The position numbers were made by a program, and so were the translations under genes. Of a DNA stretch of 64,000 bases, positions 1 through 64,000 are shown one piece after another. The notes beneath the pieces are model-generated. The model saw nothing but the letters and a program-made list of their open reading frames with translations, searched no databases and had not been told where the DNA came from. The stretch comes from an uncultured Bacteroidales bacterium (GTDB taxonomy: Bacteria > Bacteroidota > Bacteroidia > Bacteroidales > VadinHA17), in NCBI GenBank assembly GCA_963831855.1, contig CAWHSA010000004.1, positions 194,475 through 258,474 on the forward strand, written 5' to 3'. Numbering within the stretch: position 1 is the stretch's first letter; every line of letters begins with the position of its first letter.

Positions 1-34
1 TTGAACAATAATTCAAACAGAACATTACCTGATC

Positions 35-1705
35 ATGAAAACGAAATTATCATTGATATTCCTGAGCCTTACCCTGCTCTCTTCTGCACAGAATGAAAAG
101 GTTGAGATAAGTGTGGACCTGAACAAAACCAAGGGAGCAATGAAGCCAATCTGGGCATGGTTTGGTTATGATGAGCCAAATTATACTTATATGAAAGATG
201 GCAAAAAGCTTCTGGCTGAGATTTCAGCTTTAAGCCCTGTCCCCGTTTATGTAAGGGCACATAACCTTATGTCCACAGGTGATGGAACTCCTGCACTAAA
301 ATGGGGATCTACCAATATGTATACTGAAGATAGAGAAGGAAATCCGGTTTACTATTGGAATATAATTGATTCCATCTTCGATACATATATCAGATTGAAG
401 ATGAAACCTCTTGCTGAGATCGGATTTATGCCCGAAGCGCTCTCTTCGAAGCCTGAACCCTATCAACACCACTGGAAGCCGGGTGACAATTATAACGATA
501 TATATACAGGATGGGCATACCCGCCGAACAACTATGAAAAATGGGCGGAGCTGATATACCAATGGGTTCGTCATTGTGTCGACAGGTATGGCAAAGCGGA
601 AGTTGAAAGTTGGTACTGGGAGCTCTGGAATGAGCCAAATGCAGGTTATCTGGTGGCAGAAAACCGCCTGACAACCTATTGTAAAATGTATGATTATGCA
701 TCGGACGCTGTAAAAAGAGCTCTTCCCACAGCAAGGATTGGCGGTCCTCATGCTACAGGCGGCGGGGAACGATTTGTCGACGGTTTTATACAGCACTGCT
801 TAAATGGCATAAATGCCGCAACCGGAAAAACAGGCGCCCCGTTTGACTTCATTGGTTTTCATGCGAAAGGACAGCCGAGAGTAAATGAAGGCAAGGTGAG
901 GATGGGTATGAGAACTCAGCTTCAGAATATTGATGCAAGCCTCAAGGTGGTTGCATCTTATCCGGAGACCAGGAATCTTCCTGTTATTATTGGCGAGTCG
1001 GATCCGGAAGGTTGTGCAGCATGTGGCATGTATACAAATCCTGAAAATGCATACCGCAATGGCACAATGTATTCAAGCTATACGGCAGCTTCAATTGCAA
1101 GAATATATGATCTGAACGATTTTTACGGTACAAACCTTATCGGTGCAGTAAACTGGTCCTTTGAATTTGAAAACCAGCCATGGTTTCATGGATTTCGCGA
1201 TCTTGCAACAAACGGGGTCGATAAACCAGTTCTTAATGTCTTCAGGATGTTTGGCATGATGTCGGGAGATCGCGTTGATGTTTCAGGTGATCTCGCATAC
1301 AATTACCAGACCATAATCAGCAGCAGCGTCAGGGGAGAAAAAACGGATGTTAATGCCCTTGCATCAAAGGACAAAAAATCAGTTGCTGTCATGATCTGGA
1401 ATTATCACGACGACGATATTCAGGATCCGGGTTCATCGGTAGTATTAAATATCAGAAATCTGAATGTAAAACGGGCAACTCTGACACATTACCGGATAGA
1501 TGCAAGCCATAGCAACTCTTATGAGGTATGGAAGAAAATGGGCTCGCCTCAGAATCCAACTGCGGAACAGATCACAGAGCTTGAAAGATCAGGCAAACTA
1601 GAAATGATGACAAGCCCGGTAAAAGTAAAAATCAGGAATAACGAGACGAAAGTTGAAATGCAGCTTCCGCGTCAGGCAGTTTCATTGATAAAACTCAGCT
1701 ATTAA
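35..1705 (+). CDS. Secreted glycoside hydrolase, clan GH-A fold (GH39-like)
   Basis: 556-aa ORF with a signal peptide (MKTKLSLIFLSLTLLSSAQ). Carries the acid/base-type motif WYWELWNEPN and a candidate nucleophile motif VIIGESD, both typical of clan A (beta/alpha)8 hydrolases. Family number is from memory only. Confidence 0.55.
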   Translation: MKTKLSLIFLSLTLLSSAQNEKVEISVDLNKTKGAMKPIWAWFGYDEPNYTYMKDGKKLLAEISALSPVPVYVRAHNLMSTGDGTPALKWGSTNMYTEDREGNPVYYWNIIDSIFDTYIRLKMKPLAEIGFMPEALSSKPEPYQHHWKPGDNYNDIYTGWAYPPNNYEKWAELIYQWVRHCVDRYGKAEVESWYWELWNEPNAGYLVAENRLTTYCKMYDYASDAVKRALPTARIGGPHATGGGERFVDGFIQHCLNGINAATGKTGAPFDFIGFHAKGQPRVNEGKVRMGMRTQLQNIDASLKVVASYPETRNLPVIIGESDPEGCAACGMYTNPENAYRNGTMYSSYTAASIARIYDLNDFYGTNLIGAVNWSFEFENQPWFHGFRDLATNGVDKPVLNVFRMFGMMSGDRVDVSGDLAYNYQTIISSSVRGEKTDVNALASKDKKSVAVMIWNYHDDDIQDPGSSVVLNIRNLNVKRATLTHYRIDASHSNSYEVWKKMGSPQNPTAEQITELERSGKLEMMTSPVKVKIRNNETKVEMQLPRQAVSLIKLSY

Positions 1706-1735
1706 ACTGCCCGCAGATCCAGGATCCCGGGTAGC

Positions 1736-2986
1736 TCATATCTTAAATAATCTGCAGATATGTCTGTTATAGATATTTTCAAAAACACATTCTGAAACTA
1801 TCTTTTCATTTGCATCAAGAAGCCGGATGTATTCGTCCATCTTTATTGCTGCCAGCTTGTAAGCTACATGTATAAGCTGTCGCATATTTGGATTATAGTA
1901 TTTATTTCCCGGTACATGTCTCAGTGACCCTGCAAACTTTTTACTGTCCCAGTCTTCAACTTCATTTTTTGACGGAAGCTGAGAAATATTGATATCAATA
2001 ACGTCTGCATAGGGGGCGCATAATTCTTCTGTTTTTTCAAGTGATTCGAAATAAATATTCTTGACGAAATCGAGGCCTTTGCCCCCTGATTCGGCAAGAC
2101 CTATTACCTCCTCCAGCCATGTTGTACCAGCTGTCTTAAGATGTATCCCCCTGTCATGCTTTTCAAGTATTGATCCAATGAAAGGATAAATAGCAAACTT
2201 ATCAGAACCTGAATGAACACTTATCTTAAGGTTTTGAGGGAGGCCGAACTCTTTAACTGCAAAATCTATCACCATAAGGTCCGCTTCAAATTCCTCTGCA
2301 AATTTTTCAGGATCGCCGGCATAGTCCACTCCTTTGTTGAAACGGCCTGAAAATTTCGGTGCAATTGTCTGCACCGGTATATTTTCCTCTCCCAGCATCT
2401 TAAGTATGAAGAGTAATTCTGCAGGTGTCTGAGGATGAGGCACTTCATCCATTGATACTTCCGTTACAAAATTACCCTTCCCCTTGGCTTTTTCTATTTT
2501 CCTGAAAATCTCCCATGCCTTAATAGCGGCAAAAAGGTATTTTTCAGCAACCTCTGTGATAAATTGTCTGGTGACTTTTAATGGTTTTTTTATTCCTTTG
2601 ATCATTAACTCACCGGAGTATTTTTCAGCCCCTTTTATAAATTCGGCTATTTCCTGTTCATTCGCCTTCTTACCTATATATGAAGCCACATCAATAGTGA
2701 AGAAATCGGAACTCCCGATAAACCTGTCTACTGTGTCGAGGTTAATATGGTCGGCATCAACAAAATACGGATTGGAAAAGCCGGCTTTCCCGGTTACATA
2801 ATCCGCTTCTTTTCTGACATCCGCAGGTTCAGTCCCGATTATGATATGTTCACGGTTGGATTTATTCCATACAGGTGTAATATCAATACCTTTTTTGCCA
2901 GCTTCAATAATAGCTTTCAGCTGTGCCCTTCCCTGGTGGCCGAATCTGTCGCCGAGTCCCATTGAGATTTTACCGAGGTTTTTCAT
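1736..2986 (-). CDS. uxaE: Tagaturonate/fructuronate epimerase-like protein (UxaE family)
   Basis: 416-aa ORF. The N-terminal MGLGDRFGHQG motif and overall size resemble UxaE TIM-barrel epimerases. Neighbours are exuT-, uxuB- and uxaC-like genes. Confidence 0.55.
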   Translation of the reverse strand: MKNLGKISMGLGDRFGHQGRAQLKAIIEAGKKGIDITPVWNKSNREHIIIGTEPADVRKEADYVTGKAGFSNPYFVDADHINLDTVDRFIGSSDFFTIDVASYIGKKANEQEIAEFIKGAEKYSGELMIKGIKKPLKVTRQFITEVAEKYLFAAIKAWEIFRKIEKAKGKGNFVTEVSMDEVPHPQTPAELLFILKMLGEENIPVQTIAPKFSGRFNKGVDYAGDPEKFAEEFEADLMVIDFAVKEFGLPQNLKISVHSGSDKFAIYPFIGSILEKHDRGIHLKTAGTTWLEEVIGLAESGGKGLDFVKNIYFESLEKTEELCAPYADVIDINISQLPSKNEVEDWDSKKFAGSLRHVPGNKYYNPNMRQLIHVAYKLAAIKMDEYIRLLDANEKIVSECVFENIYNRHICRLFKI

Positions 2987-3064
2987 AAGTATTTTTATAT
3001 TATAATATGTGATTCATATTAAGAAAGATCAGACAAACAGATAAACGTTTTTTCAGAAGGAGGG

Positions 3065-4363
3065 TCACTCAAGAACAACCTTTTTATCTTTTGGTGCAAA
3101 CACTGTCATAATAATCCAGGCAATAAGATATGCGCTTCCGGCTATAGAAAACATAACAACATAACCTGTTTCAATGCGCCCAAGGGTCTTGAAATGCTGG
3201 AGGATTCCCCCGGCTAAATATGAAACAAAAGCACCGCCGGCGGCACCGGCCAATCCGCCGATTCCTGTGATTGAGCTGACTGCTTTCTTTGGAAAGGCAT
3301 CTGATACCGTTGTAAAGAGATTGGCGGACCATGCCTGGTGTGATGCGGCTGCGAGTGCAATAAGGCAGACTGCACCCCATGTGCTTACTCCTTTTGATTG
3401 TGCAAATATGATGGGCACAACCAGAACTGCAAAGATGAGCATGGTCATTTTTCTTGCCTTGAAAGCCGACATACCCTTCCTGATCATATATCCTGAAACC
3501 CATCCTCCACCTATGCTGCCTATTGTAGTCATTGTATAAATGAAGGCAAGAGGCAATCCGAATGATGAAACGCTGAGACCTGCACCTCTGACAGTGGAAA
3601 GCCAGCCGGGGATCCAGAACAGGTAAAACCACCAGATAGGGTCAGTCAGACCTTTTCCGATAAAGAATAGCCATGTCTGGCGGAACCTGAACAGCTTGAG
3701 CCATGAAACTTTCTCTTTAGTTTCATTCTGTTCATCAGCATCACTATTAATATAAGCAAGTTCACCTGCCGACACCTTTTTATGTTTTTCGGGGATTTCA
3801 TAAAGAATAAACCAGAAAATGACCCAGATAAAGCCTATTGATCCGGTGATGATGAATGCAGCCTGCCAGCTCCAGGCAACAATCATTGCAGGAATAGCCA
3901 GAGGTGCCACTATTGCCCCGACATTTGTACCTGAATTGAGTATCCCGAATGCGATGGCCCGTTCTTTCTTTGGGAACCATTCGGCTATCGCTTTATTTGC
4001 TGACGGAAAGTTCCCGGCTTCGCTCACACCGAGAAAACCCCTCCAGAATCCGAAACCCCACACACCTTTGGCAAGAGCATGTCCCATAGCTGCAATGCTC
4101 CAAAGTATGACCGAAACTCCATATCCTATCTTGGTCCCGTATTTGTCTATAAGGCGTCCTGCTACGAACATACCTACGGCATATAAGAGCTGGAACGCCA
4201 TAATTATGTGAGCATAGGCTTCTTCACCGATTCCCAGGTCAGATTCCAGAAGGGGTTTGAGAATACCTATAATCTGCCTGTCGAGGTAGTTAACTGTCGT
4301 TGCAAAGAAGATCAGGGCACAGACTGTCCATCTGTAGTTACTGAATTTTTTTATTTCTGTCAT
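3065..4363 (-). CDS. exuT: MFS transporter, hexuronate (ExuT/ACS-family) type
   Basis: 432-aa polytopic ORF. The N-terminus YRWTVCALIFFATTVNYLDRQIIGILKP is typical of ExuT-like MFS permeases, and it lies in a hexuronate gene context. Confidence 0.7.
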   Translation of the reverse strand: MTEIKKFSNYRWTVCALIFFATTVNYLDRQIIGILKPLLESDLGIGEEAYAHIIMAFQLLYAVGMFVAGRLIDKYGTKIGYGVSVILWSIAAMGHALAKGVWGFGFWRGFLGVSEAGNFPSANKAIAEWFPKKERAIAFGILNSGTNVGAIVAPLAIPAMIVAWSWQAAFIITGSIGFIWVIFWFILYEIPEKHKKVSAGELAYINSDADEQNETKEKVSWLKLFRFRQTWLFFIGKGLTDPIWWFYLFWIPGWLSTVRGAGLSVSSFGLPLAFIYTMTTIGSIGGGWVSGYMIRKGMSAFKARKMTMLIFAVLVVPIIFAQSKGVSTWGAVCLIALAAASHQAWSANLFTTVSDAFPKKAVSSITGIGGLAGAAGGAFVSYLAGGILQHFKTLGRIETGYVVMFSIAGSAYLIAWIIMTVFAPKDKKVVLE

Positions 4364-4383
4364 AGGTTCAAGTTGGGTTAATA

Positions 4384-5838
4384 TTAAACATTATAGGTTG
4401 TGGAAGCAGTTGTTCCTCCTCTGCCTGTCCAGTTAGTGTGAAAGAACTCGCCTCTTGATTTATCAATGCGTTCATAAGTATGTGCGCCAAAATAATCGCG
4501 CTGGGCCTGAAGCAGGTTTGCAGGAAGCTTTTCGCACCGGTATCCGTCGAAATATCCCAACGCCGATGATATCGCGGGAACGGGGATGCCATAAGTCACA
4601 GCTGCTGAAACAACATTCCTCCAGCCAGCCTGCGCTTTATCTACCTTGTCGCTGAAGAATGGGTCAAGAAGGAGATTGCTTATTGAATGATTTTTTTCAA
4701 ATGCTTCTTTTATCTTACCGAGGAAAGCAGACCTTATTATACAACCTCCCCTCCACATAAGCGCAATACCGCCATAATTGAGATCCCATTTGTATTCTTC
4801 GGCAGCGGCTCTCATCAGAGAATATCCCTGTGCGTAGGATACGATTTTTGATGAATATAATGCATCCTTAAGATCATCAATAAATTTTTTCTTATTTCCT
4901 TTAAATGAAGATTTTGGTCCTTTAAGGATCTTTGATGCACTGACTCTTTCACCCTTCATTGCAGACAGGCATCTGGAAAAAACTGCTTCACCGATAAGTG
5001 TAAGAGGTATGCCGTGATCGAGGGCAGTAACGGCTGTCCACTTGCCAGTACCTTTTTGTCCGGCTGTATCGAGGATCTTATCCACTAACGGCTTACCGTC
5101 AGTATCTTTAAAGGCCAGGATATCCCTGGTAATCTCAATTAAATAACTGTCAAGATCTCCCTTGTTCCACTCTCTGAACACCAGGTGCATTTCATCCGGG
5201 GTCATATGAAGAAGATCTCTCATCATCTGATAAGCTTCACAGATAAGCTGCATATCGCCGTATTCAATTCCGTTATGCACCATTTTCACAAAATGACCTG
5301 CTCCGTTTTCGCCCACCCAGTCACAGCACGGAGTTCCGTCTTCGACTTTTGCCGCGATTGCCTGGAAAATTGGTTTCACCTCCGGCCATGCTGCTTTCGA
5401 TCCACCCGGCATTATTGACGGTCCAAGCAAGGCCCCTTCTTCACCTCCTGATACCCCTGTACCTATATAAAGCAATCCTTTACTTTCCACAAAAGCAGTA
5501 CGCCTGTTGGTGTCAGGAAAATGAGTATTTCCACCGTCTATTATTATATCACCCTTTTCAAGATATGGAATAAGGGTATTGATCATATCATCAACCGCGG
5601 TTCCGGCTTTTACCATCACCATAATTTTTCTTGGTCGTGCCAGGGTTTTAACCAGCTGTTCTACAGAATGAGCCCCGACAATATTTTTACCTTTTGCTCT
5701 TCCGGCAAGAAAATTATCCACCTTCTGTATGGTCCGGTTAAAGACAGTTACCTGAAATCCCTTGCTCTCCATATTAAGAACAAGATTCTCTCCCATAACT
5801 GCCAAACCTATTAATCCGATGTCAGATAAGTCTTTCAT
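4384..5838 (-). CDS. gnd: 6-phosphogluconate dehydrogenase, decarboxylating
   Basis: 484-aa ORF with a Rossmann N-terminus IGLIGLAVMGENLVLNMESKGF. Also has conserved GGNTHF, GTGVSGGEEGA and HNGIEYGDMQLI motifs. Confidence 0.9.
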   Translation of the reverse strand: MKDLSDIGLIGLAVMGENLVLNMESKGFQVTVFNRTIQKVDNFLAGRAKGKNIVGAHSVEQLVKTLARPRKIMVMVKAGTAVDDMINTLIPYLEKGDIIIDGGNTHFPDTNRRTAFVESKGLLYIGTGVSGGEEGALLGPSIMPGGSKAAWPEVKPIFQAIAAKVEDGTPCCDWVGENGAGHFVKMVHNGIEYGDMQLICEAYQMMRDLLHMTPDEMHLVFREWNKGDLDSYLIEITRDILAFKDTDGKPLVDKILDTAGQKGTGKWTAVTALDHGIPLTLIGEAVFSRCLSAMKGERVSASKILKGPKSSFKGNKKKFIDDLKDALYSSKIVSYAQGYSLMRAAAEEYKWDLNYGGIALMWRGGCIIRSAFLGKIKEAFEKNHSISNLLLDPFFSDKVDKAQAGWRNVVSAAVTYGIPVPAISSALGYFDGYRCEKLPANLLQAQRDYFGAHTYERIDKSRGEFFHTNWTGRGGTTASTTYNV

Positions 5839-5886
5839 TGTTATTTATTTATAAGTACATTAATCTTTTCAATGATTACGAAACGT

Positions 5887-7161
5887 TCATTTTGAAAGGC
5901 GTTCCCCTGAACTCCACAGCCCGACAGCAGGATTGGATATGTAAAATATTTCTTCTCCTTCTGCCAGCTGATTAAATCCATCTTTCAGCTTTTCCGGATT
6001 GTATTTTTTCAGAGCTTCACCAGGGTCGAGATACCTGAAATTAACTGATTCGATTTCCTGTCTTGTCAGATGTCCGGGGCAATAGGTGATTGAGAATCTA
6101 CCTTCAGAGCTTCCATGGATAAGATGGGCGGCAGCACTCAGGTTTTGCCTTAACTCTTCATTTTCCTTAAGTGCATCAAGCGTGGCTGGGGTGCCGCGAT
6201 AACCATATTTCCTGATAAGCCTGTCGATCTCCTTATCTTCGCCAAACTCCTTCAGTCCGGGGGCAAGGACGATCAATTCGCCATTATCAGCCATTGCCAT
6301 CCTGGTTCTGTATATGCTCTTGTTCCCCACCCAGGTGCACTTGAATTCTGAAGGATCAAGGTATACAACGACTCTCCGCAAAGGCTTATCGAAAACTGTA
6401 AAATTTACCTTCCGGGCAAGTTCTGCAGCAAGAAGGAATACCTCTTCATCAGAACCTATAAATAAACCGCGGATCACGAGCTTTCCGGCATCATCACGGC
6501 CAATAACAGTGTGAATATATACAACAGGAAGATGTGATATAAAATGTTCAGAGGCATAGTTCAGCAGGCTTCTGACCGGGGAGCTGGTTTTCCCCATTAT
6601 CCTTTCCATACCATATGTAGCTCCGATAAAATGGCTTTTATTTATGCTCTCAGAACCACCGGTTCCGACAAACAGATTCTTATTGTAATTGGCCATCCCT
6701 ATTACTTCGTGCGGAACTACCTGTCCGACCGACAGGATCAGGTCATGTCCGCCGTTATTAACGAGCCTGTTAAGCTGGGCCGGCCATGAATAATCGATTA
6801 CACCATCAGTCAGCTTTGAGATAAAATCACCAGGTATAGTTCCCACTGTTACCACATCTTTTCTCCAGTCATGAACACGGAAAAGTTCCTTTGGCACTTC
6901 CCGGAACATTTCCCCTATTTCGCTGTCAGTCATTGGTGCATGAGTTCCAAGGGCAGGAAGGATATCCTTCACATTACCTTTATAATACTTGTACAATAGC
7001 GTCGTTATATCACCAGCCCTCGAATGGAGCCGGGTGAAGTCTGGCGGAACGATCAGGATCTTTTTCCGTGACCCAAGCTTTACCAGGGCAGAATAGAGCC
7101 CATATTCAAGTTCATTATGATTTATTACTGTTGTCGGTGATCCCGATTGATAGTATATCAT
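5887..7161 (-). CDS. LarA-family (lactate racemase-like, nickel-pincer cofactor dependent) 2-hydroxyacid racemase/epimerase
   Basis: 424-aa ORF with DFTR and LGTH motifs. PHEVIGMANYNKNLFVGTGGSESINKSH gives H-x9-K-x15-H, the same spacing as catalytic His174, cofactor-tethering Lys184 and Ni-binding His200 of L. plantarum LarA. Confidence 0.75.
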   Translation of the reverse strand: MIYYQSGSPTTVINHNELEYGLYSALVKLGSRKKILIVPPDFTRLHSRAGDITTLLYKYYKGNVKDILPALGTHAPMTDSEIGEMFREVPKELFRVHDWRKDVVTVGTIPGDFISKLTDGVIDYSWPAQLNRLVNNGGHDLILSVGQVVPHEVIGMANYNKNLFVGTGGSESINKSHFIGATYGMERIMGKTSSPVRSLLNYASEHFISHLPVVYIHTVIGRDDAGKLVIRGLFIGSDEEVFLLAAELARKVNFTVFDKPLRRVVVYLDPSEFKCTWVGNKSIYRTRMAMADNGELIVLAPGLKEFGEDKEIDRLIRKYGYRGTPATLDALKENEELRQNLSAAAHLIHGSSEGRFSITYCPGHLTRQEIESVNFRYLDPGEALKKYNPEKLKDGFNQLAEGEEIFYISNPAVGLWSSGERLSK

Positions 7162-7258
7162 TAATTATAAACTTTCTGGAAATTAACTTTTTAATTATTA
7201 TCTAATACCTGGTTTACAGATCCTTAAACTTTAAACTTTAAACCTTAAACCCATAATA

Positions 7259-8095
7259 TCAAACCCCGCTATATGCACTGAATCCCCCGTCGACCGGGAT
7301 AATAACTCCGGTAACAGCTTTTGACAGATCTGAAGCAAGGTACAGCACGGTACCAGTAAGCTCTTCCGGAACTATATTCCTTTCCATTGGAGTGCCGTTA
7401 ATAATTTTTCTGCCCCTTGCTGTGAGCTCGCCCGTTTTCTCGTCGATCAGGAGGAACCTGTTTTGATTTGTTAACAGGAAACCCGGCGCTATGGCATTTA
7501 CCCTGACACCGGCCTTTGCAAAATGAACTGCAAGCCATTGTGTGAAATTATTAACAGCAGCTTTGGCAGCGGAGTAAGCAGGGATCTTGGTAAGCGGTCT
7601 GTACGAATTCATAGAGGAAATATTTATTATCACCCCCGATCTCCTGTTAACCATATCAGCACCGAAAACCATGGATGGTAAAAGTGTACCTTTAAAATTA
7701 AGATCAAACACCTTATCGAAGCCTTCGATCTGGAGACCAAAGAATGTCTCTTCAGGTTTTTCGCTTCCATCCATCTTTTCGACTTTGGTAGTGGCGGCCG
7801 GTGAATTGCCACCTGCGCCGTTAACCAGGATATCGACAGTTCCAAGCTTTTCATGAATGGTTTTTCTTGCTGCCTCCAGTGAGGCCTTATCGAGAACACT
7901 TGCAGATATACCTATTGATTTTGTTCCGGTTTCCTTTTCGATTTCCTGTGCAACTCTGTTAGCAGCATCTTTATTTAAATCGAGGATCACTGTGAGAGCA
8001 CCATGAGCAGAAAGTGATTTTGCCATTTCAGAGCAAATAACACCCGCGCCTCCGGTTATAACTGCGATTTTATTATTAAGATTGAGTTCGTTCAT
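7259..8095 (-). CDS. uxuB: SDR-family oxidoreductase, D-mannonate oxidoreductase (fructuronate reductase) type
   Basis: 278-aa ORF with the TGGAGVIC cofactor motif and the YSAAK catalytic motif. Lies immediately downstream of uxaC on the same strand, as in Bacteroidota hexuronate loci. Confidence 0.6.
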   Translation of the reverse strand: MNELNLNNKIAVITGGAGVICSEMAKSLSAHGALTVILDLNKDAANRVAQEIEKETGTKSIGISASVLDKASLEAARKTIHEKLGTVDILVNGAGGNSPAATTKVEKMDGSEKPEETFFGLQIEGFDKVFDLNFKGTLLPSMVFGADMVNRRSGVIINISSMNSYRPLTKIPAYSAAKAAVNNFTQWLAVHFAKAGVRVNAIAPGFLLTNQNRFLLIDEKTGELTARGRKIINGTPMERNIVPEELTGTVLYLASDLSKAVTGVIIPVDGGFSAYSGV

Positions 8096-8117
8096 ATTAC
8101 ATTCGTTGATTTATTGC

Positions 8118-9515
8118 TTAATATCCGAAATGCTCTTTTGCATTCCTGTATGAAATTCCTTCAATTAAAGGTTTCAGGAGTTCATCTTCATCAGGTATAA
8201 GACCTTTTTCTACCTCTTCACCAACAAAGTTGCAAATGAGCCTCCGGAAATATTCGTGTCTGGGGTAGGAGAGAAAGCTTCTTGAATCAGTCACCATACC
8301 TATAAATCTTCTCATAAGTCCAAGAGATGCTACATCTCTTATATGTTTTTCCATACCATTTATCTGATCAAGGAACCACCAGGCCGGACCATATTGCACT
8401 TTTACCGGAGTTGAACCATCATTGAAATTTCCAGCCATGGTCACCATCATTTCATTGTCAGCCGGGTTAAGATTATAAAGGATGGATCTGGCGAGCTGAT
8501 CAGTCTCATCCAGGCTGCTCAGAAACTTCGACATCTTCAGAGCATCCTGGGGAACTCCGATAGAATCCCACCCTGTATCAGGCCCCATAAGCCGGAACAT
8601 TCTGGAATTATTATTTCTCATAGCGCCTACATGAAATTGCTGGGTCCATCCTCTTTTATGGTTCATACGGCAAAGTTCAGTCATAACTGCTGCCTTATAC
8701 TTTTCAGACTCCTCTGATGACAGCTCATTGCCATTCAATATTTTTTTAAGGATTTTATCTGCTTCAGCCTCCTTACAGGGGGCAAAGTAAAAACGGTCAA
8801 GTCCGTGATCTGATGATCTGCCCCCCATCTCGTGAAAATATGCATGTCGTTTGTCGAGCGCCTCCGCAAGGCTCTTAAAGTTTTTGATCTCAATACCGCT
8901 GGCACTGCCCAGTTTATTAATGTATGATTTGAATTTTAACGGATCTTCAGTTTTAATCGAGTTATCCGGACGGAATGTCGGGATAATCCTGATTTCAAAA
9001 ACACCTTTTAACTGTTGATGGTGCTCCAAAGTATCCGCCGGGTCATCAGTGGTGCAAACAACCTCTACATTCATTTTCTTCAGAAGTGCCCTGATGCTGA
9101 ATTCTTTTGTCTGCAATAAGGCGCCTGTATTCTCATAAATTGTTGAAGCAGTTGACTGAGAAAGCAAATCAAAAATATTGAAATACCTTGCAAGCTCAAG
9201 ATGTGTCCAGTGATAAAGAGGATTCCCTACTGTTAAAGGCACTGTTTCTGCCCATTTACTGAATTTCTCAAAATCCGGAGCATTGCCTGTGCAATATTTT
9301 TCACTGATCCCGTTTGTTCTCATAGCACGCCATTTGTAGTGGTCGCCTGCAAGCCATGCCTGCGTAAGATCTGAGAATTGCCTGTCATCTGCTATCATTC
9401 CAGGTGAGAGATGACAATGAAAATCAATTATCGGAAGATTTTTAGAGAATTGATTGTACAGTCTTACTGCAGTCTTATTTCCAAGGAGAAAATCCTCGTG
9501 GATAAAGGTTTTCAT
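8118..9515 (-). CDS. uxaC: Glucuronate isomerase
   Basis: Carries the IIDFHCHLSP motif and full-length similarity to UxaC. The likely start is the internal Met (MKTFIHEDFLL) at 9515 rather than the longest ORF start at 9569. Confidence 0.9.
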   Translation of the reverse strand: MKTFIHEDFLLGNKTAVRLYNQFSKNLPIIDFHCHLSPGMIADDRQFSDLTQAWLAGDHYKWRAMRTNGISEKYCTGNAPDFEKFSKWAETVPLTVGNPLYHWTHLELARYFNIFDLLSQSTASTIYENTGALLQTKEFSIRALLKKMNVEVVCTTDDPADTLEHHQQLKGVFEIRIIPTFRPDNSIKTEDPLKFKSYINKLGSASGIEIKNFKSLAEALDKRHAYFHEMGGRSSDHGLDRFYFAPCKEAEADKILKKILNGNELSSEESEKYKAAVMTELCRMNHKRGWTQQFHVGAMRNNNSRMFRLMGPDTGWDSIGVPQDALKMSKFLSSLDETDQLARSILYNLNPADNEMMVTMAGNFNDGSTPVKVQYGPAWWFLDQINGMEKHIRDVASLGLMRRFIGMVTDSRSFLSYPRHEYFRRLICNFVGEEVEKGLIPDEDELLKPLIEGISYRNAKEHFGY

Positions 9516-9698
9516 AGAAGAATTATTAATATTTATAAAAGTACTATTTTGACTTTTAATACCAAGCAATAATTGGCGTTAACACTAACGAAAATTTTTT
9601 TGCTGCATTTATTTAATTGTCAATCCGGGACAGTTCAAAAATAAACCTTTTAAAATAAAAGTTCAATTGGATGTAATTGCGTTTCCGGTCAAAGAATG

Positions 9699-9706
9699 TA
9701 TTTTTG
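9699..9706 (+). promoter_or_regulatory. Candidate Bacteroidota -7 promoter box (TAnnTTTG)
   Basis: The sequence TATTTTTG lies about 35 nt upstream of the GH105 start codon, in the divergent uxaC/GH105 intergenic region. Confidence 0.3.
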
Positions 9707-9740
9707 TTTATAATCGAATAATTAAAATAAGTAGTTTAAG

Positions 9741-10898
9741 ATGAAATGCCGGAAATCTCTGTTGACTGCAATCATTCTGCTTGCTTTTGCACCAGGTTAT
9801 TCACAGGAGCAGTCAGCATCTTCTTTCAAACCTGATCTGAATCAGGAAAATGTAAGAAGTATACTTAAAGCTGTTGCTGACTGGCAGATCAGAACCCCGC
9901 TTACACATCACCTGGCCGACTGGACAAATGGAGCATTGTATGCAGGAATGGCCGATTGGGCTGGAATTGCAGGCAATGAAACTTATTATGACTGGCTCAG
10001 AGGGATTGGTGAAAAACTTTCGTGGAATTATTATATCCAGCCGGACAAGCCATCGAGACGTTATCATGCTGACGACTACTGCGTCGGTCAGATGTATATT
10101 GAACTTTACCGGAAATATCACGACAAGAAAATGATATTGCCTGTGAGGGCATATTTTGACCAGATTCTTAAAGATCCTGCAACAGGCAGCCTTAAATTTG
10201 AAGATACAAAGAATTACTACAGGACTGAAAGGTGGTCATGGTGCGACGCTCTGTTTATGGCTCCCACAGTATGGGCCAAAATGGCAAATATCACCCATAA
10301 AGCAAAATACCTTAACTTCATGTACCAGGAGTATAAGGCTACAACTGATTACCTTTATGATAAGGATGACGATCTGTATTTCAGGGATTCAAATTATTTC
10401 ACGCGCAGGGAAGCTAACGGGGCTAAGGTATTCTGGGGACGGGGAAACGGATGGGTTTTCGCCGGCCTTCCGGTAATAATCAGGGAATTACCTTCAAAAT
10501 ATGAAAACAAGGATTACTTTGTGACTATTTTTAAGGATATGGCCGCAAAGCTAATTTCCCTGCAAGAGCCCGATGGATCATGGCATGCAAGCCTCCTTGA
10601 TCCGGGAAGTTACCCGAACCCGGAGATGAGCGCAACGGCTTTCTTCGTATTCGGTCTGGCCTGGGGAGTAGATAACGGTTATCTTGAAAAGGAGAAATAC
10701 CTTACCGCAGTGATCAACGGATGGAAATCAATGGTAATTGCCGTATGGCCTGACGGAAAGGTTGGATTCATTCAGCCTATAGGTGCTGATCCTAAAGCTG
10801 TTACACGTGAAATGACAGAAGTATATGGCATAGGAGGATTCCTGATGGCAGGTACTCAGATCTATAAAATGATTAAGAAAGGGACCATAAAAAATTGA
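9741..10898 (+). CDS. Unsaturated rhamnogalacturonyl/glucuronyl hydrolase (GH105/GH88 family), secreted
   Basis: 385-aa ORF with a signal peptide. The (alpha/alpha)6-type sequence has YHADDYCVGQ, WCDALFM and GRGNGW motifs characteristic of the YteR/YesR family. Confidence 0.8.
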   Translation: MKCRKSLLTAIILLAFAPGYSQEQSASSFKPDLNQENVRSILKAVADWQIRTPLTHHLADWTNGALYAGMADWAGIAGNETYYDWLRGIGEKLSWNYYIQPDKPSRRYHADDYCVGQMYIELYRKYHDKKMILPVRAYFDQILKDPATGSLKFEDTKNYYRTERWSWCDALFMAPTVWAKMANITHKAKYLNFMYQEYKATTDYLYDKDDDLYFRDSNYFTRREANGAKVFWGRGNGWVFAGLPVIIRELPSKYENKDYFVTIFKDMAAKLISLQEPDGSWHASLLDPGSYPNPEMSATAFFVFGLAWGVDNGYLEKEKYLTAVINGWKSMVIAVWPDGKVGFIQPIGADPKAVTREMTEVYGIGGFLMAGTQIYKMIKKGTIKN

Positions 10899-10998
10899 TA
10901 CAGATACCGGTTTAAAACTCCGGATTTCTTAGCTTATCGCCCGGAACCTGAAGCCTGTCGCCAATAATTAATGACTAACAAATTAATAAATAATATAT

Positions 10999-11835
10999 AT
11001 GAAAACTGAACTTCGATATTCCGGACATCCCCTCGATGTAAAGACCTATGATACGGAAAAGCTCCGGAAGGAATTTCTCATTGAAAAAGTCTTTATACCA
11101 GAGGACATTAATCTTGTTTATTCCCTGTACGACAGGATTATAGCAGGAGGTGCAATGCCTGTAAGAAAAACTCTGAAACTTGAGCCTGTCGAGATGGTTA
11201 AAGCGTCATTTTTTCTTGAAAGAAGAGAGATGGGGATTATAAATATTGGCGGAGAATCAATCGTGGAGACCGGAGATATTGTTTTTAAATTAGGATATAA
11301 GGAAGCCCTTTATCTCGGAAGAAGCACAAGGGATGTCGTATTTAAATCGGTAGATCCTGATAAACCGGGGAAACTGTACATTAATTCGGCACCCGCACAC
11401 CGGGAATACCCTTCGAAGAGAATTACACTGAAAGATGCTGAAGTTGTTGAAATGGGAAGTCCCGGAGAGTCAAACCACAGAACAATCAATAAACTGATTC
11501 ATACAAGTGTATTACCTACCTGCCAGCTACAAATGGGATTGACAGAACTGAAAACCGGAAGTGTATGGAACACAATGCCTGTCCATACCCATATCAGAAG
11601 GATGGAAGTCTATTTTTATTTTGAAGTACCGGAAAAGCAAGCCGTATGCCATTTTATGGGTGACCCGGACGAGACCCGCCATATCTGGATGAAAAACGAG
11701 CAGGCTGTTATATCGCCTGCCTGGAGCATTCATAGTGCTGCCGGAACTTCCAATTATACCTTTATCTGGGGAATGTGCGGTGAAAATATGGATTATGGCG
11801 ATGTGGCTTCACGTTTACCAGATACACTTAAATAA
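10999..11835 (+). CDS. kduI: 5-dehydro-4-deoxy-D-glucuronate isomerase
   Basis: 278 aa, near-colinear with E. coli KduI. Shared segments include FLERRELG-type, CQLQMGLTEL, HTHxRRMEVYFYF and YTFIWGM. Confidence 0.9.
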   Translation: MKTELRYSGHPLDVKTYDTEKLRKEFLIEKVFIPEDINLVYSLYDRIIAGGAMPVRKTLKLEPVEMVKASFFLERREMGIINIGGESIVETGDIVFKLGYKEALYLGRSTRDVVFKSVDPDKPGKLYINSAPAHREYPSKRITLKDAEVVEMGSPGESNHRTINKLIHTSVLPTCQLQMGLTELKTGSVWNTMPVHTHIRRMEVYFYFEVPEKQAVCHFMGDPDETRHIWMKNEQAVISPAWSIHSAAGTSNYTFIWGMCGENMDYGDVASRLPDTLK

Positions 11836-11928
11836 GCTATATTTTGCCTTCTTCCGGTGTAAATTACTTAAGCCATTATATAGCACAAAGGAAGAACTGC
11901 ATAGAGTGCGACCACTAAAATAAATATT

Positions 11929-12723
11929 ATGAAAGAATTATTTGACTTAACCGGGAAAATAGCTCTCGTCACCGGAGGTACGCATGGTATCGGTCTGGCT
12001 ATCGGATTGATACTGGGAAAAGCCGGAGCAAAGGTCTGTGTGAATGATCTCGATGAACAAAAGCTTAAAAAATGTAGAGATGAATTCAAAAAAGAAAGGC
12101 TTGAAGTTTATACTCTTAAATTCAATGTAACAGACGAAAAGGACGTGGATAAAGGTATATCAGACATTGAGAAAAATGCAGGGTCAGTTGATATCCTTGT
12201 TAATAATGCAGGAATTATAAAACGTATTCCGATTCTTGATATGGCCGTGTCTGATTACAAACAGGTGATAGATGTCGACCTTGTGGCTCCGTTCATTGTT
12301 TCAAAAAGGGTCGTTCCGGAAATGATAAGGAAAAGATCAGGTAAAATAATAAATATGTGCTCTATGATGAGTGTCTATGGTCGTAATACGGTATCGGCGT
12401 ATGCCTCAGCGAAAGGGGGATTAAAGCTGCTGACTCAGAATATGACCTGTGAATGGGCTAAATATAATATTCAGATCAACGGGATTGGCCCGGGCTATAT
12501 TATTACTGCACAAACCGGACCTATCAGGGAAAACGGACATCCCTTCAATGACCTGGTTATGACACGTACTCCTGCCGGGAGATGGGGCGAACCCAAAGAT
12601 GTCGCCAATGCAGCTCTTTTCCTCGCTTCGAAAGCCAGTGATTTTGTTAATGGCCATATTCTGTATGTTGATGGAGGAATCCTGGCGAACTTCGGGTATG
12701 TGAAGGGGGAAAATGAAGTTTAA
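11929..12723 (+). CDS. kduD: 2-dehydro-3-deoxy-D-gluconate 5-dehydrogenase / gluconate 5-dehydrogenase-type SDR
   Basis: 264-aa SDR with TGGTHGIG, NNAG and YASAKGG motifs, located directly downstream of kduI. Confidence 0.7.
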   Translation: MKELFDLTGKIALVTGGTHGIGLAIGLILGKAGAKVCVNDLDEQKLKKCRDEFKKERLEVYTLKFNVTDEKDVDKGISDIEKNAGSVDILVNNAGIIKRIPILDMAVSDYKQVIDVDLVAPFIVSKRVVPEMIRKRSGKIINMCSMMSVYGRNTVSAYASAKGGLKLLTQNMTCEWAKYNIQINGIGPGYIITAQTGPIRENGHPFNDLVMTRTPAGRWGEPKDVANAALFLASKASDFVNGHILYVDGGILANFGYVKGENEV

Positions 12724-12759
12724 ATGTCTGAAAGTCTGTAAAGTCTGAAAGTCCCGGAA

Positions 12760-13680
12760 TTATTTTTTATCCGGATTATCAGGATGGTCGTCAGAATAGG
12801 GCTTTGAGTAGAGATCTTCTACTTTTACCTTATCAGGTTCATTAACAGGAGAGGCAACTGTATCCGGATTTTCTTCCCGGGCTTTTCCATTGAAATAGAG
12901 AATTGTTCCAAGTAAAGGCATAACCGGGAATATAAATGCGCTTATAAGTGCGGAGAGAATTATGTAAATCGGGTTAGCTGTAAAATTCAGGATGTTCGTC
13001 ACTTCTTCAGGATTTGAAAGCGACTTGAAAAAGCTTCCTGTAAACGGTATCAGGATAAGTGATGATAATATGAAAGAAAAAACCACTATGATAAGTACTA
13101 TAACTGCAACCCATCCGAGATTCGGCCAGAAGTTCCTGTGAGCCAGTTTAAAAGTACGGCTGATAGCATTCCCGATATTAGGGCCTTCCACCATAAGTAT
13201 CGGAAGTACAAATAGATAAAGTGTTGCAATATAAAGTGCTGCAAAAAACATACCTATGACCAGCGCAAAAAAGCCAAGTATCATGGCGAATGATCCAAAA
13301 AATGCAAAGAGGATCAGTATTATCAGATAGGGAATAAGATATTTCAGTGATTTATATACAGATACGAATATACTGACATTACTGTCGACAGGATTGTATA
13401 TGATAAAGTAGTGAATAATCAGAGTGAATACCAGGCTGATCAGTGAAATATATAACATGGGCCATAAAAATTCCTTGAATTTTTCAAGAAGTGCAGCCGG
13501 ATCCGTCATGTTCACACCTGAAAAATTGAATGACGAGGATAAGTATTGGACACCGAGCGCCATTATTAGTGAAGTGGTGAACAGCACAACAAAGTTCTTT
13601 TTGTAGAAATCCCATAATGAGCTCATTACACTGTCAAGGGTGTGCTTCCTGCACAACGGGTGATTACTGAACTGATCCAT
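12760..13680 (-). CDS. Polytopic membrane protein of unknown function
   Basis: 306-aa ORF with about 6 hydrophobic segments and a charged C-terminal tail. I recognised no catalytic motif. Confidence 0.5.
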   Translation of the reverse strand: MDQFSNHPLCRKHTLDSVMSSLWDFYKKNFVVLFTTSLIMALGVQYLSSSFNFSGVNMTDPAALLEKFKEFLWPMLYISLISLVFTLIIHYFIIYNPVDSNVSIFVSVYKSLKYLIPYLIILILFAFFGSFAMILGFFALVIGMFFAALYIATLYLFVLPILMVEGPNIGNAISRTFKLAHRNFWPNLGWVAVIVLIIVVFSFILSSLILIPFTGSFFKSLSNPEEVTNILNFTANPIYIILSALISAFIFPVMPLLGTILYFNGKAREENPDTVASPVNEPDKVKVEDLYSKPYSDDHPDNPDKK

Positions 13681-13766
13681 ATTTTATAATTTATTTTTAT
13701 CAAATTTAACTATAAATTTTTAACTCCAAACTTTAGTCATTTTAATCACTATAGTTACTCCTGCCT

Positions 13767-14366
13767 TTATTTTCCCTTCCTCCATTGTCTTAATATATTG
13801 CTGAAAGGAAAAATCGTATTCTGTTTTTTAGGGGGGAATATACCCTCATTTACGGCTTTAATATCTTCAATAGTATAAAAGGCTTTTGGATTAAACCTGT
13901 TAATAATTTCAAGAACATTTCCCAGATTATTCCTTTGAACAATCGTATAAATAAGCTGTACATCTTCCCTGGCTCCCCTGGCTTGTACCGTCGTGGCTCC
14001 ATATCCCTGATCGTTAAGGATTTGCGCCAGTTCATCGCTTTTCTCATATGTGAATACCCTTATCATCTGGATTCCCATTGCAAGCTTTTCTTCTATGATC
14101 ATGCCAATAAAATTTCCTGATGCGAATCCGGCAGCATAGGCAATATAATTTATATAATTATCAAGATTCTGCATGATCTTGCTTATTGCAGTGATCCAGA
14201 TAAGCACCTCAAAAAAGCCCAGGAAAGGTGCAATGTATTTTTTCCCCTTGGAAACAAATATTATCCTCATTGTTCCTATTGAAACATCACAGATCCTTGC
14301 CAGGAATATTAGCAGTGGCAAAAGAAAATAACTGAAAAGATCCGAATCAAAAAATGATTGTTCCAT
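13767..14366 (-). CDS. UPF0316 / DUF2179-family membrane protein
   Basis: 199 aa with three N-terminal TM segments followed by a small soluble alpha/beta domain. The CDVSIGTMRIIF motif is typical of UPF0316 proteins. Confidence 0.65.
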   Translation of the reverse strand: MEQSFFDSDLFSYFLLPLLIFLARICDVSIGTMRIIFVSKGKKYIAPFLGFFEVLIWITAISKIMQNLDNYINYIAYAAGFASGNFIGMIIEEKLAMGIQMIRVFTYEKSDELAQILNDQGYGATTVQARGAREDVQLIYTIVQRNNLGNVLEIINRFNPKAFYTIEDIKAVNEGIFPPKKQNTIFPFSNILRQWRKGK

Positions 14367-14427
14367 AGTATTCTGAATTATGATGAGGTCAAAGATAGGT
14401 ATTACGACTTAACGGCACAACGGTGCA

Positions 14428-14498
14428 ATTGCGCCCTGTGCCATTGCGCCACTGTGCCATTTCGCCACTGTGCCACTGTGCCATTGCGCCATTGCGCC
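14428..14498. repeat. Degenerate 8-bp tandem repeat (A[CT]T[GT][CT]GCC), about 9 units
   Basis: Direct reading gives attgcgcc ctgtgcc attgcgcc actgtgcc atttcgcc actgtgcc actgtgcc attgcgcc attgcgcc. It sits in the divergent intergenic region between the UPF0316 gene and truA. Confidence 0.85.
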
Positions 14499-14534
14499 AT
14501 TTTCTCTATCTTTGATTCCTTATATTATAGAGGT

Positions 14535-15311
14535 ATGAGCCGTTTTAAGCTGACAATCGAGTATGAAGGGACCCGTTATTCAGGATGGCAGATGCAGAAG
14601 GGGGGAAGGTCTGTTCAGGGTGAATTAGTAGATGCATGCCGTGAATTGTTTGAAAACAAAGTAATAGATTTATATGGTGCAGGCAGGACGGATGGAGGGG
14701 TTCACGCTGCGGGTCAGGTGGCTCATCTCGATGTTGAAACCAACCTCGATCTGCTAAAAATTAAATATGGAATTAACGACAGGCTGCCTCCGGATATTTC
14801 AGTAATAGATGTTGAGCATGCTGCTCCTGATTTTCATGCGCGGCATGATGCAGTTGCCCGAAGCTATGTTTACCAGATAAGCAGGAGAAGAACAGCCTTC
14901 GGGAAAAAATTTGTCTGGTGGATAAAGGACCAGCTATCGGCTGATAATATGAATAAGGCTGCGGAACAATATATTGGTCTGAAGGATTACAGGAATTTTA
15001 CAGATCCTGAACAGGAGCAGGGATCTGCTAAAACGAATATTATTTTAGCGGAAGTCAGGGAATTCGGAGATCTTATAGTATTCCATGTTATTGGCTCTCA
15101 TTTCCTCTGGAAGCAGGTGCGCCGGATGACCGGAGTCCTGGTTGAAGCCGGGCGCGGCAAATTATCTCCTGAAGAAGTTTCCTCTTTTTTTAAGGGAACA
15201 ACAGATATTCCTGCAAAACTTACTGCTCCCCCCAGCGGATTATTTCTTGAAAAGGTTTATTACAGAAAAGAAGATATCGTTCTCAGAACCCAGCCGGTAA
15301 TCAATATCTGA
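14535..15311 (+). CDS. truA: tRNA pseudouridine(38-40) synthase
   Basis: MSRFKLTIEYEGTRYSGWQMQ and the catalytic GAGRTDGGVHA motif. The longer ORF starting at 14358 only translates the upstream tandem repeat. Confidence 0.9.
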   Translation: MSRFKLTIEYEGTRYSGWQMQKGGRSVQGELVDACRELFENKVIDLYGAGRTDGGVHAAGQVAHLDVETNLDLLKIKYGINDRLPPDISVIDVEHAAPDFHARHDAVARSYVYQISRRRTAFGKKFVWWIKDQLSADNMNKAAEQYIGLKDYRNFTDPEQEQGSAKTNIILAEVREFGDLIVFHVIGSHFLWKQVRRMTGVLVEAGRGKLSPEEVSSFFKGTTDIPAKLTAPPSGLFLEKVYYRKEDIVLRTQPVINI

Positions 15312-15375
15312 TAATCCATCCCTGTTAATTTAACAATTATTACGTGCAGCCAGAGGTTCGGTTACAAAATGCCAA

Positions 15376-15810
15376 TCAGTTATACTTTAATCTTAGATTT
15401 ACCTTATTATTATTTACATAATAGCATGGATCATCACATGAATTCTTATCATATTTTACATGAGGTGAAACAGCATCAATTGCAACATATTGATTTCCGT
15501 GGCCCGGATTATAGGTGGCAGTTACTGTGTAATATCTGTTGGCAGGAACAACGACGCTGAATTCCTCAGTATGGACCAGAGCTGTATAATATAAAACATT
15601 ATCCTCCAGCCTGCCCTCATAAATATTAATCCGGACACCTCCATACCTTACATCGATTTTTAAAATTATATTTACTTCTGCGGGATCATTTGCAGTACAT
15701 TCATTACAATCAACTGTGAGAGTACTTAACTCTTCGCATGAAAACATGAATGCCAACAGGATAAGTGCAGAAATTCCTGCAAAGTTTCTTATATAAGTTT
15801 TCAGTACCAT
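15376..15810 (-). CDS. Small lipoprotein, unknown function
   Basis: 144 aa with a signal peptide and lipobox-like FMFSC. It overlaps the upstream ankyrin gene by 10 nt on the same strand. Confidence 0.5.
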   Translation of the reverse strand: MVLKTYIRNFAGISALILLAFMFSCEELSTLTVDCNECTANDPAEVNIILKIDVRYGGVRINIYEGRLEDNVLYYTALVHTEEFSVVVPANRYYTVTATYNPGHGNQYVAIDAVSPHVKYDKNSCDDPCYYVNNNKVNLRLKYN

Positions 15811-17291
15811 CTGATAATCTTACCCGGGGCTCTTGAATTGTCAAAATAAAAATTGTAAGCAAAGCCAATCCTTGCCCATAGAGGCCCGATTTTATTAAAA
15901 CCGCTCCTTGAATATTCCAAACCTGTGAATAAAAAATAATTATTCCGGGTCCATTTAAATCCTAACCCGGGAATAATTTTAAATTTTTCAGCGGGAGCTA
16001 TGTCGGTGCCCTTAAACTTATTGCCGAACGAGTATCCAAATGACAAAGTTGTATAGAATGATTTGTTTCCTCTCAATATATTATTTGTCAGCGGAAACTC
16101 CTTGAAAACACCTGCATAAACCACCGAGCTTTTATCTCTGTACTGATAATAAAGATCATCTGATTCTTTGGATAATACCCTTGTATACCAGAGTTTTGTG
16201 TCGGCGCCTGCCATAAATCCGATGTTTGTCAGCGGTTCCTTGAAATTAAAGGCAAACCCGGTATATAAATCATGAAAGCATAACCTGGATGATGCAGAAA
16301 CAGCTATCTGATCGAACCTGAAGTTGAATCCCTGCCGTAAATTGCTCTTGTCCAGAATTTCGATAATATCTTTTCTTCCGTACTTTACCGCAATGGAGTA
16401 GGGATTTATTAAATCCGATCCGGAATCGGTCCATTTATCACCTTTATTCAGCAGGTAGAGAGTTGCATCCTTCTGATCGGATTTAATTGACAGGCATAAT
16501 GCATTCCACCCGTAGAGGTTTTTTTCATAGATATCAACGCCATTTTTAATAAGCAGGCCAAGCGACAGTGTATCGCCGTTCTGACCTGCAATTAAAAAGG
16601 GAGTAAATCCCAAATTATCCCTTGCTTCAATATTGGCACCGTTCCGGATCAGCAGATCCTCAATATCAGGATAACCTGACCAGGCAGCTGACATAAGGGG
16701 AGAACTCCCGTCATTTGCCTTTTTATTAATGTCGGCTCCATAGTATATAAGGAGGTCGACAAAAGAAATCAATCCATAAATTGAAGAGTAATTAATTGGG
16801 GTAACTCCTGATTTATCCTGAAAATCTATATCGGCACCGGCTCTTATCAGCGCTTCAGCAATCTCCAGATAATGATGGTTGATTCCGATATTCTCCAGTT
16901 GTAGGCCCTGGTAGACTTTCTGATTTTCTGTTTTTATTGCAATTAAAAGTGGTGTCTGTCCGTCAGCAGTAACTTTATTGGGGTCAGCATCATAATTTAA
17001 TAGGACCTTAACTGCATTTAACCTGTCATTTGCAACTGCAAATATGAGTGGGGTAGCCCCTTCAGAAGACTCAGAATTCACATCGGCACCCATATAGATA
17101 AGCCTCTCAATCTCTTTCTCATAACCCCTCTGTGCTGCGACCATCAGATTATAATCCAGGGCTCCTTCATAAAAAAGAGGTAAATATCCTGAAGTATCTA
17201 TTTTGACATTCTGGGCGGTCATCCTCAATGGGAAAAAGAAGATGATACCGGCTGTAAAGAATATTAAGATTGTGACTTTTGTCAGCTTCAT
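15801..17291 (-). CDS. Ankyrin-repeat protein with C-terminal beta-barrel-like domain
   Basis: 496 aa with a signal peptide and multiple ANK repeats (G-TPL--A---G/N-------LL--GAD). The C-terminal ~170 aa has alternating hydrophobic beta-strand character and ends in an aromatic residue (IIRWY). Confidence 0.75.
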   Translation of the reverse strand: MKLTKVTILIFFTAGIIFFFPLRMTAQNVKIDTSGYLPLFYEGALDYNLMVAAQRGYEKEIERLIYMGADVNSESSEGATPLIFAVANDRLNAVKVLLNYDADPNKVTADGQTPLLIAIKTENQKVYQGLQLENIGINHHYLEIAEALIRAGADIDFQDKSGVTPINYSSIYGLISFVDLLIYYGADINKKANDGSSPLMSAAWSGYPDIEDLLIRNGANIEARDNLGFTPFLIAGQNGDTLSLGLLIKNGVDIYEKNLYGWNALCLSIKSDQKDATLYLLNKGDKWTDSGSDLINPYSIAVKYGRKDIIEILDKSNLRQGFNFRFDQIAVSASSRLCFHDLYTGFAFNFKEPLTNIGFMAGADTKLWYTRVLSKESDDLYYQYRDKSSVVYAGVFKEFPLTNNILRGNKSFYTTLSFGYSFGNKFKGTDIAPAEKFKIIPGLGFKWTRNNYFLFTGLEYSRSGFNKIGPLWARIGFAYNFYFDNSRAPGKIIRWY

Positions 17292-17455
17292 ACATACAAA
17301 GTTAATTTTTTGATCCTTTTATTTCATATCGGGAAAACAAATATTGACAATTAATTGTACTTCGGATAGTTAATATCATTTAAGAAAATTTAATTTTTTT
17401 ACACACTGCCAAATAGATTACTTGTTATTTTTGTCACTGAGAAACAAGGAGACCT

Positions 17456-18778
17456 TTGACCCGATTAAAGAAAATATTGCTGATTACCCTCGTCGTTTCT
17501 GTTGTCACCTATAATCCGGGAGCCACAGAAAAGAATAGTGTGGCCTCGGAAAAGCTTATCCCGGGAAATGTCAGGCTGACAAATGATAACTCATCAGGAA
17601 GGGAATTTGCAGATGCAGCACGAACCATAAATTCCTTTATGCATAAATGGTCGATTTCCGGAGCTTCAGTGGCCATCGCAAAGGACGGCAGGCTGGTATA
17701 CGCAAGCGGATTCGGCTTTTCAGATACTGCGACCTGTGAAAAAGTTCAGCCTTATCATAAATTCAGGATTGCCAGCATTTCCAAGCTGGTTACAGCTGTG
17801 TCGATAATGAAGCTTGTGGAAGAGGGCAGGCTCTCACTCAATGACAGGGTATTTGGACCTGATGCAATCCTGGATGATCCATATTTCAGGGACCCGAAGG
17901 ATAAAAGGGTATTTGGCATCACAATTGCCCACCTTCTCAGCCACGAAGGCGGATGGTCTCAAAGATGGGGCGATCAGATGTTTATGCCTCTGGTCGTTGC
18001 GGATAAAATGGGAGTCAAGCCACCCGCGGATATAAGGACCATAATAAGGTTTGTACTTGACAAAAGGCTCCATTTTACTCCGGGAACAGGTAAGGCATAT
18101 TCAAATCTCGGATATAGCATACTTGGTCTTGTAATTGAAAAGGTTTCGGGGATGCCATATGAGACATATTGCAAAAAGGCTGTCCTGGAGCCACTTGGAA
18201 TATATGATATGACTCTTGCCCACAATCTTCCTGCCGATAAAGCTCCCTTCGAGGTGACTTATTATGAACCTTCGGATGTGTTGTTAAAACCATCCATTTA
18301 CGGAACCGGAGAACTGGTATCACCTACATATGGGGGAAACGATATTGAAGCCCTGGGAGGTGCCGGGGCATGGCTCGCCACTGCGCCGGACCTCCTTCGT
18401 CTTATGCTTGCTGTCGATGGAATATCAACACCTAAAGATATTCTTTCCGGAGAGAGTATAAAGTTTATGACGGATAATGAGAACGGATCTGCCCCGGTAG
18501 GATGGAAGACCACTGCATATAACGGAACATGGTGGAGAACGGGTTCATTCCCCGGAAGTGCAGGAATGATGAAACGGCAATCTGATGGATTCGAATGGGT
18601 TGTCCTTTTTAATTCCAGTGCCTGGAATGGTCCGGATATATACTCCTATATCAACAACATGATGTACAGGGTGATAGTACAAGTCAAACGATGGCCTGAT
18701 ATTGACCTTTTTGAATATTCACTTCCGGTCCCGCTAAATTCCACCTTGCCTGATTCATTATATTTATCTTCAAAATAA
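17456..18778 (+). CDS. Serine hydrolase, beta-lactamase/PBP-like (class C type) family
   Basis: 440 aa with an N-terminal hydrophobic segment, the S-x-x-K motif (ASISKLV) and a downstream YSN motif (AYSNLGY). Confidence 0.8.
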   Translation: MTRLKKILLITLVVSVVTYNPGATEKNSVASEKLIPGNVRLTNDNSSGREFADAARTINSFMHKWSISGASVAIAKDGRLVYASGFGFSDTATCEKVQPYHKFRIASISKLVTAVSIMKLVEEGRLSLNDRVFGPDAILDDPYFRDPKDKRVFGITIAHLLSHEGGWSQRWGDQMFMPLVVADKMGVKPPADIRTIIRFVLDKRLHFTPGTGKAYSNLGYSILGLVIEKVSGMPYETYCKKAVLEPLGIYDMTLAHNLPADKAPFEVTYYEPSDVLLKPSIYGTGELVSPTYGGNDIEALGGAGAWLATAPDLLRLMLAVDGISTPKDILSGESIKFMTDNENGSAPVGWKTTAYNGTWWRTGSFPGSAGMMKRQSDGFEWVVLFNSSAWNGPDIYSYINNMMYRVIVQVKRWPDIDLFEYSLPVPLNSTLPDSLYLSSK

Positions 18779-19503
18779 TGTGCTTCTCTGTAAATGTTAA
18801 TCTTGTCAAGGAAGAGCTTGAAGACAGATATGGCGCTAATTTCCCCGATAAATACCGCTATGAACCAAGCTATTATTATCATGCTTTCGGATTACCCGAG
18901 ATACCTGCGATTTGTTCTTCTGATCCGAAAAAAGTCAGCCTTCTGAAATGGGGATTAATTCCTTCCTGGGTAAAAACGCCTGGGGAGGCTGATGAAATCA
19001 GATTCAGAACATTTAATGCAAGATCTGAAACAATCGGGACAAAACCTTCATTTTCTTATTCCTTTAAATCTAAAAGGTGTATAATCCCGGTAAAAGGTTT
19101 CTTTGAATGGCAGCATGTTGGCAGCAGGAAGATACCCTGGTATATTTACAGCCAGGAAAACGATATCTTTTCAATAGCAGGATTATACAGTGAATGGCGG
19201 CACACTGAAACCGGAGAAGCAATTACTACCTTTTCAATAATCACAACTGAAGCCAACACTCTTATGGCTGAGGTGCATAATTCAAAGAAAAGAATGCCTG
19301 CCATACTTCCTGTAAAGGATGAAATGAAATGGATTGATTTGTCCTTACAAGCAGATGAAGCGGCAGAAATTCTCAAACCCTGTCCCGATGGCTTGTTAAA
19401 AGCCCACACAATTGGTCCGCTGGTAAATGAACGATCTGCCAACCGGAATACTCCCGAAGTAATAAAACCATATAACTACAATTCAGACAGCTCATTATTC
19501 TGA
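18778..19503 (+). CDS. SOS response-associated peptidase (SRAP/YedK family, abasic-site DNA-protein crosslink enzyme)
   Basis: 241 aa starting MC (Cys2 nucleophile). Also has WGLIPSW, ARSET and the HNSKKRMPAIL motif typical of SRAP proteins. Confidence 0.85.
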   Translation: MCFSVNVNLVKEELEDRYGANFPDKYRYEPSYYYHAFGLPEIPAICSSDPKKVSLLKWGLIPSWVKTPGEADEIRFRTFNARSETIGTKPSFSYSFKSKRCIIPVKGFFEWQHVGSRKIPWYIYSQENDIFSIAGLYSEWRHTETGEAITTFSIITTEANTLMAEVHNSKKRMPAILPVKDEMKWIDLSLQADEAAEILKPCPDGLLKAHTIGPLVNERSANRNTPEVIKPYNYNSDSSLF

Positions 19504-19562
19504 GCATCTCTTCTTCAGGTTGTCTGTAACCTGTAGCCTTTAGCGTGTCGTCTGTCTCTTTT

Positions 19563-20309
19563 CTATTGCGCAACAAACTCATAAGTGAGCGTTCCTGTCT
19601 GAATTTTGGGTGAGTTGATATCTGGAGCAAACCGGGAGATCAGGGCACTCTTTATTGCCGTCTCAGTGAGGCATGGATCACTGGTGGAACTTATTTCCCC
19701 GATGACTTTTGCTTCCTCAACCTCTCCTTCCTGATTCACACGGATCTCCAGGACAACCTTACCCGATCCCTGGCATTTATAAATCGGAATCGGAAGATAT
19801 GTATGGTTGCGCCCTGCAAGGTCATAATAGATCCTGGTCGGTCCCTGATAATTAGCTTCCATCTTACGGGATTCCTTCAGTTTGTCTTCTGGGACTGTTT
19901 TCGTGTTGTCAACGAATTCAACTTTTTCATCCCCTGCTGACGTCTTAAGTCTCTTCTGTTCATCGATATAGTTGTCAGGTCCCAGTTTACCGGCATTAAT
20001 GAGCTCTTCCTTTACCTTGTCAATGTAATCGGCAGGATCGATTTTCTCCTCACTTTTATTTGCCAGGTTCCTGGCAATATTCAGAAGTTCTTCATCGCCC
20101 TGGAGAATTCTCTCTATACTCGAACCAGGGAGCTCAAGTTGCCCCTGAGTGATTTCAGGCGCTGCTATCTGTTCAATTTCAACTTTAAATTCCTTCGTCA
20201 GTTCTTCATTAAGGGAATGCATTTTGAAGCCCACAAAAATAATAGCTGCCACAAGATGAAATATCAGTGTCCCGAGTATACCGACAAGCTTGCTGCTATT
20301 ATTCTTCAT
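19563..20309 (-). CDS. TonB-family protein (N-terminal anchor, C-terminal TonB_C-like domain)
   Basis: 248 aa with a single N-terminal TM, a charged linker and a C-terminal segment GSGKVVLEIRVNQEGEVEEAKVI...FAP resembling the TonB C-terminal domain. Confidence 0.55.
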   Translation of the reverse strand: MKNNSSKLVGILGTLIFHLVAAIIFVGFKMHSLNEELTKEFKVEIEQIAAPEITQGQLELPGSSIERILQGDEELLNIARNLANKSEEKIDPADYIDKVKEELINAGKLGPDNYIDEQKRLKTSAGDEKVEFVDNTKTVPEDKLKESRKMEANYQGPTRIYYDLAGRNHTYLPIPIYKCQGSGKVVLEIRVNQEGEVEEAKVIGEISSTSDPCLTETAIKSALISRFAPDINSPKIQTGTLTYEFVAQ

Positions 20310-20335
20310 CCGTGCGGAATATTATATTTTGGTTA

Positions 20336-21058
20336 TTAGCCGCCGGTATTCTTCTTTTTCTTCTTTAAGACCTTTGCCGGTTCCGGTTTCTTAAATGTGT
20401 GGTTTTTCAGAAGACCTTTTTTAACTCCGGAAATAAATTTTGCCCATGCAAAAGGATTCAGGAGGTTATTTACCGGATACTGGCCGCGGGTAGACATTGC
20501 ACTGAAGTTTTGTTGCATTGCCAGCCTGTATCCTGCTTCAGCGGTTATCTGTACACCGGTCTGGTTTTGAACGGCTACATAAATTGAAGCTATATTTTCA
20601 TTCATGTTTTCAATTACCGGATTAACAGGCCGTTCTTTTGCCATGTCTTTTATGAAATCGTTGTAGTTTTTCCATGGCAGGATAGTAACCTCCGGAATAT
20701 TAACAGTGTCAGTTTCAAGGATTATATCGACTGTACAGTGCCTGTCTCCATAATTTTCAGGAATTATAGTATGATATCTTTTAAATCCCAGCGCTCTGAA
20801 AAAGACTGTATCCCCCGGGGAAGTTGTTATTGAATAAATACCGGTTCTTTCGCTTTCCGTTGCCCGGCGAAGCTTTTTTGAAATAACCGCAACTCCCCCG
20901 ACAGGCCTGTACAGATTGTCTGTAATTATACCGCTCAACTGAATGAACCTTTCGGAACCCTCGACCTGACTTTTAACCGGAAAAAGCGGTATAATGATAA
21001 AAACCAATATATATAATAGTTTCTTCAAATATTGTATTAATGCACATTTTAGTATCAA
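20336..21058 (-). CDS. CarboxypepD_reg-like domain protein, secreted
   Basis: 240 aa with a signal peptide. The segment LSGIITDNLYRPVGGVAV...GIYSITTSPGDTVFFRALGFK is typical of the carboxypeptidase regulatory-like fold common in Bacteroidota. Confidence 0.5.
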   Translation of the reverse strand: MILKCALIQYLKKLLYILVFIIIPLFPVKSQVEGSERFIQLSGIITDNLYRPVGGVAVISKKLRRATESERTGIYSITTSPGDTVFFRALGFKRYHTIIPENYGDRHCTVDIILETDTVNIPEVTILPWKNYNDFIKDMAKERPVNPVIENMNENIASIYVAVQNQTGVQITAEAGYRLAMQQNFSAMSTRGQYPVNNLLNPFAWAKFISGVKKGLLKNHTFKKPEPAKVLKKKKKNTGG

Positions 21059-21152
21059 ACAATCTGTGGTTGCAAAGTAAACATAAAACGCGGTAACGTT
21101 AAAAAATTTAACTAAAATTTAAGTAATTTCACCGTTTCACAAATTATCCGGA

Positions 21153-22766
21153 ATGAAGCAACCTCTATTAGGCGATGAGGCAATCGCCCAGGCGGCAATT
21201 GATGCGGGATTAAGTGGTATGTACGCTTACCCGGGGACTCCTTCGACTGAGATTATGGAGTATATCCAGTCTTCGGGATTTGCTGCCGAAAGGAATATTC
21301 ACAGGGAATGGTCCGCAAATGAAAAGACGGCTGTGGAAGCGGCTCTTGGAATGTCATATGCAGGCAAAAGGGCTATGGCTGCCATGAAGCATGTGGGATT
21401 GAATGTTGCTGCTGACGGTTTCATTAATTCAGCAATTACAGGAGTGAATGGAGGATTAGTGGTTGTTTCAGCTGATGATCCCTCTATGCATTCATCACAG
21501 AATGAACAGGATTCAAGGTTCTACGCTAAATTTGCACTGGTACCGTGTTTTGAGCCTTCGGACCAGCAGGAAGCCTATAATATGGTATTCGATGCATTTG
21601 AATTGTCGGAGAAATACAGAACTCCTGTTATGATCCGTATTACAACAAGGCTGGCTCACTCCCGTGCGAATGTTGAACTTATTGAAAGACAGACTCCCCA
21701 GAAGAAACTGGTACTTCCTGCCGACCCGCTTCAGTTTGTTCTTCTTCCGGGATTAGCAAGAAAAAAATACAAAGCCCTGTTATCCTCTTTTGAATCAATG
21801 AAATATGATATAAGGATTGGAAAATACAATTCATTCTCCGATAATAAGAAACGCGACCTCGGAATTATTACCTGCGGGATAGCATATAATTACCTGGTTG
21901 AAAACCTTGGACCCGGGCTGAATGATCACCCTGTACTTAAAATTGCTGCTTATCCTTTTCCGGATGATCTGATCAGGGAGATTACAAGCCGCTGCAGGGA
22001 AATACTGGTCCTTGAGGAGGGGTTTCCTTTAATTGAAGAGAGCCTGAGGGGATATACAGATTCCGGAAAAAAAATCCACGGACGGCTTGACGGTACTCTT
22101 CCACGCGATGGTGAACTGAATCCGGCTCTTGTGGCCAAAGCCCTGGGTATGCCGGTAAGTCCAGTCCGGAAGATTCCTCAAGTGGTAAAGATGCGACCCC
22201 CTTCCTTTTGCAAGGGTTGCGGACATGCCGATATGTTTAACGCTCTGATTGAAGCTGTTAGTCCATACGGTCCAGGTCATGTTTTTTCAGATATAGGTTG
22301 TTATACCCTGGGAGCTCTCCCGCCGTATAATGCTATCAGTTCCTGCGTCGACATGGGAGCTTCGATCACTATGTCAATAGGAGCCTCAGATGCGGGTCTC
22401 TTCCCGTCAGTTGCTGTTATCGGTGATTCGACTTTCACCCATTCAGGTATGACCGGACTTCTCGATGCTGTCTCCAAAAATTCACCTGTTACTATTATAA
22501 TATCTGATAACTCTACGACCGGAATGACAGGAGGGCAGAAATCTCAGGCAACAGGCAGGATCGGGCAGATATGCTCTGGAATTGGAGTCCAGGCTGGTCA
22601 TATCAGGGTCATCGTCCCTCTCCGGAAAAATCATGAAGAAAATGTATGTATTATAAAGGAGGAGCTTGCTTTTAAAGGGGTTTCAGTTATAGTAGCATCG
22701 CGTGAGTGCATTCAGACTGCCACCAGGAAGAAGAAAAGCGTGGCATCCGGAGATCAAAAAATCTGA
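21153..22766 (+). CDS. iorA: Indolepyruvate:ferredoxin oxidoreductase alpha subunit (TPP-dependent)
   Basis: 537 aa. Has the N-terminal GDEAIAQAAIDAG..YPGTPSTEI motif and a TPP-binding region (GDSTFTHSG). It is followed by an iorB-like gene 6 nt downstream. Confidence 0.8.
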   Translation: MKQPLLGDEAIAQAAIDAGLSGMYAYPGTPSTEIMEYIQSSGFAAERNIHREWSANEKTAVEAALGMSYAGKRAMAAMKHVGLNVAADGFINSAITGVNGGLVVVSADDPSMHSSQNEQDSRFYAKFALVPCFEPSDQQEAYNMVFDAFELSEKYRTPVMIRITTRLAHSRANVELIERQTPQKKLVLPADPLQFVLLPGLARKKYKALLSSFESMKYDIRIGKYNSFSDNKKRDLGIITCGIAYNYLVENLGPGLNDHPVLKIAAYPFPDDLIREITSRCREILVLEEGFPLIEESLRGYTDSGKKIHGRLDGTLPRDGELNPALVAKALGMPVSPVRKIPQVVKMRPPSFCKGCGHADMFNALIEAVSPYGPGHVFSDIGCYTLGALPPYNAISSCVDMGASITMSIGASDAGLFPSVAVIGDSTFTHSGMTGLLDAVSKNSPVTIIISDNSTTGMTGGQKSQATGRIGQICSGIGVQAGHIRVIVPLRKNHEENVCIIKEELAFKGVSVIVASRECIQTATRKKKSVASGDQKI

Positions 22767-22772
22767 AACTTT

Positions 22773-23348
22773 ATGAAGAATGACATTATTATTTCAGGAG
22801 TGGGAGGACAGGGTATCCTTACCATTGCGGCGGCAATAGGACTGGCTGCTATAGAATATAACTTATATTTTAAGCAGTCAGAAGTACATGGGATGAGCCA
22901 GAGGGGCGGAGATGTCCAGTCCCATTTCCGTTTTTCCGACACGCCTGTTTCATCTGACCTGATTCCAATTGGTAAAGCTGACCTGATAATTTCCGTTGAG
23001 CCAATGGAATCACTTCGCTATCTGCCGTGGCTGTCAGATTCAGGGTGGTTGGTAACAAGTTTAAATCCTTTTATAAATATACCAGATTATCCGCCTGTGG
23101 ATGAGATACTTACCGAGATAAAACAAATCAAAAACCATGTACTGGTCGATGCTGATGCTTTAGCCAGGCAAGCCGGTTCTGTACGTTCAGGTAACATGGT
23201 CGTTCTCGGAGCAGCATCACCATTCATTGACATGCCTTTCCCGGGCATCAGAAAAGCAGTAATAAAGCTTTTTGAGAAAAAAGGTCCGGAAATGGTGGAA
23301 TTAAACCTTAAAGCCCTCGAGGCAGGCAGAAATCATTCGGGGAGATAG
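22773..23348 (+). CDS. iorB: Indolepyruvate:ferredoxin oxidoreductase beta subunit
   Basis: 191 aa with the ISGVGGQGILT motif of the 2-oxoacid:ferredoxin oxidoreductase gamma-like domain. Paired with iorA. Confidence 0.8.
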   Translation: MKNDIIISGVGGQGILTIAAAIGLAAIEYNLYFKQSEVHGMSQRGGDVQSHFRFSDTPVSSDLIPIGKADLIISVEPMESLRYLPWLSDSGWLVTSLNPFINIPDYPPVDEILTEIKQIKNHVLVDADALARQAGSVRSGNMVVLGAASPFIDMPFPGIRKAVIKLFEKKGPEMVELNLKALEAGRNHSGR

Positions 23349-23389
23349 CTGAATGCTTAGGTGACTTTTCTGATCAGACCATTCAGGTT

Positions 23390-24379
23390 TCAGAATTTAA
23401 ACGATGCGTTCAGATAAATCATATCCGTCGGATTAATTGAATTAGAATGGGGAAAGATTCCCTGGTAATCAAGAGCAGCCTTAACGTTTGGATTGAAGGT
23501 ATACTGAACTCCCCCAATTAAAAATCTCCCGTCTTTCATAATATTCCAGGGGACCTGTTCCCCGGGAACGATTACAGATGTTGAATAATCAAATCGCGAG
23601 AAGATCTGTGTTTTCTCAGAAAGATTGTATCCTCCTGTAGCCGATATTCCCCACGAATGATGACCCCTGATGAGATCTAAATTGGATTTATAACTCACTT
23701 CTCCTCCTATGGTGATCAGATCATTTTTAAATCCGATAAAAGTAATAAGCATAGGTTGCCATAATCCATCTTTTTTCTGTATATCACCGAACAATCTTAT
23801 TGCTATGGTTTTTGAGGGTGTTATAGTAAGCCCCAGAGATGTCCGGATATTGTTGTCAACCTGAAGGTCATTATAGCCCTCTCCGTTCGTAACTATCAGA
23901 TCACCCTGAAATATTTCATTAAACTTGTATGAGGCAGAAAGTCCAAGATCTGCCACGAAACCATAACCGTTGAGCGATTGATAGGTATTGGCTACATACC
24001 GTTTACCCCAGAATAATTGCTGGAATTCATAAAGCTTTGTGTTTATGATCCCCATAGAAACTGTCAGTCTTTCATCAGACCAGTCAATGGAGGCTTCACG
24101 AAAAAATGCATACCGGTGATGAACTGAACCCGCGGTCAGATCATCGGGGGAACCGACATTGAAAACAACTCTGGCATAAAATTTTCCTTCCGGCATAAAC
24201 TGGTAGCCGAAGTAAGCCCGGTTCAAAGCGAAGCCAGATGTCTTTGATGTATCATCAATATTTAGATGGAAATCAGTGAATATTTCTATAACAGGCTTTC
24301 CCTCGAATTTCCCGTTTTGTCCCGATGTTACCTTTGCCAATAAAAAAAAGATGATAAGGGGAAGTAAAAGCTTTCTCAT
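23390..24379 (-). CDS. Outer-membrane beta-barrel (porin-like) protein
   Basis: 329 aa with a signal peptide, alternating beta-strand pattern, and aromatic girdle residues with a terminal Phe (NASFKF). Confidence 0.55.
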   Translation of the reverse strand: MRKLLLPLIIFFLLAKVTSGQNGKFEGKPVIEIFTDFHLNIDDTSKTSGFALNRAYFGYQFMPEGKFYARVVFNVGSPDDLTAGSVHHRYAFFREASIDWSDERLTVSMGIINTKLYEFQQLFWGKRYVANTYQSLNGYGFVADLGLSASYKFNEIFQGDLIVTNGEGYNDLQVDNNIRTSLGLTITPSKTIAIRLFGDIQKKDGLWQPMLITFIGFKNDLITIGGEVSYKSNLDLIRGHHSWGISATGGYNLSEKTQIFSRFDYSTSVIVPGEQVPWNIMKDGRFLIGGVQYTFNPNVKAALDYQGIFPHSNSINPTDMIYLNASFKF

Positions 24380-24551
24380 TACCGGCAGTTAATATTAGAC
24401 AGGTTATCTTTAAAAGTGACAAAAATATGATTATTATTCTGACATGGTATTTAAAAGTTATTTATTTTATTCAGACATTTGAAAACTTTTTAATCACTTT
24501 TGGAGGATCATTTTCTATTAACCCGAATAATTATAAATCAATTTATTTCTT

Positions 24552-26876
24552 ATGAAACGTTCACTTCTTTTACTCATTCTGGTAAGCAGTTTTATACCTC
24601 TTTCCGGGCAGAAAGCCAATTTTATGGCAGCTGAAAAATTCAGGGGCGATAACCTTACGCCGAAGTATGGTGATCTGTCAGTTAATGCGACCTGGATAGA
24701 AGAGTCGGATATTTTCTGGTATACTTTCAAGACTTCATCTGGCAAAAATTTCTGGTATGTTAATGCAGCTTTAAAAACTAAGCTGCCTCTTTTTGACAGC
24801 CGCTGGATGGCATCTGAGTTGAAAATGCTGACGCATCACCCTTATAATGAGCTTGATCTTCCTGTTTCGGATATTAAATTTGAAAAGAAAAGTACAACGA
24901 AACTGACCTTTGTTGTTGACTCTGTTAAATTTCTATATGATCTCACAGCCCGGAAACTTTCCATACGTGATACTGTCCGGAAAGATAAAAAGCCCTCCTG
25001 GCCATCATATTCACCCGACAGTGTATGGATGGCATATGCAAAGAATCATAACCTTTTTCTGATGAAGGCTAAAGATAAGGATAGTGTGGAGTACCAGCTT
25101 ACAATAGACGGAGAGCGTTATTACAGTTTCGCTGCAAATACAGAGGATACTACAAGAAACAAAAAGAGAAGGGTCAATGTCGATTGGTTTAAAAACTCAA
25201 AAAAGCTTTATGTTGTAAGAGAAGATGAACGGAAAGTCAAGGATCTGTTTGTAATAGACGTACTTGCGCAGCCGCGTCCAACACTCCAGACTTACAGGTA
25301 TTCTATGCCGGGGGAAAAATTTGTGCCTCAGCCGGAACTTGTAATTTTTGATGTTGGTACAAAAGACCGGGTCAATGTTGATCTTAAAAAATGGACCGAC
25401 CAGACAATAAGTGTTGAGTGGAGTTCCCAGAAATCTGCCGATAAGCTTATGGTAATAAGGAAGGACCGGCCTCTTAAGAACATTGATGTTTGCATGGTAA
25501 ATGCCGGAACAGGAGCCGTCTCAGTTCTGTTCAGCGAGGAAACATGGCCTTACTTTAATAATGAATATTCCCGGCTGAGGGTACTTAATGAGGGTAATGA
25601 TATAATTTGGTGGTCGGAACGGACAGGATGGGGACAGCTGTATCTTTATGACGGGAATGGAAACCTGAAGAATCGCATCACTGACGGATACTTTGTGACG
25701 GGAAGGGTAGAACGATTAGATACACTGGGACGGAATGTATATTTCGAAGCTTTTGGAAAAGAAAACGGAGTACATCCTTATTACAGCCTTAAGTACAAAG
25801 CATCAATCGATAAAGGAGGAATGACGCTCATAACAAAGGAGCCGGCAAATCATTCTTTTTCCATGTCGAAATCCAACAAGTATTTTGTTGATAATTTTTC
25901 AAGGGTTGATATGGCACCGGTTTGTGTGCTTCGCGATAATATGGGAAATATATTGATGAACCTTGAAAAGCCCGATCTCTCACAGCTTTACCAGACAGGA
26001 TGGAAGATGCCTGAAACATTTGTTATCAAGTCAAAAGATGGTGTTACGGACCTCTATGGGGTTATTTATAAACCATTTGATCTTGATACTACAAAAAAAT
26101 ACCCGGTTATTTCCTATGTCTATCCCGGTCCTCAGACTGAATCGGTCCCTTACGCATTTACTGTTACCGGAGGGAAGAATGTCGCACTTGCCCAGCTTGG
26201 TTTTATAGTTGTCAATTTTGGCCACAAAGGTGGAAGTCCAATGAGAAATAATTATTATCATACATACGGATACAACGACCTGAGGGATTATCCGCTGGCT
26301 GATGACAAGTACGGAATTGAACAGCTGGCGGACCAGTACAAATTCATCGATATATCCCGTGTTGGCATTTACGGTCATTCAGGGGGAGGCTTTATGTCGA
26401 CAGCTGCTATACTTACCTATCCTGATTTTTATGATGTTGCTGTTTCATCTTCGGGAAATCATGATAATAATATTTATAACCAGTGGTGGGGTGAAACCCA
26501 TAACGGAGTGAAAGAGGCTGAGAAAAAAACTACGGGAAAAGGATCCGGGAAAGATACCCTTACCAGGCATTTAGAAGACGTAAAAACATTTGTTGACGGG
26601 GTTGAAAAGAATCAGGATATCGCAAAGAACCTAAAGGGACATTTGCTGCTGGTAACCGGAGATGTTGATGATAACGTTCACCCTGGCAACACTCTGAGAG
26701 TTGTTGACGCCCTTATCAAGGCAAACAAAAGATTTGATTTCATGGTGCTTCCGGGACAACGACATGCATATGGCAATGAAACAGCCTATTTCGACAGGAT
26801 AATGTGGTACTATTTTGCTGAACATTTGCTGGGTGATTACAGAACCAACATTGATCTCACAGATTTTAGCAAGTAA
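24552..26876 (+). CDS. Dipeptidyl peptidase IV-type serine peptidase (S9B family)
   Basis: 774 aa with a signal peptide, a beta-propeller-like N-terminal two thirds, and a C-terminal alpha/beta hydrolase domain. Has the nucleophile motif GHSGGG and downstream Asp/His motifs (GDVDDNV, QRHAY). Confidence 0.85.
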   Translation: MKRSLLLLILVSSFIPLSGQKANFMAAEKFRGDNLTPKYGDLSVNATWIEESDIFWYTFKTSSGKNFWYVNAALKTKLPLFDSRWMASELKMLTHHPYNELDLPVSDIKFEKKSTTKLTFVVDSVKFLYDLTARKLSIRDTVRKDKKPSWPSYSPDSVWMAYAKNHNLFLMKAKDKDSVEYQLTIDGERYYSFAANTEDTTRNKKRRVNVDWFKNSKKLYVVREDERKVKDLFVIDVLAQPRPTLQTYRYSMPGEKFVPQPELVIFDVGTKDRVNVDLKKWTDQTISVEWSSQKSADKLMVIRKDRPLKNIDVCMVNAGTGAVSVLFSEETWPYFNNEYSRLRVLNEGNDIIWWSERTGWGQLYLYDGNGNLKNRITDGYFVTGRVERLDTLGRNVYFEAFGKENGVHPYYSLKYKASIDKGGMTLITKEPANHSFSMSKSNKYFVDNFSRVDMAPVCVLRDNMGNILMNLEKPDLSQLYQTGWKMPETFVIKSKDGVTDLYGVIYKPFDLDTTKKYPVISYVYPGPQTESVPYAFTVTGGKNVALAQLGFIVVNFGHKGGSPMRNNYYHTYGYNDLRDYPLADDKYGIEQLADQYKFIDISRVGIYGHSGGGFMSTAAILTYPDFYDVAVSSSGNHDNNIYNQWWGETHNGVKEAEKKTTGKGSGKDTLTRHLEDVKTFVDGVEKNQDIAKNLKGHLLLVTGDVDDNVHPGNTLRVVDALIKANKRFDFMVLPGQRHAYGNETAYFDRIMWYYFAEHLLGDYRTNIDLTDFSK

Positions 26877-26929
26877 TTTCAAAGGATTTTTATCTATTTT
26901 TGCGGATTCAATAATTTTAATTAAAAATA

Positions 26930-27442
26930 ATGATCAGGGATATCATGAAACTTATACTTATTATATTCTTTTCAATTTCCTGTACACTGGTTTCCTGTCA
27001 GGAGACAAAGAAACTTTATGATCCGGCTCTTGATGGAATGAAACAGATCAGCGAATCTGTTGCTGTTGCAAAATCATCTGGCAAGCACATCCTGATCCAG
27101 TACGGCGGGAATTGGTGCAGCTGGTGTATTAAGTTCAACACTTTCAGCAAGGCTGATCCGGAAATATCAAAGCTGATATCAGATAATTATATCCCGTTAA
27201 AGCTCAATTACAGCCCGGAAAATTATAATTTCGAGGCAAACGTATACCTTGAAAATCCGGCACGGTTCGGTTTCCCGGTATTTATAATTCTTGATGGTCA
27301 GGGCAAAGTCCTGCATATACAGGACAGCGCCCTTCTTGAAGAGGGGGAGGGTTACAGTCAGAAAAAAGTTGCCGGATTCCTTCAGAATTGGACTGCCCGG
27401 GCAATTATTCCAAAAAAACCAAAAGAACAGGCTGCAAAATAA
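26930..27442 (+). CDS. Thioredoxin-fold protein, secreted
   Basis: 170 aa with a signal peptide and the redox motif WCSWC (CxxC) in a thioredoxin-like context. Confidence 0.65.
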   Translation: MIRDIMKLILIIFFSISCTLVSCQETKKLYDPALDGMKQISESVAVAKSSGKHILIQYGGNWCSWCIKFNTFSKADPEISKLISDNYIPLKLNYSPENYNFEANVYLENPARFGFPVFIILDGQGKVLHIQDSALLEEGEGYSQKKVAGFLQNWTARAIIPKKPKEQAAK

Positions 27443-27446
27443 AATA

Positions 27447-27476
27447 AGAGGCTGTCAAAAGTGGCAGCCTCTTTTC
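27447..27476. terminator. Bidirectional intrinsic terminator hairpin
   Basis: The perfect 8-bp inverted repeat AGAGGCTG...CAGCCTCT is followed by a T-run and preceded by an A-run. It lies between convergent genes. Confidence 0.5.
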
Positions 27477-27502
27477 TACGGAAATGCAGCGAAGGAAATA
27501 TG

Positions 27503-27859
27503 CTATTCTTCCTTTGCCTTCTCCTTCGACGACCTTAGCAGGACAAGATCACTAAGGACAATCTCGGTAATGTTCTTTGTAACACCCTTTTTGTCCTCAT
27601 AGTTCCTGTAAACTATTCTTCCTTCTACTGCTACCTCTCTGCCTTTCTTCAGAAATTTGGAAGCAGTTTCTGCCAGGCCGTTCCATGCTACAATATTGTG
27701 CCAGGTGGTTTCATCCACTTTCTGGCCATCGGTTGTTTTATACCCGTCTTTTGTAGCGAGTGTGAAATGGACTACTTTTTTCCCGCTTTCAAGCGTTTTC
27801 AATTCAGGATCCTGGCCAAGGTTGCCAATCAGGTTGACTCTGTTTCTTAATGAGTTCAT
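27503..27859 (-). CDS. ssb: Single-stranded DNA-binding protein, short form without acidic C-terminal tip
   Basis: 118-aa OB-fold with NRVNLIGNLGQDPE and TWHNIVAW motifs. It ends KEKAKEE rather than the canonical D-D-D-I-P-F-type tail. Confidence 0.8.
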   Translation of the reverse strand: MNSLRNRVNLIGNLGQDPELKTLESGKKVVHFTLATKDGYKTTDGQKVDETTWHNIVAWNGLAETASKFLKKGREVAVEGRIVYRNYEDKKGVTKNITEIVLSDLVLLRSSKEKAKEE

Positions 27860-27973
27860 GACTTTAAGTTTTAGTGAGACATAATTTTAAATTACATGTC
27901 AAACTTACACTCAATCGCAAATCTGATCCGGTTTTTAGTCGCTTATACACGTTAGTCAATCATTTATAGTCGT

Positions 27974-28390
27974 TTGTATCCGTTTGAAAACGTTTTATTG
28001 TATCTTTATCAAAACTTTAGTGCTGTGGAAAAGAAATGTCTCGATTGCGGCGAAACTATTCATGGCCGTACCGATAAAAAATTCTGTTCTGATCAGTGCA
28101 GGAATAATTATAATAACAGGCTCAACCGTGATACTAATAATTTCGTACGTAATGTTCACGGATTGCTGAGAAAGAACAGAAGAATACTCGCCGATCTGTA
28201 TGATGACGGTAAAGTTAAAATCCACAAAGACGCTTTATTTGCCCTGGGATATAATTTCACCTTTTTTACACATATTATAGAATCTTCCGGAGGGAAGAAG
28301 TTCTATTATTGTTTTGAATATGGTTATAGCGAGACCGGGAATGATTTCCTGGAACTGAAACAGAACAGCCGGTACCTTGACTATCAGTAA
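27974..28390 (+). CDS. Zinc-ribbon protein of unknown function
   Basis: The CLDCGETIHGRTDKKFCSDQCRNNYNN motif gives a C-x2-C...C-x3-C arrangement. The start is uncertain: the TTG at 27974 is the longest-ORF start, and an in-frame GTG just before EKKCLDC is possible. Confidence 0.5.
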   Translation: MYPFENVLLYLYQNFSAVEKKCLDCGETIHGRTDKKFCSDQCRNNYNNRLNRDTNNFVRNVHGLLRKNRRILADLYDDGKVKIHKDALFALGYNFTFFTHIIESSGGKKFYYCFEYGYSETGNDFLELKQNSRYLDYQ

Positions 28391-28425
28391 AAACGGGAAC
28401 CTTTGTCGCGGGTTCCCGTTTTTTA
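28390..28425. terminator. Intrinsic terminator hairpin
   Basis: The perfect 10-bp inverted repeat AACGGGAACC...GGTTCCCGTT is followed by TTTT. It starts at the stop codon of the zinc-ribbon gene and lies between convergent genes. Confidence 0.6.
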
Positions 28426-28459
28426 GAATCATGACGAGACTATTATTTCTCCATGATGC

Positions 28460-30148
28460 TTATTTTATTTCCCCGTTTGCTGCTTCCCATAGTTGCAGAT
28501 AACCAAGCTTGATAATATCCAGCATCTTATTCCAGTTTACGAGGCTCACCTGGTCCGAAGGCTGGTGGTAATCCGGATGCATTGCCGCCATCCAGGCAAT
28601 AACGGGTATTTTATTTTCGGTAAATGCCGTATAGTCGCTGCCGCCGGTCGGCGCTTCCTGATTTCTTATGGTAAGATTGAGATTAAGTTTAAACTGTGAT
28701 AGATTAACTTTGGTTATCTCTTCCAGCTTTGGATATGCTTTTGTATAAGTAATACCTGCCATATTTTTTGCCGTATCGCTGGCGACATCCCTGGCTATCA
28801 TATCAAAATTCATATAGAATTTTACGTTGGAAATTTTACCAACAGCAGGATACCTGGTATAGTATTCGGATCCATAAAGTCCTTTTTCCTCTCCTGTCCA
28901 GGCACAGAATACGACACTCCTCTTTGGCTTTATTCCGCTGGCAGCAAATGCTTTGGCAATGGTGGTTACAGCAACAACTCCGGAAGCATTGTCGTCGGCT
29001 CCGTTCCATAACTTGCCGTTATCCATTCCCATATGGTCGAGATGAGCACCTGTGACAACAATCTCATCGGGGTTTTCACCTTCAATCATTGCAACAACAT
29101 TCCTGACATTTATTCTTCTTGATTTTATATTAACATTCATAAGTAAGCTTAATCCCGGCAGAGTTACAGGCTTGAATTTCAATGTACCCGTTGCTGCATC
29201 CTTTTCAAATTTTGAAGGATCTATTCCGCTCTCCTTCAATAACAGGTTAATTACTTTCTGCGTGACCGATATATTTAAAGGGGTAGCAGTTACCTCATTG
29301 CCGTCAATCCTCATGCTGGTCCAGTTGGTTCTGGTATTGCTTTCGGCAGGCGACATGTTGATATCGAATTTGTAGACACCCCATCTTTTGGTTAAATCCG
29401 ATGAAAAGGAGACATCCGTGATGTCAATAACACCAAGTATTCCCTTGTCATTCAGGGTATTATTCTTGTTCCTGGATATTTCAATTACATTGCGCGGATT
29501 ATTACCTGCAAGCTTTTTATACATAACAGAATTCGGATCCTTCATCCCGGGAAAACCCGATAATCTGAGAATAATTTTCCCCTTCAGATCCACTCCTGCC
29601 AGATCGTCTATCCCTTTCTCCTTATCAACCAGACCGTATCCCACAAATACAACCGGAGCTTCAAATTTCTGGCTCACTGCTGGTCTTCCTGCCGTGAAAT
29701 CGACTCCTTCTTCAAAAGTATATTCATTCCCGCCTTTTCTGACTGTCATTGAAGATGTTCCGCCAGGCAGATTTTCGATAAGTGTGAAATTCTGAAAATA
29801 TGACTTTGGTGGTATCTGAGGAGCACTTCCGGACCCGGCGGGACCGGTTGGAGAGATATAAACAATCCTTCCTGACCTGCCTATAGATTCGGGATCACCG
29901 GCGGGAGAAGCACCAAATATCTTTAACATGCTTGCCACATAATCAGCAGCCAGGTAATAACCTTTTTCACCGGTTCCTCTTCCTTCAGTCCAGTCCGATG
30001 CAAGAAACTCGAGCTGTCCTTTAATCGCATTAAGCGTGATTGCTTCCAGTCCTTTTTCTTTAGGGCTGTTTTGACCTGTCACAAATGGTGCAGAAACCAT
30101 AGACAATAACAGGATTACCAGAAATTTACTTTTCATTTGATATGACAT
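28460..30148 (-). CDS. M28-family aminopeptidase with PA (protease-associated) domain, secreted
   Basis: 562 aa with a signal peptide. Metal-binding motifs are HLDHMG, ADDNASG and EEKGLYGS, plus a late HQPSD motif. Confidence 0.8.
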   Translation of the reverse strand: MSYQMKSKFLVILLLSMVSAPFVTGQNSPKEKGLEAITLNAIKGQLEFLASDWTEGRGTGEKGYYLAADYVASMLKIFGASPAGDPESIGRSGRIVYISPTGPAGSGSAPQIPPKSYFQNFTLIENLPGGTSSMTVRKGGNEYTFEEGVDFTAGRPAVSQKFEAPVVFVGYGLVDKEKGIDDLAGVDLKGKIILRLSGFPGMKDPNSVMYKKLAGNNPRNVIEISRNKNNTLNDKGILGVIDITDVSFSSDLTKRWGVYKFDINMSPAESNTRTNWTSMRIDGNEVTATPLNISVTQKVINLLLKESGIDPSKFEKDAATGTLKFKPVTLPGLSLLMNVNIKSRRINVRNVVAMIEGENPDEIVVTGAHLDHMGMDNGKLWNGADDNASGVVAVTTIAKAFAASGIKPKRSVVFCAWTGEEKGLYGSEYYTRYPAVGKISNVKFYMNFDMIARDVASDTAKNMAGITYTKAYPKLEEITKVNLSQFKLNLNLTIRNQEAPTGGSDYTAFTENKIPVIAWMAAMHPDYHQPSDQVSLVNWNKMLDIIKLGYLQLWEAANGEIK

Positions 30149-30432
30149 TTGGAATTTTCAGAATAATATTTGGTCTAAATTAGATAATAATTAACACGGT
30201 GTATGAATCAGTCGATTGCTTAACATAATTTAACAATAGTGAATTTAAATTCCAGGAATTTCCAGACTTGTTTCGGCAATCAGAAAGATTATTTTGCCTC
30301 TGAATGCCCATGGGATGGCTTAAAAGATTCTTTCAAATGCAACCTTTTGACGGTATTTCCCGTTATATAAGAGATGTTTTAATTGACATAATTTACTAAC
30401 TAATTGAATCAGTGAAACTTAAAAATGAAATT

Positions 30433-31068
30433 ATGAAAAAATTACTAGTAATCCTCCTGGCTTTTTCTATTGCTCTACCAGCTATTTCGCAGATTAATTT
30501 TGGAATAAAAGCAGGATTGAGTACAACTTCAGTTACCATGGAAGACTTAAAAACCGTCACATCCGGCTCCACATCCTACACTGTACAAAAAATAAAAGGG
30601 GCAAATTACGGGTTCCATGGGGGGATATTCCTCAGACTGGGTATTTCAAAGCTTTATATACAGCCTGAAGTGCTTTTATCCACCAGGACCAATGACTACA
30701 ATATTACCAATGTCCAGAGTACATCCGTTACTCAGGTCAGTCAGAATTTGACTAAACTTGATGTTCCTGTGATGATAGGATTAAAATTCGGACCGTTGAG
30801 ATTAAATGCAGGTCCTGCAGCTTCTCTGCTCATTAACTCTCCAAAGGAATTAATAAGCGATCCTGACTTTAAATCAATGTATGCAAACATGACGGTTGGT
30901 TACCAGGCCGGACTTGGACTTGATATTCTTAAGAAACTGACAATTGACCTGAGGTATGAGGGAAGCCTCAAGAAATACCAGAACCAGATCGAAAATGCAA
31001 TCGGAACAAAAGTTAATCTTGATGACAGACCAAATGCATTCCTTTTGAGTGTCGGTCTGATGTTTTAA
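30433..31068 (+). CDS. Small outer-membrane beta-barrel protein (OMP_b-brl_2 / PorT-like family)
   Basis: Has a signal peptide MKKLLVILLAFSIALPAISQ, the GIKAGLS motif, alternating strands and a terminal Phe. The start is taken at the internal ATG rather than the GTG at 30412. Confidence 0.7.
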   Translation: MKKLLVILLAFSIALPAISQINFGIKAGLSTTSVTMEDLKTVTSGSTSYTVQKIKGANYGFHGGIFLRLGISKLYIQPEVLLSTRTNDYNITNVQSTSVTQVSQNLTKLDVPVMIGLKFGPLRLNAGPAASLLINSPKELISDPDFKSMYANMTVGYQAGLGLDILKKLTIDLRYEGSLKKYQNQIENAIGTKVNLDDRPNAFLLSVGLMF

Positions 31069-31127
31069 GCAGAACTATTAAATAATACCGGAAAAGGGTT
31101 ATCCCGCATCTGCGGAATGGCCCTTTT

Positions 31128-31508
31128 TCATTTCGAGAACAACATCCTGGCGGCAACCAGCAGGAGAAGCACTGCGAAAATCTTCTTGAGTACTGCCTGG
31201 GGAAGGTTGAGTGCAAATTTAGAGCCGATATATGACCCGATAATAAAAGCGGCCGCCAGGATAAGTGCAAACTTTATGTTCACCTGTCCTGCTTTCCAGT
31301 AATTGTATGCTGCGAAAATTCCGATGGGCGGCAGCATTACAGCAAGACTTGTTCCCTGTGCCATCTGCTGGCTTAATCCCATGATGAATACCAGGCCCGG
31401 TATCATAATTATTGCCCCGCCAATGCCGAGCATCCCGGCCATTATCCCGGTTACTATTCCTATAATTAGGAGTATAAGAAGCATTGTAACAGACATATCG
31501 TTTTTCAT
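31128..31508 (-). CDS. TauE/SafE-family anion exporter, half-size (4 TM)
   Basis: 126 aa with 4 hydrophobic helices and a GMLGIGGAIIMIP motif typical of TauE/SafE repeats. Confidence 0.65.
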   Translation of the reverse strand: MKNDMSVTMLLILLIIGIVTGIMAGMLGIGGAIIMIPGLVFIMGLSQQMAQGTSLAVMLPPIGIFAAYNYWKAGQVNIKFALILAAAFIIGSYIGSKFALNLPQAVLKKIFAVLLLLVAARMLFSK

Positions 31509-31681
31509 TTTATTTAATACTTTTCTCTCTGATAGTTGTAAAAATAGGAATTAATCCTGAAATCGAAAGCAGAATATTATTAATGAAGGATATGATCTGT
31601 CTGGCAGATTTGTGCGTTGTTTTTAATACACTAATTTGTTCCTGAAGACAATCTGAGTAAATTTGCATTCTGATTTAAACG

Positions 31682-32713
31682 ATGAAAAGCAGAAAACTCA
31701 TATATCTTGTTTCTTTGTCTGGTCTGATTGCGTTTATCTGCATTTACCTTATTTATAGGATTATACTTGGTTTTAACATCAAACCCGGAACCGCAAAATC
31801 TGTCATTTATATACCCGATGGTTCGACCTATATCCAGGCAATGGATTCTGTGAGCGCGCATTTGCAGATCAGGAATGTCAGGATCTTTCGATGGATCGCC
31901 CAAAAGAAAAAATATCCTGCCCGTGTAAAACCCGGCCGGTATGTCATAGAGAATGAAATGAGCTATAATGGTCTGATTAACCTTCTCAGATCCGGCAGGC
32001 AAACCCCTGTGAATATTACATTCAACAATATCCGGACTCTAAATGAATTAGCCGGGAAATTAGGAAAGCAAATAAGTGCTGATTCTTTGCAGATCCTTGA
32101 TTTTCTTTCTGCCCCTGCCAATTATTCAAATGAAGGTTTTACACGTGAAAACGTTATTGCACTTTTTATTCCAAACACTTATCAGTTTTTCTGGAACACA
32201 TCGGCTAAAGATTTATATTCCCGGATGCTCAGGGAATATAAGAAATTCTGGGACGAAGACCGGTTATCAAAAGCTAAGAATGAAAACCTGGATCCGATAG
32301 AGGTTGCAATACTTGCTTCAATTGTGGATGATGAAGTGGTAAAGGCGGAAGAAAAACCCCGTATTGCAGGTGTTTATCTGAACCGGCTGAAAAGGGGCAT
32401 TCCCCTCCAGGCATGTCCGACAATTAAATTTGCCCTGAATGATTTTACAATTACCAGAGTGCTTGATAAATACCTCGAGGTCGATTCACCCTACAATACA
32501 TATAAGCACAGGGGATTTCCTCCCGGACCGATAGGATGTCCAACTATTGAAGGAATTGATGCAGTTCTGAATGCTGAAAAACATGATTATCTTTATTTTG
32601 CAGCAAAAGCTGACTTCTCAGGCTATCATAACTTCTCAAGAACTCTTGCAGAACATAACAGGTATGCATCTTTATACCAGAAGGAATTGAATAAAAGGAA
32701 AATATTCAGGTGA
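31682..32713 (+). CDS. mltG: Endolytic murein transglycosylase
   Basis: 343 aa with an N-terminal anchor. Has YceG-like motifs ASIVDDE, GVYLNRL and SPYNTYKHRGFPPGPI. Confidence 0.85.
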   Translation: MKSRKLIYLVSLSGLIAFICIYLIYRIILGFNIKPGTAKSVIYIPDGSTYIQAMDSVSAHLQIRNVRIFRWIAQKKKYPARVKPGRYVIENEMSYNGLINLLRSGRQTPVNITFNNIRTLNELAGKLGKQISADSLQILDFLSAPANYSNEGFTRENVIALFIPNTYQFFWNTSAKDLYSRMLREYKKFWDEDRLSKAKNENLDPIEVAILASIVDDEVVKAEEKPRIAGVYLNRLKRGIPLQACPTIKFALNDFTITRVLDKYLEVDSPYNTYKHRGFPPGPIGCPTIEGIDAVLNAEKHDYLYFAAKADFSGYHNFSRTLAEHNRYASLYQKELNKRKIFR

Positions 32714-33725
32714 GCCCGATTACTTCAACTTCACGTTCAAGCATTACTCCGAATTTTTCAAAAACTGAAATCCTTATTTTTTCAGAAAGATCGAAGATCT
32801 CTCTGCCGCTGGCAGTGCCATAATTTACCAGTACAAGGGCCTGTTTTTCATGGATTCCCGCATCACCTGTTCTTTTACCTTTCCATCCGCACTGTTCAAT
32901 CATCCAACCGGCTGCCAGCTTTATGCCCCCCGAAGGATCTTCATAGAAAGGTACCTCCGGATGCTGGCTTTTAATCCTTTCTGAATCACGTCTGCTGACA
33001 ACAGGATTTTTGAAGAAGCTGCCGGCATTTCCTAAAGTTTTGGGATCAGGTAATTTATTGTTCCTGATATTGATAACTGCCTGTCTTACAGCTTTGATAT
33101 TAACTGACCTTGTTTTGTTCAGCTCCTCCCGCAGTGACCCATAATCAAGATTAAAGGATGGATTGGTCTTTAGCTTAAACCATACGCGGGTAACAAGAAA
33201 ACGCCCTTTTTCAGTGTTTTTGAAAATGCTGTTCCGGTATCCGAATCCGCAGTCATCGTTGCTGAATGTATGGAGTGAACCATCTTCAGTACTGATAGTT
33301 CTGACTCTTTCAATAGTATCTTTCACTTCGGCACCATATGCTCCTATATTCTGAACAGGTGCGGCTCCAACCAGCCCCGGGATAAGTGAAAGGTTTTCCA
33401 GTCCCCCAAAATCCCTTTCCACACACCACTCGACCAGATTATCCCAGACTATTCCAGCTCCGGCTGAAACAATAACAAAATCTCCTTCCTGCCTTTCAAT
33501 TCTTACACTCCTGAAGTCAGGATAAATGATTGTACCATGGTAATTACCAATAAAAAGAATGTTACTTCCGCTACCTAGTATCAATACAGGCTTCTTAAAT
33601 GGTAAAATACCTCTGAATAAATTTTTTGCTTCTTTTTCACTCCTCAGACGGATTATACAATCAGCCGAATAATCAACTCCGAATGTGTTATAACCTCTGA
33701 GGGAAATGTTTTTCCGGACCAGCAT
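32706..33725 (-). CDS. murB: UDP-N-acetylenolpyruvoylglucosamine reductase
   Basis: 339 aa with an FAD-binding domain (LGSGSNILF, GLENLSLIPGLVGAAPVQNIGAYG) and the C-terminal MurB motif GSFFKNP. Confidence 0.9.
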   Translation of the reverse strand: MLVRKNISLRGYNTFGVDYSADCIIRLRSEKEAKNLFRGILPFKKPVLILGSGSNILFIGNYHGTIIYPDFRSVRIERQEGDFVIVSAGAGIVWDNLVEWCVERDFGGLENLSLIPGLVGAAPVQNIGAYGAEVKDTIERVRTISTEDGSLHTFSNDDCGFGYRNSIFKNTEKGRFLVTRVWFKLKTNPSFNLDYGSLREELNKTRSVNIKAVRQAVINIRNNKLPDPKTLGNAGSFFKNPVVSRRDSERIKSQHPEVPFYEDPSGGIKLAAGWMIEQCGWKGKRTGDAGIHEKQALVLVNYGTASGREIFDLSEKIRISVFEKFGVMLEREVEVIGLT

Positions 33726-33846
33726 TCAATTTTTTATGTAAAAGTACATAAACCACCCAGAACTTTAAAATTGTCCTTTTACCATATCCTGTTTTGATTT
33801 ACATGCGACTTGCGTGACCTGAACGACTTTTTCCTATTTTTGTTCT

Positions 33847-34986
33847 ATGCCAGCCACCAATAAAACCAGGGTCGCTTTCTCCGTTACAAACTGCATTTGC
33901 TTTGATCAGAGAGTGCTGAAGATAGCAGAGACTGTAAGTCAGCTGGATTGCAGCATCACAATAATCGGAAGAGAACTGGACAATTGCCCTCATGACATAA
34001 CAGTCCCATTTAATACGAAAAGATTCAGAATGTTTTTCAAACGCGGATTTCTGTTTTACAAATTTTTCAATATCCGCCTTTTCTTCTACCTGCTTTTTCA
34101 CAAATTTGACCTTCTTGTTGCAAACGATCTTGATACTTTGCCTGCTAATTTTATTGTTTCAAAACTTAAGAACCTGCCGCTCGTATTTGACGCTCATGAA
34201 TATTTTACAGGAGTTCCGGAATTAAATGGCAGAACTTTCGTGAAATGGGTTTGGAAAAGCATCGAAAGGATAATTTTCCCCCACCTTCAATATACAATGA
34301 CTGTAAGTGACTCAATAGCAGTACAGTATGTAAAGGAATATGCAATTAAACCAGTAGTTGTCAGGAACTGCTCAAAAACTTCATCAGATATTTTGGCTAT
34401 TTCACGGTATGACCTTGGAATAAATAAAGATGATATCCTCCTGGTATTTCAGGGAGGCGGAATAAACATAGATAAAGGAGGAGAAGAGCTTATCGAAGCG
34501 ATCAGGATCACCGAAAATGTATCATTAATAATTATTGGTTCTGGCGACGTGTTACCGTCATTAAAAAAAATGGTTTATGATCTTAATCTTTCAGGCAGAA
34601 TAAAATTCTTCCCAAAAATGCCATGGTCCGAAATGATGAGATATACAAAATCTGCTGACGCGGGTCTTTGTCTTGAAAAGGATACAAATCTTAATTACCG
34701 GTACAGCCTGCCAAATAAGCTTTTTGATTATATTTCAGCTGGAATACCAGTCATTGCCACCGGCCTTCCTGAGATAAAAAAAGTTGTCGGGGGATACAAT
34801 TGTGGAATCGTAATTCAGGAAATTAAGCCGGAGGAAATAAGTGCAGCTATTAAAAGACTTGCCGGCAATCGTGAACTTCTCAACACGCTAAAACAGAATG
34901 CTATTAGGGCTTCCGGAACTCTCAATTGGGAATATGAAAGTAAAAAGGTAATAAATTTCTATAAGGAAGTTCTGAAATGGGATTAA
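33847..34986 (+). CDS. Glycosyltransferase family 4 (GT-B fold)
   Basis: 379 aa. The C-terminal half carries an EX7E-like region (LPNKLFDYISAGIPVIAT) typical of GT4 enzymes. Confidence 0.7.
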   Translation: MPATNKTRVAFSVTNCICFDQRVLKIAETVSQLDCSITIIGRELDNCPHDITVPFNTKRFRMFFKRGFLFYKFFNIRLFFYLLFHKFDLLVANDLDTLPANFIVSKLKNLPLVFDAHEYFTGVPELNGRTFVKWVWKSIERIIFPHLQYTMTVSDSIAVQYVKEYAIKPVVVRNCSKTSSDILAISRYDLGINKDDILLVFQGGGINIDKGGEELIEAIRITENVSLIIIGSGDVLPSLKKMVYDLNLSGRIKFFPKMPWSEMMRYTKSADAGLCLEKDTNLNYRYSLPNKLFDYISAGIPVIATGLPEIKKVVGGYNCGIVIQEIKPEEISAAIKRLAGNRELLNTLKQNAIRASGTLNWEYESKKVINFYKEVLKWD

Positions 34987-35059
34987 AGATTCCCTCTGTC
35001 TAAAAAAATATTATTTTGCAGGTAATTAATATGATCCCTTAATACCTAAAACTCTCATT

Positions 35060-36544
35060 ATGAAAAGCAATCGTCGTGATTTTCTCAGGACCACAACATT
35101 TGCCGGGGCAGGTGCTTTGGCAGGTAGTATGATCTCCGGCTGCGCTCAGAAGGAAGCGGTATCAAATCTTGCAGGGATTCTTGAGGCTGTAAGAAAAACT
35201 CATTCTCCGCGATTTAACATGTCAGGATATGCTGCCCCGGCCCTCCCTGTTGTGAGAGTAGGCATCATAGGTCTTGGCGACAGGGGCGGTGAGGCTGTGA
35301 AACGGCTTACAAATATTGAAGGCGTCGAGATCAAGGCCCTTTGTGATAAACGGGAAGTTGCAGTTAAAGAATCACAAAAATATCTGCTGAGCATCGGACA
35401 TCCTGATGCACTGGAATTTTTCGGAGGCGAAGATGAATGGAAGAAGCTTATAGAACTACCTGATCTAGACCTGATTTATACATGCACCCCGTGGATTCTT
35501 CATACTCCCATTTGTGTTTATGCTATGGATCATGGAAAACATGCTGCGTCAGAAGTTCCCATTGCCAGGACCATTGATGAAGCATGGCAGCTGGTTGAGA
35601 CATCGGAAAGGACAAAGAAACATTGTATGATGCTCGAAAATTGCTGCTACGATTTCTTTGAGCTTCTTACTCTTAATATGGCCAGGCAGGGGATGTTTGG
35701 TGATATCATCCATGGTGAAGGTGCATATATTCATAACCTTCTTGGAATGAATTTTAAAAAACCAATTGACAATATCCAGGTCGACGGTGCATATACTGAT
35801 ATGTGGAGGCTGAAAGAAAATGCAACCAGGAACGGCAACCTTTACCCGACTCATGGACTTGGCCCTGTCTGCCAGGCTCTTAACATCAACCGGGGCGACA
35901 GAATGGAATATCTTTCTTCTGTATCAACAAAAGATTTTACCATGGCAGTTAAAGAAAAAGAGCTGGATGCATCAGATCCCTTTTATGATCTTTGGAAAAA
36001 TTCAGGGTTCAGAGGTAACTTCAATACCACGATTATAAGGTCGGCACTTGGGAAATCCATTATGATTCAGCACGATGTTTCCTCTTCACACCCATATTCA
36101 AGAATACACCTGGTCAAAGGGACCAGGGGAATGGCTGTTAAATACCCGAAACAGCTGATTGCACTTGGCGAAGTCTGGCTCAAAGAGGAGGATATGGCAA
36201 ACCTCTGGTCAGAGCATACACCCGAGATAGTAAAAAGGGTAGGAGAGATGGCTAAAAAAGTTGGCGGACACGGTGGGATGGACTTTATTATGGACTGGCG
36301 CCTTATTGATTGTCTGAGAAACGGTCTGCCTCTCGACCAGGATGTTTATGATGGTGCGGCATGGAGCTCAGTGGCTCCGTTAAGTGAATGGTCGGTGGCA
36401 AACAATTCTCAATCAATAGAAGTGCCCGATTTCACCGGGGGTTCATGGAAGATAAATAAGCCTCACGGAATAAATCTGGAGACAGGAGGAACAACTGCGT
36501 TTGTGGAAGTCAAAAAAGCTGAACTGCAGCCGGAGGAAAAATGA
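35060..36544 (+). CDS. Gfo/Idh/MocA-family NAD-dependent enzyme with Tat signal (GH109-like)
   Basis: 494 aa with the twin-arginine signal SNRRDFLRTTTFAGAGALAG and a lipobox-like ISGC. Also has the Rossmann motif VGIIGLGDRGG. This architecture is typical of GH109 alpha-N-acetylgalactosaminidase-like proteins. Confidence 0.7.
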   Translation: MKSNRRDFLRTTTFAGAGALAGSMISGCAQKEAVSNLAGILEAVRKTHSPRFNMSGYAAPALPVVRVGIIGLGDRGGEAVKRLTNIEGVEIKALCDKREVAVKESQKYLLSIGHPDALEFFGGEDEWKKLIELPDLDLIYTCTPWILHTPICVYAMDHGKHAASEVPIARTIDEAWQLVETSERTKKHCMMLENCCYDFFELLTLNMARQGMFGDIIHGEGAYIHNLLGMNFKKPIDNIQVDGAYTDMWRLKENATRNGNLYPTHGLGPVCQALNINRGDRMEYLSSVSTKDFTMAVKEKELDASDPFYDLWKNSGFRGNFNTTIIRSALGKSIMIQHDVSSSHPYSRIHLVKGTRGMAVKYPKQLIALGEVWLKEEDMANLWSEHTPEIVKRVGEMAKKVGGHGGMDFIMDWRLIDCLRNGLPLDQDVYDGAAWSSVAPLSEWSVANNSQSIEVPDFTGGSWKINKPHGINLETGGTTAFVEVKKAELQPEEK

Positions 36545-36671
36545 TCTCTTGTTGCTTGATGCTTGTTGATTGTCAATTAAATACGCAACTAATAAACAGC
36601 AACGAGGAACCGGGAAACAGGAACTTTATTGTAAAAAAGCAGTAAAAGTCTTCATTGGATAATTTATTTTT

Positions 36672-36679
36672 TACTTTTG
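36672..36679 (+). promoter_or_regulatory. Candidate Bacteroidota -7 promoter box (TAnnTTTG) for the Hyf/Ehr-like operon
   Basis: The sequence TACTTTTG lies about 35 nt upstream of the ATG at 36714. Confidence 0.3.
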
Positions 36680-36713
36680 CGGTCAAAATTTTTTGATCAG
36701 CGAAAATAAAAAA

Positions 36714-38708
36714 ATGTCGGGCGGTTTATTGTTTATCATAATTATCTCACTATCTCTTCCGGTTTTCTTCGTTCCAGGATCTCTGAAATACTACTACTCT
36801 CTCTTAATACTTGCCGGTGGAATTGGTTTGACTTCTATATGGTCATTTAATGTCCTTTCCGGTAGTATCGGTATTGCCGATTCAAAATTACTGATACCGT
36901 TAATTCATAATAACTTTATTCTGGCGATCGACAGGTTATCAGCATTTTTCCTGATAGTAATTAACATAACCGTTTTTGCCGGTTTCCTCTATGCCAGGGG
37001 ATACCTTCAGCCTTTCATTAAAACTAAAACACCGCTTCATTTCTCAATCCATTACTTCTCTTATCTGTGGCTTTATTTTTCGATGATTCTGGTCGTGATG
37101 ATCCGTAACGGACTCCCGTTTCTTATTGTCTGGGAAATTATGGCTCTCTCTTCATTCCTGCTGGTGATCTTTGATGCGGAGGAAAGGACTATTATGAAAA
37201 CAGGTATAGCCTATCTGATTCAGATGCATGCCGGTATGTTCTTTATTCTTGCAGCCTTCCTGATAGTGGATAAAGCAACAGGGAAAATGAGTTTTGATAC
37301 TCTGAATCTGTATTTTTCGAATCATTCAAATATTCTGATATTCATTCTCTTTTTTATAGGATTCGGTCTTAAGGCAGGATTCATACCCTTGCATACATGG
37401 CTTCCTGAAGCGCATCCGGCAGCTCCTTCACATGTTTCAGGAGTAATGTCAGGAGTAATGATAAAAATGGGCATATATGGAATCCTTAGGGTTCTGATAC
37501 AGGTTCAGAGCGATATGCTGCTGATCGGTGTTACCATACTGATAATTTCCCTGTTTTCAGGAGTTCTCGGGGTCATGATGGCTATTGTTCAACACGATCT
37601 GAAACGTTTACTGGCTTACCATAGCATTGAGAATATAGGTATTATAGGAATCGGAACAGGTCTTGGAATGGTGGGTCTTTCTGCAGAAAATAATGCATTG
37701 ACCCTACTTGGATTCAGCGGAAGCCTGCTTCATGTATTCAATCATTCACTTTTCAAATCACTCCTTTTTTTCAGTGCCGGATCAGTTTACAAAGCTACTC
37801 ATACGAGAAATATTGAACAACTCGGCGGGCTTATGAAAAATATGCCCTGGACATCAGGGTTGTTCCTTATCGGTTCCCTTGCAATATGCGGCCTTCCCCC
37901 ATTTAATGGCTTTATTTCGGAGTACCTGTTATACCTGGGGATGTTTAAAAGTCTTTCCGCTGCCAGCCTCTACCAGTCGATCCTGCTGTTATCAATGATC
38001 GTCGGACTTTCTCTTATCGGAGGACTTGCGCTTTTTTGTTTTACCAAAGCATTTGGGATTACTTTTCTGGGGTCACCACGATCAAAAAACGCTGCCGATG
38101 CAGTGGAAGTGACAAAAGATATGATATTACCCCAATTCATACTTGTTGCATTCATTGCAGCTGTAGGATTGGCTTCAGCTTTGTTTATCAGGCCTGTTTT
38201 TGGTATTGTGGTCCAGGCTTTTGGATTACCTGAATTATTAAATGGCTCAGGACCTTTCATAAATAACCTCACAAATATCAGTCTTATCAGTGGCATTTTT
38301 ATTGTTATGATTGTTATAATCCTGATATACAGATATATACATCTGAAATCCAGAAAGGTTGAAATCAGGTCCACCTGGGGCTGCGGGTATCCGGATACCA
38401 CATTCAGGCAGCAATATACAGCTACCTCTTATGCTTATAATTATAACCATCTGGCAAAACCTGTACTTCAGACCGGGAAGATCATGAATGACATCCGCGA
38501 GGATGAGATATTTCCCGAAAAAAGATCTTTCAGGTCACATAGCCCTGACATATTTAAAAAGCTTCTTGTTGATAAACCGGTAGATATTATTTCTGATCTG
38601 TTAAAGAAACTGGCAATAATGCAGACAGGAAAGATCCAGCATTATATATTATATGCATTTGTATTTATGCTTATTGTGTTATTGTTAACTTATTTAAAAG
38701 TTATCTGA
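36714..38708 (+). CDS. Antiporter-like membrane subunit, NuoL/HyfB/MrpA-like (EhrA-type)
   Basis: About 664 aa and polytopic. Has the motifs VWEIMALSSF, GLKAGFIPLHTWLPEAH, LAYHSIENIG and HSLFKSLLFF of the proton-conducting membrane transporter family. The longest ORF starts at a TTG at 36693; the ATG at 36714 is preferred. Confidence 0.8.
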   Translation: MSGGLLFIIIISLSLPVFFVPGSLKYYYSLLILAGGIGLTSIWSFNVLSGSIGIADSKLLIPLIHNNFILAIDRLSAFFLIVINITVFAGFLYARGYLQPFIKTKTPLHFSIHYFSYLWLYFSMILVVMIRNGLPFLIVWEIMALSSFLLVIFDAEERTIMKTGIAYLIQMHAGMFFILAAFLIVDKATGKMSFDTLNLYFSNHSNILIFILFFIGFGLKAGFIPLHTWLPEAHPAAPSHVSGVMSGVMIKMGIYGILRVLIQVQSDMLLIGVTILIISLFSGVLGVMMAIVQHDLKRLLAYHSIENIGIIGIGTGLGMVGLSAENNALTLLGFSGSLLHVFNHSLFKSLLFFSAGSVYKATHTRNIEQLGGLMKNMPWTSGLFLIGSLAICGLPPFNGFISEYLLYLGMFKSLSAASLYQSILLLSMIVGLSLIGGLALFCFTKAFGITFLGSPRSKNAADAVEVTKDMILPQFILVAFIAAVGLASALFIRPVFGIVVQAFGLPELLNGSGPFINNLTNISLISGIFIVMIVIILIYRYIHLKSRKVEIRSTWGCGYPDTTFRQQYTATSYAYNYNHLAKPVLQTGKIMNDIREDEIFPEKRSFRSHSPDIFKKLLVDKPVDIISDLLKKLAIMQTGKIQHYILYAFVFMLIVLLLTYLKVI

Positions 38709-38710
38709 TT

Positions 38711-39625
38711 TTGACAGGATTTGCTTTAATATTAGTTGCAGCGGTTTTCTTTCCCGGAGTAATATTGCGGGCAAAAAGCATTACCTCAGGACGAAGAGGA
38801 CCGGGTATATTGCAGCCTTTAAAAGATTTGCGGGTGCTGATGGGAAAAGGAAGTGTCTTCAGCAGCACTACAAGTATCATATTTCAGATTGCACCGGCAG
38901 TCTCTCTGGCCTCTGTTCTCTGTGCATCCCTTGTAGTTCCATTTGCAAATCAAAATGCATTTATTTCATTTGAAGGTGATTTTATCTTTTTCTCATACCT
39001 CCTTGCATCCGGAAAGTTCTTTTCAATCATTGCCGCACTTGATACCGGCAGCAGCTTCGGGGGAATGGGGGCAAACCGCGAAGCTTTCTTCTCCATGCTT
39101 ATTGAACCTGCATTTTTCATATTACTTGCTACTTTTGCCATGTTTACAGGCTATACCTCTTTCACTGATATTTTTAGCCACTTCTTTATTACAGGTAATC
39201 ATAATGTCTTAATATATAGCATTATAGGATTTTACCTGTTTATACAGATAGCTATGGTTGAGAACAGCCGTGTACCTGTGGATGATCCGAAGACTCACCT
39301 CGAACTTACTATGATTCATGAGGTGATGATTCTCGATAACAGCGGATTCGATAAAGCGTTGATCCACATAAGTTCATACCTGAAATTCGCGATTTATGGT
39401 TCTTTGATGTACAATCTTATAGTTCCTGCCGGATGGAACATAATTTTACAGATCGGGCTTTTTATTATGGTACAGCTTATGTTTGCTATCGTAATTGGGT
39501 TTACAGAATCTTTCCGGGCCCGGAATAAAATGAATAAAAATCCCAAATTCATTCTTACTATCTCAGCTGTTGCCTGGATTGCTTTTGTGGTGATTTTAAT
39601 ATTAACCGACAGATTTATCGGATAA
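38711..39625 (+). CDS. NuoH/HycD/HyfC-like membrane subunit (EhrB-type)
   Basis: 304 aa with about 8 TM. The loop RVPVDDPKTHLELTMIHEVMILDNSG aligns with the R-x-PFD-x2-E-x-E-x-EL...EYSG loop of the NuoH/HycD family. TTG start lies 2 nt after the upstream stop. Confidence 0.7.
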   Translation: MTGFALILVAAVFFPGVILRAKSITSGRRGPGILQPLKDLRVLMGKGSVFSSTTSIIFQIAPAVSLASVLCASLVVPFANQNAFISFEGDFIFFSYLLASGKFFSIIAALDTGSSFGGMGANREAFFSMLIEPAFFILLATFAMFTGYTSFTDIFSHFFITGNHNVLIYSIIGFYLFIQIAMVENSRVPVDDPKTHLELTMIHEVMILDNSGFDKALIHISSYLKFAIYGSLMYNLIVPAGWNIILQIGLFIMVQLMFAIVIGFTESFRARNKMNKNPKFILTISAVAWIAFVVILILTDRFIG

Positions 39626-39631
39626 ATAGAA

Positions 39632-40246
39632 ATGGTTAATTACCTTATAGTACTGTTCGCAATAACACTTATTTATTTTGCTTCCGCCGAAAGGCTGACA
39701 ACTTATATCAGGCTGATCGGTCTCCAGGGACTGTTGCTATGCGGAATTGCCCTTTTTGAGCTTAAGGAGATAAATGGTGCCAATCTTATCTTTATTGCAG
39801 CAGAAACGTTGATCTTCAAGACATTATTGATGCCGTACCTGTTGTTAAAGATCGTCAGGAACTCTGTCATTACCAAAGTCCATCGACTGGCTATGCCGGG
39901 ATTTTACACGCTTATCCTGTCAATATTTGCCCTTCTTATTAGTGTGATTCTCGCAAATTCCCTTATAAATCCCTTTATCAACACTATTTACATGTCAATT
40001 GCTCTGTTTGCTCTTTTTACCGGACTTGTGCTGATTGTTACCCACAGGCTTATAATCTCACACCTTATCGGTTTCCTGATAATTGAAAATGCTGTATTTA
40101 TGTTTTCTCTTGCTGTAGGAAATAAAATGCCAATGCTGATCAATGCCGGTATTCTGCTTGATATTTTCGTCGGAGTACTTATCCTTGGATTTTTCGGGTT
40201 GCGACTTAAATCGCATACCAACGAGCTGACAATGTTAAAAGATTAA
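39632..40246 (+). CDS. Small polytopic membrane subunit, HyfE/NuoK-like (EhrC-type)
   Basis: 204 aa with about 6 TM. Size and position match HyfE in hyf-type operons. The motif-level assignment is weak. Confidence 0.55.
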   Translation: MVNYLIVLFAITLIYFASAERLTTYIRLIGLQGLLLCGIALFELKEINGANLIFIAAETLIFKTLLMPYLLLKIVRNSVITKVHRLAMPGFYTLILSIFALLISVILANSLINPFINTIYMSIALFALFTGLVLIVTHRLIISHLIGFLIIENAVFMFSLAVGNKMPMLINAGILLDIFVGVLILGFFGLRLKSHTNELTMLKD

Positions 40247-40249
40247 GGT

Positions 40250-41686
40250 ATGGGACTACTCTTATTTTTTATTATTTCAGCGATAATGGGTATTTCAGTA
40301 GGAATACTCAAAAACAAAACTATCATTAAGATCATTACTCTCGGATTTGCAATTCTGCACATAGGTTTTACCTTGTACAGCTGGACTAATCTGGGAAGGA
40401 CCGAGCTGACTTATTTCTCTTATAATAGTCCGGGGGTATTATTGCTTTCAATCCTGTCGGTTCTTGTAATACCTACAATTTACCATGGATTTATTTATGC
40501 TTCCGGGAACGATGCCAAAAGATTCAGTATATATCATGGGGCATTAATTGCACTCATCACTTTCATGTCGGGCGCTTATCTGGCAAACGGAATGACTGTA
40601 TTATGGATATTTGTAGAAGCTACTACGCTTGCAGTAGCTGCCCTGATCTATCACGACCGGACTGAAATTGCCCTTGAGGCAACCTGGAAGTACGTATTTA
40701 TCTGTTCCACAGGTATTGCCCTGGCTTACCTGGGAATTCTGTTCTTAGGATTTATCTATGGCCGTGAAGATGCTGCAAACCTTTCTTTTGAAACTTTATC
40801 CGGTATAATCAACAAGGCGAATCCTATGTATCTGAAAATAGCGTTTCTGTTTGTCCTGGTCGGCTTCAGCACCAAGATGGGGCTTTTCCCGATGCATACT
40901 GTTACAATTGATGCTCACTCAGTTGCTCCTCCTCCGATAAGTGCGCTCATATCAACCACTTTGATGAATGTCGGGTTCCTGGCAATTTTCAGGGTATTTT
41001 CATTATTCTCATCATCATCAATCCTGAGCTTCATGAATAATGTCCTGATTCTTTCCGGGACACTTTCCATTTTAATTGCTGCGGGATATATGCTTAAAGC
41101 AAAGCACCTCAAACGGATGCTTGCTTATTCAAGCCTGGAAAATATGGGTCTTGTAGCAATTGCAATGGGTATTGGCGGTGTCGGGTATTATGCAGCATTT
41201 CTGCTACTGGTTCTCCATTCCCTGGCGAAATCTGGATTGTTCTATCAAATGGGCCAGCTTTCAAAGATACTTCACACATTCAAACTTGATGAGTGCGGGC
41301 GCTATATGAAACTTTACCCTGCAGGAGCAATGGTGCTTGTTACCGGAATGATCTGTATACTTGCTGTTCCGCCGTCAGGTTTATTTATTGCCGAATTCAT
41401 GATTTTTAAAGGATTGGTTTTCAACGGACAATGGCTGGTCATGATAATAGCAATCATATTGCTGTGCTTTGTTATATATGCAATGAGCACCAGAGTTATG
41501 CATATAGTATTTTCTGACCCGAGGAACCATTTTAAGCAGATTGAGCCGGACAGAGTAAGTCCTGTTGAGACATTCACCCAGTTTGCTTTTTTCGGAACAG
41601 TTATAGTTTTATGCTTTTATCAGCCTCCATTCCTCGTTGATCTCATTAATCAAAGCGTTGCATTATTGCCAAAATTAGCATTGTAA
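40250..41686 (+). CDS. Antiporter-like membrane subunit, NuoN/NuoM/HyfF-like (EhrD-type)
   Basis: 478 aa and polytopic. Has the motifs FVEATTLAV, FSTKMGLFPMHT, LAYSSLENMG and LHSLAKSGLFY of the proton-conducting membrane transporter family. Confidence 0.8.
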   Translation: MGLLLFFIISAIMGISVGILKNKTIIKIITLGFAILHIGFTLYSWTNLGRTELTYFSYNSPGVLLLSILSVLVIPTIYHGFIYASGNDAKRFSIYHGALIALITFMSGAYLANGMTVLWIFVEATTLAVAALIYHDRTEIALEATWKYVFICSTGIALAYLGILFLGFIYGREDAANLSFETLSGIINKANPMYLKIAFLFVLVGFSTKMGLFPMHTVTIDAHSVAPPPISALISTTLMNVGFLAIFRVFSLFSSSSILSFMNNVLILSGTLSILIAAGYMLKAKHLKRMLAYSSLENMGLVAIAMGIGGVGYYAAFLLLVLHSLAKSGLFYQMGQLSKILHTFKLDECGRYMKLYPAGAMVLVTGMICILAVPPSGLFIAEFMIFKGLVFNGQWLVMIIAIILLCFVIYAMSTRVMHIVFSDPRNHFKQIEPDRVSPVETFTQFAFFGTVIVLCFYQPPFLVDLINQSVALLPKLAL

Positions 41687-43203
41687 TGGGTCAGCACTTT
41701 AGAACAATAATAAACAATTCGTCACCGGTTGACATAAGGGATATACCCCTGTTAACCTATGATGAGTTTTATGTTCAGGTAACTGAATTTCTAAAAGCTG
41801 AAACCAGGCACTGTATTGCATATTTTTGTTATGAAGTCGCTGATAACCTGAGCTTTTATTGCTCAATTGCTGATGACAAGGATCTGACCATATCAGTATT
41901 TGCTTATTTATTGAATAAGAAGAATGCTACTTTAAAATCATTAACTCCGGCATCTCCCCAGCTTCATTTATTTGAGAGGGTGATCCATGAAAAGTACGGA
42001 GTGGAATTTAAGGGGCACCCATGGCTGAAGTTTGTCCGGTTCCCCCATGACCGTTTTGAAAAGGCAAAATCGATGCATGATTATCCTTTTTATGAAATTG
42101 AGAGCGAAGAGCTTCATGAAGTTGGAGTAGGCCCGGTTCATGCCGGTGTAATTGAACCAGGTCATTTCAGATTCATTTGCAACGGTGAAAAAGTATTGCA
42201 TCTTGAAATCCAGCTGGGGTATCAGCATCGTGGTATTGAAAAGTTGTTTCTCGAAAAAGGTACTCCACTGCAACAGTGTATAACCTCTGAATCCATTGCC
42301 GGAGATACTTCTGTCGGACATTCACTTGCCCATGCACAGCTTATTGAATCTTTAGCTGGATTGGAAACAGGTATAAAATTGCAGATTGAGCGCTGTATTG
42401 GCCTTGAACTTGAAAGGATGGCTGTTCATATTGGCGATACTGCTGCCTTATGCGGGGATGTAGCTTACCAGTTGGGACAGGTTGTTTGTGAAGCGCTCCG
42501 GACTACCATCATCAATACAACTCAACTCTGGTGCGGTAACCGCTTCGGAAAGGGACTTATACGTCCGGGCGGGACCAATTATCCTCTTAATGATAATGTT
42601 ACAGATGAGATAATGAGAGTTCTGACAGATACAGGAAAACGTTATTCAGAAATCGCAGACCGCATATTTACTCTGCCGAGTGTTCTTGCCCGTTTTGAGG
42701 ACATCGGAATAGTTACCAGGCAACAGGCAGCCGATACAGGGGCAGTGGGAATGGCAGCCCGGACATGTGGTATCCCCAGGGATATCCGGAAAACTCATCC
42801 TTTTCAATACTATAAAAGTTATCCAGTGCAACCCGTAATGCATTTTACAGGAGATGTACTGGCACGTGGGATGCAAAGGGTGCTTGAGGTAAAGGAATCT
42901 GCTAAGATCATCTCAGATCTTATTGGCATTTGGAAACAAAACTCAGGTCACAACCTGATGCCCGATTATAATTATAAGCTGAAACCGGGAAGTTACGCAG
43001 TTTCTCTGGTAGAAGGATGGAGGGGAGAAATTTGCCATGCTGCCGTAACCGGCGACAATGGTGAAATTATACATTATTATGTTAAGGATCCATCATTTCA
43101 CAACTGGATGTCACTCGCTCTGGCAGTCCGTAATCAGGAGATATCAGATTTTCCTGTTTGCAATAAAAGCTTTAACCTTTCCTATTGCGGACACGATTTG
43201 TAA
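41686..43203 (+). CDS. NuoC-NuoD / HycE-HyfG-like large subunit lacking the NiFe-binding cysteines (EhrL-type)
   Basis: 505 aa. The NuoC-like part has FERVIHEKYGVEFKGHP. The NuoD/large-subunit part has GVGPVHAGVIEPGHFRF and LGYQHRGIEK. The L1 site reads ESIAGDTSVGH where ER-x-CG-x-C-x3-H is expected. The C-terminus reads SFNLSYCGHDL where D-P-C-x-x-C-x-x-R/H is expected. The start overlaps the upstream stop (TAATG). Confidence 0.85.
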   Translation: MGQHFRTIINNSSPVDIRDIPLLTYDEFYVQVTEFLKAETRHCIAYFCYEVADNLSFYCSIADDKDLTISVFAYLLNKKNATLKSLTPASPQLHLFERVIHEKYGVEFKGHPWLKFVRFPHDRFEKAKSMHDYPFYEIESEELHEVGVGPVHAGVIEPGHFRFICNGEKVLHLEIQLGYQHRGIEKLFLEKGTPLQQCITSESIAGDTSVGHSLAHAQLIESLAGLETGIKLQIERCIGLELERMAVHIGDTAALCGDVAYQLGQVVCEALRTTIINTTQLWCGNRFGKGLIRPGGTNYPLNDNVTDEIMRVLTDTGKRYSEIADRIFTLPSVLARFEDIGIVTRQQAADTGAVGMAARTCGIPRDIRKTHPFQYYKSYPVQPVMHFTGDVLARGMQRVLEVKESAKIISDLIGIWKQNSGHNLMPDYNYKLKPGSYAVSLVEGWRGEICHAAVTGDNGEIIHYYVKDPSFHNWMSLALAVRNQEISDFPVCNKSFNLSYCGHDL

Positions 43204-43222
43204 GTCTTAATCATTTTTAAGG

Positions 43223-43978
43223 ATGATGTTGAAAGAAATAAAAATACTGAAGAGTCACGGCAGCCAGTACGTGAAGAACCTGCGGACACAAGCAGTTTCA
43301 CCGGCATTCAGAGGGCGTCCTGTAATTTCAGATGATCTGGGCAGTCCTGAAATACATTTTGTGACAAACCTTTGCCCGGTACAGGCGATAGGGAGTGAAA
43401 CCGGTTCCATTGATCTCGGCAAGTGCGTTTTTTGCAATGAATGTGCCCTGGCTCTTCCGGGGAAAATCAGATTTACAAGTGATTACAGGACAGCGGTTAA
43501 CAGGAGGGAGGATCTGGTAATTAATCCGGGAATTGATGTTCAGATCAGGTTAAATGATAATGTTATCAGGAAAGAGGCAAGGAAGTTATTCAAAAACGCA
43601 CTGAAGCTAAGACAGGTTTCTGCCGGTGGTGATAATTCGTGCGAGATGGAACTCGCAGCGACCGGGAACGTAAACTTTGATTTTGGACGCTACGGAATTG
43701 AATTTACCGCTTCGCCACGTCATGCAGACGGGATTGTAATCACCGGTCCGATAAGTGAAAACATGGCTGAAGCATTGGTAATGACATATGACGCAATACC
43801 TTCACCAAAGATCATCATACTTGCCGGAACTGATGCTATAAGCGGAGGTATCTTTGCAGGCACTCCTGCCCTGAACAGGCAGTTTATCGATAACCATCAT
43901 ATTGATCTATATATTCCCGGAAATCCGGTTCACCCGCTGACATTTATAAATGGAGTGCTGGATCTGCTTGGGATATAA
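43223..43978 (+). CDS. NuoB/HycG/HyfI-like small subunit with N-terminal single-cluster ferredoxin-like segment; proximal-cluster ligands mostly lost (EhrS-type)
   Basis: 251 aa. The NuoB-like core is FTASPRHADGIVITG ... PSPKIIILAGTDAISGG ... DLYIPGNPVHP. Only one Cys (GGDNSCEME) sits at the four canonical ligand positions. The N-terminus has LCPVQAI plus CVFCNEC. Confidence 0.8.
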   Translation: MMLKEIKILKSHGSQYVKNLRTQAVSPAFRGRPVISDDLGSPEIHFVTNLCPVQAIGSETGSIDLGKCVFCNECALALPGKIRFTSDYRTAVNRREDLVINPGIDVQIRLNDNVIRKEARKLFKNALKLRQVSAGGDNSCEMELAATGNVNFDFGRYGIEFTASPRHADGIVITGPISENMAEALVMTYDAIPSPKIIILAGTDAISGGIFAGTPALNRQFIDNHHIDLYIPGNPVHPLTFINGVLDLLGI

Positions 43979-43990
43979 TCCTGAATTTCA

Positions 43991-45679
43991 TTAATACCCT
44001 GCAGCCTGCCCGTCTTTTCTTGACTCCGAGGCACCATACAGGACTTTGGTCTTTTCATCCCGCATGATTGCCTGGTAACCGCCATATCCGCCAAGATCCC
44101 ATTGAATCGTATGTCCAATTGACATCAGCTTCTGAATGACTTCTGTCCGGAAGCCGCTTTCCAGCAACAAAACCCCTCCGTCTGTCATCTGCTGACCTGT
44201 GGGCTCCGATGAACCAATATGATGAATTCTAGGTGCATCGCCGGCTTCCTGGAGACTCATTTTAAAATCAATAATGTTGATTGCTATCTGAACATGACCC
44301 TGTGGCTGCATATCACCGCCCATAACTCCGAAGCTGATCCAGGGCTTTTTATTTCTTGTGATGAAGGCAGGGATTATTGTATGGAATGGCCTCTTTCCGG
44401 GTGCGTAAACATTAGCATGGCCTTCTTCAAGACTGAACATCTCCCCCCTGTCCTGCAGAACAAAGCCAAGACCTGTAGGACACATCCCTGAACCCATTCC
44501 GCGGTAATTACTCTGAATGAGTGAAACCATATTCCCATATTTATCAGCTACTGTCAGATAAACAGTGTTGCCGGCTTCTATTATTCCTGCATCATATACT
44601 TTTGCGGCTTTTTCAGGGTTAATAAGCTTCCTTCTCCCTGCAGCATATTTCTTTGAGATAAGTTCTGCAACCGGAACAGCCTTGAACAGGGGATCAGTGT
44701 AGTATTTTGCCCGGTCTTCAAAAGCCAGCTTCTTAGCTTCAGTGAATACATGAATGTAATCTGCTGATCCAAAGCCCATTGAAGCAATATCAAAACCTTC
44801 AAGTATGTTAAGCATTTGAAGTGCGGCAATACCTTGCCCGTTTGGGGGAAGTTCCCAGATGTCATAACCCCGGTAGTTTGTACTGACTGGTTCAACCCAT
44901 TCCGAATGATGGCGGGCAAGGTCATCATATGTCAGAAACCCACCTTGTTTCGCCATGAATGCCGCAATATCGCGGGCTATGCTTCCCCTGTAAAACTCAT
45001 TTCTACCGCCTTTTACAATTTTTTCAAGAGTGCTGGCGAGCAGCGGATTCTTAAATATCTCGCCTTTGGCAGGAGCTTTGCCTCCCGGCATATAGACCTC
45101 TTTAATATTTGGATAATCTTTAAGGGTACTTGTATTCCTGTCAAGATAGAATGCAATTAATTCTGTTACAGGGAAACCTTCCCTGGCATAGGTTATAGCA
45201 GGCTGAAGAATATCTTTCATGGGCAGCTTGCCGAACATATCATGCATTTCATACCATCCGTCAACACAACCGGGAACAGATACAGGCAATGGTCCAAAGG
45301 AAGGAATAAAATCATAACCATTCGCTTTGAAATATTCATATTTCAACGACCTGGGAGATTTGCCGCTGCCATTCAATCCGTATAGCTTTCCCTTGTCAGC
45401 GCTCCATATCAGTGCAAAAAGATCACCGCCGATTCCCGATCCGGTGGGTTCGACAAGGCCAAGCACAGCATTTGCCGCAATTGCAGCATCGATGGCATTA
45501 CCTCCTTTTTTAAGAATATCCAGAGCCACCTGTGTTGCAAGAGGCTGACTGGTAGCTGCCATACCGTTTCGTGCTATCACCTCTGATCTCGTGGCAAAAT
45601 CGTGACCCGTAATCCTGTCCTGGGAAAATATATGAGCAGGCATCAGTACCAGAAGAAGTAACGAAAGAAATACTCTCAT
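43991..45679 (-). CDS. ggt: Gamma-glutamyltransferase
   Basis: Signal peptide MRVFLSLLLLVLMPAHIFSQ. The autoprocessing/nucleophile region is GNTVYLTVADKYGN and the C-terminal motif is GVMGGDMQPQG. The start is taken at the internal Met (45679). Confidence 0.9.
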   Translation of the reverse strand: MRVFLSLLLLVLMPAHIFSQDRITGHDFATRSEVIARNGMAATSQPLATQVALDILKKGGNAIDAAIAANAVLGLVEPTGSGIGGDLFALIWSADKGKLYGLNGSGKSPRSLKYEYFKANGYDFIPSFGPLPVSVPGCVDGWYEMHDMFGKLPMKDILQPAITYAREGFPVTELIAFYLDRNTSTLKDYPNIKEVYMPGGKAPAKGEIFKNPLLASTLEKIVKGGRNEFYRGSIARDIAAFMAKQGGFLTYDDLARHHSEWVEPVSTNYRGYDIWELPPNGQGIAALQMLNILEGFDIASMGFGSADYIHVFTEAKKLAFEDRAKYYTDPLFKAVPVAELISKKYAAGRRKLINPEKAAKVYDAGIIEAGNTVYLTVADKYGNMVSLIQSNYRGMGSGMCPTGLGFVLQDRGEMFSLEEGHANVYAPGKRPFHTIIPAFITRNKKPWISFGVMGGDMQPQGHVQIAINIIDFKMSLQEAGDAPRIHHIGSSEPTGQQMTDGGVLLLESGFRTEVIQKLMSIGHTIQWDLGGYGGYQAIMRDEKTKVLYGASESRKDGQAAGY

Positions 45680-45719
45680 CGTTTTTGAATTTAAATACAA
45701 AGGTAAAAAACAGATCACA

Positions 45720-46427
45720 CTATCTGGCCATAGCCCTGGCTTTTAATTCCTGAGGCATCTTTTCAATAGCGTACCTCAGAGAAGTCCTGGGCATTGTTGA
45801 TTTTTTGCGTATTACATAATCAAAAACCTCATTCTGATGAGCCTGACTGGCTGATTTAAGCATCCAGCCATAACCTTTTTGAACCATGTCGTCCTTGTCT
45901 GAATGCAATATGTCTGCTATTTCGAAGATATCGGGCAAAAACCTGCCTTTCCTTGCAGGTACAATAAGCGACACCGCGGAGGCCCGTTTTACCCAGCGGT
46001 TCTCTGATGTTGCCCATTTCTTCAAACCTTTGAGAAACTCCGGGTACATTTCGATAAAAGCTCCTACTGTATGGTTGCAAAAAGTATCACATGCCGCCCA
46101 GTTACTCACATATTTACTGACCCACATTTCAAAAATCTCAAAATCGGCAGGAACGTATTGTTTTCTTATATTATATGACCACATGCAGGCTATTCCTGCC
46201 TCTTCCATAAATCCTGATTTCCATAAATCCTCACAAAGGGAGAAAATTACAGATTTTGATTTATCCGGAATACTATTAAAATAGGCCTTGCCTATTTGTG
46301 TTATCTGACTTGATTTAATGCCATAGATTTTAATTTTTTCCTTAAAAAATTTTTCACCCTGGATCCTGATCTTTTCATCAGCAATCTGAATCAGTTCCCT
46401 TCTGATCCTGATAATTATTGTTTCCAT
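45720..46427 (-). CDS. DNA alkylation repair protein (AlkD-like HEAT-repeat family)
   Basis: 235 aa, all-helical. Has W-rich motifs (MWVSKYVSNWAACDTFC, ENRWVKRASAV, GYGWMLK) characteristic of the DNA_alkylation family. Confidence 0.7.
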   Translation of the reverse strand: METIIIRIRRELIQIADEKIRIQGEKFFKEKIKIYGIKSSQITQIGKAYFNSIPDKSKSVIFSLCEDLWKSGFMEEAGIACMWSYNIRKQYVPADFEIFEMWVSKYVSNWAACDTFCNHTVGAFIEMYPEFLKGLKKWATSENRWVKRASAVSLIVPARKGRFLPDIFEIADILHSDKDDMVQKGYGWMLKSASQAHQNEVFDYVIRKKSTMPRTSLRYAIEKMPQELKARAMAR

Positions 46428-46492
46428 AATAATTTATTCCTTATTCAATCAGGCTTTATTGAAAATTTCGAAAAGTAATTTAGAAAATGTTC

Positions 46493-47728
46493 TTATTTCA
46501 AATTCTTCCAGAATTTTTCTTCGGAAATATGCAGATCTCTGGTTTTCTTTCTTTCCAGAAGATAGTAATAAATTATGGCCAGTGCGCCTGCGATCAGGAT
46601 TCCCAGGAGTATGTATTTGAAAATTGCAGACATATTCGGATCAGGAATAATAATCCTGACCTGTGAACCAGAATACCCCGGAGCCATTTTATAGCCAACC
46701 TCGATATTGAAAATGTTCTTCATGAAGAAAAGGGAGATGAATGCCAGCAGGCCGGAAATAACCGGTGTTGCAAGCCATCCCAACGCAATTTCCCCGAGAA
46801 CCCTGAAGTTTATATTTCTTACTCCTTTGTATAATCCTATTCCAATAACACATCCCACTATTACCTGAGAACTTGAAATCGGGACCATCGGAACAGGAGG
46901 AAGACCGATACTTATGAATAAGTTTGAAAGGCCCGTGGATGAAAAAATAAAAAGGACCAATGCCTGGGCCAGAACCACAACCATTGCAGCTTCAGAGCTG
47001 AGCTCAACTATATTGCTTCCAATGGTTTCCATAACTTTTTTCGAATATGTAATTATGCCTACAGCAATAGCCAGACCTCCGATTAGAAACAGCTGCTGGC
47101 TTGATGAAAGTGTAAAAAGTCCAAGGTCGAGAACCTGAAGATTGAAAGTCGGGACAAAGACACCCATTACATTGGCAATATTGTTGGCTCCAAGGCTGTA
47201 GGCACCGAAAGCGCCAACTACTATGAGCCCAGTTCTGATAAAGGACTCAAAAGTTATAAGGTGCATTCCTGATGTTTTTTTGATTCTGGTGATCAGGATA
47301 TAAAGCAAAATTGAAAAGAAAGCTCCGAGAACAGGTCCTGATATCCAGGTGATGACAATTTTAGACAGGGTCCCGGAATCAGTTTTATTACCTGTAAAAA
47401 GATTCCATCCAATAATCGCACCAACAATTGCCTGTGTTGTGGAAACCGGAAGAGAGAATTTAGTCATTGCATAAACGGTAATTGCAGCGGCAAGAGCCAG
47501 GGTAAAAGAACCTCCTATTGCATTCACTGCACCAAGCTTACCCAGCGTATCTGCTGCACCTGCTCCCTGAATTACTGCCCCCAGAATAACTGCAACCGAT
47601 GCTATTATCGCAGCTTTTCTGAATGACAGCATCTTTGACCCTACAGCCGAACCGAAAACATTTGACGCATCGTTGGCCCCGAGAGACCAGCCAAGGAATA
47701 AACCGCTTGTCAGGAAGAATAGAATCAT
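46493..47728 (-). CDS. Inorganic phosphate transporter, PiT (PHO4) family
   Basis: 411 aa and polytopic. Has duplicated GANDxxN signature motifs (GANDASNVFG, GANNIANVMG). Confidence 0.85.
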   Translation of the reverse strand: MILFFLTSGLFLGWSLGANDASNVFGSAVGSKMLSFRKAAIIASVAVILGAVIQGAGAADTLGKLGAVNAIGGSFTLALAAAITVYAMTKFSLPVSTTQAIVGAIIGWNLFTGNKTDSGTLSKIVITWISGPVLGAFFSILLYILITRIKKTSGMHLITFESFIRTGLIVVGAFGAYSLGANNIANVMGVFVPTFNLQVLDLGLFTLSSSQQLFLIGGLAIAVGIITYSKKVMETIGSNIVELSSEAAMVVVLAQALVLFIFSSTGLSNLFISIGLPPVPMVPISSSQVIVGCVIGIGLYKGVRNINFRVLGEIALGWLATPVISGLLAFISLFFMKNIFNIEVGYKMAPGYSGSQVRIIIPDPNMSAIFKYILLGILIAGALAIIYYYLLERKKTRDLHISEEKFWKNLK

Positions 47729-47782
47729 ATCGATGATTGCTTTTTGCTTTTTACGGTCCGTTTTAAAATAACCCGCAACTGA

Positions 47783-48433
47783 TTATATCACTATTCTAAT
47801 TGCCATTGCAGAGAGAAGGTCCGCAGCTTTCTGAGCAAGGTCGGATATACCCTCAATATGGTGAATAATATATCTGAGATGCGCCTTATGAGCCAGGTCA
47901 ATTTCTTTCATCTCCTGGAATATGAGTCTTTTGGTGTTCATCGATATTTTGTCGGTTTCACTCTCAAAATAGTATACCTTCAGCAGCTTCTCCCTCACAG
48001 TATAGGGCGCCTTAAAATAAGCCCGGGCAGCAGGTATCAGCTCTTCAGCGGTGTTGGCAGAAGTTTCAGTAAGACTTATCAGATCCTTATTGAGTGAAGG
48101 AGGTATCTCAGGCATTTCAGTCCAGATCTCATTGAGGGAGCTCTTTACAGAATCGATTATTTCATCGAGCTCATCGATAAGCCTGGTGACCTCTTCCCTG
48201 TGCTGAGGCAGGATTGAATGAGTTATCATCTCATTTTCAATTTCCCTCTGAAGCCTGTCTGCATTATTTTCAAGAGTATCCACTTTTTGAAGATGCCTTT
48301 CGAAAGCTTCCATATCCTTATCAAGGTAGTCCTTTATACCCTCTCTGAAAACCAGTAATCCAAGTTCAATATTATCAAAGAACTCGTCGATTTTAAGAAT
48401 GAGGTTTTTTGTTGTTCTGGTAAATAAAGCCAT
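47783..48433 (-). CDS. DUF47-family (PhoU-like) phosphate transport accessory protein
   Basis: 216 aa, a helical-bundle-type sequence located immediately upstream of the PiT gene. This is the usual DUF47-PiT pairing. Confidence 0.75.
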   Translation of the reverse strand: MALFTRTTKNLILKIDEFFDNIELGLLVFREGIKDYLDKDMEAFERHLQKVDTLENNADRLQREIENEMITHSILPQHREEVTRLIDELDEIIDSVKSSLNEIWTEMPEIPPSLNKDLISLTETSANTAEELIPAARAYFKAPYTVREKLLKVYYFESETDKISMNTKRLIFQEMKEIDLAHKAHLRYIIHHIEGISDLAQKAADLLSAMAIRIVI

Positions 48434-48586
48434 TTTTGTTAATGGAAATTAGTTAATAGTTATTTGCCCTGACCACCTTAGCTGAAAGTGATTTTGGCGG
48501 CAAAGGCAGGTGATTATTATCAAATATATAAATTTAATATTTAATGGAAGCAGAAGAAGTCAGTGATTAAATGAGGAAGAGTGTGA

Positions 48587-49957
48587 TCAGAAATCGATTA
48601 TTTTTTCTACTTTGTTGGAACGCAGGTATTGTTTCAGTATAACCTGGATATCACGGTTATCGGGTGATGATTTTATGCACTCATGAACAGAAGCCAGACC
48701 AAATCCCATATCATTGATATTGAAATACCCATAGCCGGTATACTTCCCGTTGATAATCCTTACAGCACTGCGTTCATCATCGTCCCTGCCTTTATCGATA
48801 ATGAAAAAATTCCGGCGGGCAAAAATAAACTCTTCGGCTGCTTTTGCTCCCCGTTCATTATATTGGCCCGGCTTTTCTTTCCCGCAGCAGGCTCCTTTGC
48901 AAATGCCCACATGGTACTGAAAGCAGGGCCCGTCAGTTTCATATAGACCTGTGAGTTTCTGGCAAAGGTTGTAGGCTTCAGTAAGGGATATAAGCCTGGC
49001 TTTCACTTTCTCCTTTGAGGTAAAGACAGAAAGGGGTTCATCATCCTGATCGATAAGCCCGTATTTGAAATTAAAATAACCTTTTTTATCGGTAAAAGTG
49101 TATATTCCCCACTGGAAGCTCGACCGTCTCTGTGCCCTGTTAAAATAAGGCTTGTTATCTTTAATCTCAAAAGATTCCCTGAGAAGCGCAATTAGTTCGC
49201 TGCCAGTCATATCCCAATCTATATCTGCTATAAGATCACGCATTTCCATAGCACGGCTGGTTGAATTATTGGATAGATGAGTGCTGATCCTTTGTTTCAG
49301 GTTGCGGCTTTTTCCGATATAAATTAGATCCCCATTCTCATTAAAAAAATAATATATACCCGGTTCTTCCGGTATATTTTCAATTTTCGAAATATTCAGC
49401 CTGGCGTTAAGCTTTGATAACCTTGTGTTCTTCATCAGGTTTGACCTGACTCCGTTTATTTCCGAATCTTTTCTGAGCAGAAGCTCAAAGAGCCTTACAG
49501 TAGCCAAAGCATCTCCGGCCGCCCTGTGCCGGCCATTAATCTCAATCTTCAGATCACGGCATATATTGCCTAAACTATAAGAGCGGTGCCCAGGGAATAG
49601 TTTTCTGGTAAGAGAAACTGTATCCAGGAGGTTCCTTTTGAAATTGAATCCCAGCGATTTAAACTCCTGCCTTATAAATGAATAATCGAATCGTGCATTA
49701 TGGGCAACAAATGTTCTTCCCTGGGTGAGTTCAACAATTGTCCTGGCAATTTCATAAAAACAGGGTGCATCTTCAACCATTTCGTTTGTAATGCCGGTGA
49801 GATTGGTAATAAAATATGGTATGTTTCTTTCGGGATTTACCAGTGACACAAACTCCCCTGTTATCTTCTCTCCATCGTGCAGGTAAACAGCAATTTCCGT
49901 GATCTTTTCAAGCCTGGCACTTCCCCCTGTTGTTTCAATGTCTATAATAGCATACAT
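48587..49957 (-). CDS. DnaQ-like 3'-5' exonuclease fused to GIY-YIG / UvrC-N-terminal (Cho-like) nuclease domain
   Basis: Exo motifs are IIDIETTGG, HNARFDYSF and HRAAGDA. The GIY-YIG motif is GIYYFFNENGDLIYIGKS..LKQR. A UvrC-type Cys-rich segment CFQYHVGICKGACCG follows. The start is taken at MYAIIDIETTGG (49957). Confidence 0.8.
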   Translation of the reverse strand: MYAIIDIETTGGSARLEKITEIAVYLHDGEKITGEFVSLVNPERNIPYFITNLTGITNEMVEDAPCFYEIARTIVELTQGRTFVAHNARFDYSFIRQEFKSLGFNFKRNLLDTVSLTRKLFPGHRSYSLGNICRDLKIEINGRHRAAGDALATVRLFELLLRKDSEINGVRSNLMKNTRLSKLNARLNISKIENIPEEPGIYYFFNENGDLIYIGKSRNLKQRISTHLSNNSTSRAMEMRDLIADIDWDMTGSELIALLRESFEIKDNKPYFNRAQRRSSFQWGIYTFTDKKGYFNFKYGLIDQDDEPLSVFTSKEKVKARLISLTEAYNLCQKLTGLYETDGPCFQYHVGICKGACCGKEKPGQYNERGAKAAEEFIFARRNFFIIDKGRDDDERSAVRIINGKYTGYGYFNINDMGFGLASVHECIKSSPDNRDIQVILKQYLRSNKVEKIIDF

Positions 49958-50052
49958 CTTAAGTAACTGCCATGTTTCCCGGCTACTAATATACTCAGAA
50001 ATGAAGGGCGATTGGTTAATAGTTTGTATTTTTGTGTTGAAAAGAGACTGCA

Positions 50053-50889
50053 ATGAATGAATGTTACGGCAAACGGTTTATCCTTAACGGAGAACTTCAG
50101 ACGGAGGATGTTTTTGATAATTCGCTGGTTTATGAAGGCGACTCTGTTTATGAGGTTATACGGATGATCAAAAGCAGTCCTGCATTTTTCTATGATCATA
50201 TGGAACGCCTCGCATCAAGCGTTCTCCAGCAGAAGAAAAAAATGCTGGCTGATGTATCCACTCTGAAACGGAATATAATAAGCCTTGCAAAATCAGAAAG
50301 GAAAAAGGAAGTAAATCTGAAGATTGTTTTTAATTACAATAAGGATTCATCAAACTACCTGGTCTATTTTATTGAACCTATTTATCCATCTGAAGAACAG
50401 TACATACATGGTGTAAAAGGTATTCTATTTTATGCTGAAAGAAAAGATCCCGGTTCAAAAATTATAAACCACAAGCTGAGATCGTCAATATTCCATAAGC
50501 TCATTCTTGACGGGGGATATGAGGCATTGCTGGTAAATGAAAAAGGTCAGGTCACAGAAGGAAGCAGATCCAATATCTTCTTCCTTAAAAACAACAAGCT
50601 TGTCACAGCTCCTGATTCAATGATACTCAACGGCATAACCAGAAAGCATGTTCTTGATATCTGTCGGGAAATCAATATTGAGGTCAGGTTTGCCTGCGTT
50701 AAAGCAGAAAATATCTCTGAATATGATGCTGTTTTCATGACAGGTACATCACCCCAGGTGCTGCCTTTCAGTTTTATTGATGACAAAAAATTTAACGTCA
50801 GGGCCTCCTTGATCAGAAACCTGCGTTCTCTTTATCTCATTAAAGCAGAAGAAAGCATCAGGCAGTTCAGGTCGGGATCATCGGGATAA
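50053..50889 (+). CDS. Class IV aminotransferase-fold enzyme (aminodeoxychorismate lyase / branched-chain or D-amino-acid aminotransferase family)
   Basis: 278 aa. The fold-type IV pattern includes a central EGSRSNIFF motif and GITR. Specificity cannot be assigned by eye. Confidence 0.7.
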   Translation: MNECYGKRFILNGELQTEDVFDNSLVYEGDSVYEVIRMIKSSPAFFYDHMERLASSVLQQKKKMLADVSTLKRNIISLAKSERKKEVNLKIVFNYNKDSSNYLVYFIEPIYPSEEQYIHGVKGILFYAERKDPGSKIINHKLRSSIFHKLILDGGYEALLVNEKGQVTEGSRSNIFFLKNNKLVTAPDSMILNGITRKHVLDICREINIEVRFACVKAENISEYDAVFMTGTSPQVLPFSFIDDKKFNVRASLIRNLRSLYLIKAEESIRQFRSGSSG

Positions 50890-50923
50890 TTTTCGGAAAT
50901 AAATCAAAAAAAATAATATTATT

Positions 50924-51220
50924 ATGGGAAGTATCAGGAAGCTTAAAAAAGAGATTGACTCTAAAGTCTATGAAATAGTTTCTGATTGCCTGACCTTTTC
51001 AGAGCTTCACCCCGAAATAAAAGCGGAGGAAGTCTCAGGTATAATCTCCGATACGGTCAATTTCAGGAACGATCTGATACACAGGATGAATAATCCTGAC
51101 AAAGAATTGGATCACAGGGGAATAAAATCACACTATCAGATGATAAACCGCGACCTTGAAGCCGGAAGTGATAAGCTTTTCGAACGGCTCAGTTCTGTAT
51201 CGAAGAAGAAAAAGAAGTAA
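50924..51220 (+). CDS. Small helical protein, unknown function
   Basis: 98-aa ORF with a lysine-rich C-terminus and a plausible ATG start. Its 3' end overlaps the convergent radical SAM gene by 32 nt. Confidence 0.4.
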   Translation: MGSIRKLKKEIDSKVYEIVSDCLTFSELHPEIKAEEVSGIISDTVNFRNDLIHRMNNPDKELDHRGIKSHYQMINRDLEAGSDKLFERLSSVSKKKKK

Positions 51221-52208
51221 AGTGCTTATATATCAAGGTGCCGCAACCTGTACATTTTCCCTTCTGATCAAGGTTAAGCAGCTTTATATTATACCCCGAT
51301 CTGCGTGTAACCAGTTTACCGCATTCCGGACATTTTGTATCCTGACCTTCTTTTGATCCCATATTTCCAATGTATACATAGGTGAGGTGCCTGGAAGCTG
51401 TCTCAAACAGCTTTTTTATAGTTTCAACAGGAGTGGCCGGATCTTCTCTTTTGTACATTGGGAAATATCTGCTCAGATGAAGTGGGACATCCTTCCCAAG
51501 TTCACCGGCGATCCATTCTGCCTCCATTGCCATTTCCTTTTCATCATCATTTTGTCCGGGAATGATCAGAGTGGTTACCTCAAGGTGACGGCCTGAATGT
51601 GCTATTTGTTTAAGGGCCTTCCTGACAGGTTCAGGATCAGAACCTGTAAGCTTCCTGTAAAACTTGTCATTGAATGCTTTAAGGTCAATATTGAAGGCAT
51701 CAGTAAAGGAAATGATCTCTTCGAGCGGCTCCCGGTTCACATATCCGTTGCTTACAAGCACAATGCGCAGACCCTTTCTTTTAGCCTTGTGAGCAACGTC
51801 GCGAATGAATTCAAACCATATTACCGGCTCGTTGTATGTAAATGCAATCCCTATATTATTGAGTGAATCCATGGCATCCTTAATAATCTTGTCGGGACCG
51901 GTCCTTGAAGTAAATCCAGCCAGTATCCGTTGTGAAATATTGTAGTTCTGGCAGAAATCGCATTTCATATTGCATCCATATGATCCCAGGGAAAGAATGT
52001 TGGTGCCTGGAAAGAAATGATATAAAGGCTTCTTTTCGATCGGATCAAGTGCATATCCGGAGATGATGCCATATGTCAGGAGTTCAATCTTTTCACCATC
52101 ACTTTTCCTTGCCCCGCATATGCCTGTCCTACCTTCAGAAAGCTTACAAAAGTGGGGACAGAGCAGACACTCCGTTTTCTCCCCGTTTTTAATGAACAAC
52201 CCCGGCAT
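51189..52208 (-). CDS. amrS: AmmeMemoRadiSam-system radical SAM enzyme (PFL-activase-like)
   Basis: 339 aa. Has an N-terminal Cys cluster CLLCPHFCKL..GICGAR, the radical SAM motif CNMKCDFCQN preceded by DPIEKKPLYHF, and a C-terminal zinc-ribbon CPECG...CTGCG. Confidence 0.8.
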   Translation of the reverse strand: MPGLFIKNGEKTECLLCPHFCKLSEGRTGICGARKSDGEKIELLTYGIISGYALDPIEKKPLYHFFPGTNILSLGSYGCNMKCDFCQNYNISQRILAGFTSRTGPDKIIKDAMDSLNNIGIAFTYNEPVIWFEFIRDVAHKAKRKGLRIVLVSNGYVNREPLEEIISFTDAFNIDLKAFNDKFYRKLTGSDPEPVRKALKQIAHSGRHLEVTTLIIPGQNDDEKEMAMEAEWIAGELGKDVPLHLSRYFPMYKREDPATPVETIKKLFETASRHLTYVYIGNMGSKEGQDTKCPECGKLVTRRSGYNIKLLNLDQKGKCTGCGTLIYKHFTSFSSSIQN

Positions 52209-52296
52209 CCTTAAAACACTTTACGCAAAATTACCCTTTTTGCAGCCCTTTCATAATAAATAAAGAAAAATCATGCCATAACACAAAGACCCTTTC

Positions 52297-52770
52297 TTAT
52301 ATCTCCTGATCCTTTTCTTCGATCAGGATTTTATTAATTTCCCCAAATTCCATCACAGCCTCTTTTACTGGAACAATTATCTCGGGATATGTAATACCAA
52401 ATCTCAGGATTGAATGCTTTTTGTTTTTGAGATGGAAGGCTATGCTGAGGGGATAAATTTCAATCTTATCTATATCACCGGATTTCAGCTTAATTGCAGG
52501 AAGGAATGAATTTTGTTTAAGTACTATCATATCAGGTTCTGTCCCGATATACCTGGTTGTCTTGCCCAAACCAGCCATCACCTGGTAAAAACCGAAACCT
52601 GCCAGGAATATAATAGTGATCCACATTCTGCCCTCAGCCTTTTGGGATCTGAAATAAAAAATTGCCCAGAAGATGCTGATCCCGATGCAGAATATTCCCA
52701 GAACCAGCTGGAATATTTTAATTACGCCGGAATTTTCTTTCGGCTCAAGCAGAAAAGCCTTTTTTCCCAT
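52297..52770 (-). CDS. Two-TM membrane protein with small C-terminal soluble domain
   Basis: 157 aa with two hydrophobic helices followed by a beta-rich ~80-aa domain. I recognised no motif. Confidence 0.45.
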   Translation of the reverse strand: MGKKAFLLEPKENSGVIKIFQLVLGIFCIGISIFWAIFYFRSQKAEGRMWITIIFLAGFGFYQVMAGLGKTTRYIGTEPDMIVLKQNSFLPAIKLKSGDIDKIEIYPLSIAFHLKNKKHSILRFGITYPEIIVPVKEAVMEFGEINKILIEEKDQEI

Positions 52771-52978
52771 TTCTGAATCTCGTTGATTATTATCGATTTT
52801 ATCCGACGTCCAAATTAGGAAATAATATTATTTGTTATGATTTACAATCAATGTTTATGCTGACCCGGCTAATGCAAAGAAATTTGATGCTGAAATGAAA
52901 AGACAGCTACAGGGCACTATGGTCATTACCTGAAATGCCTGCATGATCCAAAATAATTAATTAATTTCTTCAGCAAAT

Positions 52979-53560
52979 TTAAGGGACGATCCCCTTAAGA
53001 CCAATTTTTTCTGCTACCTCACGCATTCCCATTATACAGTCGGTAATGAGGTCATCCAGACTTATACCAATCATTTCAGCACCTTTTTCAATTACCTCAC
53101 GGTTTACACCTGCAGCAAATCTTTTGTCGTTCCACTTCTTCCTTACCGACCTTGCCTCCATATCCAGGACACTTTTTGAAGGCCTCACAAGGGCACTGGT
53201 CGTAACAAGACCAGTAAGCTCATCAATTGCATAAATGGTTTTCTCAAGCCTGCTGACTGGTTCGATATCGGTTACGAGACCCCAGCCATGACTCATCACG
53301 GCCCTTATATACTCTTCAGGCCAGTTATTCTCTTCCAGAATCTTTTTAGTAATTGTGCAATGCTGGTCGGGATACATCTCATAATCAAGATCATGTATCA
53401 ACCCGATGATTCCCCATTTTTCAATATCTTCACCCCATTTCCCGGCCATATATCTCATAACTCCTTCCACGGCCAGAGCATGTCTTATCAGGCTTTCGTT
53501 CTTATTGTATTTTTTCAGCAATTCAAATGCTGCGTCACGGGTCGGAATAACTGATGACAT
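52979..53560 (-). CDS. HD-domain metal-dependent phosphohydrolase
   Basis: 193 aa. Has the H...HD motif (RHALAVEGVM ... GLIHDLDYE) and a downstream histidine (SHGWG). Confidence 0.8.
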   Translation of the reverse strand: MSSVIPTRDAAFELLKKYNKNESLIRHALAVEGVMRYMAGKWGEDIEKWGIIGLIHDLDYEMYPDQHCTITKKILEENNWPEEYIRAVMSHGWGLVTDIEPVSRLEKTIYAIDELTGLVTTSALVRPSKSVLDMEARSVRKKWNDKRFAAGVNREVIEKGAEMIGISLDDLITDCIMGMREVAEKIGLKGIVP

Positions 53561-53623
53561 AAATCATTATTAGTGTTAAATTTTAATCCTGTAAATCATA
53601 CTCTTACGGGATAGGATAGGATA

Positions 53624-56600
53624 CTATTTAATTTTTACCAGGTGCACGGTTTTTGAATGTCCGGGGAATTCAACCTTGAGATAATATACTCCTGGTGCAA
53701 GCCCGGTACCGGATATTTCTGCCGTACTGGTTCCTATAGTTATATCCTTGTCGAAATCAACTAAAACAGTCCCTCCAAAATTTGTCAGAGTAAAATGAGC
53801 TATCCCATTGAACTCCGAGTTCAGAACAATATTGATTTTATCCCTGAATGGATTTGGGGTGACCAGTAAAGGTTTGTTCAGCTCATTGTTCCTGATATTA
53901 ACCCTTACTGTATCATTTAGAAGATAATCATCATTATTATTGTATCCGTAGGCAACTATATTATAGTTTCCATAATATGACAGATTCGCATTGGTATTGA
54001 ATGTAACGGTCACGGAATCCCCGGATGGTATCAGTGTATAATCAAAATGCTGTGTTACAGGAGTCGAGTTATTAATAGAATAAGCCATATTAAATCCGCG
54101 GATAGTGTCTCTTCCGATATTTGCAATCCTCAGAGAAACAGGCTCTTTCCCGAGATTATCTTTATTGACAGGCGTGACAAATCTTGCAGTAATGATATCT
54201 TTCTTTATATATGTAACTGTTGCAGGACCCGTGAAATCAATCATATCTATCAAAGCACAATCCAGGCCGGATGAAACCGACTGGTCCTTTTTGTACAGCC
54301 ATTCCATTTTGTTGTATCCTTTTTTAACAGGTATAGCCTCCTTTTGCCAGGCGATCTCACCCGACTTTTTCATGATCTCAACATCATTGAGCCTGAAGAG
54401 CAGAAAATCGTAACTTGCCTCGGAGGAGACAGAGTAATAAAATTTAAGAGAGTCTGCCTGAGGATACCATGCTTTTATACATAGTGCCGATGTCTCGTTG
54501 TGTGAAATTGCCCCTGACCGTGCTGAAACAATGCCATCCCGGGAATTTAATTGCGTGATGGTCCAGGGGATCGGGCTCACATTAATCCAGGGGAATATAT
54601 TGAAAGTGGCGGATTCAAATGATTCCCTGACACGTCCCACCCGGAAACTAAAGTTTCTGTTGACAAAATGCGGATCACAGTTCAGAAAAGAATTCAGGGA
54701 AATAGTAGTCCCGGAGGATGCTGATGGCAATAATTTAACCATAACAGGTATCTGTGTAATTTTCTCCTCTTCAAGATTCCCGGAACCCTTGCCGGGTTCG
54801 AGGACTGTGAGTTCCGGATCCGGACTTGATACATTAAATATACCTGAAGTATTGCTGCTTCCGCTGTTTCTTACATTAAATAACAGATTAAATGTCTCAC
54901 CCGGGTCAGCGATAAAGTCACCGTTTCCTGTTTGTTTGTCGTCAAATTTGTAATTTAATATATCCAGTTCAGGAGCATGGACATTCATGTCAATCTTATA
55001 ATCTTTTTCACAAGCATCATCTCTTAGGATAAGGTCGAAGGTGACAATGCCTTTATCCGGAACCTCCCTTGATAACCTTACATTGAGTTTGTTGTTCAGG
55101 ATTATCTCAGATCCCGGACCAAGTGTTCCGATATCAGCAGAATCATTCAGAATTGTAACCCATGCAGAAGTTGTTGATATTAATGCACGCAGGTTATTAG
55201 CTCCGGTCAGTCCCAGGTTACTGATTGTCAGCTTAAGGGAAAAAGTCTCACCGAAATCAGCAAGACCATTATTGTTTCCCGACTGATCGTTTATCCCTGA
55301 TTTTGTAAGGTTTATAAATTCACTCTTAACATTGGAAAAATATACTTTTTTTATGACAGGCTTCTTATTCTGGCCTGTTATGACGAAAAGACAGGAATCA
55401 TCCGATAAGCCAGGCATATCCAGAGTTACAGAACCAGATGGGCTTAGGAATGATGCGTCCCAGAGTGTATCGAAATGTGAAACAGCAGCATATGAAAAAG
55501 GATCGCCGTTGAATGAAAATGATTTGATATTGTTTGGCAGTGTATCGGGGAGGGAAGTGCTGAACACACCGGGAGTACCTATAATCGGAATAATGCTTGG
55601 ATCCCCTACAAGGTTATAGTTTTCCCAGTAATATTTCTTTTTTGATGTGGTACTTGCGCTTACTGACAGGTTACCAGCAAAATTGATCTGACCCATGGTT
55701 ATATACCAGTCCGATGGTGATTCGTTATGAGTATGAAACATACGGTCCAGAGCCCCGAGCCCTGTGGTTTCATATTTCGGACTGGAAGAAGGGATTCCGG
55801 TTCCGACTGCCCAGTAAAAATCCTCATCCCAGTATGAGTCATCTGCACACCCTATAAAACCAATAGCGCCCTTATTCCCGGAAACTACCAAGCTGTTTCC
55901 AAGGGATGGCTGGCTGAAGGCAGATGTCGAGCAGGCATTGCTTATTATAAAAGGATACATGTTCTTGTTCCTGAATCGCAGTGAATCGGAGGTGTAAATA
56001 TTTGATGAATCCTTAGAAGTGCTGTGTATGAGCCATCCTGTTGGTTGTCCGTGGCCACTGTAATTCAGGAACGAAATACCTTTATTCACCCGGTCGATAA
56101 TGGACGACTTTGTACTCTTAGTAACATCAGCTGAATAAAAGTGAAATTCAGTTATTTTGTTGGCACTGTTCAGATAATTGTCAAGTGAGTATTTTATCTG
56201 GCCATTCATATAATCTGCATGCGCCGCGTCTATGCCGGCAGTGGCCAGCGCATTTGAATAAAATTTATTAGTATCTGCAAACTCAAATTTCTCATACTGA
56301 ATGATTTTGTCAACCACATATCTCAACTCGGTCGTGTCCTTAACCGGTAATCTTCCAATGAACATTTCAGGGATGTAATCGCCATTTCCGTCAAACTCTC
56401 CATAATACATATCGGTTACACTTCCGGTTCCGTAATATGGTATCCTGCTTACATTCCCAATAATAAGAAGAAATTCCGGTGGAGGATTATCTGTTGTTGA
56501 AGATTTATAAATTCGGTCCAGGGTATCTTTCAGGGCAGTATATGTGTTACCTGCGAGGCCGGCTCCTTTGTACAATACATCAATAAGGAAGCCCTTCTGG

Positions 56601-57412
56601 GTTTTCCACCTGATTAAGGGCTGGAGACCCTTTTTAAATGCGGTATCCGTCAGAATTACCATCCTGACCGGTTTATCTGTGTACCCGGTGATTACATTTC
56701 CTGGATTGTAGTTAAGAACTCCTTTTTCAAGCAGTTCACCTGTTAATGGAGATTCGGGGAAAAGTGCTTTTGATTGGATATCGACAGCCGGTGAAAAAGA
56801 TATCTCAATTTTCATCGAAATGATGACCTCAATGCTGTTTTTATGCGGGTTATATCTGACCGGGGAGATCATGACATTCGCAAGGTTTTTTCCCCTGGTA
56901 GTTCCTAATGGTTCAATTCTGACGGTATCCTGACCAATGAACTCACGCGAAGCGTAAATCTCTTTATCAAAGGCAAATCGCGGCTTTTTATCCTTTAATA
57001 TTTTAGCTTCGCTTTCCTGAGCAGGATAAAGTACCCCTTTGATTTTCTTAGTCGATGGTCTGAACCTTGTAGATCTGACTTCAGAAATCTTTATTATGGG
57101 TTTATAGCCTGTCGGCACCTCGATCAGACGGCTGAGAACAGGAAACTCGGGTTTGCCGGTATCAGCAGAATGAATGTGACCCGGAATTTCAATTCTGAAG
57201 AATGTTCCCTGGTCATTTATAAGATCTTCAAGATTAAGCTCTGAAAATGAATAATTTATGATTAGTGAGTGATCATTGGCAATGATCTCTTTAGCCTGTT
57301 GTTCAATATGAGGAATATACTTATATAGCCTTCCCGTCTGGCCCGATGAAGTTAATGCAAATGCAGCAAAAAAAGCCAGTAACCTGTATTGTTTAAAATT
57401 CCCCAAAATCAT
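53624..57412 (-). CDS. C25 (gingipain-family) cysteine peptidase-like protein with T9SS C-terminal sorting domain; possibly PorU-type
   Basis: 1262 aa with a signal peptide. Has the His motif YSGHGQPTGW and the Cys motif FIISNACSTSAF of clan CD/C25. The C-terminal ~80 aa (VTPNPFRDKINIV...GVYYLKVEF...VKIK) looks like a T9SS CTD. Confidence 0.8.
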   Translation of the reverse strand: MILGNFKQYRLLAFFAAFALTSSGQTGRLYKYIPHIEQQAKEIIANDHSLIINYSFSELNLEDLINDQGTFFRIEIPGHIHSADTGKPEFPVLSRLIEVPTGYKPIIKISEVRSTRFRPSTKKIKGVLYPAQESEAKILKDKKPRFAFDKEIYASREFIGQDTVRIEPLGTTRGKNLANVMISPVRYNPHKNSIEVIISMKIEISFSPAVDIQSKALFPESPLTGELLEKGVLNYNPGNVITGYTDKPVRMVILTDTAFKKGLQPLIRWKTQKGFLIDVLYKGAGLAGNTYTALKDTLDRIYKSSTTDNPPPEFLLIIGNVSRIPYYGTGSVTDMYYGEFDGNGDYIPEMFIGRLPVKDTTELRYVVDKIIQYEKFEFADTNKFYSNALATAGIDAAHADYMNGQIKYSLDNYLNSANKITEFHFYSADVTKSTKSSIIDRVNKGISFLNYSGHGQPTGWLIHSTSKDSSNIYTSDSLRFRNKNMYPFIISNACSTSAFSQPSLGNSLVVSGNKGAIGFIGCADDSYWDEDFYWAVGTGIPSSSPKYETTGLGALDRMFHTHNESPSDWYITMGQINFAGNLSVSASTTSKKKYYWENYNLVGDPSIIPIIGTPGVFSTSLPDTLPNNIKSFSFNGDPFSYAAVSHFDTLWDASFLSPSGSVTLDMPGLSDDSCLFVITGQNKKPVIKKVYFSNVKSEFINLTKSGINDQSGNNNGLADFGETFSLKLTISNLGLTGANNLRALISTTSAWVTILNDSADIGTLGPGSEIILNNKLNVRLSREVPDKGIVTFDLILRDDACEKDYKIDMNVHAPELDILNYKFDDKQTGNGDFIADPGETFNLLFNVRNSGSSNTSGIFNVSSPDPELTVLEPGKGSGNLEEEKITQIPVMVKLLPSASSGTTISLNSFLNCDPHFVNRNFSFRVGRVRESFESATFNIFPWINVSPIPWTITQLNSRDGIVSARSGAISHNETSALCIKAWYPQADSLKFYYSVSSEASYDFLLFRLNDVEIMKKSGEIAWQKEAIPVKKGYNKMEWLYKKDQSVSSGLDCALIDMIDFTGPATVTYIKKDIITARFVTPVNKDNLGKEPVSLRIANIGRDTIRGFNMAYSINNSTPVTQHFDYTLIPSGDSVTVTFNTNANLSYYGNYNIVAYGYNNNDDYLLNDTVRVNIRNNELNKPLLVTPNPFRDKINIVLNSEFNGIAHFTLTNFGGTVLVDFDKDITIGTSTAEISGTGLAPGVYYLKVEFPGHSKTVHLVKIK

Positions 57413-57564
57413 CAGTGTTAATTAATTAACGCTGTACCCTGAATTGATGAAGCAAGTTATATAAATTTAAACAGATTATTTATGTGAGGATAATAAATTT
57501 GATTAAAATAATAAGATTCGTATTTTTATAGTTGATTTTGTTAGATTAAATAACAAAAGAGCCT

Positions 57565-60500
57565 ATGAAAAGGTATGCTGTTGTACTTCTCCTGTCAGCT
57601 TGTCTGTTTGAATTATCAGGCCAGATAAACAAGTACGGAGTTCCTTTTATTAAGAATTATCCTACACAGATAACGCAGGGTTCTGAGCAGAACTGGTGTA
57701 TCACTAAAGATATGTTTGGGGTTGTATATTTCGGTAACCAGGATCGCGGAGTTATTCGTTATGATGGTACCAAATGGTCGTCTATAAAAATAAGAAACAA
57801 TCCGAGAATATATTCACTGGCTGCGGGACCGAACGGTGAGGTCTATGTCGGAGCGGCTTATGAATTCGGGTATCTGCAGCCTGACGAAAAGGGTAAAACC
57901 GAATATATCTCTCTAACAGACCGGGTCGACTCGGTTGCAGATATTAAAGTGATCTATTCAATTGAAATATCTGACGGGAGGGTTCTCTTCCTCGGACCGA
58001 GGCACCTTTATATTTATGAGAGTGAAAAAAACTCATTTTCTGATATAAAATTAGCTGATTTTAATATTAAAGATGCATACAAGCTTTTCAGGATCAATGA
58101 CCGCATAATTATCACCGACAATATAAATGGTATTTTTGAGCTCCAGGGAAATATTATAAGGCAGATGCCAGGTGGAGATTTCTTTAAGAAGAAACTCTGT
58201 ACGGTCCTTCTTCCATATGATGAAAACAAGGTTCTTGTATGCACTTACAAGGATGGGGTATTTCTTTATGATTATACTTCCGGTACCATCAGGAATGACT
58301 TTGTCGACAAGAAGATTAATGATAAATTTAAAGATGTAGTAATCTATGCTGCAGCAAAAATATCTGAAGACCTTTTTGCTATCGGTACTACAACCGAAGA
58401 GGGAATGCTGGTGTTTGACAAAACCGGAAATCTTTTGACTCAGATCAGGAAGGAAAATTCTGATCTTGAAGATAATACCATATACGCAGCTTACTGTGAT
58501 TATAAGAATAATTCTGAATTATGGATCTCAACCTATGGAATAATCAGCAAGATTTATTTTAATATTCCGCTTACAAAATTCGCTGATAAACAGGGAATTG
58601 ATATAGGAGTAAATGAGATCTGCAGATTCCAGGATGATATTTACCTTTCTTCGGATGCCGGGATTCTGAAATCATTTGTTAATGAACAGAACAATGTTGC
58701 CTTCAGAAAAGTCCCGGGGACCAATATGCAGTTTTTCCCGCTCGAAGTAGTCAGGACCAGCCACAGAGAGATAATGCTCGCAGGTTCACGCCTGGGGCTG
58801 TTCCAGATATCTCCCGGCGATGTGATAAGAAGTGTTGAATCAAACTGCAGGAACCTGCCGACAAAAAATCCGGTTTATAATGTCAGATCCATAATGCAAT
58901 CTTCTTCCGACAGGGATATAGTCTATTTGGGGTTAGAATCCGGCGGTATTGTGATTTTAAAGGATCAGGGGGACTATTGGGAATTTATTAACAGGATACG
59001 GGGTTTTGAAGGCCTTATCAATGGGATCGTTGAAGAAAAGGATGGGATCTGGTTTGCTACAGATGATCCGGGCGCCTTATATAAGGCCAAATTCAGTGAT
59101 AATGATACTTCAATTGTAAGGTATGGTCCGGATAAAGGGGTCCCTGATGTCAGGCTCTTTACAATTTATAAAATCAGGGATGATGATTATGTCACCACGG
59201 CATCGGGGATTTTCAGATATGACAGGACAAATGACCAGTTTGTACCTGACAATAGCATTACAGGAGGGTATTCTAAAGGTAAATCCTCCCAAAATCTTTA
59301 TCCTGACGAGGATGGTGATCTCTGGTTCAGCGGATTTGATACCCGGAACTATGAAATGCTCTTCAGGAATACACGCACTGGTATAGTTGGTTACAGGGGC
59401 ATTTTTAATCTTCTGCCGAATGTCCCGTCCCTGGATTTTTTGAATATTGACGGGAAAATGTTTGTTACCAAATCCAAGATTGTTGCTGTCATTGATAAAT
59501 CAAAATTAGTTCCGGATTCCGCGATAATCAGCCCCAGGTTTGCTTACATTACTGTAGGCTCCGACACAGTTATGAATGGTATGTTCCACAAGGATATTGA
59601 CAGTACCCGCAGGATACCGCTGATAATGAACCCATCTTCCACTATTCCGGAGTATGGTTTTGACATGAATAAAATTGCCTTCGAATGGACAACTCCATAT
59701 TTTATCGAGGAGCTTCAGACAGAATACAGCAGCATGCTGGAAGGATATGATGAAAGCTGGTCAAGATGGCAGGGAATATCATTTGGCTATACTGCCGAAG
59801 CGCTCTATTCAAGGAAAGAATTTACAAATCTTCCTTATGGGCATTATATTTTTAAAGTAAGAAGCCGCACGCTTACAGGTCTTTCCGGAAATGAACTCAG
59901 GTATGAATTTATAATACTTAAACCGTGGTATGCAACGGTGTGGGCATATATTGGTTATGTTCTTGCAGCATTTATGGCCGTTGTAGGGATAATCAGCGCC
60001 TATACGCGGAGGCTTAAAAATGAAAATATAAGGCTTGAAGGGATTGTTGCAGAGCGTACTGCTGTAGTTGTTAAACAGAAGGAAGAACTTGAATCCAGCA
60101 TTCATTACGCCAGCCGGATACAGATGGCACTGCTTCCTTCAGAAGCAATCCTTTCGGAGAATATTAAAAATTATTTTGTCCTGTTCAAACCGAGAGACAT
60201 AGTCAGCGGGGATTTCTACTGGATGACTAAAAAAAATGAAAGGCTTTATATTGTAGCTGCCGACTGTACAGGACATGGAGTGCCTGGAGCATTTATGAGC
60301 CTTCTCGGAATGTCATTCCTTGATGAAATAATTGAAAAGGAGAAAGCTCCCCGTGCTGATTTCATTCTTAAACAGCTCCGACATCATGTAACTGACTCCC
60401 TGAAGCAGGTGGGAGGCGACGATGAAGCAAAGGACGGCATGGACATAGCTCTCCTCGTTATAGATTTTAATGCACGCCGTGTGGAATTCTCCGGTGCATA

Positions 60501-60915
60501 TAATCCTTGCTTCAGGGTCAGAAAACTGACTGATTCTGAGGCAACTGCGTTCCGGCCTGACTCGCCGGAGAAATCTGACGGTTCGATGTCTAACGGAAAA
60601 TATCTGCTGGAAACAATTTATGCCAGCAAAATGCCAATCGGTATCTCATCAAGAATGAATGAGGATTTTGTATTTTTCGACTGGAATCTTGAAAAGGGGA
60701 TCTCCTATTACCTGTTCTCCGATGGTTATATCGACCAGTTCGGAGGTGATCACGCACGAAAATTCATGAAGAAAAACTTCAAAAGGCTCATCCTGGAGAT
60801 TCAGGATCTTCCTATGACCCGACAGAAAGAAATGCTTGAAAAGAATCTTAGTGACTGGATGGGACATTCTCCTCAGATTGACGATATACTGGTAATGGGA
60901 ATCAGGACTGACTAG
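57565..60915 (+). CDS. Membrane sensor: periplasmic two-component-regulator propeller/Y_Y_Y domains, one TM, cytoplasmic PP2C (SpoIIE/RsbU-type) phosphatase
   Basis: 1116 aa with a signal peptide. The ~780-aa repetitive beta-propeller-like region ends in a Y_Y_Y-like module (GHYIFKVRSR). A TM (WAYIGYVLAAFMAVVGIISAY) and coiled coil follow. PP2C motifs are SGDFYW, ADCTGHG, DGMDIAL, SDGYIDQ and DDILVMGI. Confidence 0.8.
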   Translation: MKRYAVVLLLSACLFELSGQINKYGVPFIKNYPTQITQGSEQNWCITKDMFGVVYFGNQDRGVIRYDGTKWSSIKIRNNPRIYSLAAGPNGEVYVGAAYEFGYLQPDEKGKTEYISLTDRVDSVADIKVIYSIEISDGRVLFLGPRHLYIYESEKNSFSDIKLADFNIKDAYKLFRINDRIIITDNINGIFELQGNIIRQMPGGDFFKKKLCTVLLPYDENKVLVCTYKDGVFLYDYTSGTIRNDFVDKKINDKFKDVVIYAAAKISEDLFAIGTTTEEGMLVFDKTGNLLTQIRKENSDLEDNTIYAAYCDYKNNSELWISTYGIISKIYFNIPLTKFADKQGIDIGVNEICRFQDDIYLSSDAGILKSFVNEQNNVAFRKVPGTNMQFFPLEVVRTSHREIMLAGSRLGLFQISPGDVIRSVESNCRNLPTKNPVYNVRSIMQSSSDRDIVYLGLESGGIVILKDQGDYWEFINRIRGFEGLINGIVEEKDGIWFATDDPGALYKAKFSDNDTSIVRYGPDKGVPDVRLFTIYKIRDDDYVTTASGIFRYDRTNDQFVPDNSITGGYSKGKSSQNLYPDEDGDLWFSGFDTRNYEMLFRNTRTGIVGYRGIFNLLPNVPSLDFLNIDGKMFVTKSKIVAVIDKSKLVPDSAIISPRFAYITVGSDTVMNGMFHKDIDSTRRIPLIMNPSSTIPEYGFDMNKIAFEWTTPYFIEELQTEYSSMLEGYDESWSRWQGISFGYTAEALYSRKEFTNLPYGHYIFKVRSRTLTGLSGNELRYEFIILKPWYATVWAYIGYVLAAFMAVVGIISAYTRRLKNENIRLEGIVAERTAVVVKQKEELESSIHYASRIQMALLPSEAILSENIKNYFVLFKPRDIVSGDFYWMTKKNERLYIVAADCTGHGVPGAFMSLLGMSFLDEIIEKEKAPRADFILKQLRHHVTDSLKQVGGDDEAKDGMDIALLVIDFNARRVEFSGAYNPCFRVRKLTDSEATAFRPDSPEKSDGSMSNGKYLLETIYASKMPIGISSRMNEDFVFFDWNLEKGISYYLFSDGYIDQFGGDHARKFMKKNFKRLILEIQDLPMTRQKEMLEKNLSDWMGHSPQIDDILVMGIRTD

Positions 60916-60941
60916 AAATCTTAAATGATTAATTCTATATT

Positions 60942-61694
60942 ATGCTAATGAGATCATCAATCAGGTTTAACAGGTTTATTGCTTTATTAATATTTATTGC
61001 AATGGCATTTAAAGCTTACTCTCAGGGTGCTCCTGTCTTCGATAGGATAAGCACATCGGCAGGAAACGTAGATATGTACTTTATCGGACACGGATCTCTA
61101 ATGTTCAGATTGAATGACTTTATCATGTTTATTGATCCTGTCCGTACGTCAGGCAGCTATGACAATATGCCAAAAGCTGACCTGATTCTTGTAACACACG
61201 AGCATGGCGATCACCTCGATGCGGATTTGATTAATGACCTCCGGAAACCGGCAACTGTATTGCTCTGCAGCGAAAAAGCTGCTGCTAAGGTATCCTGGGC
61301 TCAGATAATGAGGACCGGTGATAAACATGTGGTAAACGGCATTAACATTGAAGCTGTACCTGCTTACAACATAGTCAACATGCGTGCCCCGGGACAACCA
61401 TTCCATCCAAAAGGGGTGGGTAACGGATACATACTGACTATCGGTGACAAGAAATTCTATGTTGCCGGAGATAGTGAAAACACACCGGAAATGAAGGCGC
61501 TCAAAAATATTGACGTTGCCTTCCTGCCCATGAACCTTCCTTATACAATGACTCCGGAAATGGTCGCTGATGCCGTATTAGCTTTCAGACCAAAGATCTT
61601 ATACCCTTATCATTACGGAGATACTGATACCAAAAAGATAATTGATTTGCTTAAAAACACAGATATTACTGTACGGATAAGAGATCTGAAATAA
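60942..61694 (+). CDS. MBL-fold metallo-hydrolase, secreted
   Basis: 250 aa with a signal peptide. Has the metal motif THEHGDH plus downstream Asp/His positions. Confidence 0.8.
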   Translation: MLMRSSIRFNRFIALLIFIAMAFKAYSQGAPVFDRISTSAGNVDMYFIGHGSLMFRLNDFIMFIDPVRTSGSYDNMPKADLILVTHEHGDHLDADLINDLRKPATVLLCSEKAAAKVSWAQIMRTGDKHVVNGINIEAVPAYNIVNMRAPGQPFHPKGVGNGYILTIGDKKFYVAGDSENTPEMKALKNIDVAFLPMNLPYTMTPEMVADAVLAFRPKILYPYHYGDTDTKKIIDLLKNTDITVRIRDLK

Positions 61695-61800
61695 GCAATA
61701 TTCGGAGTGAATACACGGGAGAGTATTCCTTATATATCAGATCTGGTGGATTTGCCGCCTTGGATTTCCAGGATGATTCATGCAATTAATTAAGGAATAA

Positions 61801-62649
61801 ATGATGAAAACTAATCTTATCATCCGATTTTTTATTTTTCTGACCGGAGCATCTGCCAGCGGCCAGGATATTACATTCCCTTCTCTTGAAGGATTTAAGA
61901 AAATTACAGAATATCCGGTTTATACAAGAGGTAACCTGCGGGATTTTATTGATGGTGCGGCTGATACGTATCTGGCGCTCGGTTTTGTCAATCTTCAGGT
62001 TGCGGAATACAAAAAAGGTAAAGAGGTCATTAAGCTTGAGATCTACAGGCTAGCCGATCATACAATGGCATTCGGTATATACGCTTCGGAACGCTCTCCT
62101 TCATTCAGATTTGTAAATCTTGGATCGCAGGGTTATATTACTGAGGGTATAATAAATTTCTTTAAAGGTCCTTATTATGTAAAAATAAGAACATATTCCG
62201 ATAAACCGAAAATTCTTAGCGCGGAAGAATCACTGGCTGCAAGGGTGGCGGATATGCTGAACGGCGAGACAGAAATGCCCGGTCCTCTGGCACAATTCCC
62301 CGAAGCAGGAAGGAAGCAAAACGAAGAGACCTACATTAATGAGAGTGTTCTGGGACATAAGTTCCTGAATAAAGCTTTTAAAGCCGTATATGAGTCCGGA
62401 AGTGATAACTTCAGCATTTACCTGATAAAGTCAGGATCCGGAAACAATGCTCTTTCTGCTGTTCAGTCTTATCTTAAAGATGCAGGAATAGAACCAGACC
62501 AGCAGGAGAGTGGGAAATATGCTTTCACTGACGGTCATAACGGTACAATCTTCCTTTCCTGGAAAGACGACAGGATAGTTATTATCTCCGGTCTTGCAAA
62601 GGATCAGGCCGATATTGCGGAACAATACACATCCGGGATCCTGAAGTGA
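61801..62649 (+). CDS. Secreted protein of unknown function
   Basis: 282 aa with a signal peptide (MMKTNLIIRFFIFLTGASASGQ). No recognisable motif. Confidence 0.45.
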   Translation: MMKTNLIIRFFIFLTGASASGQDITFPSLEGFKKITEYPVYTRGNLRDFIDGAADTYLALGFVNLQVAEYKKGKEVIKLEIYRLADHTMAFGIYASERSPSFRFVNLGSQGYITEGIINFFKGPYYVKIRTYSDKPKILSAEESLAARVADMLNGETEMPGPLAQFPEAGRKQNEETYINESVLGHKFLNKAFKAVYESGSDNFSIYLIKSGSGNNALSAVQSYLKDAGIEPDQQESGKYAFTDGHNGTIFLSWKDDRIVIISGLAKDQADIAEQYTSGILK

Positions 62650-62653
62650 ATTT

Positions 62654-64000
62654 TCAGGAATACCAGGGTCTCTGGCGGTTAATTATTTCCGGCAGGATAG
62701 CGCAGAGAGTATTGATATCATCCACAATCTGGAAATCGAACATCCCGACACATATGAAATCGGCACCGTTTTCAAATGCATGGCGGAACCCGTCTTCAGG
62801 TTGTATGGCTCCTCCTGCCAGCACCTTGAAAGCGAGCCATGGTTTGGTGACCTCCGTCATAAATTCAGCTGTTTTGATTGGAAACAGGTCAAACATATTA
62901 TCATGGATCATGTTATGGTTGTTGTACTTTTTCCAGTCCACACTGAATTCAACTCTCTGTGATTCAGGATGCGCCGACCAGTAATTATCATTATGGAAGG
63001 TCTTGACATAGTAATCGGCCGGGATACCCTCTCTTTCACAGGTTCTTATTACTTCAAGTGCGTGTCCTCCGCAGCCAGCCAGATAACCTTTCTTCTTTAT
63101 ATATTCAATTGACGAAGCGAGCTCTTTGATTTTTCCATCCCGGACATAGCGGTCAGCATCACCACCCTGGATATATAGTGTTGTCGCACCGTTTGCAATT
63201 GCCCTGTCAATATCCCCGAAAAAATCACCGGCCTTAAGATAAGTCTGACATATAGTCTGCATCTTTCCTCCATACATCTTCAGATATTTATTGAATAACG
63301 GGAAATTGGAATTTGTAATAAAAGTTGCATTGATTCCGGCCATTTCCCCAAGATGGAAAGTTTCAAGGATTTTCTGATCAGTGTTATATGCCTTGAAAAG
63401 GGTATTGGCATAAATTAGGTCGCGGGCATGGGCATAACCGCTTATCAGGTTGCATCCCATTATAAGCCTGGTGATCTCCAGTCTTCCCAGTTTCCCTTTG
63501 GGCAGCTCATACTTAAGATCAGAAATCCGTTTATAGGTCACTTTCGGCAATGTCGCTGATGAAAAGGCATCGACTTCCTGTAATGATGAATTCCTTAGAA
63601 ATGCACCTGTAAAACCGGCAAGAAACGGTAATCCTGCCAGTCCTTTCAGGAGTTCCCTTCTTTTGTTAATTACAGGCGGATCCTGCTCCCGAATACTGCT
63701 AATAACTGGTTCATTATCAGGTTTTTTTTCCATAATCAGCATGTCAATACCGAAGTATTGTCCCGACCTGGTAAAAGCAAGAAGGAGAAGAGTCGCAAGC
63801 TCAATAAGATTTTTATTTACGATAAGATAACTTCCTTCAGTTACAGCCCCATAGTTGTACCCGCCAAACGGAGGATAAGCAAGGTAATACATTGCAAGCA
63901 TGGTAATTCCGGCCCAGGAAGCCATACGGGTGAGTATTCCAAGAATCAGCGCAAGTCCGACAAATGTCAATCCCCAGGCATTTAAAAAATCTACAATCTG
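62654..64000 (-). CDS. DoxX-like membrane domain fused to a Tat-signal-like segment and a ~300-aa soluble domain (5' end outside window)
   Basis: The reading frame stays open to the window edge, with QIVDFLNAWG upstream of the listed TTG. The N-terminal part has DoxX-like helices (GLALILGILTR). An internal NKRRELLKGLAGLPFLAG segment follows, and the C-terminal domain is unassigned. Confidence 0.5.
   Translation of the reverse strand, partial: QIVDFLNAWGLTFVGLALILGILTRMASWAGITMLAMYYLAYPPFGGYNYGAVTEGSYLIVNKNLIELATLLLLAFTRSGQYFGIDMLIMEKKPDNEPVISSIREQDPPVINKRRELLKGLAGLPFLAGFTGAFLRNSSLQEVDAFSSATLPKVTYKRISDLKYELPKGKLGRLEITRLIMGCNLISGYAHARDLIYANTLFKAYNTDQKILETFHLGEMAGINATFITNSNFPLFNKYLKMYGGKMQTICQTYLKAGDFFGDIDRAIANGATTLYIQGGDADRYVRDGKIKELASSIEYIKKKGYLAGCGGHALEVIRTCEREGIPADYYVKTFHNDNYWSAHPESQRVEFSVDWKKYNNHNMIHDNMFDLFPIKTAEFMTEVTKPWLAFKVLAGGAIQPEDGFRHAFENGADFICVGMFDFQIVDDINTLCAILPEIINRQRPWYS

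Follow-up and report, generated by a model that had tools for sequence, protein, structure and literature searches.

The window (the whole 64,000-nucleotide stretch of Bacteroidales DNA that was analyzed) contains an operon of six co-directional genes at positions 36693-43978, with gaps of at most 19 nt and one pair of genes overlapping by 1 nt (Table 1). The first four genes encode a membrane arm. EhrA, for which an alternative ATG start at 36715 is possible, scores 537 bits against the NCBIfam model of hydrogenase 4 subunit B, below the model cut-off, and, when aligned with HycC, retains the canonical TM5 Glu, TM7 Lys, TM8 Lys, 'HSLFK' motif and TM12 Glu; EhrD retains TM5 Glu, TM7 Lys and TM12 Glu, and its TM8 Lys is replaced by Asn. 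EhrC was assigned from the NCBIfam model PRK11492 ('hydrogenase 4 membrane subunit') and from its place in the operon, which is conserved in Bacteroidota loci. The six-gene order recurs in about 60 of 80 related loci, and all six open reading frames are intact and syntenic. No electron-input or acceptor partner genes lie beside any of the five operons examined (window and L081-L085); hydrogenase maturation genes (hyp, endopeptidase) do not adjoin the operon either in the window, where the neighbours at 28-52 kb are housekeeping genes, or in L081-L085.

Table 1 Genes of the operon and features of EhrS, in positions of the window.
Feature	Positions	Strand	Basis
EhrA, HyfB-HycC-like antiporter-like membrane subunit, 671 aa	36693..38708	+	PF00361, E = 7e-51; HycC (7z0s_C), E = 2e-65
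EhrB, HyfC-HycD-NuoH-like membrane subunit, 304 aa	38711..39625	+	PF00146, E = 1.5e-27; HycD (7z0s_D), E = 2e-21
EhrC, HyfE-like membrane subunit, 204 aa	39632..40246	+	PRK11492, E = 2e-10, below cut-off; operon position
EhrD, HyfF-like antiporter-like subunit, 478 aa	40250..41686	+	PF00361, E = 7e-41; MbsH (6u8y_H), E = 3e-26
EhrL, NuoC-NuoD/HycE-like large subunit without NiFe ligands, 505 aa	41686..43203	+	PF00346, PF00329
EhrS, fused ferredoxin-like and NuoB-like subunit, 251 aa	43223..43978	+	last gene of the six-gene operon
HyfH/HycF/NuoI-like domain of EhrS, residues 1-105 (N-terminal extension and half-ferredoxin)	43223..43537	+	PRK12387, HycF alignment, AF2
Cys codons of the predicted single [4Fe-4S] site: C51 (43373-75), C68 (43424-26), C71 (43433-35), C74 (43442-44)	43373..43444	+	
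L78, former Cys-Pro cysteine of the lost distal (N6a-type) cluster	43454..43456	+	aligns with Cys of HycF 'EVCP'
NuoB/HycG/MbhJ-like domain of EhrS, residues 131-250	43613..43972	+	MbhJ (6cfw_J), E = 8e-20; HycG (7z0s_G), E = 1e-17; PF01058
Former CxxC of the proximal cluster: D137 (43631-33), C140 (43640-42)	43631..43642	+	structure alignment
D204, former third cluster cysteine (GxC to GTD)	43832..43834	+	structure alignment
N234, former fourth cluster cysteine (PGCP to PGNP)	43922..43924	+	structure alignment

A complex of the Ehr family

In the alignment of EhrL with HycE (7z0s_E, E = 3e-36), 'SDRVCGICGFAH' of HycE falls opposite 'SESIAGDTSVGH' and 'SLDPCY' opposite 'SFNLSY', that is, the NiFe-ligating cysteines are replaced by Ala, Thr and Ser at three positions and the fourth position is Gly. 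The L1 (RxCGxCxxxH) and L2 (DPCxxCxx(H/R)) motifs are thus both missing, the latter region reading 'NLSYCGHDL'. Aligned with Nqo4 (2fug_4), EhrL has I156 for H38, G209 for Y87 and Ser for R84. In 68 loci, EhrL conserves D210 as well as its C-terminal 'CNKSFNLSYCGHDL'.

Because EhrL lacks the NiFe cysteines, the complex is an Ehr, one of the six-subunit complexes that are related to both group 4 hydrogenases and complex I but have no NiFe site. Ehr complexes are said to combine a large subunit devoid of NiFe motifs with a small subunit and NuoH-, HyfE- and Mrp/NuoL-like subunits. A true group 4 [NiFe] hydrogenase was rejected on the missing ligand motifs of EhrL, and respiratory complex I (NDH-1) on the loss of the N2 ligands in EhrS and on the Ile and Gly that stand for the quinone-ligating His and Tyr in EhrL; complex I has both sets of ligands, and its NuoA, NuoJ, NuoK, NuoE, NuoF and NuoG genes are absent from the window operon. 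The initial annotation took EhrS for a NuoB/HycG hydrogenase subunit that is odd in isolation, a view that gives way to that of an EhrS-type small subunit of an uncharacterised family that has already been described as devoid of a NiFe site (PMC6349859, PMC10284858, PMC4378227), whose large subunit lacks RxCGxCxxxH and DPCxxC (PMC4378227, PMC10284858, PMC7894505) and whose function is called unknown (PMC10284858, PMC4378227).

The Ehr operon of Geobacter sulfurreducens (EhrA-D, L and S, GSU0739-45; subunit names from PMC7894505) likewise encodes antiporter-like, NuoH-like, HyfE-like, large and small subunits and has no adjoining maturation or input genes; it contains two EhrA genes, whereas the Bacteroidota branch studied here has one. 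Published comments on Ehr concentrate on the missing NiFe site, that is, on the defect of the large subunit, and our literature searches on Ehr/EhrS, Ehr cryo-EM and Bacteroidales hyf-like operons returned no report of cluster loss in the small subunit.

Cofactor ligands in the two halves of EhrS

The open reading frame of EhrS is present at 43223-43978 with the translation quoted in the initial annotation; in the database the gene is called from 43226, and one database protein (P0001) matches it at 100% over 250 aa. Judging from its sequence, EhrS joins a HyfH/NuoI-like ferredoxin domain to a HyfI/NuoB/HycG-like domain in one protein. The two halves are homologous to modules that are separate proteins elsewhere: NuoI (Nqo9, NdhI) and NuoB (Nqo6, NdhK) of complex I, and HycF and HycG (HyfH and HyfI) of Escherichia coli, which in the formate hydrogenlyase (FHL, 7Z0S) show the same domain order and folds, HycG aligning with EhrS residues 103-250. 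As with HycF-HycG, EhrS follows the large subunit at the end of its operon. [quoted passage not shown]

Matches to the ferredoxin half are weak: NCBIfam PRK12387 covers residues 2-105 with 27.5 bits (cut-off 204), TIGR01971 scores 23.9 bits (cut-off 113), and HycF (7z0s_F) matches residues 19-99 with E = 6e-4; NuoI chains match as well. These alignments are collinear and motif-consistent. Opposite 'NACPSNA' of HycF, EhrS reads 'NLCPVQA' (C51), and opposite 'CIFCGRC' it reads 'CVFCNEC' (C68, C71, C74), whereas the first CxxCxxC of HycF falls on 'GSPEIHF' and the Cys of 'EVCP' on L78 in 'LALP'. Two complete CxxCxxCxxxCP motifs, with eight cysteines, are therefore absent; what is left is the Cys-Pro cysteine of motif 1 and the triad of motif 2, which bears out the earlier description of a decayed 2x[4Fe-4S] ferredoxin whose cysteines are encoded within nt 43373-43444 and make up the ligand set of one cluster. 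The triad aligns with residues 98, 101 and 104 of Nqo9, and C51 aligns with the first-motif Cys-Pro. In the T. thermophilus structure (Sazanov & Hinchliffe 2006), these three Nqo9 residues are reported to be N6b ligands. On this assignment, the cysteines retained in EhrS would occupy the N6b position of complex I, and the lost sets those of N6a and N2.

An AF2 model of EhrS built from a 60-sequence alignment (mean pLDDT 56) is good for the ferredoxin domain only, with pLDDT of 80-95 at about residues 31-90 and 73-77 at residues 81-110, and is poor for the NuoB half. Foldseek searches with this model gave weak matches to the TYKY and PSST chains of complex I (E about 6e-3 to 2e-1).

The NuoB half is recognized by Pfam PF01058 (Oxidored_q6; 66.6 bits, cut-off 27, residues 138-247), whereas all NCBIfam NuoB models remain below cut-off (best 82.6 vs 116). 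We set its register by phmmer alignments to solved structures, in which 'GGDNSCEME' of EhrS lies opposite 'GSCNGCDIE' of MbhJ and 'GGCNGCEIE' of HycG, 'AGTDAISGG' opposite 'IGACPTGG' and 'YGACGNSGG', and 'IPGNPVHP' opposite 'VPGCPPRP' and 'IPGCPPTP', respectively. Three of the four proximal-cluster cysteines are thus replaced (D137, D204 and N234), as had been read from the sequence at first, and the second cysteine of the CxxC is present as C140. We rejected a register error hiding displaced cysteines, since the same register comes out of three independent PDB alignments and the missing residues cannot lie nearby because EhrS has five cysteines in total (51, 68, 71, 74 and 140).

Conservation and predicted cluster number among relatives

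Conservation was assessed in 120 sequence clusters at 71-83% identity and in 77 species-level Bacteroidota loci at 59-83% identity. C51, C68, C71, C74, D137 and N234 are invariant in both sets (120 of 120 and 77 of 77), and position 204 is Asp in 119 clusters and Glu in one. Across the 77 loci the codons for the fixed residues vary (TGC/TGT, GAT/GAC with GAA at 204, and AAT/AAC), which indicates selection on the amino acid at the Cys quartet, D137 and N234. The conservation of all four cysteines in orthologues strongly supports the predicted single [4Fe-4S] site. By contrast, position 140 is Cys in 59 of the 77 loci and Ala (11), Thr (3), Ser (2), Val (1) or Gly (1) in the others (about 23% non-Cys), and position 78 varies freely (L/F/I/Y/M/C/K/N/A/V), as expected for orphaned ligands. 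The one proximal cysteine that the initial annotation counted as kept is accordingly present in EhrS itself, but dispensable in the family; what is conserved at the former N2 site is Asp-Asp-Asn. In more distant relatives without N2, position 234 is Asp, Ser or His.

Close relatives of EhrS occur in at least 592 species-level genomes, with at least 8000 matching database proteins, and EhrS is the best-conserved subunit across divergent operons. One distant homologue, found by cluster-member look-up, comes from Cloacimonadota.

The fused relatives of EhrS form a series with three, two or one predicted clusters, in operons that agree in gene content and in the motifs of EhrL. The three-cluster locus L085, which adds an EhrA-type gene and so has a Geobacter-like seven-gene layout, keeps all three sites, unlike EhrS of the Bacteroidota branch studied here, in which the distal ferredoxin and N2/proximal ligands are lost. 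The four-cysteine half-ferredoxin is also found in relatives with all four N2-type cysteines (e.g. P0124, P0131, P0135 and P0196) and hence predates the loss of N2, so that it was inherited and is not, as first proposed, a compensating gain; a more apt description of EhrS is that of an old fusion of the hyfH-hyfI type, which later lost one cluster. Moreover, a half-ferredoxin combined with an intact N2 makes a working chain only if its cluster is the one adjacent to N2, which supports the N6b identity. In a rough tree, N2 was lost on at least three branches, and the residues at the former ligand positions in independent N2-less lineages (ERED, DDKD, ECED, DIDD, DVDS) are recurrently acidic. 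Together with the shared gene content and EhrL motifs along the series, this repeated loss makes the wire look dispensable for Ehr.

Progressive loss of cofactor ligands (three, two, then one cluster, and no NiFe site) in an uncharacterised complex might also be expected of a decaying relic, in which the cysteines bind no cluster and EhrS is a pseudo-enzyme heading for loss. We consider this very improbable: the conservation data strongly disfavour it, given the number of genomes and proteins in which relatives persist, the six intact and syntenic genes, and key residues that stay invariant while their codons change synonymously, the Cys quartet being fixed where the orphaned positions 78 and 140 drift.

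Possible roles of the remaining cluster

The explanation that we favor, with a probability of about 0.45, is that EhrS keeps one N6b-equivalent cluster that would be structural or redox-sensing rather than a relay, on an intact ion-translocating arm. C51, C68, C71 and C74 are predicted to bind one [4Fe-4S] cluster matching the medial N6b of complex I; the distal (N6a) and terminal (N2/proximal) sites would be gone, and the former N2 pocket apparently refilled by two conserved carboxylates and one amide (D137, D204, N234). The remaining cluster would be a folding or assembly keystone of the ferredoxin domain, clamping the peripheral module onto the NuoH-like subunit, and may in addition let that module sense how reduced the ferredoxin pool is, with ion translocation presumably carried out by the conserved antiporter-like membrane arm. 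A precedent of sorts is cluster N7 of bacterial NuoG, a conserved [4Fe-4S] cluster that is too distant to relay electrons and is thought to be kept for stability; N7, however, coexists with a full wire, whereas the EhrS cluster would be the only one left. In complex I, electrons pass from ferredoxin through N6a, N6b and N2 to quinone (PMC7021789), and in E. coli FHL clusters F1, F2 and G1 wire them to the NiFe site in steps of less than 14 Å (PMC9474812). As the initial annotation had anticipated, no relay cluster is predicted between the retained site and the EhrL pocket. The pocket itself has neither NiFe cysteines nor complex I quinone ligands. With both the relay cluster and these ligands missing, the remaining cluster most likely feeds no catalytic electron wire. 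Of the two outcomes proposed at first, a sensory or structural cluster or a new reaction geometry, we prefer the former; against the latter, none of the five operons examined (window and L081-L085) encodes an electron-input or acceptor partner.

Several considerations weigh against the favored explanation. The strict conservation of D137, D204 and N234 exceeds the needs of a simple space-filler and could be the sign of a new metal or proton site by which a pathway is restored; using the empirical tunnelling rule, we estimate electron transfer across an assumed distance of about 20-22 Å at roughly 1-10 per second, which is slow but non-zero and hence not strictly excluded; and the conserved Asp and Cys/Cys/His C-terminal motif of EhrL could form a catalytic site. 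A relocated inter-subunit cluster built from C140 and the C-terminal Cys/His of EhrL was rejected as a general feature, given that C140 is replaced in about a quarter of the loci and that relatives whose N2 site is intact have the EhrL motif just as well.

The complex could, on the same observations, still be a ferredoxin-driven oxidoreductase, in which electrons enter the single cluster and leave by a non-canonical route to an acceptor, either through a redox-active metal at D137/D204/N234, perhaps with EhrL residues, or through an acceptor or partner protein docked beside the cluster. Such a role would fit the absolute conservation of the Cys quartet in the most constrained subunit, replacement residues that are all metal-capable O/N donors (D; D/E; N/D/S/H in relatives), the retention of D210 and the Cys/Cys/His motif in EhrL, and the three-cluster relatives (L085), which look like genuine redox enzymes. 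We nevertheless regard it as rather unlikely: the five operon neighbourhoods provide no partner or acceptor gene, Asp/Asp/Asn without His or Cys is atypical of a redox-metal site, the possible thiolate at position 140 is not conserved, and the repeated loss of N2 on several branches is easier to explain with a dispensable wire.

The Asp-Asp-Asn pocket might instead hold a redox-inert cation (Mg2+, Ca2+, Zn2+ or Na+) or mimic the negative charge of the lost cluster. Either would freeze the NuoB-NuoD interface in a single conformation; the [4Fe-4S] cluster would then have a structural role only, and the complex would act as an Mrp-like cation/proton antiporter that does not depend on redox. Two carboxylates stand where, by chemical inference, the cluster centre had a net charge of about -2, acidic replacements recur in the independent N2-less lineages, and the antiporter-like subunits are intact. 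Still, cation binding is putative, a pure antiporter has no obvious need for strongly constrained NuoC/D/B/I homologues, and the proposal, which appears distinctly unlikely, overlaps with the favored explanation, from which it differs solely in denying redox sensing.

More speculatively, and in our estimate improbably, this widespread Bacteroidota relative of complex I and hydrogenases may have abandoned the electron wire altogether, with either the N6b-type cluster as a redox sensor or the Asp-Asp-Asn pocket with a new cofactor gating or driving ion translocation by the membrane arm. If so, a machine of the complex I type would here be coupled, at the NuoB/NuoD interface, to a process that is not redox chemistry. 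The targets for mutational and spectroscopic work are C51, C68, C71, C74, D137, D204 and N234, and the natural three-, two- and one-cluster variants would provide a ready-made series for working out the role of Ehr, complexes that are common across genomes of many phyla. The existence of a large Bacteroidota clade (at least 592 species-level genomes) without N2, but with one strictly preserved isolated cluster and Asp-Asp-Asn, argues that the core function of Ehr needs no electrons at the EhrL pocket, and bears on how peripheral modules are coupled to ion pumping in the complex I superfamily and on the evolutionary decay of redox wires.

Composition of the operon and ligand positions of EhrS

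Features of the Ehr operon and its 5' flank (window positions)
Feature	Position	Strand	Description
GFO/IDH/MocA-type oxidoreductase gene	35060-36544	+	GH109 C-terminal domain and twin-arginine signal; directly 5' of the operon
TACTTTTG	36672-36679		just 5' of EhrA; fits TAnnTTTG
Ehr operon	36693-43978	co-directional with EhrS	six tightly packed genes
EhrA	TTG 36693 (listed start)		gene 1; HyfB/HycC-like antiporter-like subunit; listed start may be wrong, ATG 36715 is an alternative
EhrB			gene 2; NuoH/HycD-like subunit
EhrC			gene 3; HyfE-like subunit
EhrD	40250-41686		gene 4; HyfF-like antiporter-like subunit
EhrL	41686-43203		gene 5; NuoC-NuoD/HycE-like large subunit
EhrS	43223-43978	+	gene 6; ORF, 251 aa; fused ferredoxin/NuoB-like subunit
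EhrS cysteine span	43373-43444

The public protein collection holds a 250-aa protein (P0001, on a 795-kb contig) that is identical to EhrS and begins at its second Met. The NuoB/20-kDa family model PF01058 matches EhrS residues 138-247 at 66.6 bits (cut-off, 27 bits), and residues 2-105 show weak matches, below cut-offs, to the HycF, HyfH and NuoI models. On its 3' side, EhrS faces a gamma-glutamyltranspeptidase gene in convergent orientation whose end is 13 nt away, and the remaining neighbours of the operon are housekeeping genes; the oxidoreductase on the 5' side is probably unrelated to it. The pattern TAnnTTTG is the Bacteroidetes −7 promoter consensus.

EhrL aligns with HycE (E = 3e-36) with the NiFe ligands substituted, 'SDRVCGICGFAH' being paired with 'SESIAGDTSVGH' and DPCYSC with NLSYCG. 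Relative to Nqo4, H38 and Y87, which ligate the quinone, are replaced by Ile and Gly, respectively, and the N2-facing Arg84 by Ser. Judged from sequence, the operon fits the published definition of Ehr as group 4 hydrogenase relatives that are devoid of the metal-binding cysteines and have no known function (PMC6349859, PMC10284858, PMC4378227, PMC7304191), and its subunit set is the same as that named EhrA/B/C/D/L/S in Geobacter (PMC7894505).

Phmmer alignments with MbhJ (6CFW_J) and HycG (7Z0S_G) confirm the initial annotation in that three of the four proximal (N2) ligands are lost: Cys is replaced by D137 (GSCNGCDIE in MbhJ and GGCNGCEIE in HycG vs. GGDNSCEME in EhrS), D204 (GACPTGG and GACGNSGG vs. 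GTDAISGG) and N234 (PGCPP vs. PGNPV), and C140 is retained. The HycF alignment likewise agrees with the proposed half-ferredoxin, whereby the first CxxCxxC triad faces GSPEIHF, C51 (NACP vs. NLCP) and the second triad, C68, C71 and C74 (CIFCGRC vs. CVFCNEC), are kept, and the trailing Cys becomes L78 (EVCP vs. LALP). The register error feared at that stage is excluded by these alignments, given that EhrS contains only five cysteines, each assigned to a ligand position; the coordinates of the cysteine span were correct as well.

In 2x[4Fe-4S] ferredoxin folds, a cluster takes three ligands from the triad of one motif and its fourth from the Cys-Pro of the other; C51, C68, C71 and C74 are predicted to form the ligand set of one cluster, and we infer that EhrS binds it. 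EhrS residues 62-102 align with residues 92-133 of the Thermus thermophilus Nqo9 chain, placing C68/C71/C74 on Cys98/Cys101/Cys104 and L78 on Cys108; in the peripheral arm of T. thermophilus, Cys63/98/101/104 are said to have been assigned to N6b, and Cys53/56/59/108 to N6a, by Sazanov and Hinchliffe in 2006. On that basis, the predicted retained site would be the medial cluster (N6b) adjoining N2. The order of the complex I chain is Fd-N6a-N6b-N2-quinone (PMC7021789). The AF2 model of EhrS is confident for the ferredoxin domain only (pLDDT 80-95 for residues ~31-90, 73-77 for 81-110, mean 56 overall), and Foldseek searches with it gave weak matches to the TYKY and PSST chains of complex I.

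Conservation and the series of predicted clusters

At least 8000 database proteins match EhrS, and relatives occur in at least 592 species-representative genomes, the best 80 of which are essentially all Bacteroidales/Bacteroidota MAGs (e.g. Rikenellaceae, Prolixibacteraceae, Lentimicrobiaceae). In 120 clusters with 71-83% identity to EhrS, C51, C68, C71 and C74, which had been singled out for a conservation check, are present in 120/120, as are D137 and N234; position 204 is D in 119 and E in one, and position 140 is C in 109, S in 10 and G in one. Across 77 loci (59-83% identity), the invariant residues are encoded by mixed synonymous codons (TGC/TGT, GAT/GAC, AAT/AAC), which argues that selection acts on the amino acids at the ligand positions themselves. 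The orphaned positions 140 (C 59, A 11, T 3, S 2, V 1, G 1) and 78 (L/F/I/Y/M/C and others) drift in the same loci. Thus, the one cysteine noted initially as kept is present in EhrS, but its retention is incidental, and what is conserved where the N2 pocket used to be is Asp-Asp-Asn. That the operon is a decaying relic is contradicted by this conservation and is highly improbable.

The six-gene order is kept in most of 80 related loci. In divergent operons, EhrS is the best-conserved protein (65% identity at locus L044, vs. 41-55% for the other five subunits). A second Bacteroidota sub-family (L007, L018, L019, L044, L051, L056, L059, L060, L066-L074, L078) has membrane subunits 40-55% and EhrS 60-72% identical to those of the window; EhrS is the subunit under the strongest constraint. 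In a few genomes (L046, L077, L041), the usual membrane-subunit genes are not located 5' of EhrS: at L077, EhrS was the sole Ehr subunit gene detected in the locus, at L046 it was accompanied by EhrL only, and an EhrA-like gene lies 3' of EhrS at L041, which suggests alternative gene orders.

Searching 1.8 billion representatives in full with HMMER yielded 3858 homologues; those of the best 150 that are NuoI-NuoB fusions fall into four classes: A, with all twelve cysteines and three predicted clusters (e.g. P0132); B, with an EhrS-like half-ferredoxin, an intact N2 site and two predicted clusters (P0124 from Cloacimonadota, P0131, P0135, P0196, P0209); C, with a half-ferredoxin and N2 lost, D-x-D-(N/D/S/H) (the window family, P0121, P0122, P0130, P0165, P0206, P0259); and D, with a full ferredoxin and N2 lost (P0212, P0194). 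Essentially all full-length fused members carry the ferredoxin Cys quartet. The same operon type was found for A (L085, with one extra EhrA-type gene), B (L084), C (L081) and D (L083); no electron-input module was found in these four contexts, and all four large subunits carry the Ehr signatures AE(S/T)xAGDT and DFPxCNKSFNLSYCGHDL. In a rough neighbour-joining tree, indicative only, N2-less sequences occupy at least three separate branches, with acidic replacements on each. Taken together, the class series, the shared operon type and the tree indicate that the half-ferredoxin is older than the N2 loss and that the electron wire of Ehr complexes was trimmed repeatedly, with the rest of the machine retained. 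The idea that the half-ferredoxin was a compensating gain fails on class B, where it is paired with an intact N2 site; the observation itself is real and robust, and its initial interpretation was partly right. EhrS appears to be a single-cluster, N2-less form, new within the known but functionally unsolved Ehr family; the Ehr papers reviewed discuss the large subunit only, and Coppi (2005) or Marreiros et al. (2013) may already have noted the loss of N2 ligands in some Ehr small subunits.

At L082, the context of the distant N2-less homologue P0276, the ligand positions read D-V-D-S and the operon is rearranged, with the EhrA gene 3' of EhrS. This operon is flanked by two DUF190 genes and a universal stress protein, with a flavodoxin nearby, and its large subunit is without the CNKSFNLSYCGHDL tail.

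Electron transfer and the membrane arm

With N2 gone, the N6b-type cluster would lie roughly two steps from the EhrL pocket. Edge-to-edge distances in complex I are ~10.5 Å for N6b-N2 and ~12 Å for N2-quinone, and we assume more than 20 Å between the N6b-type cluster and the EhrL pocket. For such assumed distances, the empirical tunnelling rule gives an estimate of ~1-10 per second at 20-22 Å and zero driving force, which argues that catalytic wiring through the single cluster of EhrS is unlikely; electron equilibration with the cluster is not impossible. In solved relatives, relay steps are < 14 Å, and ~100 per second is quoted at 17 Å (PMC9474812). That Ehr is still an active oxidoreductase, via a new metal site or a docking partner, seems rather doubtful.

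Within the former NiFe L1 motif of EhrL (ESIAGDTSVGH, residues 205-215), Asp D210 is invariant, and the C-terminus (residues 488-505, DFPvCNKSFNLSYCGHDL), which contains two Cys and one His, is nearly so; both are common to Ehr operons with three, two or one predicted clusters. D210 and the C-terminal Cys-Cys-His could be a candidate non-NiFe metal or substrate site.

EhrA retains Glu in TM5 and TM12, Lys in TM7 and TM8, and the HSLFK motif; EhrD retains Glu in TM5 and TM12 and Lys in TM7, and its central TM8 Lys is replaced by Asn (LMNVG vs. VVKAG/VIKIG). From these residues, the membrane arm looks functional. A redox-independent, Mrp-like antiporter, in which the Asp-Asp-Asn pocket binds a cation or mimics charge, is an unlikely account of the complex. 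We tentatively prefer, with a probability of about 0.45, a joint reading that combines a structural, possibly sensing, cluster with a refilled N2 pocket and an ion-translocating membrane arm. The ferredoxin domain, which anchors the peripheral module, would keep the predicted cluster as its structural core, and the cluster might also be a redox sensor; D137, D204 and N234 would fill the space vacated by N2, perhaps imitating its charge, and the membrane arm would translocate ions. A bolder and less likely reading is that Ehr is a complex I-type machine in which a redox wire has ceased to supply the drive.
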